A stretch of 64,000 nucleotides of DNA from contig NW_005434662.1 in assembly GCF_000315625.1 (NCBI RefSeq), positions 643,479 to 707,478 on the forward strand, in the 5' to 3' direction. Positions 1-64,000 of this stretch are shown one piece after another. Every line of letters starts with the position of its first letter. Position 1 is the stretch's first letter. The position numbers and the translations under genes were made by a program. A model generated the notes under the pieces. It had not been told where the DNA came from. It ran no database searches and saw only the letters and a list, made by a program, of their open reading frames with translations. This DNA is from Guillardia theta CCMP2712. Taxonomy: Eukaryota > Protista > Cryptophyta.

Positions 1-12902: not shown

Positions 12903-13837
12903 ATGGCATCTGCCATCGGCCTCTCACCAAGTCGAAAGCGCGGTGCAGAAGCGCTGGGCAAAGATGCAACGGTTCGTCAACAAGGGAGATTGTTCTATCT
13001 CACTCATGGTTGAAACAGGACGCCGAGAAAAGAAAACGATTCCTGTCAAAACTTGAAGCTCTGGAGAATCGATCGCTGGAAGTGCCTACCAAACCAAGTC
13101 CCTGTGCGACTGAGGCTCAAGTACCACAGAGCTCAGCTTCCGCATCTGCAACTGTTACTGCACACCTTGACTTGGAGATGCCAGCTAAATCTAATGGCCA
13201 GACACAAGACTGCAGGAAAGGCAATCATGCTGGCTCAACCAAAGTTGACAAGCTCCCCGGGAGCGCTAAAGTTTCCGGGAAAGTTCATTCTCGACCTGAC
13301 GTTCCCATTGCCTTGAACAGCAGTTTAGATCGCAGTTTAGAGCGTGGGAGGCGTCAAGAAGCTCGTGGTAGCACAGGAAGTTCGGGCAACGAGCTTCGTG
13401 AAAACCTCCTCTCCCCCGATCCATCAGGTGCTAGAAGAGTGATGGTTGCTAATGACCTGATGGCCTGTGACGTAGATCCCCGTGGCTCTCGACAGGGACG
13501 TGCAATCTTAATTGCTCTAATAAGCTTGATTTTGGGCATCTGCGCTTTAGCCTTATTCCTGATCCAACCAAACACCTCGAACGCGAACGTGTTGTCTTCC
13601 AAGAGCGAAGCTGGAAACAGTCCTGGTACAGCAGGACTGGTGGCCGTGGATACGAAACAGTGCAAAGATTCAGTTTGTATTCGCGCGAATGCCAAAGAAG
13701 ACCAGCCTTCCTCTCACAAGAAATCTCCTCTCGCCCAGGCACTCAACGGCTTCAAGACTGTTGCGTCTAAAATTGCAACACAAATTGAGCATACCGAAGA
13801 CCTCGAAATCAAGGAGAGGTGGGCACTGGATGATTGA
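12903..13837 (+). CDS. Single-pass membrane protein of unknown function (one 47-nt intron, 12972..13018)
   Basis: ATG 12903 gives MASAIGLSPSRKRGAEALGKDAT; the intron GTTCGT..AAACAG joins it in frame to DAEKRKRFLSKLEALE. One hydrophobic segment, AILIALISLILGICALALFLI. Confidence 0.7.
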
Positions 13838-14111
13838 CGAAATGGATGTGTCGAACGTTTGAGTGTATGTATATATCGTTTTGGAAACTGAAATCTGCCC
13901 AAAAAATAGCTAATGAGACATGAATGAATACTGCTTTAATGTCGAATAAAGGTTACTCAGCGAGTGATAACTATACAAAGTGAAGAGGGATGTCGAGAAA
14001 GTTTTCGGGAAATGAATAAACTGATTGCCTGCTGAAATTCAAAGCTTTGTCCCCACCGGGCTTACTAAACCCAGACTTTGATCCAGCCAGTTCAAAACGA
14101 GTGCAGATGAA

Positions 14112-14705
14112 TCAAACGTTCATATACAGCGCCAACACGTCCACCACTCCCAGAATCACAAATATTGAGGCAGCCCACGATATTCCATAAGTGTAGTATA
14201 CGAACATTGTGACTGAGACAGTAACTATCGGTCCAGAAACAAGCCAAACAAGCCAGTCTGATGTTGCCCAGCGCCCCTCTGCGTTCGAACTATCGAAGAA
14301 GGAATCCTGTATTTCATCGCTCTCATCCGATGTTGGATGCGTTTCATTTCTACTCAATGGAGCAGACGCAGTTGCATTTGCCTGTGAGCTGTCCTGTGAC
14401 TGCAATTTCGCGAGTCGCAGCATCGCTTGATGTTTAATCATCGGCTTATGATTCACCGAGGTTGAGTTCTTCTTGGCACCTAGCGCGACCACTCGTTGTG
14501 CAAAGTTCGCTAAGGCTTGTAGACCTCCTCCTTTTGTTCTCGAAGCGTCTATGTTCACGTTGCCGGTCCCAACCTTGTATAGTAGCTTTTCTGATCGATT
14601 GTACTCCACCGAATCAAAAATGCAAGAAGCCGCCACCACGCAAAGAGCGAATACCACAAATGTGGACATCACTTTCGCTATGTTTTTCCTCCTGCTATGG
14701 ATCAA
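14112..14705 (-). CDS. Small membrane protein (N-terminal hydrophobic segment plus two C-terminal TM helices)
   Basis: 197-aa ORF, first ATG at 14669. Hydrophobic stretches FVVFALCVVAASCIF, WLVWLVSGPIVTVSVTMFVYY and ISWAASIFVILGVVDVLALYM. Confidence 0.65.
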   Translation of the reverse strand: MIHSRRKNIAKVMSTFVVFALCVVAASCIFDSVEYNRSEKLLYKVGTGNVNIDASRTKGGGLQALANFAQRVVALGAKKNSTSVNHKPMIKHQAMLRLAKLQSQDSSQANATASAPLSRNETHPTSDESDEIQDSFFDSSNAEGRWATSDWLVWLVSGPIVTVSVTMFVYYTYGISWAASIFVILGVVDVLALYMNV

Positions 14706-15196
14706 TGCGAGTCAGAACCAAAAATTGAACGAACACGTCTCGGCGCAAGCAAGTCACGGCAGCTAGCAACGAGCACTGCAGGGATGGGAGGGGAGGAAGT
14801 GAGCCCATGAGAGAGGGTTGATGGAAGACATCAAGGTAGCAAGCAACGTCATCTCGCGCTGCTAATCAGTGTTCCACACGCAACCATCTTCTGCACACCT
14901 GGCCATCATCGAAGACATCTCTATCCCGCAACCTGCTTCCATATCGCCCCCGTCCATGCTTTTTGTTCTATTTCAGGGAGCAACGTTCAGAGGTTTGCTG
15001 ACTTGAGACCGCAGACGATGGGTGACCAGAGACACATCCGGGGCGGGCCCACAGTCAGAATTGCCCGTTACTTCCAATTTGACTCGAGTAACCGCCAGAC
15101 CCCCAGACGTCAAGCGGCATGTCCGAGAGGCATGGCATGGGAAGGGGAGTGGCTGCGGGTACCTCGGGAAGGTAGGCAGACATTCCTTGCTGGGAG

Positions 15197-18100
15197 ATGG
15201 CGCGAAGTCGCTGGATCTGGAGGATCCTAGTGGCGGCTTGCGCTGCTTGCTCCCTGGTGTCTGGAGTGGAGGACCCTTGCCAGGGCACAGATCGATGGTG
15301 AGTGAGAGCGAGCGAGAAGGAGCATGGAAATGCGATCTCTCTGATGTACTTACAGGTCCAAACTGATCGCAGTACAAAGAGTTGGGCCTCAGATTCGCCT
15401 GGTGATCTTTGATGCAAGGACTGGTGAGTGGAGGGTGGCTCGGAGCTTGTAGTAGCGTTCTCACTTTGTTCCTTTATCAGGCGGTTCTGAGACCCTCAAC
15501 GTCGCTGAGAAGATCTCTTGTGACTGGTCATCATCCCTTGCGATAGACAGCACAGAGAACAGGCTGTACATCCAAACCGCAAACAACCTGAGCTCGTTGG
15601 ATGTGACTGCGTTGACATCTACGACGATTCGGCTTCAAGGCCCAAATGACTATGCCAATGGCTTGTGGAACTTGGCGTTCTGGGAAGGCGGTGGATACCT
15701 GGTAGCAATGCTACCCAACAGAAACACAACGGGGATTATCAAAGTCGATCCGAACGAAGGTATTGTTCAGGAGTTGCATACGGTACGGGGAACACCAATC
15801 AAAGGACTGTTTTGCTTGAGCAGATTCGAGGGATCATATTACTTTGTCATTCGCAATGTATCACAAAGTCTTTTGTGTAAGGTTGACCTGTATGGAGGGA
15901 CTGCTGAAGGGTGGTCAGAAGACGCGTTCAAGGACCTTGTATCGATACATTGGGATGGGAACGATGCTCTGGTTGGAATCTTCTTGAATAACAACAGCAA
16001 AGCAGCCCTGTTACGCAAAATCCATTTCAACTCACGACTGATCAGCGACATTGTTGACGTACAAAACATCATGAGCAGGGACAGCTTTGCTTTGCTTGAT
16101 AATCAGCACCTGGCAGATTCCCAGGTGATTCTGCCAAGTCCGGCAGGTCCTTGGATCATTTCGAGAAATTCCATGTCTCGAAGTCTTGGCTTGTTTCAGA
16201 TCTGCCAGAGGAAGTTTGTGAGCCTGGAGTCCCAGTCAGCCATCGGCATGGTGGTCTGGTATCCAGCGGTTGCACAAGTGAATTCAAGTGACATGTACAT
16301 AATGGGGAACCTGTCAACGACTGTCTACGGCCTGAACTTCGGCCTGCGATCGACCACACAGCGCTTTCAGATGGAGGGTGTCGTCCGACCCGCAGTCTGG
16401 GTATCAGACTCAGCCATCCAAGTGACAGTCGGATCGACAGACTTTACGGGGAGAGAGAGGGGGGTCCTGGAGATCAGGAATGATAACATCGACCTGACTG
16501 TCATCTATCGCGATTACTGGAAGGATATGATGCCCTCCGACGGATTGCTACTGGTCCAGGAGGGCGTTCCGACCAAGGTGTCAATTTACGGCCTCTTCAA
16601 CCTGTCGAAGAGGTACTTCTGCCAGTGGAACTTGACAAACTTCTGTCACATCAACGAGGGTTGTTGCTACGATGTGGCACAGACGAGGCCGCTGTCGATC
16701 CATGAGATCACCTGCAACCTTCCCAGCTCGTTCGGTCAAGGCAGCTGCGATGGTTTCTCCTGCGTCAGGAGGATCCCGTTCAAGCTAGTGGACGAGTTCG
16801 ACTCGGAGGTCCCCTGCTCTGCAGGGTCTCAGTGCGTGCAAGGCTTCACCATCCATCCAGCTGCGGCTGTCCGTCTGCACTTGATCCAATCGACAGCCGT
16901 TGCAACAGCTGGGAAGGTGCTGGACCCGCCCTTCAGCGTGACCGTCGTTGATGAACACCTCAACACAGTCCCCACCGTTCAGGGCCAGGTCAGGGTGAAG
17001 TGCTACCAGCAGTGCATGACTGGGGGTGAGATCAAGATGGCTGGGAACATCACCGTCGAGATCTACCGGGGGACGGCTCTGTTCACTGACCTGGCGATCG
17101 AGACGGCTGGTAATCTGATGCTCCTCTTCGAGGCCGAGGGTCTTTCAGTGCTCCCCGTGCGCTTCAACATCACCGTCTTCCCGGCGGAGGCCGACCACCT
17201 GACCGTTGATGTTCAGCCACACCAGACCATCGCAGGCTCGCCCATGCTGGTCCAGCCGACAGTGCACATCCTGGACAAGTACGACAACGTGGTGAGGGAA
17301 GGTCAGCACTTGGTCCGCGCGCATCTCATCCAGGAGACGTACACCTTCGACACTCCACCCAACGTCACCACCTGCCAAGACCTCCAGGGAATTGCGCAGA
17401 ACTCCAAGTGCTTCCAGTTCTGCACAGGCAGCAACAGGATCGAAGACGCCGTGCTGGGCAACAGCTCAGTGCTCTCGAGCGGCGGGGTGGTTGCCTTCAC
17501 CGACCTCTCCATCACGGCAGGGACGTCGCGACCGATTCGGCTCCACTTTGCCTCCGATGGACTCCTGGCCACGACCTCTGACGCGCTCAACATCTCTCAC
17601 TCGAACTTGTCCCACATCTGCACTTGTCGAGGCCTTCATCCCTCGTACGTGAGCATGGTTGACATGGACATACCGCTTGTGTACCTGCTTGACAGCTGGA
17701 ACAACATCTTGACGCATCCTCGGGGCCCAATCTCTGTGCGGGCCAGCCTTCACGAGAATGCAACGTGCCAGAACTTTACTGCTGGTGGTCATCTCTTCGG
17801 CATGGCGGAGGCTGGGCCCGAGCTGGGAGTTGTGACCTTCAGCAACCTGCAGGTGAACACGGTCAGCGAGTGGTACTTCATGAGGTTCGAAGACGAGGGT
17901 CAGTTGACCTCGATCACATCCGACACCTTTGCTGTCCGGGTTGGGGTACCTCACCACCTCTCTATCACCCAGCAGCCGTCCGACGGTGTCGCCATGCAGC
18001 CCCTGCCGCGTCAACCTGTCGTGCACGTGCTCGATGCCGGCAACAACACGGTCCCGCAGCAGCTCCTAGTCAACATCTCTCTCCAGCACTCGGGGGGGTA

Positions 18101-21100
18101 CGCTCTCCTGCCCAACGTGTCGCTCCACCATTGGGAAGGAGAGCATCTCTTCGGCAGCACCTCCGTCCTCTCCCAGCGGGGTGTGGTCACCCTCACCGAC
18201 CTCTACATCTCGCTCGCAGCCATGGACTTCCAGCTGATCTTCACCTCCTCCTGCTGCCTTCAGGCGGAGAGCGACGCCTTCGAGATCGTCTTCGGCCCGG
18301 CATGGCGCTTGGCAGTGGCGGTTCAGCCTGGGAACGGCAGCGGGGGCCTCCCTCTCGAGTCCCAGCCTCAGGTTGACGTGCTGGACCAGGGAGGAAACAG
18401 AGTCTTCAACTCTAGCGCGACCGTCGTTGCTCTTCTGACGTTCAACCTGACGGCTGAGGAGGCCGAGGCGCTGTCGTGGAACCGCTCTGGATCGTGCGCG
18501 GAGCAGCTGGAGTGGATGGTAGGCAACGCCTCGGTTGTGTCCAGCAGCGGCCGAGCTAACTTCACCAACGTCGGGGGGATGCGAGCTGAGAAAGGATACA
18601 GGTTCTTCTTCTGCTCCGTTGAGCTGTACGGGGCCTTCAGTGAGCCCTTCGATGTGCTGGTCGGGCAAGTCTTCGCCCTCAAGTTCTTCGTCGGAGTCTC
18701 CGACGTCGTCGCAGCTGAGCCGCCGGCCCGGCCAGCCCGGGTCTGCCTGGTGGACCGAGGGGAGAACATCGTGCTTAGCAGCTCAATCGAGAAGATCGAG
18801 GTGGTCCTAGTGTCTTCCCAACTCAGCTGGACTGTGAACGTCTTGTCCGCCTGCATCTCTACAGCTGGGGTCCTGATCAACAAGGCAGGCACCTACCGGC
18901 TCGCCTTCTCCCTCCCCGTGAGCGAGCAAGGGAAGGCGGAGAACTCTAGCCTCCTGCTCGTCAGCGACTCGTTCCGCGTGCTGGTCGGGGCTCCCTTCGC
19001 TCTCTTCCTGCAGGATGCGATCAACTTCACAGAGATCATCGCCGGGCACGCGTACGACCGCTCCCTCCTCGTCTCCGTACTGGACAAGGGAGGGAACGTG
19101 GTGACCAACTACTCGAACCCTCTGCAAGTTTCTCTCCAAGACGGCAACGAGACGGTCGCCAACACCTCCCTCTCCTTCTCTCTCGCTTACGCCGACGGGA
19201 CTTTTACCATCTCCAACCTCACGACTTGCCTCATCGGAAGTCGCTTCTCCCTCCTCCTCACCTCGGGCGAGCTTCCCCACCTCCGCACCGCTCTTTTCGT
19301 CTCCCGATCAGGTGAGATCGCAGACATGAGGATCGTCTCGCAGACGACTTCGGCCGTGGCTGGGACGCTGTTCTCCCCCATCAACTCCATCGAGATCATC
19401 GACAAGTGCGGCAACCGGGCCTTCGGCTTTGCGGACGGGGAGAGGGCCCTGGTCGAGCTTGTCAACGCCTCCTCCTCCGTCCGTTTGTACGGGATCAACT
19501 CCTCCTTCCTCCAAGACGGAGTCGTCCAGTTCAGCGAGCTCATGATGACGAAGGCAGGTCAGTCCTACTTTCTGCGCTTCGTTATCCCGGAGCTCTTCAA
19601 CGTTCCCCTTTCCATCCTCAGCCTTCCGCTGGTCGTCCATCCCAACACAGCAAGCAGCATCTTCGCGTCCACGACAGGGGAGGGCCTCTTCAAGGTCGAC
19701 GAGCCGCTCGGCTTCCTGAGCGTGCAGGTGCTGGACAAGTACAAGAACGAAGTAGAGGCCGGGAAGGAGCACAACATCAGTGTCGAGCTGCTGTCCATCA
19801 GCTCCAAGACGATAACCAAGGACTGTGTCGGCTACATGGCATGTGACGTGGAGATCGACGTGGTCGAGCAGGACTTCGTAGCTTTCGCCTTCCTCTCCGT
19901 CTCCCTCACCTGCACAGACTTCGATCACAAAACAGAGTTCGTGAGGCTCTACGGGGTGGGAAACGAGCCGGTCATTCTAGACGGAGAGAGTGAAATGTGC
20001 ATGGGAAGGTAAGACCTCCCTGCTGTGCCTCTTGCTCGTTCTGACTTCTCCTCTCCTCTCCTCTCCCCTCCTCTCCCCTCCTCTCCTCTCCCCTCCTCTC
20101 CTCTCCTCTCCTCTCCTCTCTTCTCCCTTCCACTCTCCTCTCCTCTCCTCCTCTCTCTTCTCCCTTCCACTCTCCTCTCCTCTCCTCCCCTCTCCTCTCT
20201 TCTCCCTTCCACTCTCCTCTCCTCTCCTCTCCTCTTCTTTCTTCTTCCTTTCCCTTCCTTTACTTGCCTCCTCTGCCCTCTCGTTCCCCTGCAGCTGTGC
20301 GCGGACTGAGACTGTCCTCCACCGCCTCGACGTCACTCAACTGGCGCGGGGAGGGAAACTTTCCCTGAGCCTGCAGGCGACAGAGGAGGTCAACTACTAC
20401 CCGTGCGACGGCAACTTCGTTATCGCTACCTTCGAGCTCATCCTCTTCCTCGGCACCCCCTCCCCCTCCTTCGGTACCCAGCATGTGCTGGTTCAGACCC
20501 ACCGCAGCCTCGAGGACTTGTCGATCCTCACGACAACGGGAGACTACCTCCTCCTCTTCCAGGACGTCGACCGGAACCTGTCCTTCCACTTCGTCAACTT
20601 CACGCTGCTACCCGGGAATGCGGTCAGACTCCAGAGCGTCCGGTCCCCTGCTGGAGGGAGAGGAGGGGAGCTGCTAGACCCGCAGCCTATCGTGCATGTG
20701 GAGGACGCGGGTGGGAACCTGATCTCGGAGGCGACTGTCAATGTTTCTGCCTCCCTCATTCAGGCGTCTCAGGGGAATCTGTCCTCCAGCCTGCGGGGCG
20801 GTACTGTGCTCCACTCCCAGCTGGGAGTGGCTGCCTTTACCGACCTCCTTGTCCTCCTCGCCCCGGACACGTACAAGCTTCTCTTCTCCGCCCAGGGTCT
20901 GGCGACGGTTGCGAGCGGCTCCTTCAACGTTACCATCGGCCCCCCGCGTTTAGTCTCCATCCTCACCATGCCCTCTTCCATCGTCAGCGGCGAGACCTTT
21001 GCTCCTGTCCCTGTCGCCCAGCTGGCTGACCTGGGACGGAACTTCGTGGAGGAGGAGAACGTCCTTATAACGGCTGACATCGCCGCCAACGGAGGAGTCG

Positions 21101-24100
21101 ACGGGGAGCTGGTGGGCGAGACAACGAGGGGGACCAACGCTAGCGGAACTGCGACGTTCGGCGCTATTACCATCCACAAGGCAGGGGAAGGCTACTCGCT
21201 ATCCTTCCGCTTCCCCTCCGTCGTCTCCCCCGAGTCCTCCACTTTCTTCAACGTCACCGCGGGGACGGCAGACAGGTTGAGGATGCGCATCCAGCCAGTC
21301 GGAGGGGATGCGGGAGTCGCACTGAACCCTCAGCCGAGCCTTGAGGTAACGGACAGCTACGGCAACGTGGTGAGAGAGACGATCGGGGGGCTGACAGTCC
21401 AGCTGCTCCCTACCTCAGGGATCTTCACCCGGCCAGATGGGGACGAGAGGTTCGAGGGGACGGGCTATGTGCAGGATGAAGAAGGGGTTATCCACTTGTA
21501 CAACCTGACGGTCAAGGTGGCGGGGGGAGGCTTCCGCTTCCGCTTCGGAAGTGCTGTGCTAGCGAGCGCAGACAGCAACGAGTTCGCGGTGAGGAGCACG
21601 GCAGACATGCTCGTGCTGAGCGGGAGGGCGCTGGTGAGCGGGAGGACGACGGAGACGTTTGGCAACTCGAGCATACGCACGCTCCTACTGGCGCTGGCTT
21701 CCGTGGGGCAGGTGGACCCGACGAGCATCGAGGTGCTGGGGGTGGTGGACCTGAAGCTGCGGAGGAGGAGGCTGCTGGTTCCATCGGTGCAGGTCGCGTT
21801 CGAGATCTCTACTTTCGCTTCCCTCCCTGCCCTGACCCTCAACGCGGTCAATGGCTACCTGGCCCAGCACAACAGCTCCTTCCTCCTCCTCCAGCTCGAT
21901 ATCTTCGTCAAGCCCGCGTCCCTAGACTCGTGGCAGGGGCTGTGGGTGGCCGCGCCCAACGTCTCAGCGGGGGTCAAGGAGGAGCGCTCAACCTCCTCGC
22001 TCTCTCTCTTCCTCCAGTCGTTCCGCTCGCACCCTCCCCTCAGCTGCCAGGGAAGGCCGCAGGACAGCAACCAAGTCAGCATGTTCTGCTATGATGCAGA
22101 GCAGAGCCTCTTCGGTGCCGTCTCGCTCATCAGGAGCGGAAAGTCGATGCAGGGCATCATCTCGAGCAAGCACCTCCTCTCCCAGCAGTTCACCGGAGTT
22201 CAGCACATCAACTCCTTCCTCTTCAGCGACGTCAACGGGCCCGTGCGCGCAGTCGTCCTCTCGTCCTCCTTCCGAGACTCGCCCGGCAACGCCCCGTCCC
22301 CGCTCCTCTCCATCTCCCTCGTCGACGGCCAGCTGAATTACACCAAACTCCACGACCTCTACACGGAGGGCGCGGTGGCCTCGAAGCATCTGAGTATCTT
22401 CGGCAAGGACTACCTCTTCTTTGCGAACCACTTCGACTTCTACATGCAGAGCTACGTCACCTGCTCCTTCATCTACACCTACGAGAGGTACCTCGGCAGC
22501 TGGAGGAGAGCTGGGCAGGTGGTGACGTTCGGCGCGTCGGCGGTTGAGGCCTTCCAGCTGGACGGGGAAAGCTACGTGACGATAGCAAACTTCTACAATG
22601 GGAGCGACTACGAGCTGCCGTCGAGCATCTACCGCATCTCCTTCTTCAACGCCGAGCAGGTTGAAGACACCAACGTGCACCTGACGGCCGTCCAGACCCT
22701 CCAGACCAACGGGGCCCGGGACGTGAAGAAGTTTGAGAGGGGACAGCACCAGTACCTCGTCTTCACCTCCCAGATGGGAAACCGTGTCGACCTCTTGCTG
22801 TGGGACGGCGATCTGTTCCAGCCTCTTGCGCCCCTCGTCGTTGTCCAGCCCACCTTCATTGAGGTCTCCTCCTCCTCCTCCTCCGTTTTGGTAGCAATCG
22901 CGTCAGCGGCGGGAGGCGTGAGTGTGTTCAAGCTCGGAGCAGACCACAGTCTCGTGCTTCTGCAGAACGTCAGTTCTGACATCGTCAGCTCCCTCCGCTT
23001 CATCGACCTGCCCCAGTACCTCCCGCACATCCTGGGTTACAAGGCAGCGCATAAGTGTATCCTGTGGGCCTCCTCGCCGTACCAAGAAGAGCTTGGGATG
23101 ATTCGGATCTTCTGCAATGATGCCAGCAGCCCCGATCGCTTTTCCCTCACCCACGAGCTCCCCAGCTCGCACGCCACCGCCGTCTCCCTACTCGACTTCT
23201 CCACCGCCTCCTTCGACAGCTTCCTGCTCTCGGCCAGCGGGTGGAAGGGCAGCAACGCGCTGGAGTACTTCCACTTGGACTCTCTGACCATGGCGAGGGA
23301 GGCGGACAGGATCTCGAGCCCGTACCTAGACTCTTACGACCTTTTCCTGCAGAACTCCAGCTATCTCATCTCCTCCCAACTCTGGGACGGCAACCAGTTC
23401 GCCAAGATCGGCACCCTCCGATCAGCTTGTGTCCAGCTCAATTCCACTGCGGGTGACACCCTCACCACCAACGTCTCGAGCGTTGTGGATGAGAGTGGGG
23501 CCGTCGTCGTCCAGAACTTCTCCTTCCCCGTCACCTGCAAGCCCGTCACGCTGCAGTTTGCGCATCCCTTCCTTTTCTCCGACCCTAGCAGAGTCTTGAG
23601 CGTCATCCCCTACCCCGGAACCTCCGCGTCTCTGTCTTTCTGCGCTGACCTGACCGTCTCGAGCCTCAACTCAAGCGAGCTGCTTGCCCAGCTTGGCAGC
23701 CAATTGGACTTGACCGCTGAGACCGTTACGCCGTTCGACGCTCCTCCCAGCTCGCTCAGCTGCTTCCGCCTAACCTTCAGCAGCAACGACCAGCTCGTAA
23801 CTGCCATCAGCTACTCTCAGTCTCCGGCATTCGCAGCCCTCGGCCTCTCCAACTTCACCTACCAGCCGGCCGCCCCAGCTCACGGCTCCCTCCTCAGCCT
23901 CCTTGGCTGTTCCCAGCTGGAGGGAGGGCGGTGCCACGTTGTCACCAACGAGACTTTCTCCGCGGATCTAGAGCTCCGCGACTGCTTTCTCCATCCTCTC
24001 TCCTTCTCTCGAGGTCCTCTCCAGCCGCACGTGCAGTCGAAGCCCTCGGGAAGCTTCCTCGCCTCCTCTGCCGCCTTCACCAGCCCCAGCCCAGCTGCCT

Positions 24101-27100
24101 TGAAGTTTTCTCAGCTCATTGTAACCCGCAGCGGAAATTTCGAGCTGGACTTCTCCCTCCCCGGCTTCCTCAGCCTTTCAGCTCCTCTCTCCTCCGCCCT
24201 CCGCTCCTACTGGAACGACCAGCTGGGCGGGGCTCTACAGGGCTCCCTCTCACAGACAAGAGGCTCCTCCATTTCTTCCTGGAGGGAGGAAGTCCTGGTG
24301 CTCGGAGGAGGAGGAGGAGGAGTGACGGCCCAAGGAGCTCAGCTGCGCTTATTGAACACAGCCGACCTCAGCGTAAAGCTTGCAAACACAACAGGAACTC
24401 GACCTCCTCCTCTGGTGGGCCATGCTACCGTCGTCTGCCATGGCAGCCTGTGGGTACTGGGGGGGCGGAATGCTCAGACGGAGGAGCAGGAGGAGGCGCT
24501 CTACAGGCTGGACCTGCAGGAGATGAGCTGGACTAGCTTCAACGGGCAGGCCTGCAGGCCTGTCAACCTGGTCGATCCGCACCTCACATGCTCAGAGCGC
24601 TACCTGCTCACGCTGGTGAACCAGTCGCAGGTGAGTGGAGGGTGTGCAGGAGCAGGAGCAGCAGTGGGCGATGGGCCTGTGCTCCTGAGATACTCGTTCG
24701 TTCACGAGAGCTGGGGCATGCTGCAGTTGGCCTCGAACTTCCCAGCGTCCGCTCCTCCTCCGCTCCTCTTTGGGGATGCCAACCTGAGCTCTGCATACCT
24801 TGTCGACGGAGCAGATCGATTGTTCAAGGTCGACCTGGATGCGAACGTGACCACATACCTCAGCTCCATCTCACCAGGATCGCACATCCTCACGTCCTAC
24901 GACTGGGTGGCGGCTGAGAAGACACGGTTCCTGTTCGTCCTCCCCTCGGACTCCCCCAGCAGCCCTTCAGCCGTCAGGGTCCAGCTGCTGGACCTCTCCG
25001 ACGAGGCCAATCCCCTCTTCATCGACCTCCTCAACTCAGCCCGCTCTTTCCCCAACATGACAAGTGCCAGGCTCACTCTTCTCTCCCAGCATCGCTTCCT
25101 CCTCAAGGTTGACAGGAGCGGGCAGGACACCAGCACCCTCGTCCTCCTCTCCTTCTCCAAGAGCCTCCAGCTCCTCCTCCGGCCCCGAGGGCTCCCGGCC
25201 ACTGCCATGGTCGGCGACATCCTCCGCCTCGACCCCCTCGGGATCGCCGACCTTGGCGGCTCACTCAACACCCTTGACAACTCTACGGAGGTCAGGGTGT
25301 CAGTCCAGGGCCAGCTGGCCTCTGGCCTGCTGGCGGGCAGGACGGTAGTGAAGGCGGTGGGAGGACGGGCCTTGTTCACCGACCTCCGGGTAGTGACGCT
25401 GGTGAGTCGCTCCCCTCTCAGTCTCGTCTTCTCCTCCCCCGGGCTCCTGCCCTTCCGCACACCCCCCCTCGTCCTCCGCCCGGGCTCCGTCCGGAGCCTC
25501 CGGCTGTCGCAGGAGCCCCTGGGCGTCTTCGTGGGGGAGGCGTTCTACGAGCAGCCAAAGGTGGAGCTGCTGGACGAGGGAGGAAACGTCGTCGACTACG
25601 ATCGGTTCTCGCTTGTCACAGCCCAGCTGACGTCGAGCAACGGCTCGGTCATCGAGGAACTTGCTGGTACGGCGGCGGTGAAGGTTGAGAACGGAGTCGC
25701 GTCCTGGTCCGACCTCAAGATCCTTTCCGCCCCCTCCTCCCCATTCTTCCTCTCGTTCTACAGGCCTGGAGTCCCCCGGCTCCTCGTCCAGCTCAACTTC
25801 ACCTCCTTCTCCAGCACGTCCCTGCAGGTGGGGAACGTGACAAGCAAGGAGGTTGTGAGCGGAAAGCCCTTCATCCTCCTGGTCGAGAGGGTCATCCCGG
25901 AGGTCGGCAGCCGAGTCATCGGCAGCGACGACTCAACGCAGGTGACGGTCCAGCTGGTCGGGGATGAGGCGGCGAGTCTGGGAGGTCAAACGACAGTGAC
26001 GATGACGGGAGGAGTCGCGACTTTCTCGGACCTCGTTATTGACAAAGCAGGGCAGAACTACTCCTTCCTGGTCTCTGCCGCCTCCTCTGACGGGCAGGCG
26101 CTGACTGCCCGCTCTGCCCGCTTCGTCGTCCTCCCTGCTCAATACTTCCGCCTTTCCATCGTCGTTGAGGCAAACTCTGCCTATGGAGGAGAAGCTTTTG
26201 CTGTACAGCCTGAGATTGAGCTCCTCGACCTGCAGGTGAGCCCGCCCTGTCTTCCTCTTCTCCTGACTCTCCCTCTCCCCACACCTCCTCTCAATTCCTC
26301 CCTCCCCTTCCTCGTTCCACCAAGTCAAGATGCTCACGCGTGACCCTAGAACAATCGCGCCACCCTCGACGACCACACGCGAGTAGCCGTCGAGCTCGTG
26401 GCCGCGGATGGTGGAGGAGGGAAAATCTGCGGGAAGACGATCAGGACAGCCGAGCAGGGGCTGGTCAAATTCACAGACCTGGCGGTTGACCGGTCAGGGA
26501 GCTACACGCTTCGCTTCTCCGCCTCCTCCTACAACGAGACAGTCTGCTATTTCTCTCGACTCTCCTCCCCGGACGTCAACTGCTCCTGCAACTGCAGCGT
26601 GCAAGGCGCTCCCTTCGCCGTTGACGTCGGCGGGCCGTACAGGCTAGTGGTCCAGCGATCACCCTCCAACGGGACCGGGGGCACGGCGCTGCCCACCCAG
26701 CCTCAGGTGGGTGTGGTAGACAGGGGAGGAAACTACCTGCAGCAGGTGGCGCCGGACCTCAGCGTTTCAGCCTCCCTTGAGATCCCAAGGACGGACATCA
26801 GCGACTTTCTCGTCCTCCTCTCGTCCTTCCCGACGTCCTCCGTGCTCGGCATGCTCCACCTCCGGGTCCAACGTGACGACTACGTCGTCTTCGCCTCGTT
26901 CGAGGTGAAGAAATCTTGCCCTCTGCCCTCCTCTCCTCGTCCTCCTCCACTGCTCCTCGTGTGCTGCCCATCCTCGGACTTCATCCTCGGAGTACCTCCC
27001 GCACCTGCTCCCCTCCAGCACCTGTCTGTCTCTTGGACCTCTGCTCGTCCCCTCTCTTCCTCTCTTATCCTCTCTCTCCCTCTCCTATCCTCTCTCTTCC

Positions 27101-30100
27101 TATCTCTTCCTCTCCCTTCCTCCTGACTTCACAGCAGGCCAACGGCGATACCTCTGTCAACTCAACCGTCTACATCCTCAACACCCAGGGCCAGCTGGTC
27201 CCTCAGCTGGACGTGTTGACTAGCGGGGCGAGCGACTGGTCGACCTTCAAGGTGGAGGAGGAGCACTTCCTCGTGCTCTCGAACCTCTTCGACGCGTCCA
27301 CGATGCTCTTCGACGTACCTTCTCACGTGTACAGGTTCATGCCCGGGAACCAGCCTCAGCTCTTCCTGGTCGACAGCCTGCAGACTGTTGGGGCGATCAG
27401 CGTGGAGGCGTTTCAGGTCGGCAAGACGCCCATGGCGGCGATCGCGTGCCAGGGGGACGGGACGGCGGCAGCCGACTCGCTCATCTTCACGTTCAACTCC
27501 AGCGGGCACCCGCGACTGCTGCAGAGGGTCGAGACGCACCTGGCACAGGGGGTCGCGCACATGTCGATCGACTGCCTTGACTACCTAGTCATCTCCAACT
27601 CCTTCAACTTCACCAGCGCGACGGGAGAAGGGTCGGTGCTGGTGCTCAGGTGGGAGGAAACTGCTTTCACCCCCTACCAGCTGCTTCCCCTCCAGAGCCC
27701 CACGGCCGTCAGCGCCTACGTGGCCTCGACCCGCTCGTTTTTGCTCGTCGGTAGTCGGTTCGGAAACTCTTCTCTGTTCCTCTTCGACGGCGGCTACTTC
27801 CGTCTGCTCCCTCCCCTCTCCTCTGCCGTGCGCATCGAGCGGCTCTCTTCTTTCGAGTACGGAGGCACCAGCATCATCAGCTTCGCTTCCTCCGCGCTTA
27901 ACAAGGACGGGAGCGCGACCGTCGGCCTCGTCACCCACCCCAACCTGGTGGAGGAGGGAGGGAACTTCGTCTGGGAGGCGCCGGCCAGCGTCGCCGAGCT
28001 CCCGCTCCCTTCCTCCGTCAGCGACGTGCTGCACGTGCGAACTTTCGGTGGACCTGACTTCCTGGTGGTGAGCGAGAGGGAGAGGACAAGCGTCTTCGCG
28101 CTGCACCCCAGGAAGGCGCTGACAGGTCAGAGCCTTGCCGTGATGCAGAACGGGACCGGTGGAGGCAACGCCGTGGCAACCTTCGAGGACCTGGCAGTTC
28201 CGGAGGCAGGCAGGTGGAACTTTCGGTTCTCCTCTGTGAACTTGGAGGAAGCGCATACGGGTCCCTTCCTCGTCAAGGTTGGGCCCAGGCACTCCCTCTC
28301 TGTCCTCGTCCAGCCGGCGCAAGGGAGGGGAGGAGAGCCGCTGCTGGTCCAGCCCAGCGTCCGCTTCCTGGATGCCGGAGGGAACTGGATCGCAGACGCT
28401 GAGGGGGATGTAGTGTCTGCGGTCCTGGAGCAGGACGACTCGACCTTTTGCCTCAACCGCTCCAATGTCTCCTTCGCTACCACTGTGGGTGGGGTGGCGA
28501 ACTTCACAGACCTGATCATCAAGAGGATAGGTAGCGGGTATACCTTCCTCTTCTCCTCCTCCACATTCAACGTGACCTCCGCAAACGTCACCGTCCTCCC
28601 TGGCAACCCGACCTCCTTCCGCTGGGTTCGCTACCCCGCTGACAATGAGACGGTAGGAACGCTCCTCTCCCAGCCCTCGCTCGTTGCCATGGACCCGGCA
28701 TGCAACGACGCCGCCTCGCACTCGCTCAGGGTAACGATCTCCTTCTCCTACGACCCCTCGGGGATGGCGACGCTGCTGGGAACGACGACGATCTACAGGA
28801 AGGGGCCAGTCGTGACGTTCACGGACTTGATGATCGACAAGACGGGCAGTCGGTTCCAGCTCAAGCTCCAGCTGGAGCGAGCGCCGGATGCTCTCAGCTC
28901 CTCCTGGAATGGGTCGGAGGTCTTGGAGCTCCCAGCAAGGTTTGCAGGAGGAGATGTCTCCTCCTTCTTCTCCGTGTTGCCTCGTTCCTCTGGTAGCCTC
29001 GTGAGCACTAGGAGAGTGGTGGCAAGGGGCTGGGGGACGGCCTGGCCCAACGGGACTCTTGCTCTGTCCCTCGGCGCGTCTCCCCGCTCAGACTACCTGG
29101 CCGGCTTCTTCGTGCGCGTAAACTCCTCCTCCTCCTCCTCTCCCCATCTCTTCCGCATCAAGTCGCAGACGTTCGACCCAGCCACCTTCTCCGTGTCCCT
29201 GGTCCTCTTCGGAAACCCGCGGGACTTCCAGCTGGAGGGGCAGGTGAAGTATGAGATTCTGGCGCCAGCTGGGGACGAGCTGACGCTCGAAGTGCGGGGG
29301 AGCAACAGTCACCCGTCAGCCCACGGAGTCTACGACCTCCTGACCGAGGGCGAGTACCCCTCCTTCCTGCAGAGGACCACCACCTCCCTGCTCCTCAACG
29401 CCTCGGGTCTCGGGCTGGCGGCTGAGTACGACGGGGTCTACGCTGTGGTGCCCGAGCGGGTCAACGGGAAGACTTTGTACAAGCAAGAGGAGGGCAGCAA
29501 CTTCTTGTTCCAAAACGGGACGGACTCAGTCTTGTACTGGCCGTCAGCGGACAATACGCAGGATCGGAGCGAGGGGTGGATCTTCGACGAAGCTGCTTCG
29601 TCCTCCTCCTGGATCGTCGGGGATGCAGCGACGTTGAGCGGGGAGCGCGTCAACTTCAACGACCTCGTGGCGGTGGAGAGGAGGCACGTGATCGAGTACG
29701 ACCAGCTGAACCTCTCGTGGGTCCTGCGAGACGGCGAGACGGTCGTCTTCCGAGCTTCGAGCCAGCAGAAGTCGCCAGGTCTCTTCCTCCAGCAGTGGGT
29801 CGAGCTGAACCCCAGCAATGGAGGGATCTCGTGGATAGCGAGCAGCCTCGAGATCACCTACCAGCCTGCGGCCTCGTTCTCGGACGACTGGGGCAACGTT
29901 GCGGACTTTGAAGGCTTTCAGGACACGGAGCTCGTGAGTTGAATATTCCACTTGGTCAAGAGAAGGGAGGGAGGGGAGGAGAGAGAGGAGGAAGGGGCCA
30001 AAGGAAGCATGCAAGAGAGAGAGGAGAAAGGAAGCAGGAGGGAGGGAGGGAGGGAGGGAGGGAGGGAGGGAGGAGGCAATCAGAGACTAACCTCGGTCTT

Positions 30101-33100
30101 GCTCCTTGCAGGTACCAAAGTCAAAGATCTTCGCGCAGTCCTGCTTCTCAAACCTGCTCATCCAGCGCCTCGTCTACGGCTCCTACACCTCCAAGAGCTT
30201 CCAAGTCCAAGGAAGGGACCTCGTCGTCCTCGTCAGGTCCACGACTGCAGACTCCTGCAGCGGGGCAGAGGGCTGCCTCCCTGAGTTTCAGATCAACTCG
30301 ACGATGATGATGTGGATCAAGAGGAAAGGTCACACCGTGGCACAGGTTTCTCCTTCTCCTCCCTCTTTCCCTTCCCTCCCCTCCTCTTCCTCTTCCTCTT
30401 CCTCTTCCTCTTCCTCTTCCTCTTCCCTTCCCTTCCCGCCCCTGACTCCCTCCCTCCCTTCTCCCCTCCTCTCCCCTCCTACCATCTCAGTAAGCCTCCT
30501 CCGACAGATCGACAACGGAGATTTCGACGGGGAGCTGGACGCCTGCCCGGGGGGCTGGACCTGCGAGGGGAACGTGAGCAAGAACCACGACTGGAACTCT
30601 CCTTTCTTGGTCCATCGCGCCCACGGGAGCTTCCAGCCGACCCGCCTTTTCAACTACAAGTCAAGACTGCCTCCCCCCGGCATCGCCCTCGGCCCGTTCA
30701 CAGGCAGGATTTCCCAAACGATCCTCCATGGTGAGGGGAGGAGGCGGAGCCTACCCGCAGCGCTGACTGAGTGGCCCAGGAGCGCACAAGGGAGACGTCA
30801 TTCGAGTCAACTTTAGCGCGGCCCAGGACTGGTTCAACGGGACCATGTCGGCGTACCTGAGCAGGCCTGTTGGCCAGCTGACTGTACTGATGAATGAGGA
30901 GAGAGTCTTCGGGCCGATTACTCCGTCCCCGATCCACTACTACGAGCTGCAGAACTACTCGTTCCTTGCGCGGGTGGACCGGCCGTACTCCGTCTTGACG
31001 TTCCTCTACACGAGCTACGAGCAACGGTTCTCCCCTGACTACCCAGCCGCGAGGACCATCGTCACAGCGGTGGAGATCACCATGCATTCTTCGCTCCTCC
31101 CCTTCGAGGTGACGCCGTCAGGATGGTTTGCGACTCCTCCTCCTGACGCTCCTGGCAGGCGATCGAGCTGACAGGGTCGATGATCCACCCTGAGTTCCAT
31201 GGCGAGTACATGAAGACAGACGTCAAGTACGACGGAGGAGCGGGGCGATGGTGGGCTGTGACACGAATGCCGCAGGTATGGAGGAGCCAACGTGTACTGG
31301 AAGCAAGTCACCCAAGGTGGGAGACGTGAGGGTGGGGGTGGGCTGGTGAGAGACTTCACGCAGATATCAGCATGAGCTGCTTCCTCTTCTTCGAACACTC
31401 GAGAGGCTCTTGGATGGTCATGTCAAACTATCGCCTTCGCAGAGGTCAGTCCGATCCTCCTCCCCCCGATCTCTGCTCCTCCACTCCTCCACTCCTTGTT
31501 CTCTCACTCTCTTCCCCCGCCCCGCAGGAGCTCCTCCTGAGTTCGTGGCCGCGGGCTCTGCATACTTGCTGCGAAGTTCCGATGGAGGAGCAGGTGAGCC
31601 CGATCGCCCCATCCGCGTCTCCTCACCACCTCGCAGAGCCGCTGCATCGAGTGTCTCAGTTCGGTCCGGACTATGCGGGTGTGCTGGGCCCGTGGAGGGA
31701 GTGGAACGCAAGCTTCGATGTCAACGACACGAGGGCGGAGGAGGCTGGACTTCAGGCCCTGCGGGACTTGACAGCCTGCAAATACGCCAACGTGACTAGC
31801 GTACGAGTGTGCAGTTGGGGAGCTGACGGGAGCATGGCAGGGGCAGGGCTGCTTCTACGAGGAGAGCCTGGACTTGTCGATCAAGGAGCTCCCCTCGACC
31901 TTGCAGACGATCTTTGAAATCCCGACGCTTGCTGCTGTCGACTGTGAAAACTTCACAGTGGGGAACTCCAATTTCCTCGTCTTCGCCAGCTTCTATAATG
32001 AGTCCGGCATCGGAAGCTACTTCGTGGACTCGCACGTGCGTTGGCGTGGGTGGACGCAGCAGATGGAGGTTTGTGACACGGTTCTGCCAGGTGTACAAGT
32101 TCTCCATCGACGGCTCCTACCAGCTCCATCAGAACCTCTCTACAGCCGGAGCTATCGACCTCGAGGTCTTCGAGCTCGCCGGTCAAATCTGGCTAGTTGT
32201 AGCCCAGTACTTCGACGGGCTCTACTACACCAGCGGGTCCCCTCTCTACCGCTGGGTCGGGGAGGAGGACGGACAGTTCGAGCTGTACAAGACCCTCCCG
32301 ACTAAGGCGCCGAGGCGATGGAAGCACATGCTGTGCGGCAGCACCAACTACCTCTTGGTCACACAGGTTGGAGCGAGGGGAGAGTGACGAGTCGAAGTTT
32401 GACGTGGAGGTTGTCAGGGATCTGTTTACAACTCCACCGACATCTACGTGTGGAGGGACGCCTTGGCAGACTTCGTGCTCTACCATTCCGTCGACCAGCC
32501 CGGAGATGACCTGGGGATCTTCCGTAGGCCCCGCCCCTCCCCTCTTGCTCCCTCCTGACTCCCTTCGCAGAGGACCAGTGCCTTTTTGTCGTTGCGGGCA
32601 GTTGTGACGGTTGCACCCGCGTCTATCAGATCCGCGATGGGGTAGTTGCGATGCAGCAGGTAGGCTTTCCGTCTCCTCCCCCGTCTCGCCTCATCCTTCT
32701 TCCCTCTTTCCCTCAGGCCCTCAACGTCGTCCGAGTGGTCGGCCTGTCAACTTTCCGGGCTGGTTCTCAGCTTGTCATCGCCTTGACCATCGGAAGCGAC
32801 TCGGTCGATGCGGTACTCCTGCGCTCCTCAGGCGTCCTCCTGCTCACCCACTGCCAGGGCTGCGGCAACAGCACCAGCAACAGCACCAGCTACTCCCCAG
32901 CTCATGTCGAGCTCTTCGCTGCGGTGGGAGCAGCTGCTCGCAGTGCCGTTGCATGTTCTTCTGACCTCCTTCTCCTCCAGTCCTGCTGGGACCTCAGCAG
33001 TGCATGCCAGGCTCCCATGTGGCGACCGATAGGTGAAGTTGCCGCTACCATGATCGCAGACTCATCCCGTCCCAGCTACCAACCGCACCATCACCGTGCC

Positions 33101-33604
33101 GGATGGCAGCGAGACCGTGCCAGGAGCAGGTGCGTGCTTGCCTAGTCCCTTGCTGCTCCTCCTGACCCTCTTGACAGCTCAACATGTGTTCATGGACAGC
33201 CAGCACTACCTCATGGTACACTCCCTCACGGAGACTCAGCTGTGGGCAGTGGTAGGGAACCTGCTGTGTCGCCCTTGTACCCTGAGGCGCGTGCAGGAGG
33301 GAACGGGCTTCAGAGGAGGGGCCAAGTCGCTGACCTTCTGGCCGGAGGACGGAGCAAACGCTGCGCTCGTCCGATACTCAGGAGCTGCCCCGTGGTCGCG
33401 GTTTGACTGCAACGGAACGAGCCTCTACGCGGTCCATCCCCTCATGATCCTCCTGCGTTGCCTCACTGTCTGAGCAGTTCGAGATGTCCAGCGCGATGCG
33501 ATCCTCCTACTCCTCCTACTCCTTCGCGGTGCAGGTATCGTGTGCTCACAAGAAGACTTGCGATCAGACGATGTGACGCTCTGCGGCAGGGAAAGAATCC
33601 TTGA
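15197..33604 (+). CDS. Giant (>5,000 aa) secreted repeat protein: signal peptide, ~19 Ig-like repeats, three EPTP/EAR-like propeller regions, a Kelch-like segment and an RRLL domain
   Basis: Exon 1 (ATG 15197) encodes MARSRWIWRILVAACAACSLVSG. Introns 15298..15355 and one ending at 15480 join the 15597 frame; intron 20009..20294 joins the 1471-aa and 2117-aa ORFs; further exons continue through 26351-29933 and on to ~33604. The recurring unit is QPxVxxxDxGGN...GVAxFxDLxIxxAGxxYxLxF. Confidence 0.8.
20009..20294 (+). repeat. Intron filled with a CTCCT/CTCTC polypyrimidine microsatellite
   Basis: GT at 20009 and CAG ending at 20294; the interior is almost entirely C/T repeats. Confidence 0.85.
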
Positions 33605-34177
33605 TGAAACCTGGATTCTTCACGGGGGCCTGACTTCTATTGTTTTTCTTCATCTTCTCTCTTTTGCCCAGCATGTTAATAAATTCATCATGTGTCTTGT
33701 CCTATCAAGTTGATTACCGCAGGTCGCCACGGTCAAGTCTTGCTACTGCCAACCGTGGCCGCCGGGCCGCGCAGCCGCGAATCCCTCGCTGTCCGCCGAT
33801 CATCAGATGATGTGCTAGCTATCAGAGTCAAGTTCAAAGCTCGGGAGAACAGTGCGGCCCCGACTCGGTGACTGCCGCACTGCGGCCGCGCCGACCGTGC
33901 AGGGCCGCAGGGCCGGGCCCCGGCGGGCCGGGGCCCGGGCCGTCCCGGGCCCCGGAGCGGCAGAAATCAGTTATGTTGGACTGAAACGTAACGGTGGGAC
34001 TGGAAAGGATTCCAATGGCGAGCGTGGAGTGAGGGTAAGGAGCGGAGGGAGCGGAGAGGAGAGAGAGGAGAAGGATGTGATCAACTTGACTCGAGATGGC
34101 AAGATAGTCGTTCATGATAGGATGGGTTGAAGCTCCAGTTCTACCCTCTCGATGGACTGGATCTACAGAGACTGGTT

Positions 34178-36332
34178 ATGATGAGGGGCTGTTTCAAACA
34201 TTGGTTCTTGTGCCTGCTTCTGCTCGCTCCATTCGGTTGCCGGGGGCCCCGTCATGCTTCGTACCATGGACAGACGGATACAAGGTGGTGTTCGCTCTCT
34301 CCTTCTGTTCAACCAAAGAGTTGACTCCTTGAGCAGTGGCGATGAAGGCCTGGGGGACAACGGACTGTAAGCCTTTTCTTGATGGATTAGGTTCATCCAG
34401 GTTGAGATCTTACATGGATGGCAGATCCGATCCTTTAGCTTTCAACATGTGCCTGTTCTGCACACTGTGCTCGGTGATTTGTGGATCCCGTGTCCAGTCA
34501 AGAGGCTGACGAGGGCCCAGGATCATGCAAGGGATCAGCACTCGTGGAAACTTCGCTTCTCGGAGCTCATGGAATGGAAGCAAATGCACGGGACCTGCGA
34601 GGTGCCAGTGATCGTCAACAGCGGCATCGAGCGAAGACTTTCGCGCTGGATCCGCATCCAGAGGAATTTGAACACTAAAGGAACTTTGCACCCCGCCCGC
34701 AGACGGATGCTGGATTCAATCGGGTTCAAGTGGCGACTACGCAGGCATGGGGCAGGGAGGAGACCTAGAAACGTGCGGCTCTCACGTTTGAGAACTGACG
34801 TCTAGACTGATCCTGCCCTTGCTGCCAGGAAACGGACCCTGGGGCAACCCTCAGAAGATTCAAATCAGAATCGGCGTTTCTCGAACGTTTGCAACCAGCG
34901 ATGATGTGAGTGAAAGGTTCTCGAGCTTGATTTTCACTGAAACCACGTATAGGCATGGAGGATCGTTCAGCAAAAGCTTCAATGAAACGATCGAGTCGGT
35001 CAGATCGGTGCTATCCTCGCAGACCTACGTTGACCATGAGTGAACGTTGTTCCTTTAAAACAGCCCTTCAGCATCAGGTCCTCCCTGGGACAGAGCAGTT
35101 CCAACAGCGAGATGAAGCCGGGTAACGACAAGAGACTCCTCTCTGATCTCCGATCCCTGATGCGCTCCTTCAAGATTCTGCGCAGTCAGAGCGCGCTACT
35201 TGGCTGCAGCGTTATGCCGAGCTGAAGGAGTGGCGAGACACATTCGGGCATTGCAACGTGGTAACGGCAACGCCATGCACGTCTCCGCCTCGTTGTGACG
35301 CAGCAGTACTCACAGCCGTACAAGTCGAGGGTGGTGGGAGAGCTCGGAAGATGGGTGACCACCCAACGGACCTTCCACCGGCTCGGGATCCTCAGGTAAG
35401 TTCAGCTCCCCCTCACTCCTTTGTTTCAAGGCCCTCTTTCTCCCCACCTCCTTCTCTTGCTCGCTCACCAATGACCCAGTGACACGCGACGGAGACTCCT
35501 CGATGCCCTCGGGTTCACCTGGGACTTGCACACGACTTCTTGGGAAGAGGTAACGGTGTTGCCCCTGACCGCACCGCCTTCTCTAATACGATGTGCTTGC
35601 AGTACTTCAACCTTTTCCTCCTCTTCCGCATCGTGCATGGACATTCTAACGTGCCTTATCGCTTCCGCAATGGGTCTGATTTCTCGCTTCCGAAAGAAAT
35701 TCATCGAGTCCCGAGGGTCTCAAAAGGAATTCTCATCCCCAACCTTGGAGCCTGGGTCAACAATCAGCGAGCCTTGTATCGCAATGGGAAGGTATCGCAG
35801 CTCAAGGCTCGTTCTTGCCGGCGCATCGTCCCTGACGAGCATCTTTCTGCAGCTGTCGGCTGAGAGGATCAAAAGGCTCGAGAACATGGGGTTCGTATTC
35901 GAGATTGGGTTCGGAAGTTGGAACGTAATTCTCCCCTGCTCTCTATCGTTCAAGTCTGATTGAGCGTCAGGTCTGGTTCAACCGACTCCTTCTTTATAAG
36001 ATGCAGCATGGCACTGTGGAGATGACGTTTGCGGACAAGAGCTCGCCAGAGGACAGGTCCCTTATGAGCTGGGTCACAGTCCAGAGGAGCAACTTCCACA
36101 GCAGCTCTCTCTCTCAAAAGAGGCGGCAATTCCTTGAGAGCATCGGGTTGCGTGCGAGGTACGTCCACTGCCGGCCCGGCGGCTCTGACTCAGTTTGGTA
36201 AGGCCAAGGAGGCAGTTTGCTGGGGAGCATCGCAATTTTCAAGATTCTCAGTATGAACACTTTAACATGATGGGGGACAAGGAATCTGTGTGGATTCTGC
36301 ATTCGTGCAACAACACCATCAGGCTCGGATGA
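34178..36332 (+). CDS. Protein with four helicase-associated (HA) repeats, no helicase domain, and a signal-peptide-like N-terminus
   Basis: Four repeats: WKLRFSELMEWKQMHGTCEVP..LSRWIRIQR..RRRMLDSIGFKW; WLQRYAELKEWRDTFGHCNV|PY..LGRWVTTQR..RRRLLDALGFTW; HGHSNVPY..NLGAWVNNQR..RIKRLENMGFVF; YKMQHGTVEM..LMSWVTVQR..RRQFLESIG. The 3' end is approximate. Confidence 0.85.
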
Positions 36333-36386
36333 CAGGATGCTGCATATGTGTGATGAATGTAAGATGCTGCAAGGAAACAGAATAGT

Positions 36387-36504
36387 GATTAATTAAACAT
36401 GTCATACAAAACACAAGTTAGCGATTAATTAAACATGTTATACAAGACACATTTCACAAAAGAATATGCGTATGTGATTATGTAAACATGGTATATATAC
36501 AAAA
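36387..36504. repeat. Three imperfect ~29-bp AT-rich direct repeats between convergent gene ends
   Basis: gattaattaaacatgtcatacaaaacaca (36387), gattaattaaacatgttatacaagacaca (36423) and gattatgtaaacatggtatatatacaaaa (36476). Confidence 0.8.
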
Positions 36505-36505
36505 G

Positions 36506-38408
36506 TCAGAATTTTGTACTCCTTAGCTGTCTGATTCGTTGGACGAGCGGGCGATTCCTGATATCTTTCTCTGCATCCCCCAGGCACAGACTGCAGATGG
36601 TCTGCGGGAAAGCTTTCCGATCGTCATGCGGCAGCGGCTCCCTCGGTGTCATCGCGTAGTGCGCACTCTCAATCTTATCCAGACGTTGCTCGATCACCCC
36701 CGCTAGCCCCCCGAGAACCCTCGCTGTTGTCTTCTCCTGCTGAGAGCCGTCAGCATTAGCAGCTCCGTCAACTGTCCACCGAACCTCCGCCCTCCTCCCG
36801 CTCTTGCGGGACGCCTCCGCCTCCCTCGCCTTCCACTCGTAGTGCGAGTATCCAGGCTTGTCCAGGTCAACTCGGACCATGTCGCCGCACCTGAAGCACT
36901 GCAAGGCCGTCATATGGCTCGTCGACTCTTGTTGTTCTACAACCTGGGCGTTGGGGAGCGCTACTTCACCCTTGTCCGACTTGAGTCGGTTCTGCTTCGC
37001 CATCTCCGTCAAGAAAGCTTTCTCCGCCTCTTCCTACATATTCGCGATCATCAGGAGGAGCTGGAAGTCGATCAGTCACTGACCATGGTCTTGATGGCTT
37101 CCAAGTATTTCCCTTCCGCATGCAGTTTCTCTCCGTTCTAAAGTGCGCAGCCAAGTCAACAGCAGCTCTGAGGGAGGTAGCAGGGGTACCTTTGTCAACA
37201 GCTCGTGCAGGGGGAGTTTGATCCCAGACACGTCCTTGGCGTCAGCTTGCACTTCTCTCAAGTCAATCAGGGGAATGTCTTCGGTCTCCGCCATCTCTGC
37301 CTCGTTCGCTGACGACACCGTCACCCGCGAGTTCTGCTTGGAAACTTCTTGGGAGGAGAGCATATTGCGCTTGCGAAACGTGGGGCTCTGCGGCTTCTTG
37401 GTGGGCACGGAGATGCGGACGAGAGGCATGTCGTTGATCTTGAGGCGCTTGATGTCGTAGAAGAAAGGTTTCACGTCGGGCTTCGCTACCCCCAGCACCG
37501 ACGTGCAGTAGGTGCTGCCATGAAGGTCCAACACAAACTCACATATGATGGCTGTGATTCGAACTCGCTTCTGACTCCTCAGGTTCCCCAGCATGGTCGA
37601 AGTCCTCGTGATGCAGTACTTTGCTATCGAGTCTTTCTTCGGATCGAGAGGAACGATCGAGTCCCGGAAGTGCGGGTTGTGCGGCTTCACGATGGTGTCG
37701 AGCTCAATATCTCCCAGCGTGCTCTCAGCGTGACACTCCATGCGGTAGACTTCGCACCTTGACATCAGGTTGGTCTTGAAGCTCACGGTGAGGTACCTGA
37801 CGTCTCCTCGTCACCCGACAGCTCAAGCCTAGTCGCTCCTCACCTTGTGAAGGTCGGCAAGGGGATGTATGCCTGAACGCAAGTGATTTTCTCAGGGAAC
37901 AACGCAGAGGCTTCTTTCTGCTCCTCGATCCCAAACGTGGTATGTATTTCACCTGCATGGCACCAGACCTCCGTCAGTCATCGCGTCGCCACTGCAAGAT
38001 CATGTCGCACAGACCGCATGATTGCCGAAGCCACAAGATGAGAAGATTGAAGTGCTCGACTGCGACGAAGCAGGGGGACCAATCCTCGCCGTACACAGTG
38101 CAGAGGAAAGGCTGTCCGTCAGACCCTCGGGTCTCATGGCACCGGCGAAGGTCTTCCTCCATCATATCGAATGTCACTGGTGTTTCTCTCGTGCTTCTCC
38201 GCACCCTCAACTTATCGTCCCCATCGCTGCAGATTCGCGCAACAATGCCCAGGTCGGGAGCGATGAGGAAGGAGAGGGGAGCAGGGAACTTGACGAGGAT
38301 GTCAGGGTGCTGAGCGAAGAGGAGCCATAGGGACCATGGCGGCACCGCGTGCATGGCGGACTTGAGGTCTTCCCAGAAGGCGCCGGTCCATGCCGCTGTC
38401 CCCGCCAT
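36506..38408 (-). CDS. Hypothetical protein (multi-exon)
   Basis: Three long minus-strand ORFs (37974..38408, 37076..37786, 36506..37012) with coding-like composition, separated by intron-sized gaps. CxxC motifs (CFRC, CSLC) lie near the C-terminus. Confidence 0.6.
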
Positions 38409-38956
38409 GCCAGTGTAGTGCCGTTGCCAAGTTGGTTGGCGGTCGTTTGTCGGGGCCCTTCTTGGATTGCTGGGTAGGGGTAGTTGTATATGGTAAAGGA
38501 AGGGGTCAATGACCGGGTAGTGTAGGCTAGGTAGTAGAGGGTGGTCAAATTTGATGTGCGGGGATGCGGGTCAGATGGTAATGGCGGGAGGGAGCAACGG
38601 TGCACCGGCAACATGCGGCGGAAGGAAGAGGACGAGACCGCAGGAGGAGTAGAGGAACCATGCCGAGGAAGAAAGAGGAAGCTTTCCATGAGGCCAAGAG
38701 GCGTCCTGACTCCCGTCGTCACTTGAGGCAGGGAAGAAACCTCACAAAGAGTTGAACTGAATTCGAACAGAAAATGGTATTTATCACCAGCACGTCCTTG
38801 AGATGGTCGGAAGTTTCAGCACCGGGGTGAGCATGATTCACTTACAGTGGCAATATCTACGGCTGTGCAAAAGTTCTGGAATGCTCCTGGCAGGAGCAGC
38901 GGAATCTTGGTTCCGTTTGTAGAACCATGGCAGCAGCTTGCTTATGATCGTTGGCG

Positions 38957-41900
38957 ATGAAGAAGCTCTTCAGTAAGATCTCATCAACACAGCGTCCTTC
39001 GAAAACTACCAAGGCCTCGTTGTTGCTGAGAAACAACAGACCTGCCGAGAGCTCCGGAGTCGATGATGACGACGTCAAGGAAGAGTCGAGCGATGACGAG
39101 GGAGTCGCAGGGGACGCGGCACAGCAAGCAGGGGCAAAGGTAGGCTGCGACTTGTGCTCCTGCCCGGCTCTCTGACTCTAGCAAACATCAGAGTAGGCCC
39201 AAGACAAACGACGAAGAACGAATCCAGCGGGGCATTCAGAATGTCAAGGGATGGATTCAGTCCAAAAACCTGCCTGAGTAAGACCTCCCCTCGTTGCTGC
39301 GAACGCGCCGGGCTGACCTGCATGTGTCAACAGGGAATCAGACTTGAGTGATCCCTCCAACTCTGAAGAGGATCGTCATGCCGAGGGGCCCAAGTTGACT
39401 CTGAAACCCAAAGAGCAAAACCGCATGAAGTTTTCTTCCGACTCAGAAGATGCAGATGATTACAAGCCAGCTGATGATCCATTCCAGGGCTCCGACTATC
39501 AGCCAGCTTCATCCTTGGGAAAGAGCGAAAAGAGAAGGAAATCAGAAAACTTTCAAGACAGCTTTCGCTCTATCGAGAAGGTCACTTACCAGCTGACCGA
39601 CGATTCAGAGTCTACAGACGACAGTGAGCTACTACCTGCAAAGACTGGACTGCTTCATGGTATCAACATCGGGAGCACGATCGACTCAAGAGAAATTGAG
39701 AAGACGCTCTCCGTTTACAGCTCGAGCCATTCCACCGTCAAAGCCAAGAGGCAGCGGCATGGGAAGGACGACGTGACCGACAGCAGGCAGACGAGGGATG
39801 GCCTGCAGTTCCTGAACGCAGGAAGCTATCAAAGTCAGTCAAGCTATCGCCCAGCACAAGAGCCCCAGCCGCATCGATCATTACGCATGTCTTCGTCAGG
39901 ATCCCAGGGCTCGGAGTTCAGGTACAGGAGGGATCGACTTTTCTCTCCTTGTTGACTTGGTGGACAGGACGTCCAGGATGGAAGTAGAGGCACCGAATAC
40001 CTCCTCCAGCCGCAAGGCTGCGACCAAACTCCCCAACATAAACAAATCGCGCATGCCTGAGAGTCGTTTTGTGCGGGATGACATCAGCGACAGCTCCGAC
40101 GGCGAGTCGGAGGGAGAGAATCGTCCAATTCAGAACCAGAGAAAACCAGCGAGCCATCACACCAGTTTACAGCACAGAGACATCGCACGAGAGAGTCGTA
40201 GTCAAGAGAGTAGGAGGAACGACTTCGATGCTGCGTTTGATTGGCGGCCGCCGGGCGATACTTTCGGTTCGAGCCTAGGGCGTCCTCAGTCGGCGAACAA
40301 ATCGCTGAACTCTTCCACTGACTCCGATGTCTTGAAGATTTCGGACTCAAGTGAGAGTGAAAGTAAGTCTGATGGTACCCCAGCGCGTGCCTGAGATGAT
40401 CGGGTAGGTGAGACGGACTCGTCCTTCTTCGGAAACAGCCCGGCCAAGTTGGGCTCCCTGAAGCTGGAGGGAGTGAACGACTTCGACACGTTCATGAAGA
40501 CGGTGGACAAGAAAGTCAACAAGGCTGTCAAGATTGAGAAGCGGATCCTCAAGTCTCGCAACCAGTGAGTGCTTGTCCATCTCTGCTTCTGGTCCTGAAC
40601 TTTGTGGAAGGATGAGGAGCGCGGGCTCGAGCCAGCCGGCGTCGGAGGCGTCGGAGGTTCCGAGTAGGAACGTCATTCCAGTGATATCCAGGTGAGAGTG
40701 ACCGCATCTCCCGCAACGTTGTAAAGTTCATCCTGTCCAGCTCGATCCCTGCCAAGAAATCAGCAGACTTGAACTTCGAGAGGTTCTCACGGGCCAAGGA
40801 GGCGAGCACACCAACAGCGGCGCCACCAGACCCTCTTCTGCAGTCCTCGGTCGGTATGAGGAGACAGAAGGTGAGATTCTGAAAATGTCACTTGATGTGA
40901 GCCTGATACCCTTTCCCCAGCTGGATCAGATCAAGCCTGGGCATGGATACGCTCCTGCTGTGGAGATGAATGGGAAGTCTCGTCGACCAGACACTTCGCA
41001 CGATGAGAAGAAGATGGCTGAACAGCTAGAGGTGAAGTGAAGAGGACGAGGTACGGTCAAGTACTTGCAGGAACTGAATCGGGCGAGCCAGGAGATGGAA
41101 ATGCTACAGAGGCAACAGAAGGAGGCCGCGCAGAAAGAACGAGAGCAGAAGGAGATTCTTGATAGGTGCAGGGCGATGATGGTGTTTTCCTGCTCTCAGC
41201 AGCTGCCGACAGGTTGAAGAGGGAGAAGCTGAGACGAGACAACAAGCACAAGGAGCAGAAGGAGGTCGATCTCCTCGCTGCCTCATGCGATCCTGACGGT
41301 CCGGCAGGAGCTGGAGAAGTTGTGGTCCGAACAGGCGAAGCAAGATGACGAGCGATTCCGACGGGTGAGACCCGATCCATGGGCATGAACGCGCTGCTGG
41401 GTTGATGTTCTTGCAGGAGAAGGAGATCGAACGACTCAAAAGCCAGCTCAAGATGAAAGAGGTGCCGGAGGAGGGAGGGGATGGAAGAAGAGGGGAGGGA
41501 TGAAGTGACAAGCGGGCAGGACAAGGAGAAGATGCAGAGCGAGGAGCTGGAGCGGCTGCGGAGGGAGGTAGCTGAACGGGCTCGAGCGGATGCTCTGGTG
41601 GGGGAAGGAATCAAGTTTCTTTTCCCATTTGACGCAACTGAGCAGGGGGCCGCTGAGTTTGACAAGCTGGTCGCCGAGAAGCACAAGAAGCTGCTGGTTC
41701 CCCAGGTGGAGCTGCAGGTGGGGAGGCTACCGATGCTCAGAGCGTCACCTTGCAAAGGATGTGACGAGCTGATTTGCACCTGGGCAGAGAGAAAGTCACC
41801 CCAGTCACCCGAAGCCGATGGAGAAGGACTGGCACGGGGATCGTCAGCAGGGGCAGGAGCAGTCGCATGCTCGCCAGAGGTCGTCCCATGAACGTCTCAT

Positions 41901-42092
41901 CCTCTTTCAGCCTGAAAGCTCTTTCTCTTCAGCTTTCAGGACCTGCCTGCTCAGTCGGAGGATCTGAGTTCGCAGGTGACATGCCACCTGTTTGTCTCCT
42001 GCCCTTGACTGTCAGCGGCAGATTCAGCACTCTGAACTCCGTCCAGTCTCAAGGCAGCAGCGGCTGAAGCCTCTGGAAGAGAGCAAGGTAGC

Positions 42093-42124
<32 letters not shown>

Positions 42125-45100
42125 ACCACCTCTTGAGCTCACTTGTCTTTTATGCAGAAGGAAGAAACGAACGAGAAAGATCGCCCGACGACGAGCACAA
42201 GGAACCAGCAGATGCTGCATGCGGCCCTCAAGGAGCGGTGACATGCCGCGACACTAGCTGGTTATGAGCCTCACTCCTACCTCAAGGTTCCGCCCGCAGG
42301 TCATTCCGGGCTACTCCAGCGCAGCCCCGGGCGGGCGGGAGCAGCCAACGGGTGCGGAGGATCCTCCCCAGAGCTACAAGAGCGTCGCAGCGGCGAGTCA
42401 TGAGACCCTGGCTGAGATCAAGGCCAAGAGGTCTGCTGCTGCCCAGCTGAAGCAGGAGAAGGTCTTGTCGTGCTTGAGGAGGAGGCTGCCTTGTGATGGG
42501 GCTGCAGTTCAAGCAGGAGCATCTCAAGTCGCAGGCCGGGATTCAGCATCACATCAAGTCGGCAGTGAGAGCGCATGAGGTCCAGCGATGATGCTATCCG
42601 CTGCGAACCCTGACGACAGCCCAGGACGAGCTCAAGGATGCAGTCCAGGAGGCGCGGAGCAAGGCGGAGCTGCAGGAAGCGAGGGTGATTCTTAAGGAAA
42701 GGTGAAACAAACCGAACCTTCAGAGGATGTTGCTCTGTCGCTGACGTGTGAGCAGCGCGAGACCAGCTCCTCCGTCTATCAAACTGGACACAAAGTTCGT
42801 GGAAGACATGAAGAAGCTGGAGGAGGAGAAGCTGGAGCTTGAGAGAAGGGAACAGGTGTCTTGTACTTTCATTCTCCTTGATCGTGGGCTCACCCAGCAT
42901 TCTCAGTTGCAAGAGGCTTACATTGAGCAGCTCAAGTTCGAACAGCAGCAGAAGTTGGAAAGGGAGGAGGCGAAGAGGAAAACGCTGCAGAAACTTCGCA
43001 ATGAGAACCAGATCATCGACAAGATGCTGCGCGAGACAGACAGCTTGGATGGAAGGCTGATGAAGGAAGTTGGGACGTTGGAGACCCTGAAGGAGCAGTT
43101 CAAGAAGAAGCAAGAGCTGGCGGACAAGCTGCGAGATCAGCAGGAGGAGCTGAAGAAGAAGCAGGAGGAGAGGGAGAGGGAGCTTTCCACGCTGAAGCAC
43201 GAAGTGAGCAAGGCAACTAACTCCGCGGGCATCCAGCTCCTGCAGATGGAGAGGTTGAAGCAGATCCAAGAGGAAAGCAGGAGGCTGCAGGAGGAGAAGC
43301 AGCAAGAGCTGCAGCGGCTGAAAGAGGAGATCCAGATGAAGTCGAGCATCGATGCCGAGGCCCAGGAGCTGGAGCGGCTGAGGGAAGAGAAGAAGAGGAT
43401 TGAAGAGAGTCAGGCGGAGGCCCGCAAGGCGTTGGAGCAGGAGCAGGAGATGCTGGAGAAAGCGATGTCAGAGCAGAAAACCATCGCTGAGGAGTTTGAG
43501 AAGCTGCAGCGGGAGAAGAGGAGACGCGAGGAGCACGAGATGGAACTCCGGCGCTCCATGGTGCAGGAGGAGCGAGAGATCGAGCGGTTGAAGGAGGAAG
43601 CCGAGAACCGGAGGATGGAGATAGAGAGGCTGCACGAGGAGAAGCAGAACCACATGAAGGTGCTGGAGGGGCAGCAAAAGGACCAGCTGATGAGCGAGCT
43701 GGCGGAGCTGAAGGAGAGGAAAGAGAAGGTCATGAACGAGGAGGCTCGGCTGAGGAGCGAAAAGCGGGAGCTGGAGGAGCTGAACAAGAGGAGGGAGGCT
43801 GAGCTAAGACACATCGAAGAGCTTCGGATCAAGAGCGACGAGCTCGAGAGACAGCAGATGCAAGCCAAGCTTGAGGAGGAGCGGGCGCTACGGGAGAAGG
43901 AGGAGAGGGAGAGGGAGCGGCTCCGCGCCAAGGAAGATCGGATCCGAAAGATGCTGGAGATGGAAGCTGAGAAAGCGAAGCTGGACATGGAGCTGGAGAG
44001 GAAGAGGAGGCAGGCTGAGATAGACAAGCTGAAGCAGGAGATACAGGACAAGAAGATCACCGAGGAAGAAGAAGCAGCAGAGGAAGAAGTTGATGCCAAT
44101 GAGCAGAAGATCAACGACTGGCTGAAGAGCTCGCAAACAGGTGGTCCTGCTGGAGGAGGAGGAGGAGGAGGAGGAGGAGGAGGAGGAGGAGGAGGAGGGA
44201 GAGCAGGAGACATTACCGAGAGGTCGATGGGCAACTCGTCGGCGGGAGACGGCGGCATGACGGACAGGAGTGACGCAACCGACGGGACGATGACGAGCCG
44301 AGGACCTGCGTCGCAGTTCAAGCTTGCAAGGTACGGGAAGGTGAAGGAGCTGGAGAAGGTGATCACAAGGGACAACGTGGACGATCGAGACGACAAGGGC
44401 AACACCTGCCTGCATCATGCGTGCATGCAGAATAAGAAACGGTAAACCTTCTCCCTCCTCTTCTCCTCTTCATCTTCCTTTCTCCCCCTCCCCCCCCCCC
44501 CCCAAAAAAAAAAACACACTCCCTCTTCCGGGTTATTTTGATGATGTGTCATCGGGTGCTCGATTCAAAAAGCCCTGGATCGGGGCGCGTCGGGGGGGGC
44601 CCNNNNNNNNNNNNNNNNNNNNNNNNNNNNNNNNNNNNNNNNNNNNNNNNNNNNNNNNNNNNNNNNNNNNNNNNNNNNNNNNNNNNNNNNNNNNNNNNNN
44701 NNACTACTACTACTACTCTCTCTCTCTCTCTCTCTCTCTCCTCCCCCCCCCCCCCCCCCCCCCCGACCCGAGGTTCCTCCCTCTCCCTCTCCCTCTCCCT
44801 TGAATCTCATCGTCTGCCTATGCAGAATTGCGAAGATGGTGCTGCGACTGGGCGCAGACATCAACGCGCAGAACGAAAAGGTGAGGCACAGAGGAGACGG
44901 CGGTTGACGTCGAGCTGAATGGACAGCAGGGCAACACGTGCCTGCACTACTGCTTCGGATACAACTACACAGAGCTGGGAGAGTACCTCATCTCCAAAGG
45001 AGCGGATGAGAGCATTAGGAATCATCTCAACGCCACCTGCCGTAAGCTGCTGCTCCCCCTCCCCGTGACGCTCCTCCATGTGATTGTGTGGCAGGCGAAG

Positions 45101-45135
45101 TCTCGTCCAGCAGCATGATGTCGTCTAGGAAGTGA
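38957..45135 (+). CDS. Large low-complexity/coiled-coil protein with C-terminal ankyrin repeats (could be two genes)
   Basis: S/D-rich N-terminal exons, then a long E/K/R/Q coiled coil (42748..44445), then DDKGNTCLHHACMQNKKR|IAKMVLRLGADINAQNEK|GNTCLHYCFGYNYTELGEYLISKGAD. Confidence 0.7.
44603..44702. other. Assembly gap (100 N) inside an intron
   Basis: Run of N flanked by poly-C/G and CT repeats; the flanking ankyrin exons join in frame across it. Confidence 0.95.
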
Positions 45136-45284
45136 CTGTACATTACAAGTGATAAGTGTAATTTATGTTATGAAGTCAAACTTATTACAACGTCGAGTAC
45201 TTGGTCGGGAGGAGGACTGACGACGATTCAAAGGAGTCAGGGGCAGGAAGAGTAGGGAGAGAGCAATGACACTCAGATGTGACG

Positions 45285-45376
45285 AGGCAGGAGCAGGAGC
45301 AGGAGCAGGATCAGATGCAGGAGCAGGAGCAGGATCAGATGCAGGATCAGATGCAGGAGCAGATGCAGGAGCAGAT

Positions 45377-45410
<34 letters not shown>

Positions 45411-45502
45411 ATGCAGGAGCAGGAGCAGGAGCAGGATCAGATGCAGGAGCAGATGCAGATGCAGGAGCAGGAGTAGGAGCAAGATCAGATGCAACTGAAG
45501 AT

Positions 45503-45568
<66 letters not shown>

Positions 45569-45739
45569 TCAGCAGATGCAGGAGCAGGAGCAGGAGTAGG
45601 ATCAGGATCAGGAGTAGGAGCAAGATCAGATGCAGGAGCAGGAGTAGGAGCAAGATCAGATGCAGGAGCAGGAGTAGGAGCAAGATCAGATGCAGGAGCA
45701 AGATCAGATGCAGGAGCAGGAGTAGGAGCAAGATCAGAT

Positions 45740-45799
<60 letters not shown>

Positions 45800-45820
45800 T
45801 CAGGAGAAGCAGGAGCAAGA
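45285..45820. repeat. Complex (GCAGGA)n hexamer array with variant units
   Basis: GCAGGA units interspersed with GCAGAT, TCAGAT, GTAGGA and GCAAGA. Confidence 0.95.
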
Positions 45821-46158
45821 TTGCAAGTTTGTGGAAACTGTTTACTCAATTTATACTGTTTCAGAGCCTGCCTCAGTCTTTTGAATTGGTGGGGTAGGGG
45901 TGCGTTGATAGGGACTGTAGTGAATCGAGCATGGGTGGGGTGGTAGAAATCTGAAGGAATCCACACGACACGGTACTTCCTTTGAGTACCGGTGAGGGTT
46001 CTGCTTTTGTAGTACAAAAAGAACTTTTTGGAAGGTAGGGTACCCTCATCCACGACTAGGGGTGGCTCAAAATCTACACTTGGTTTGTGTATTCAGGGTA
46101 GGGGTGGACTGTTTTTATCCCGTGGGGGTGGGGGTGGTGGTAGGGCAAGAAAGGCGGG

Positions 46159-49100
46159 ATGGACGGCTGGGGCCGAAACTTGATGGCGACGGCGATACAG
46201 GGAGGGAATGGCATGCAGCCTGCTCCTTCCAGCGGCATGGCATCAAACCCCATGGTCTCCAGCGCCATGTCCCCCGCCGGTGCTCACATTGCTCAACCCA
46301 TGCATATGGTGCAGCCTCCCGGTTCCATGCAGCTTCCGTCCCAGCCGCGACCGAGAATGCCGACAGGTGGAGAGATGCCAATGGCCTCTTCAGGTGTGTT
46401 TTGTGAGGAGAGAGCAGACAACTTTCTTGAAGTGTCCGATCTGTTCCTTCTCTTGGGTCAACATGACCTCGTGTTGGCAGGCTCAGCAGGGAATGTCATG
46501 GCCCACAATGTCGGACGGAACACGATGCAGATGTTGCAGGGACAAGGTGGCGTGCAAGGGCAGGGGAGGGTCTTAGGGCCAGGGCAGGGGAACATGCAGG
46601 CGCAGGCGCAGGCGCAGGCGCAGGCGCAGGCGCAGGCTAGGGCACAAGAACAGGCACAGGCACGGGCAAGAGCGCAGGCACAGGCGAGGGCTCACGCGCA
46701 GGCAAGGGCGCAGGCTCAAGCACAGGCTCAAGCACGGGTACAGGCTCAAGCAGCTCAGGCTCAAGCACGGGTACAGGCTCAAGCACCTCAGCCGCGGGGG
46801 CAGGCACAAGCTCATGCGCGTCCACAAGGCCAAGGGCGTGCAGACGAGCCAGGACACCATAAACCTGATGCGAGCGGTACGAAACCATTATCCAATTCAA
46901 AGTGATGTAAAGTGAGAAATGGCATTCACAGCTAACAAGGCTGCGAGTCTGGTTGACTGGTTTTCAAATTCGAAGTGCATCAAGAGTCTGGGAGAGTATC
47001 AGCGAAGAGAGGTTCGCACTCCTCCCGCGCTTGCAAGCTTGCTGACGTGGTCGCTTCAGGCAATCGTACAGTTTCGAGCGATGCTCGAGCTTCAGAAAGG
47101 GAATCGACTGCCGCCAAGAGTCGTCAACGCTCTCAGCAGTCTCAACGAAATGAGCCATAAGGAAATTGCCAGCATGGAACCAGCAATGCCGGGAGCATCG
47201 CCTGGCCCTAAGACTCCGTCGGGTCGGGGGGGGCAGAAGAAAAGAAACTCGTTAACTGCCTCTGAAAACGGAGATGCTCCTTCAAGGAAAATGAGTCACT
47301 CCTCGAACGTATCCAGATCATCCAATAGAGATGTTGAGAATCAGGGAAGTGGAATGGATTCAAACCAATGGAATGAGAGACAAGAATCACCATATGCGGT
47401 AGGATCAATTCATTTCATGTTTTTTTTGACTTTGCTGGTCAGGTTTTGAAGCCTAGAAAAGACGATTCAAACCAGCAAAGTGCGTATGACAATTCCTTGG
47501 GGCGGAACATTCTGAGGAGCAAAACGATGCGAGAGAAATGCCTGGAAGCAATTAAGAACAGCTTGAATGCAAATACGCTGCCTTCGGAATCAAGCGCAGA
47601 AACAGCCGAGAGAAGAAGTCGCAAAGAATTGAATGTTTTACAGGTATAACATTAATTGCTTTCTTTTGATCTACAGATCCATCACATTTGATGCCCAGTG
47701 CACACTTGAGATGATTTTCAGTGTTGTCTGAGATCGTGACTGTTGTCATCTGACTGTTGCCGTTTTTACAGATTGAAGAAAAGAAGCTTAAATTGCTTGG
47801 ACTTCAAGCACGCTTGAGAGAGAAACTATGCAACAGTCTTCGACTCAATCTGCCAAAGGAAATTGCAAGTAGTGATAAGTTGGATGTAGACCTTTCATCC
47901 AAGTTCAATTTATCCGTAATTTTTATTTGCATACCTCTTTGATTGAGTGACCATGATGGCAGACGATCGCTAGACCGTCCACTTCCGTGTCGCTCAATGT
48001 AAATATGCGACTCTACCAGAGGAAAAAGCAGGCTTTCTTGAACGAAGTCAAGGGTCATTATCATTTCTTTACCGAATACCACAAAAAGATTCGAGAGAAG
48101 GAAAAGGAATTGGCGAAATTGGCCAAGAAGCAGGTTGAAGACAAAGTTGAAAGAGAGAGGAGGAGGAAGGAAAAAGCAGAAAAGGATAGGATAAGGGCGC
48201 TGAAGGAGCACGATACTGAAGCATACTTGAACTTGCTGAAAGAGCACAAAAATGAAAAGATTTTGAATGTTCTATCGGAAACCGACAAATACCTTCGTAC
48301 TCTTGGTCTTGCGGTATTTTGAAGTCAATCTAGGATTCTTTGCTTAATTTGAGCCTTACAGGTCAGAGTTCAGAAGAAAAACACTGAAAAAAGACTGAAA
48401 AACAGCAAGTCGATGGATGTTAGTGATGGTGAAGACGATGACGTGAGTCATTATTCCCTGACATTCCGGTTGCACCTCTGATTCTGTGGATTTCAAGTTT
48501 GACAAGAACGAGTTCGAAAGAACCGATATCAAGAACACCAACGAGGTGGATGTGAAGGCACTCATGAAGAACAAGAACACTTATTATCACCTGGCTCACA
48601 CTGAGAAAGAGGAAGTCAACTCGCAGCCGGACATGCTCGTTGGCGGCTCTTTGCGACAGTATCAGATGCAGGGCCTGCAATGGCTTGTTTCCTTGTACAA
48701 TAACAAGATTTCTGGGGTGAGTGCTCTCCCAATGTTCCCATTCCTCTCGAGATGACGTTGCTCCGGTCAGGTACTGGCAGATGAGATGGGTTTAGGGAAG
48801 ACCATCCAGATAGTTTCTTTGATAGCATACCTTATGGAGGTGAAGGGTGTGAATGGGCCTTTCCTGATCGTCTCGCCGTTATCTGTGATTGATAACTGGG
48901 TGAGGGAATTCGACGCCTGGTCGCCGACCGTGAAGAAGATCATCTACTACGGCAGCAAGCCGTCAAGGAAAAAGATGCAGCAAGAATGTCACAAAGGGAC
49001 TTTCAACGTGATGTTGACGAGCTACGAGTTCGTGGTGAAAGACGCCTCCTTCATGAGCAAGATCAACTGGGTGTACATTATTGTGGATGAAGGTCATCGC

Positions 49101-51548
49101 ATGAAGAATGGGAAATCAAGGCTCACCACGACCTTAAGCACCAAGTATGAAAATTGCATGATCGAGATTGCCAGCACCTGAACCAGTCTTGCAGGTTTCC
49201 TTCCAAGTATCGCATTTTGATCACAGGAACGCCGCTGCAGAACAACCTGAATGAGCTGTGGTCGTTGCTCAACTTCCTTCTCCCTGATATCTTCCGGCAC
49301 GACTCTAACTTCGAAGAATGGTTCAACTCTGGAGACATCATGGGGGCCACGGGGGACACGAATGAAATGGATGAAGAGGAGCGTCTCCTGTTGATAGATC
49401 GATTGCACCAGGTGACTCGCTGCTCTCTTTGATTTGGAGAGAGTCGTTGTGTGAAAATCTTTCATCAGGTCCTCCGTCCTTTCCTCCTCCGAAGGTTGAA
49501 AAGTGAAGTTGAAGGAGAGCTGAAGCCAAAGGTGGAGAAGGTGATCAAGTGCAATATGTCTGCGTGCCAGTGGCGCCTGTACAGTGGGATAAGAGAAAAC
49601 GGCATCGTTGCGCTTCAGCCCTCAGACGGGACCCAGCCGACAAAGAAGAAGACGGCAACCAATATCATGATGGAGCTTCGAAAAGCTTGCAATCATCCTT
49701 ATCTCTTCTGGTACGATCAACGACCTGAGAGATTCTGCTCAGGCAAGCATTGCCACTAGTGAGATTTCTTCTCCCCTGACCTTTCTTTCTCGTTCCACAG
49801 AGTTGGTTCGTTCGTCCGGAAAATTCGAGCTCCTTTACCGCATGCTTCCGAAGTTGAGGAGCACGGGGCATCGAGTCCTCGTCTTCTGCCAGATGACCAG
49901 GCTAATGGACATCCTGGGAGACTTTCTCAAGGCGTGCGGCCACAGGTACCTCCGCTTGGATGGGAGCACAGACTCGCAACGAAGAGGAGAGCTGATTGAG
50001 ATCTTTAACTCTCCTGAGTCCCCCTACGCGATCTTCATCCTCAGTACCAGGGCCGGAGGCCTAGGTCTCAATCTGCCAGCTGCCGATACCGTGATCATCT
50101 TCGATAGCGACTGGAACCCGCAGATGGACATGCAGGCACAAGATCGTGCGCACCGCATCGGGCAGACGAGAGAGGTTCGCGTGCTCCGGTTGACCTGCGC
50201 CAACACATTGGAGGAAGACATTCTTGAGAAGGCTACTTACAAGAAGGAGCTAGGAGGAGCAGCAATAGACGGAGGAATGTTCAACGAAAAGGCTACTGTA
50301 GAGGATCGTCACGAATTTCTCCGGAAGATCTTCAGTAGGGCAACGAACACAACTAAGGCCGACGTACTGTCCAAGGAGGCGATGAATCAAGAGCTTGCAA
50401 GGGATGAGATGGAGTTCAGGATGTTCCAGGAGCATGACCATGAGCTACAGAGTCGCTCGAGTCAGCCGGACCTGATGACGGAAGATGAAGTGCCGTCGTG
50501 GCTCAAATATGAAGAGGACGATAAGACTTCTGCGAGCAGGAAGAAGGAGCTGGAGAGGGCCGAGAAAGCTTCACGCAAGAGCAGGATGCGGAAGACTGCG
50601 AGCTACAAGGAGGAGGACATCTCTCACAGCAGCGACGTGGACTCTTCGGACGAGGACACCATCGCCGTTGTAAAGGAACGAGGACGAGGACGTTCCAAGA
50701 GAAAGAATCAAGAGCTGGACAGCGACAACTCTGATGATGAATCCAACCTCGGGGAAGAAGAGAAGACTCCATCCAAGGCTAAGGCAACCCCTAAAGCTGC
50801 ACCTGCCGCACAGCCAGTGGACCACAACAAGGATTACTGTGAGCTGTGCAGGGACGGCGGCAATCTCATCTGCTGTGACTTCTGTGACTGTGCATACCAC
50901 GAGCAGTGCTTGAGGGTCAACGCCAACGACCTTCCTGAGCTCTACAAGTGCCCCAAGTGCACAGGAGACTTCAATCGCCTCAAGGAGGAGTACCTAAGCA
51001 AGCCGCAATGTAGCATCTTCGACACGGACTTCTGCGATGTCTGCGGCTTCGGGTCTGACCCTGCCAACCCTCTCTTCAACTGCAAGAAGTGTATCCGCTC
51101 GTTCCACTCGTACTGCTCAGGGTTCGACGACGAGATCGACGTCAAGGAGTGGACATGCGCCGTCTGCTTGAAGCGAGATCGTGAGCTGCTCACATGGAGC
51201 CGAATCGTTCTGCCTCCAGATGATCTGCCTGAAGTAGAAGGGATTTTTGCCGAGCACAAGAAACCACAACCTGAGGCTCCACCACCGGCCGCCACCATCC
51301 CGGAACCCAAGGAAACGCAAGCCCCGGTTGAGGCGTCGAGAGGGAGAGGAAGGGGAAGAGGGAGAGGGAGAGGAAGGGGAAGGCCGCCACTGGTGGCGCC
51401 AGAGGCGAATGGTGATGAAGGAAGGAAGCGCTCAAGGGGAAGACGGTCTGAGGGAGCAGAAGGGATAGATGGAGAATCTGTGGACGGAGCAAATTCACGA
51501 GCAGATGAGAGCGAGGGGAGCCAACCACGGAAGCGCAGGAGAGGATGA
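46159..51548 (+). CDS. SNF2: SWI/SNF ATPase of the BRM/BRG1 (Snf2) subfamily with HSA, ATPase, SnAC-like region, two PHD fingers and an AT-hook
   Basis: HSA/post-HSA ([25 protein letters not shown]); [33 protein letters not shown]; [11 protein letters not shown]; DEGHRMKN; LTG-like [19 protein letters not shown]; SGKFELL; [11 protein letters not shown]; [11 protein letters not shown]; [11 protein letters not shown]; two C4HC3 fingers; GRGRPP. Confidence 0.95.
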
Positions 51549-51726
51549 ATGAGCATGACGCAAGTGCACATTGTGTTGTTTACATTGTTGTCGTTTCATT
51601 GGTTGTGTTGAGATAATATCATTCCTACTGTTGTCTGTGAGAATCATCATTGAATGTCGTTAAGTTAGTCTAGGTGTCCCTATCAGTGTACAACCTCGCA
51701 AGATTTGGAACTCCTCACGAGATGGG

Positions 51727-52793
51727 CTACGGACTGTACTGCTCCTGACCAAACTGATCATGAGAGCTTCCGTCTCCCCCAGCCATCTTCTCTTGTGGTG
51801 TCGTTGCCTCTGATCCATCAAGGGGCGAAGGATGTGCTAGTTCAACGACAAAGATGGAGTTTCCCATTTCAACTTCATCCCTCAACTCCAGCTGTACAGG
51901 AGCTTCTTTCGTCAATGCTCGCTGTACCCCTTTCTGTGACGAGATTTCAGACTTGACAGAAGATTTAGAGGGAGAGGACGTCACAGAGCAGGGAAGGGAA
52001 ATTTGGAAAAAGTTTTCAGACCTGTCGAATAAATGTGCCATTGATACTCCCGAGGTCCGTTAGCCAGAATCTTCTATCCTTGTAGCGAATCTGACCATGA
52101 CTCCTCGAAACCATCTCATCCTTTCCATGCACGAGTCAGATGCTTCAAGTTTGAAAAGGAGCAGGGCTCACCTGAAGTATGCAGATGTCGTTCTTTCTTG
52201 ATCTGCCGATCGATATCATCTTTCCATTTGGAACCTGAGACAGAGGTTGAGGAAACAAAGCTGAGACAAGGGCTAAATACCTTGATAACATTCCCCAATC
52301 GTGGACCACTGGTAAAATGCAGCTCGATCTCAAACCCCAACATTTTTCTATAAAGTGCTTGAAAGTATGGCACGCAAGTCCGGTCCACCACGTTCTCATA
52401 TGCATTGATCAGTTCTTCAGCATCATCCCCGAAATCCTTGTAGCAGTTGTTCTTCCATATCAAATCACAAGAGCACAACCTTCGTTGCCGATGATTGACT
52501 TGTGAAGCCAGGGCAAGATCGCTAATTGACAAATTTTGTAGAATGTGAATATAGACATCATCTGGGATGGTTGAAAACAAAGAATTGTCGACTTGCAGGC
52601 TTGAGCGTTCCCGAGAATCATCGATCACAGAGCTTCGAGACTGCAACGGACTGTGGTAGATCAGCTCCAAGGACTCAAAATTTCGTTTCTTTGTTCGGAA
52701 AGAATCCTCAGAAATCAAAGGTGTGTTAAGAGAAATTTCTGAGCGTCTTGCTGCACCATGGCCTTCATTCTGAGATACACCACTTTCACTCAT
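51727..52793 (-). CDS. F-box plus FHA domain protein
   Basis: F-box: FSTIPDDVYIHILQNLSISDLALASQVNHRQRRLCSCDLIWK. Spliced FHA: MISIGRSRKNDICILQ|..VSRSHGQIRY..WLTDLGSINGTFI..LELRDEVEMGNSIF, with the GR, SxxH and NGT motifs. Confidence 0.85.
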
Positions 52794-55700
52794 GATGACA
52801 ATATCAACACACCTACAAAAAAGGGGATCAGTACACGATCTTCATGGATCTCGTAAGCGTCCAGCGCAATGGAAATTCAAGTTTTATGAAAATTATGCAC
52901 ACTCAACGGAATGTAGAGTTCAAAAAGCAGCAGGGAATAATAATCTATTGTCTGTTTCGCAATATGATTTCGTCACCTACACTCTCTTTCATCTTTTGCA
53001 AATTACCGTTAAACAAGGTCCAACGTCTAAATCCTAAATCTGCACCGAACAATTCTCAGACTAAGAGAATCCCTTACCCCTTCTCTTTAGGACAATTCCA
53101 ATCTGTTTGCATTATGCTTTCAAAGATTTCTCACGTTCATAATATTTTCTTTTCTCGTCCTTTCCTCATACCACACTACCTCAAACGGCTTTTTCTGGTG
53201 TATTCCATCTACTCTTGTCACATGGATTGCATGCTCATTGATTCTTTTTTCCTTAAGATCATTTCTAATTGCTTCTGCCCTGTCTCTGCAACAAGCTTTG
53301 ACTCGCTTTGTCTCTTTCGATCTGTTATCATCCTTGACCCGGAAACCTGGACAAGTACCTTGAATCCTCCACCTGTCCCATTACGCAGTGGTGCCCCCTC
53401 CTTACTGCTCCATCTGTCCCTTTCCCGCTTTCTATCATTCTACTCGATATAATCGTGCCTTCTCCTCCTCCTCCACTTCTTCCCCTCCCACTCCCCCATC
53501 GCACTCAGCACATCTTTGCTTTCCTGCATTGACCCCTAAACCCTCTCACCAGCACCCTCCAAAACACCCACCCACCTCCCTTGCCCCACCCCTATTTCTG
53601 AATTGCCTTGTCGAGCAGGCCGTGCCGTTACCCACCCAAATTTTCACACACCCCTTCTGTTCCCACAAATAACCCCACCCTTTTCTGCAAGATTGAAGTA
53701 CCCAAACGACCATTCACCCCATTCTTTACTACAGTTTGACTACCCTACCAGGAAATTACGTTGGAACTCACCACCCACCCAGGCTCAAGAGTACCTCTAC
53801 TAATCCTACCAATGTGCCCCTAATGTGATTGTCAAGTAGGGTATATACCCCTACCCCCAATTGAGGAAACAGGCCCTACCCCGTTTCATCAGACGCGATC
53901 GTCAATGGGCTTCAATCGGCAGTACCCCCTTTTGGAGCCATGTTTGCAGGGTTAAGAGACTGACCGGTGCTACCAATCTGTATCCCACCCTATCTCTCAA
54001 CATCCACCCCACCCCATTGAAAACTTGACTACCTACCCTCCATTCTCTACTACCCCCACCGGTCCACATCGCCAACCTTCAGTGTGCTGCGAGTAGGGCT
54101 TGAACCATTTCAAGACTCTGTACCCAGAAATTGACCCACAAATGAGGGGGTGAGGGTGGTACCCCATCCCTCAGCTGCTTTGATAAGGTACCGTTGGAGG
54201 GTCCTCACCGAGAAAAGGTATGGGGTACTTGTACACCGGTACTATGATCTTCTATTGAGAGGGTAGGGGGTATCTTGCAATGGACGGTTACAGGACGCCC
54301 GTTCAAAATTTGATTCCGTTAGTCTGAAACGGCAACTCAGCAGTACGGTTCTTCTTTACTCAAAGTTAAGTTAATCTTTCGGGGACACAGGGCCCCTTGA
54401 GTGGGGCCCAAATCCCCCCAAAGGGCCCTGATTTGAAGACCCTCATACAGCATCTTCCGAAACGGAGAGGGCGCGAAAATGGTGGCATACGAAAGAGGAG
54501 GACGGGCACGTTCCGTTGATGAAAACCGCACAAGAAGAGACCCATCCATTGCTGAGATAAGACAACTTGAAGATGACAAAATCTGGGAAATCGCCGTTTT
54601 GTTATCGAAAAGCATGTGCTGCAAACAATTTATGAAAGTGCTTGCAGGCATGTCGCGCAGTGTGAAACGGTTGTATGAAGGACTAGAATTGAATCATAGG
54701 TACCTAATCGAACTTCAGATAGTGAAAACTGGATCATCAGAGCTATATTCATTGTTTTTTGTGCGATCGAAATCAGCAAATTCACAAAATTTGCTTTTTT
54801 CTGCATATTTTGATGTGGCGTTTGGGGAAGATTTCACGGGGAGCGGTGAAGTCTGGGTTGTTTTGGTATTTCATGGACACCCCTCCAATAGACAGTTGGT
54901 TTGGAGACGGATTGAGCTGCCGTGCCGGAGGAATCTTCGAGTTTGTGCTGTGGAAGGAAATTCACAATTTGCTATGTAGTCCTCGCTAGTTCTGTCATGC
55001 TCATCAAGTAGGCATCTAAAAACGAGTTGAACCTAACGTCAGTGTCATGACGATATCAACCGTCAATGAATGTGGTACTTGGAAGCCTTTGTTTACACAT
55101 GGATAATTCATATTGAGGTGAGAATATGATGCTTTCATGGGCTCGCGAATGTTGGTGTTGATACGAGTGCAGGAATGTTGGAACTGAGGTTTGCCCAGGC
55201 TTTTCATGTAGGAAACTCCAGTTGTTCACTCGGATATTCATTGCTCGACTCATGGAACTCGATTTAGGCATCTGGAACTCAGTTCGTATCTGAAAGAAAG
55301 CTGCTATCACAGCAAACATGGAGATAATACTCCACTTCCACGCTTGAATTTCGAACAGTATTCTTGAAACTTGTGAAGAAACTTGTCAATCCCAATGATG
55401 AACACCTAAAACTATGTCTACCATTGCAGTTTGATGCGTGGAGTAGACTTTCTGTGACAGAGCCGCCGAGTTTGAACGCGGACAGGTGTTTTATTCAGAC
55501 CTCGCGTCAAACTTGGTTGCAGAAGGTGAAAAAGAGGCCCCTTCCAAATCATGCATTTGCGGACGCAATTGATCATGAACCACCAACGCAACCATCTAGA
55601 ATACAAAGGTGATCACCTCTTGTATGATTCTGATTCAGATTTTCTTAAATTCTTTGACGTTCCATGTTGTCACTCTAGCATAATTGCAAGTATGTGTCGA

Positions 55701-56873
55701 AGAGGGGAGGTCAACGAAATAGTTTCGTAATGCAAAATTGAAGCATTTTCCCATTGTCGAGGCTCGTGATGCTTTGCATGTGCTTCCTTGAGATGATTGA
55801 AGATGGTTGCTCTCTGGTTTTGGTTCATAAATGTGGAAACAAAATCATGAACAATGTAAACCGATCCAATGTTGGAAATTCACATTTAGCAGACAATCCC
55901 AACAAAATCATGAGCGAGAAATACAAACAAGGTACAATACGCAAGAGAATGAAAGGAATTGTCAGTCATAGATATAGATTTCGAGATCATAAGGGTTTGA
56001 GCGTTGTGCAGCTTCATGATTCCAGTCTATTCACACTGACATTCGGTCTGAATTCGTTGTGTCAGGAATTTACAAGCAGAAAAACTGTATAAAAAGTCCA
56101 TTTGTCGTTGTGTAATAAGCCTACACTCAACTATCTCTGACTTGGACAGGTTCAACAGAGTGTAAAACATCGGTTCAGGTGGGGATTAGTGCACTTGAAT
56201 GATCTTTCATCGCATTCAGAATGTAGAGAAGAAAATGCAGTACGAATCGACAATGATTACCGATGACAAAAAGAACTGTTGAATCAGTTTGATGAACTTC
56301 GACATGCTTGCAATATATTCATAATATGAAAATGCAATCGAATGAAGTGTTCAACACACTCAACATGCTTCCATTGCCATCTTTGGGTTTAGGGTTCATG
56401 AGTTTGGCGAGGCGACCAAATCACATTTTCATATTACAACATGATGAATAACTCATGATGTTACAACTTTCTCGTGAGTCATATACTTTTAGAATGATCT
56501 TGGTTGTGATTCAAGTGCAAGAAACATGTTAAAATATCAAGCTACATCCTCATCATCAGCTTTCCTGCGACTACCGCGCGCCATTGTTCGGCAGTAAATA
56601 GACCCCCACCACATCTCCAAATACCCCTACCCTATACTTTGACTGCTTTGTGCTTTGAAGCAACCGGGACAAATCAAAAAGCGATGGACCCCTACCCTAT
56701 TAATTTCCCTAACCCTAAGAAAACTTGCCGAAAATCAAGAAAACGGCAAAAATCAAGGTCTGCAATTTGTGTCCCCGAAAGATTAAAAGCCTCGGCGGGC
56801 CTGTCGGAAGAAGGACTGCCGCAGTCACCGCCGGCCGCGACTGCCGCAGTGCTGGGGCCGACGCCGGGGCCGC

Positions 56874-56963
56874 GGGCGGGAGCCGAAGCGCGGCGACTCG
56901 ATGAAGTCGAGGCAAGAGCACCAGGAGATCCTCCGGCACGACGGGGTCCAAGGGCGAGTCCGG
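56874..56963 (-). pseudogene. Relic fragment of the RWP-RK gene A/C N-terminal coding region, internally deleted
   Basis: 56874-56896 matches 59152-59174; 56914-56963 matches 59316-59365 with 2 mismatches (PDSPLDPVVPEDLLVL). Confidence 0.85.
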
Positions 56964-57039
56964 CATGACTTTCGCCAACTTGCAATTTGCTGCTCCGGGC
57001 CTGCGCGGTTGGGGTTGAGGCTCATGACTCAGTGAAATA

Positions 57040-57603
57040 CTGGTCGCGATTTTTGACGGTCATTTCCAGCCCACGTGCCGACAGGGGGAGGAGGGGGGGG
57101 CTAACTGGAACTTGACGCTCCAGGACAGGCAGACGTTTGCCGGGAAGGCGAGGCTGCACGGGGTGAAGTATCAGGCTTGCGTCTTCCCCAATGGGATGTG
57201 CTGCGTGTGGGGGCCTTGGAGGGGTCTGAACACGATGCAACAACGTTTTCACGGTCTGGCGTTCTTGACACTTTGCGGGAGGTGTCAGCGGAGGAGGGGA
57301 TGGACTTCTGCGGCTTTGGGGATCCTTCACCGCTTCATGCAGCGCATCTTGAAGGCTCCAGGAGAAGGGGAGCTCACGCGCCTGCAGAGGAGGTACAACG
57401 CCCTCAGATTAACGCCCTCATGGGGCGTTAATCTGCGTTTGGGGAGCCAGCGGGTTGGGAAGCTCTTTCCTCTGGCGAAGTTCCACTTCAACCTCCACAC
57501 TCTGCTTTACGGGAACCAGACAACTGTATACTTCGAAGGGGAGCAGATGTTGTTGGGTGTGTCTGTGGAGGATCATATCTCGTTGGCAGATGAGTTTCAA
57601 TAA
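57040..57603 (+). pseudogene. PIF/Harbinger (DDE_Tnp_4/HARBI1-like) transposase remnant, 5'-truncated and frameshifted
   Basis: LVAIFDGHFQPTCRQG (first D at 57055), FAGKARLHGVKYQACVFPNG..WGPWRG, frameshift, SEHDATTF..FCGFGD, frameshift, ..RYNAL.., then NLHTLLYGNQTTVYF. The segment carrying the catalytic E is absent. Confidence 0.8.
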
Positions 57604-57621
57604 AAAACCCTTACTCGCGCG

Positions 57622-58518
57622 CTAGTCGTCCTCCAGCAGCTTCATCAGACCACGTGGGAGGTACACACCCTTCTCCTGGGCAGCCACAAAGGCGTTGATC
57701 GCAGCGGCTACCTCCTTGGTGCGAGCAGCTTGCGCATTCATCTTGGCTGCACGGGCCATCAGGATTTGTGCCTTCCAAAACTGCTCAAGAACTGCTATGT
57801 CATTTGCCAGTGAGGACTCCAGCACATTGCACAGGCGGTCTTGCTGACCGAGCACCAACGCAACACGGTCGCTGGACAGGCTGCGGCTGTTGTGGTTGGG
57901 CCCTTTCCTGTTGGGATGGAGAGCTGGATCCTGCTTGGCGCGCTTCTGCAGACCGCCTGAGGTGCCACGCCCATAGCTGCCTCCCTCTTCCTCCAACCAC
58001 TCCTCAGCCTGTGCAGCGTTGTTATAACCACGGCGTTTAGCTGTGGTCTCCATAGCCTCCAGCAGCCTCTTCCTCGCGTTCTTCTGCATCCCCTCAGCAT
58101 CTCTCTTCTCCCACTCCTTCCTGTCTTTCATCGCCCTCATCCTCCCGGCCAGATCGAGAATGAGCTTGTGCATCTCTGAGAGTTCCCCGTCACCATTCTG
58201 CCACAGCCTCACCCACTTTTCCTCCCCTCCGTTAGCGATTTCCTCAGCTCGTTTCTCAATCTTGCGCCATTTGTCCTTCAAGGTGTTCAACATGAGCTGC
58301 CCTGCAAACATAGGATGCCCGTTGAGCATCTCCTGAACCTGCTTCATCGTCTTCTCCTTCTTCACCTCGTCAAATATGGCTCCATCGTGGAATTGCATGA
58401 CGCATTGTAAGATGATCTCCAGCTTGCGTTGTTCCCCATCCCCCTGAGGTCCTTCAACGTCTGTTCCAACTCGTGGTGGAGCGCCGATGGGGTCTTCAGC
58501 CTCCACAGGTTGCTCCAT
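57622..58518 (-). CDS. Myb/SANT-like (trihelix) DNA-binding protein, Harbinger partner ORF, 298 aa
   Basis: Intronless intact ORF, tail-to-tail with the transposase (18-bp gap). KLEIILQCV..TMKQVQEMLN..LNTLKDKWRKIEKR followed by a charged coiled coil, as in Harbinger second ORFs. Confidence 0.65.
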   Translation of the reverse strand: MEQPVEAEDPIGAPPRVGTDVEGPQGDGEQRKLEIILQCVMQFHDGAIFDEVKKEKTMKQVQEMLNGHPMFAGQLMLNTLKDKWRKIEKRAEEIANGGEEKWVRLWQNGDGELSEMHKLILDLAGRMRAMKDRKEWEKRDAEGMQKNARKRLLEAMETTAKRRGYNNAAQAEEWLEEEGGSYGRGTSGGLQKRAKQDPALHPNRKGPNHNSRSLSSDRVALVLGQQDRLCNVLESSLANDIAVLEQFWKAQILMARAAKMNAQAARTKEVAAAINAFVAAQEKGVYLPRGLMKLLEDD

Positions 58519-58840
58519 GGTAGCTGCGCGCGCGATTGGTGGGGAAAGGGCGAGGGCAGAATTTGAATAATAATAATACCTACAATTGCAATTCACAATA
58601 TAAGAAAAGGCGTGTTCGGTACGCCAATTAGAGGTGGCAACCTGTGATGTGCAAATGTACTGTAAACTCTGCGAGCAAGCTTGCCCCGGGTTGCCTGTCC
58701 TTGAGCTCCACAAGCTCCATCACACCCTCAGCAGCAACAACGTGCCAGCCCTTCATGTTCCACACACTGACGGCGATGATGCTTCATTCAGCTCAAAACA
58801 TGCTTCATTCAATCTTCTCAAGCAGCAAAGGGCCTCTAAG

Positions 58841-59515
58841 TTACAAGTACATGTCTACTCCGCTCCCCTCCGTGTCCGTTGACGACTCTGCCTGGCTGGC
58901 TTGCAGCTGCACGCGTCCCTCCATTCTCCGCCCAGCCTTCTTTCCCTTGGCCCGACCAAACTTGTACGGCCACTTGTCTACTCCCAGCTGCCTGCACACA
59001 AGCTTCATCGTCGACTTGCCGATGCCGATCTTGGCCGCGGCGACCTCGAGGCTCTCGTGGAAGTGGTCGGCGAGGAGCTCGAGGGTGATCTCGACGGGCT
59101 TGTCGGACTGGAAGAAGGACTGTCGCGACTGCACCCGCACCACCGGCGGGCGGGCGGGAGCCGAAGCGCGGCGATGAGGCCGAGGCTTGCCTTGCTCGGG
59201 AGAGCAGAGGCTGAAGCTGTCGTGGGGGTGCTGGAGAGTCTCCTCTGGCATCGCGACGCTACGCTGGCAAGCCATCAGCGACGCTGGCTCGAGCCACGCG
59301 TCCTGGCTCTCCTCGAAGAGCACCAAGAGATCTTCCGGCACGACGGGGTCCAAGGGCGAGTCCGGGAGGGAGGCCGACGAGTCGACCTCGGGGAGCGGGA
59401 GGCAAAAGAAGGCGTCTGAGCAGCTAGGTGACTGATCCATGAGGTGGTCTGCAAAGCAGTCATCGAGCATGGCCTGGAGCTCCAAGGACGAGGGGGTCAA
59501 GTGTAGCCACTGCAT
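58841..59515 (-). CDS. RWP-RK domain transcription factor, copy A (224 aa, intronless)
   Basis: ITLELLADHFHESLEVAAAKIGIGKSTMKLVCRQLGVDKWPYK matches the RWP-RK consensus (L...F..P...AA..LG...T.LK..CR..G..RWP.RK). Confidence 0.9.
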   Translation of the reverse strand: MQWLHLTPSSLELQAMLDDCFADHLMDQSPSCSDAFFCLPLPEVDSSASLPDSPLDPVVPEDLLVLFEESQDAWLEPASLMACQRSVAMPEETLQHPHDSFSLCSPEQGKPRPHRRASAPARPPVVRVQSRQSFFQSDKPVEITLELLADHFHESLEVAAAKIGIGKSTMKLVCRQLGVDKWPYKFGRAKGKKAGRRMEGRVQLQASQAESSTDTEGSGVDMYL

Positions 59516-60080
59516 TGTCTGGAAGGGAGGAAAGCAGGGATCGAGAAAGCGAGGAGGGGGTAGGGACTAGGGGGAGAGGGCTGGGGTGTGCAGGAGGACA
59601 GGTATGGACAGCCAGGAAGGAGCGAGCAGACGGCGGAAGCAGGTAGGCCGTGGCAGGGGGAGCTGGGTGTTTTGTGCCGGCTTGGGCAAGGGTTGATATG
59701 GAGGAGGGGAGCAGGAGCAAAGGGAAGGAGTAGATTACTACAGGAGCCGATCCCTACGAAACGATGCGACCTGGAATGTCCTGGCCCCAAGCGCTGCACT
59801 CTGATGTGCAATGCGCCGGCGCGTTTGTCCGAGCGGGTAGTAAAGGACCCCGATGGAAGCTTCGAGAGCTCGAGGGGGCCGTGGACGGGACGGACGTGTG
59901 CATGCCAGACCGAATACTGACATGGCAGTCTTTTCAAGGCTCAACGATTGGATAGCCGTTGTGCACAGATCCTCTCAAAACGCTGTCCTTTCAGCCTGCT
60001 ACTCTTTACTACGCCCTAGTCTCCATCCTTCTCTCCCTGAGAGGCATCTGGCAGCAAACAACAGCGGCAGGACAGATCGA

Positions 60081-60653
60081 ATGGCTCTCTTCGAGATGTG
60101 TGCAGACGACTGCTACGACCTGATCCTCTCACATCCCTTCCGCCTCCCACTACCTCAAGCCGAGGACCCCGCGTCCGCCCCTGAGAGCTCCACAAGCTTG
60201 CAAGTAGAGGAGGACTCGGCCCTTTCTCAGGATGCTTGGACCCTCGAGTGCTCGGATGTTGAGGGTTTGGGTCCTGCCAGCCTCCCTGGAGACGCAGCGC
60301 TACACGCGACTGGCTGCTACTGCAAGACCCTCAGTCCCTCCCCCGCCGCCGTGCACTCCGAGCTGGATCCTGACCCTCTCAGTGCTCGCGACCGGCGGTC
60401 TTGTCCGCGGTCAAAGATGTGCCCGCCGGTGGTGCGGGTGCAGTCGCGGCAGTCCTTCTTCCAGTCCGACAAGCCCGTCGAGATCACCCTCGAGCTCCTC
60501 GCCGACCACTTCCACGAAAGCCTCGAGGTCGCCGCGGCCAAGATCGGCATCGGCAAGTCGACGATGAAGCTTGTGTGCAGGCAGCTGGGAGTAGACAAGT
60601 GGCCGTACAAGTTTGGACGGGCCAAGCGCAAAGTGAGGCCAAGCGCAAAGTGA
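60081..60653 (+). CDS. RWP-RK domain transcription factor, gene B (190 aa, intronless; C-tail shortened by a 17-bp duplication)
   Basis: Same RWP-RK domain sequence as copy A, with a divergent N-terminus from ATG 60081 (MALFEMCADDC..). The upstream in-frame ATG at 59853 lies within the duplicated promoter block. Confidence 0.88.
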   Translation: MALFEMCADDCYDLILSHPFRLPLPQAEDPASAPESSTSLQVEEDSALSQDAWTLECSDVEGLGPASLPGDAALHATGCYCKTLSPSPAAVHSELDPDPLSARDRRSCPRSKMCPPVVRVQSRQSFFQSDKPVEITLELLADHFHESLEVAAAKIGIGKSTMKLVCRQLGVDKWPYKFGRAKRKVRPSAK

Positions 60654-61152
60654 GGCCAAGCCTTGACGAGGCATCATCGGCGCGCGACTCGAGGAGATCT
60701 CTATCGGGCGAGAGCGTGCAAGGCCGTATGAAAGAATGTAAATAAATGAGCTGTGCAACTAGAGAGTCTTTGGTCGCTTCGCCGGTGCCTTCCATCGCAC
60801 TCAAGGCTCCTACCGCACGCATGCATACCATGGTAGAGATGAAGCCTGCAGGGCCTCAAGAGCCAAACCCCTCACCAGGCCCATGCTCGTGGCACCCTTC
60901 CACTCAACGCCGCCATGACCTTTCTGTCAACTCTGCGAGCAAGCTTGCCCCGGGCCGGGCCGCCTCCTTTGTAGCCAAACAGCTGTCTAGCCGCCAACAA
61001 TCTCGCCTGTCCTTGAGCTCCACCAGCTCCATCACACCCTCAGCAGCATCAAGGTGCCAGCCCTTTCCGTTCCACACACTGACGGCGATGATGCTTCATT
61101 CAGCTCAAAACATGCTTCATTCAATCTTCTCAAGCAGCAAAGGGCCTCTAAG

Positions 61153-61827
61153 TTACAAGTACATGTCTACTCCGCTCCCCTCCGTGTCCGTTGACGACTC
61201 TGCCTGGCTGGCTCGCAGCTGCACGCGTCCCTCCATTCTCCGCCCAGCCTTCTTTCCCTTGGCCCGACCAAACTTGTACGGCCACTTGTCTACTCCCAGC
61301 TGCCTGCACACAAGCTTCATCGTCGACTTGCCGATGCCGATCTTGGCCGCGGCGACCTCGAGGCTCTCGTGGAAGTGGTCGGCGAGGAGCTCGAGGGTGA
61401 TCTCGACGGGCTTGTCGGACTGGAAGAAGGACTGCCGCGACTGCATCCGCACTACGGGCGGGCGGGCGGGAGCCGAAGCGCGGCGATGAGGCCGAGGCTT
61501 GCCTTGCTCGGGAGAGCAGAGGCTGAAGCTGTCGTGGGGGTGCTGGAGAGTCTCCTCTGGCATCGCGACGCTACGCTGGCAAGCCATCAGCGACGCTGGC
61601 TCGAGCCACGCGTCCTGGCTCTCCTCGAAGAGCACCAAGAGATCTTCCGGCACGACGGGGTCCAAGGGCGAGTCCGGGAGGGAGGCCGACGAGTCGACCT
61701 CGGGGAGCGGGAGGCAAAAGAAGGCGTCTGAGCAGCTAGGTGACTGATCCATGAGATGGTCTGCAAAGCAGTCATCGAGCATGGCCTGGAGCTCCAAGGA
61801 CGAGGGGGTCAAGTGTAGCCACTGCAT
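61153..61827 (-). CDS. RWP-RK domain transcription factor, copy C (224 aa)
   Basis: Differs from copy A at only two residues (RVQ/RMQ and LQAS/LRAS). Confidence 0.9.
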   Translation of the reverse strand: MQWLHLTPSSLELQAMLDDCFADHLMDQSPSCSDAFFCLPLPEVDSSASLPDSPLDPVVPEDLLVLFEESQDAWLEPASLMACQRSVAMPEETLQHPHDSFSLCSPEQGKPRPHRRASAPARPPVVRMQSRQSFFQSDKPVEITLELLADHFHESLEVAAAKIGIGKSTMKLVCRQLGVDKWPYKFGRAKGKKAGRRMEGRVQLRASQAESSTDTEGSGVDMYL

Positions 61828-63210
61828 TGTCTGGAAGGGAGGAAAGCAGGGATCGAGAAAGCGAGGAGGGGGTAGGGACTAGGGGGAGAGGGCTGGGGTG
61901 TGCAGGAGGACAGGTATGGACAGCCAGGAAGGAGCGAGCAGACGGCGGAAGCAGGTAGGCCGTGGCAGGGGGAGCTGGGTGTTTTATTCCGGCTTGGGCA
62001 AGGGTTGATATGGAGGAGGGGAGCAGGAGCAAAGGGAAGGAGTAGATTACTACAGGAGCCGATCCCTACGAAAGGAATGTCCTGGCCCCAAGCGCTGCAC
62101 TCTGATGTGCAATGCGCCGGCGCGTTTGTCCGAGCGGGTAGTAAAGGACCGTGATGGAAGCGTCGAGAGCTCGAGGGGGCCGTGGACGGGACGGGCGTGC
62201 CACGGTGTGCATGACTGGCAGGGTCCGTCGTTCCGGTGAGGCCCGGGGATGCTAGTCAAAAGTAGCAGCCTCACGGTCGGCCGGGGCCCGGTCCTCCGGG
62301 GTTTTATAGTCCCGCTAAGGTTCTACTCAAGCCTGCCTCAGATCAGAAAATTTCGGGGAAGTTGGGGATGAGGGCTTTGTCGATCGAAGGCGCGTGCGAT
62401 GGAGCCAAGTAAGAAGTGAAAGCTATGGTGTTGCTGTTGATCTCTTGCAATTTGTTATGAGGAAGCAATGTTTGCGTATGATTTTACCATTATTTCCTGC
62501 TCATCCTGTGATTCTTGATCTTTCATGTTTGGTTGCCTCATGTAAATGTGGCTCTAATTTTTCATTTTGGCATAATCTTATCCCGTCCTCGACCTCATTG
62601 TCTCCACATATGATCCCTGAGTTTGGCTATGATGAAGCAAATACAATCAAAGTTCTTCCCATGCAAAGGGCCGTTGTGCCGATGCTGAGAAAACCATTGT
62701 CATCTTTGCTCTGAGCCGTAGTTTCCCTTTTTCTGGATGTTGCGCTTCAAATCTTTCTGTTTCTCATGTATGATTTTCTACAGGTTGCTTCCATGCATGG
62801 ACCGGATAAGTTGATTTCTTCTTTATGGCTGAATGATGATTTTCAAGAATGCCACCACTCATCATGCGGATAAGCCAGGTCAACAGTGGCTGTAGTGAGC
62901 AATTCACCGTGTCATTTAAAGTAAATCAACGTGTACATATCGATCGATCCTTCCACAAGTGTGTTCCACAAGAAAATGTGTCACACATCAAAGCCGACAA
63001 CGAATGTGTAATGTACATGGTTGTGTGATGCGTGTGTTGTGTTTCATGGTCGAGTTGCCTCCGGGCTTTCATAAAGCGATGATATTCTCACACACGGCGA
63101 CAGATGCTGCATGCGGATCGCAAGCAAATCCACACAATCGTTGTCAATCTCAATCGACATCCTGATCAATAGTTTGTTGACTCTAGCCCTTTCATTCTAC
63201 CCCGATATAT

Positions 63211-63743
63211 TTATTCTGACTCCTCAGCGCGCAACTTAGCGTCGCCGTTGGTAACCTTGATCCCAAGTTGCTCAGCACGCTCGACGATAGCCTTCCTCTT
63301 CCTGGTAGAAACGTTCTGTGCGATCTCTGCAAGCACACAGTGAGAATGAGCAAAGCAACAGGGGAAAGAATGTTTCTTATCCTCACCAGCAGCATACTTC
63401 TTGTTGTGCATAAGGAGAAGTTCCAACTCGGCAACGTTGGAGACACGGAACTTGAGGAAACCATCCGGCATCAAGAAACGCGTTTTCTTGTTGGAACCAT
63501 ATCCGATCTTGACGTGCTTGGGAGTACCCTTAAAATGCCTACGGAAGCGACCATCCATACCGTGGGGCTTCCTCCAGGATTGCTGTGAAATCCAGCATAA
63601 GCTTCGAGAACGGGAAGATTTTCTCAACTCACAGCCATTCTCTTGAAAAGGTCGGCATGGAAACGAACGAACTTGTTCGATTTCTTCTTGACAATTTTAG
63701 GGCGAACCGCCGGTCTCAACTTGCTTCTAGAGCCAACAGCCAT
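63211..63743 (-). CDS. RPL32: 60S ribosomal protein L32 (eL32); introns 63583..63632 and 63327..63386
   Basis: [37 protein letters not shown]|[50 protein letters not shown]|[18 protein letters not shown]. Confidence 0.97.
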
Positions 63744-64000
63744 CCTGCACGGATAAGATCAGAACATGTAACCTCATGGTTCAATGGCATTAAAGTTTTG
63801 AACAGAAACAATGCACGGTGGATCACAAGGCCATTTCCATGTCTGTGTGTAGGGTCCTTGTACATCAGCTTTCACGTACCCAGAACCAATCGCACAAATA
63901 TGTCACGGCATACTTTGTTATAGAAAGAGAATCACAAACTCGTCACACACAGTTTCTTTGCACTGTATGATGCTCACGAAACATATGCAATCGAGTCAAT

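What the first reader, a model, noticed from the sequence alone, without database searches (positions are those of the whole stretch)
58841..61827. Three alternating RWP-RK genes whose DNA-binding cassettes form homogenised inverted repeats: candidate invertible or gene-conversion regulatory locus
Seen: genes run A(-), B(+), C(-). A 206-bp block encoding the RWP-RK domain occurs at 58946-59151, at 60421-60626 (inverted) and at 61258-61463. A and B differ at only 3 synonymous sites in this block, B and C at 5. Outside it, B and A share only motif remnants (DDC, FxLPLP, SQDAW, PASL), so they look like old paralogues. Near-identity at synonymous sites, with sharp borders, is hard to explain by protein selection and points to recent conversion or recombination. 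At one site C carries B's base rather than A's. Known: RWP-RK factors control mating type and gametogenesis (Chlamydomonas MID, plant RKD) and nitrate responses (NIT2/NLP); inverted-repeat flip/flop switching exists at yeast MAT loci (Ogataea, Komagataella). Inference: a crossover between the cassettes would invert either the N-termini plus the shared 565-bp divergent promoter (A-B) or the tails and 3' ends (B-C). That would reshuffle N-terminal regions and tails around a constant DNA-binding domain, possibly as a life-cycle or mating switch.
Basis: partly seen in the sequence, partly recalled or inferred. Interest (0 to 1): 0.85.

Follow-up and report, generated by a model that had tools for sequence, protein, structure and literature searches.

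The report
Gene-converted DNA-binding cassette in RWP-RK cluster
In the alga Guillardia theta, three neighbouring small transcription-factor genes share an almost identical 211-base DNA-binding segment because it was recently copied from one gene into an old, diverged neighbour; other clusters of this gene family show the same pattern, and nothing shows that the segment flips.

Summary
Arms of 211 nt at 58941-59151, 60421-60631 (inverted) and 61253-61463 are 97-98% identical.

First, A and C are a 1.2-kb direct duplication of a whole gene with its flanks (97.6% identical). Only B is an old paralogue. Second, the window is Guillardia theta CCMP2712 (JH992976.1), which has at least 20 small RWP-RK genes in several clusters.

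A and B have dS 0.065 in the block. Their N-termini are saturated (pS 0.74). Block dS is 0.23-0.37 against unlinked paralogues and 1.6 against paralogue Gt101978, which encodes nearly the same peptide. Cassettes group by locus, while the N-termini do not put B with A and C.

The same cassette-only identity occurs in a same-strand pair (L003) and in another divergent pair (L005), so the inverted layout is not special.

Best reading: ectopic gene conversion from the A lineage into B, after the A/C duplication, as part of family-wide concerted evolution of the DNA-binding cassette.

Inversion could not be tested, because short-read contigs break at the cassette. No recombinant N-terminus/tail protein is in the database.

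First readers of this scan flagged the same pattern on other pieces of this genome (s1-434715, s1-431788, s1-436909).

The parts
58841..59515 (-). Gene A: intron-less 224-aa RWP-RK protein. It has a variable N-terminus, the cassette, and a 39-aa tail that ends in an acidic Ser/Thr-rich motif.
   Evidence: ORF. Pfam PF02042 2.6e-13. Annotated gene in GCA_000315625.1 JH992976.1. Contigs of run X17 (guessed RNA) cover 58772-59528 but not the intergenic DNA.
60081..60653 (+). Gene B: 190-aa RWP-RK protein. It is an old paralogue with its own N-terminus and a short basic tail, and is the acceptor of the converted cassette.
   Evidence: ORF. Pfam 1.6e-13. N-terminal pS against A is 0.74. The N-terminus has no relative in the protein collection. 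It is held by 13 runs guessed to be RNA, from 6 studies.
61153..61827 (-). Gene C: near-copy of A (2 amino-acid differences), part of the 1.2-kb direct duplication.
   Evidence: Its right-hand junction is collinear in the related metagenome contig L001.
58941..59151 (-). Cassette copy in A (PPVV...FGRAK, the RWP-RK domain); the likely donor.
60421..60631 (+). Cassette copy in B: 3 mismatches in 206 against A and 5 in 206 against C.
61253..61463 (-). Cassette copy in C.
58660..59915 (.). Direct-repeat unit 1: A with its 3' flank and about 380 bp of upstream DNA.
   Evidence: blastn 58693-59898 against 61005-62199, 97.6%. Difference map with 48-, 11- and 8-bp indels.
60924..62225 (.). Direct-repeat unit 2: C with the same flanks.
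59516..60080 (.). The 565-bp divergent A-B intergenic region. It is not covered by the X17 contigs, which is consistent with a shared promoter region.
60620..60661 (+). A 17-bp tandem duplication (2.5 copies) that starts in the last 7 nt of the shared block. It shifts the frame, and B's stop codon lies in the second unit.
   Evidence: TRF. Sequence. Present without change in contigs of runs X1 and X2 (records 6 and 23).
56795..56966 (-). Degenerate, truncated relic of a fourth A-type copy: part of the N-terminus plus the first ~40 nt of the cassette.
   Evidence: blastn and tblastn fragments. Sequence.

Best explanation
This is one cluster of a tandemly expanding family of small, intron-less RWP-RK transcription-factor genes in the nuclear genome of the cryptophyte Guillardia theta. 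Shown: A and C come from a recent 1.2-1.3 kb segmental duplication. B is an ancient paralogue lying between them on the other strand. Inferred: after that duplication, a non-reciprocal ectopic gene conversion (repair of a break in B using the A copy as template) overwrote about 211 nt of B, its DNA-binding domain and a few flanking codons, with A-lineage sequence. The same process recurs across the family. Cassettes are nearly identical within each cluster, moderately similar between clusters and scaffolds, and fully diverged only in a few outlying paralogues. Strong protein-level constraint probably keeps the cassette similar enough to remain a conversion substrate, while the unconstrained N-termini and tails drift apart. 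The outcome is a set of factors with one DNA-binding specificity and different N-terminal and C-terminal parts. The inverted orientation is incidental. It makes inversion by crossover possible, but nothing shows that it happens.
For: Tract against flanks: A-B block dS 0.065 (3 synonymous, 0 non-synonymous differences in 68 codons) against N-terminal pS 0.74 and dN 0.95 over 101 aligned codons. P = 4e-18 against the unconverted baseline. No nucleotide-level constraint: between the orthologues A and L001, block dS (0.088) matches N-terminal dS (0.077) and tail dS (0.14). Gt101978 encodes 90% the same peptide with 35-37 of 180 nt different and dS 1.6. Identity extends into the PPVV and FGRAK codons, which vary across the family. 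Direction and timing: PPVV and FGRAK are native to the A lineage (compare APVV and FNRKG in Gt101978), so B is the acceptor. At 59144 and 59141 A equals B while C and the outgroup L001 differ, so the donor was A after the A/C split. Family-wide pattern: in the 138-nt core, differences are 0-3 within clusters, 6-18 between homogenised clusters and 22-39 to outliers. The cassette tree makes all five clusters monophyletic (0 of 200 shuffles as low). The N-terminal tree rejects the clade A+C+L001+B (p-AU 0.032) and places A with Gt101978 and Hanusia. Orientation does not matter: the same-strand L003 pair shares only 179 bp at 97.8%, and the divergent L005 pair only 197 bp. GC3 is 0.91 in the A and B cassettes, against 0.81 and 0.68 in their N-termini and 0.66 in the Gt101978 cassette, as GC-biased conversion predicts. 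The arrangement is real: contigs of independent runs cover all four junctions outside the cassettes (records 17, 18, 22, 23, 24).
Against: Conversion is inferred from sequence pattern, not observed. The topological discordance is only modestly significant (p-AU 0.03-0.04), because the cassette is short and the N-termini align poorly. The timing rests on two neighbouring sites. A single complex rearrangement that made the A/C duplication and rewrote B in one event would leave the same pattern. A cross-species test of concerted evolution was not possible, because no B orthologue was found. The GC3 contrast rests on few genes: Gt104240 and Gt104241 have GC3 0.87 although they are outliers.
Confidence: 0.75

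Rival explanations
1. The 211-nt inverted repeats are the working parts of a reversible inversion (flip/flop) that swaps N-termini with promoters against tails and 3' ends, as a life-cycle or mating switch.
For: The substrate exists: 98% and 97% identical inverted arms 1269 and 621 nt apart. RWP-RK factors govern mating and gametogenesis in other lineages (established knowledge, and the introduction of the Rhodomonas preprint). The metagenome contig L002 combines the N-terminus of one G. theta paralogue with the tail of its neighbour, joined in the cassette. That would be a crossover product if the contig is not a mis-assembly.
Against: No joint or second orientation appears in any run laid, though the contigs cannot span the cassette. 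No recombinant N_A+tail_B or N_B+tail_A protein exists in the collection. The same homogenisation occurs in a same-strand pair. An inversion would only exchange tails, not switch expression. A keeps the ancestral pairing of N-terminus and acidic tail seen in Gt101978 and Hanusia. L002 comes from a k=127 assembly, and in this window the cassettes match exactly over 93 nt (A-B) to 138 nt (A-C) of the core, so a mis-join is plausible.
Confidence: 0.07
2. There was no conversion. The cassette is held constant at the nucleotide level by selection, such as codon bias, an RNA structure or a small-RNA target.
For: A 65-nt core occurs with at most 1-2 changes in 13 of the G. theta copies fetched (A, B, C, the L003 pair, seven in L007; 3 changes in one L005 copy). 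Its unitig has about 13 times single-copy depth. A/C and L001 have no difference in the 138-nt core.
Against: Between orthologues the whole-block dS (0.088) is no lower than in the N-terminus (0.077). Gt101978, Gt113549 and Gt104240/1 encode the same domain with 17-28% nucleotide differences. Synonymous variants are cluster-specific. A-B identity covers codons that are not conserved in the family.
Confidence: 0.06
3. It was a one-off chimeric origin. The rearrangement that duplicated the A unit also replaced B's domain, for example by template switching during break repair, and there is no continuing exchange.
For: A-B block divergence (1.4%) roughly equals A-C divergence (1.5-2.4%). A 17-bp tandem duplication sits exactly on the 3' border of the tract, like a repair scar. 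Four of the six A-C coding differences cluster in 22 bp at the 5' border.
Against: It does not explain the same pattern at L003 and L005, or the graded between-cluster identity. It differs from the best explanation in tempo, not in kind.
Confidence: 0.1
4. It is an assembly artefact: collapsed or mis-joined repeats in the 2012 scaffold.
For: The window holds a 100-N gap (44603-44702), so the assembly is scaffolded. No short-read contig spans a cassette.
Against: Contigs from runs of other years and samples reproduce all four unique junctions and the 17-bp duplication without differences. Both the A-type and the C-type variants are present in reads (table 3). L001 from a related organism runs through N-terminus, cassette, tail and flank in the same order.
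Confidence: 0.02

Closest known systems
Segment-restricted concerted evolution by ectopic gene conversion in clustered gene families (textbook cases recalled from my own knowledge: Drosophila hsp70 copies, primate gamma-globin genes)
   Same: A tract of near-identity with sharp borders lies inside paralogues whose flanks have diverged. Synonymous sites are homogenised. Copies group by location rather than by gene type. GC3 is raised in the tract.
   Different: Here the tract is just the roughly 180-211 nt DNA-binding domain of a transcription-factor family with at least 20 members. Exchange reaches across clusters and scaffolds in a graded way. The host is a cryptophyte. I found no paper that reports it.
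Arm-to-arm gene conversion in inverted repeats or palindromes (human Y-chromosome ampliconic palindromes; own knowledge)
   Same: Inverted copies a short distance apart are kept near-identical by non-reciprocal exchange. Inversion by crossover is a possible by-product.
   Different: The arms are only 211 nt long and lie inside otherwise different genes. The same homogenisation is seen between same-strand copies.
Flip/flop mating-type switching by inverted-repeat recombination in Ogataea polymorpha and Komagataella phaffii
   Same: Inverted repeats flank a segment that carries regulatory genes.
   Different: In the yeasts, inversion moves one MAT locus next to a silencing region, and both orientations are observed. 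Here no second orientation is seen, no silencing landmark is known, and inversion would only swap C-terminal tails.
Minimal RWP-RK factors: Chlamydomonas MID, plant RKD
   Same: They are short proteins whose only recognisable domain is a C-terminal RWP-RK domain.
   Different: The name-giving motif reads KWPYK here, not RWPxRK. Orthology to MID or RKD was not tested. Copy number is at least 20. No link to sex is known in Guillardia.

Membership tests
RWP-RK transcription factors (Pfam PF02042) | Domain match above the curated gathering score | tested here: met
   A and C score 50.1 bits and B 50.7 bits, against a cut-off of 29.3.
RWP-RK transcription factors (Pfam PF02042) | Literal RWPxRK signature motif | tested here: not met
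   All members of this Guillardia/Hanusia subfamily read KWPYK followed by F, H, C or Q. This is a conservative variant, and the profile match still covers it (profile positions 2-44 of 49).
RKD/MID-like minimal RWP-RK subfamily | Short protein with no PB1, GAF or other domain | tested here: met
   The proteins are 190-224 aa and PF02042 is the only Pfam hit.
RKD/MID-like minimal RWP-RK subfamily | Phylogenetic placement with MID or RKD, and a role in gamete or mating identity | not tested
   No tree with green-lineage sequences was built. There are no functional data.
Concerted evolution by ectopic gene conversion | Tract dS far below flank dS, with sharp borders | tested here: met
   dS 0.065 in the tract against pS 0.74 in the flank. 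No blastn match exists outside 206-211 nt.
Concerted evolution by ectopic gene conversion | Tree of the tract disagrees with the tree of the flanks; copies group by locus | tested here: met
   All five clusters are monophyletic for the cassette. The N-terminal data reject A+C+L001+B at p-AU 0.032. Significance is modest.
Concerted evolution by ectopic gene conversion | Paralogues within a species are closer than orthologues between species | tested here: inconclusive
   Only A-type (L001) and Gt99385-type (L002) relatives were found, and no B orthologue.
Programmed inverted-repeat inversion switch | Inverted repeats flanking the segment | tested here: met
   Arms of 211 nt, 97-98% identical.
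Programmed inverted-repeat inversion switch | Both orientations present in reads, strains or transcripts | tested here: inconclusive
   No joints appear in 4 runs, but no contig bridges a cassette. No recombinant protein is in the collection.
Programmed inverted-repeat inversion switch | Inversion changes which gene is expressed | not testable with these tools
   Geometry predicts only an exchange of tails and 3' ends, since promoters move with their N-termini (inference).

The most novel reading that the evidence does not exclude
The cassette repeats could be more than passive conversion substrates. Crossovers between them, inversions in inverted pairs such as A-B and B-C and unequal exchange in same-strand pairs such as L003, would recombine N-terminal modules and C-terminal tails around a constant DNA-binding domain. 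That would generate or switch between RWP-RK isoforms in a cryptophyte whose sexual cycle is still undescribed. The chimeric L002 gene would then be a natural product of such an exchange.
Probability: 0.07. Interest if true: 0.8.

Novelty: new member of a known kind. Interest (0 to 1): 0.4.

Why it matters
The locus shows that a large cryptophyte transcription-factor family keeps one DNA-binding module uniform by DNA-level exchange while the rest of each protein diverges.

This matters in three ways:
- Trees built from the RWP-RK domain will mislead about orthology in this family.
- The at least 20 paralogues probably recognise the same cis-element and differ in their partners or regulation.
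- The inverted and direct cassette repeats are built-in substrates for rearrangement at loci that, in other lineages, control mating and gametogenesis.

The mechanism itself is well known.

Tried and rejected
1. Testing orientation with public reads. The four runs laid gave no joints, but every Logan contig ends at a cassette, and the one raw RNA run has 60-nt reads. Those reads fall mostly on the cassette, many with bases that differ from the window's, and a loose end reads into the tail of paralogue Gt149839. The result is uninformative, not negative.

2. Searching for a B orthologue. Only B itself was found with its N-terminus, so the cross-species test of concerted evolution failed.

3. 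My first guess that the ORFs left of A (57112-57603, 57622-58530) were a Harbinger-type transposon. There is no Pfam hit at E <= 0.1 and short-read depth is single-copy, so I dropped it.

4. L002 as proof of crossover at the cassette. The contig is chimeric relative to G. theta, but a k=127 assembly across a near-exact repeat could produce this, so I kept it only as a lead.

5. Nucleotide-level selection. Rejected because block dS between orthologues is normal and the outlier paralogues recode the same peptide.

6. Literature. No paper combines RWP-RK with Guillardia or cryptophytes and gene conversion. One preprint only notes 56 RWP-RK genes in Rhodomonas salina.
Full report
**Where the window comes from.** Protein A is encoded at 701319-703993 (reversed) of scaffold JH992976.1 (1,086,841 bp) in GCA_000315625.1, Guillardia theta CCMP2712. 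All named relatives are G. theta or Hanusia phi proteins. The window is therefore cryptophyte nuclear DNA.

**Checking the observation.**
- The repeat finder reports inverted arms at 58941-59151 and 60421-60631 (211 nt, 98%) and at 60421-60631 and 61253-61463 (211 nt, 97%).
- blastn gives 3 mismatches in 206 for A-B and 5 in 206 for B-C.
- The ORFs are A 58841-59515 (-), B 60081-60653 (+) and C 61153-61827 (-). Each passes Pfam RWP-RK at 50 bits.
- The A-B spacer is 565 bp.

- A and C are not independent paralogues. They lie in a 1206-bp direct repeat (58693-59898 and 61005-62199, 97.6% identical), preceded by a further 31-bp match. The repeat covers the whole gene, its 3' flank and about 380 bp upstream.
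- One of the five B-C differences changes an amino acid (V127M in C).

**Is the arrangement real?** Contigs from runs of other years and samples cover the left-flank/A junction, the A-unit/B junction, the B/C-unit junction and the C-unit/right-flank junction without differences (records 17, 18, 22, 23, 24). Both A-type and C-type variants are present in reads (table 3). A related organism's contig, L001 (about 94% identical), is collinear through C and its right flank. No contig bridges a cassette, so the link between each N-terminus and its tail rests on the original assembly and on L001.

**A against B.**
- In a codon alignment the 68 block codons carry 3 synonymous and 0 non-synonymous differences (dS 0.065).
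- The 101 aligned N-terminal codons give pS 0.74 and dN 0.95. Most conserved residues there use different codons.
- blastn finds no similarity outside the block.
- With the synonymous difference rate seen between A and paralogue Gt101978 (0.66), three or fewer differences in 48 synonymous sites has P = 4e-18.

**The family context changes the picture.** I fetched the G. theta paralogues with their DNA.
- The genome holds at least 20 small RWP-RK genes, mostly in clusters:
  - a same-strand pair (L003);
  - a divergent pair (L005);
  - a seven-gene cluster with a 1528-bp tandem array (L007);
  - a pair with an intron inside the domain (L008);
  - two single genes (L004 and L009).
- Differences in the 138-nt core:

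| Comparison | Differences in 138 nt |
|---|---|
| Within a cluster | 0-3 |
| Between the homogenised clusters, including A/B/C against another scaffold | 6-18 |
| To Gt101978, Gt113549 and Gt104240/1 | 22-39 |

- Block dS for A is 0.23-0.37 against unlinked paralogues and 1.6 against Gt101978.
- A 65-nt core occurs with at most 1-2 changes in 13 of the copies fetched, and with 3 in one L005 copy. This matches a unitig at about 13 times single-copy depth.
- Local homogenisation is therefore real, but it is the top of a family-wide gradient.

**Conversion or selection?** The evidence favours conversion.
- Between the orthologues A and L001, block dS (0.088) equals N-terminal dS (0.077). Synonymous sites in the cassette are therefore not unusually constrained.
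- Gt101978 has the N-terminus and acidic tail most like A's. It encodes 90% the same domain with 35-37 of 180 nt different.
- A-B identity runs into the PPVV and FGRAK codons, which vary across the family.
- The cassette tree makes every cluster monophyletic (0 of 200 label shuffles as low).
- The N-terminal tree rejects A+C+L001+B (p-AU 0.032) and places A with Gt101978 and Hanusia. The cassette data in turn reject A+C+L001+Gt101978 (p-AU 0.039).
- GC3 is 0.91 in the A and B cassettes, against 0.81 and 0.68 in their N-termini and 0.66 in the Gt101978 cassette. GC-biased conversion would produce this contrast.

**Direction and timing (inferred).** PPVV and FGRAK are native to the A lineage; Gt101978 has APVV and FNRKG. 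B is therefore the acceptor. At 59144 and 59141 A equals B while C and the outgroup L001 differ. This suggests that A donated after the A/C duplication. Four of the six A-C coding differences lie within 22 bp at the 5' border of the block. A 17-bp tandem duplication (60620-60661) starts in the last 7 nt of the block. It shifts B's frame, so that B ends after a 13-aa basic tail. It may be a repair scar.

**The inversion hypothesis.** The substrate exists, but the evidence does not favour a switch.
- Cassette-only identity also occurs in the same-strand L003 pair (179 bp, 97.8%).
- No recombinant N_A+tail_B or N_B+tail_A protein is in the collection.
- A keeps the ancestral combination of N-terminus and tail.
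- An inversion would move each promoter together with its N-terminus, so only the tails and 3' ends would be exchanged.
- The read test was uninformative.
- The one hint of exchange at a cassette is L002. Its 5' half matches Gt99385 and its 3' half matches the neighbouring Gt149839. A k=127 metagenome assembly could mis-join there.

**Expression.** Contigs of run X17 (guessed RNA) cover A (58772-59528) and B (60052-60468) but not the intergenic DNA. B's unique N-terminus is held by 13 runs guessed to be RNA, from 6 studies. The RNA label of these runs is a guess, so transcription of both genes is probable rather than proven.

**Novelty.** I found no paper on this. First readers of this scan flagged the same phenomenon on other pieces of this genome. 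I tested equivalent cases myself on L003 and L005. The mechanism is a known kind, so this is a new member of it. It is of moderate interest because it concerns a regulator family tied to mating in other lineages.

Noticed in passing
window 56795-56966 (-): A degenerate relic of a fourth A-type RWP-RK copy. It keeps part of the N-terminus (LPDSPLDPVVPEDLLVL) and the first ~40 nt of the cassette, then breaks off. The cluster was once larger or has been rearranged.
   Followed up: partly
window 60620-60661: A perfect 17-bp tandem duplication (2.5 copies) sits exactly on the 3' border of the converted tract. It frameshifts B and replaces a potential ~35-aa tail with a 13-aa basic one. It is present in independent runs.
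   Followed up: partly
L007 1934-11297 (JH992966.1, about 280-293 kb): Seven RWP-RK genes lie together. Five are 238-aa copies in a 1528-bp tandem array, each followed by a small opposite-strand ORF, and their cassettes are identical or differ by 1 nt.
   Followed up: partly
L008 4485-4720 and 6355-6590: The two RWP-RK genes on JH992980.1 carry a 59-nt intron inside the domain. All homogenised cassettes lack it, so the homogenised subfamily may descend from an intron-less ancestor.
   Followed up: no
L002 1-1118 against L003 10322-12749: The metagenome gene P0007 joins the upstream region and N-terminus of Gt99385 to the tail and 3' flank of the neighbouring Gt149839, with the junction in the cassette. 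It is either a natural crossover product or a k=127 mis-assembly.
   Followed up: partly
proteins A, C, P0003, P0004, P0006, P0007: Some family members share a conserved C-terminal end motif: an acidic Ser/Thr-rich stretch, then Gly-Ser, ending in hydrophobic-Tyr/Phe-Leu. An N-terminal F/R-x-(L/V/I)-P-(L/I)-P motif is also conserved. Both may be docking or activation motifs. B and other short-tailed members lack the C-terminal motif.
   Followed up: no
window 60415-60696 in run X22: RNA reads piling on B's cassette mostly carry bases that differ from the window's (for example T>G at 60572 in 347 of 363 reads). A loose end reads into the tail of Gt149839, so the reads seem to come largely from paralogues, Gt149839 among them. 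Cassette depth cannot be used as an expression measure for A, B or C.
   Followed up: partly
window 57622-58530 (-) and 57112-57603 (+): Two long ORFs lie between the relic and A, with no Pfam match. The first is an annotated 298-aa gene. Short-read depth is single-copy.
   Followed up: partly
window 44603-44702: A 100-N scaffold gap.
   Followed up: no
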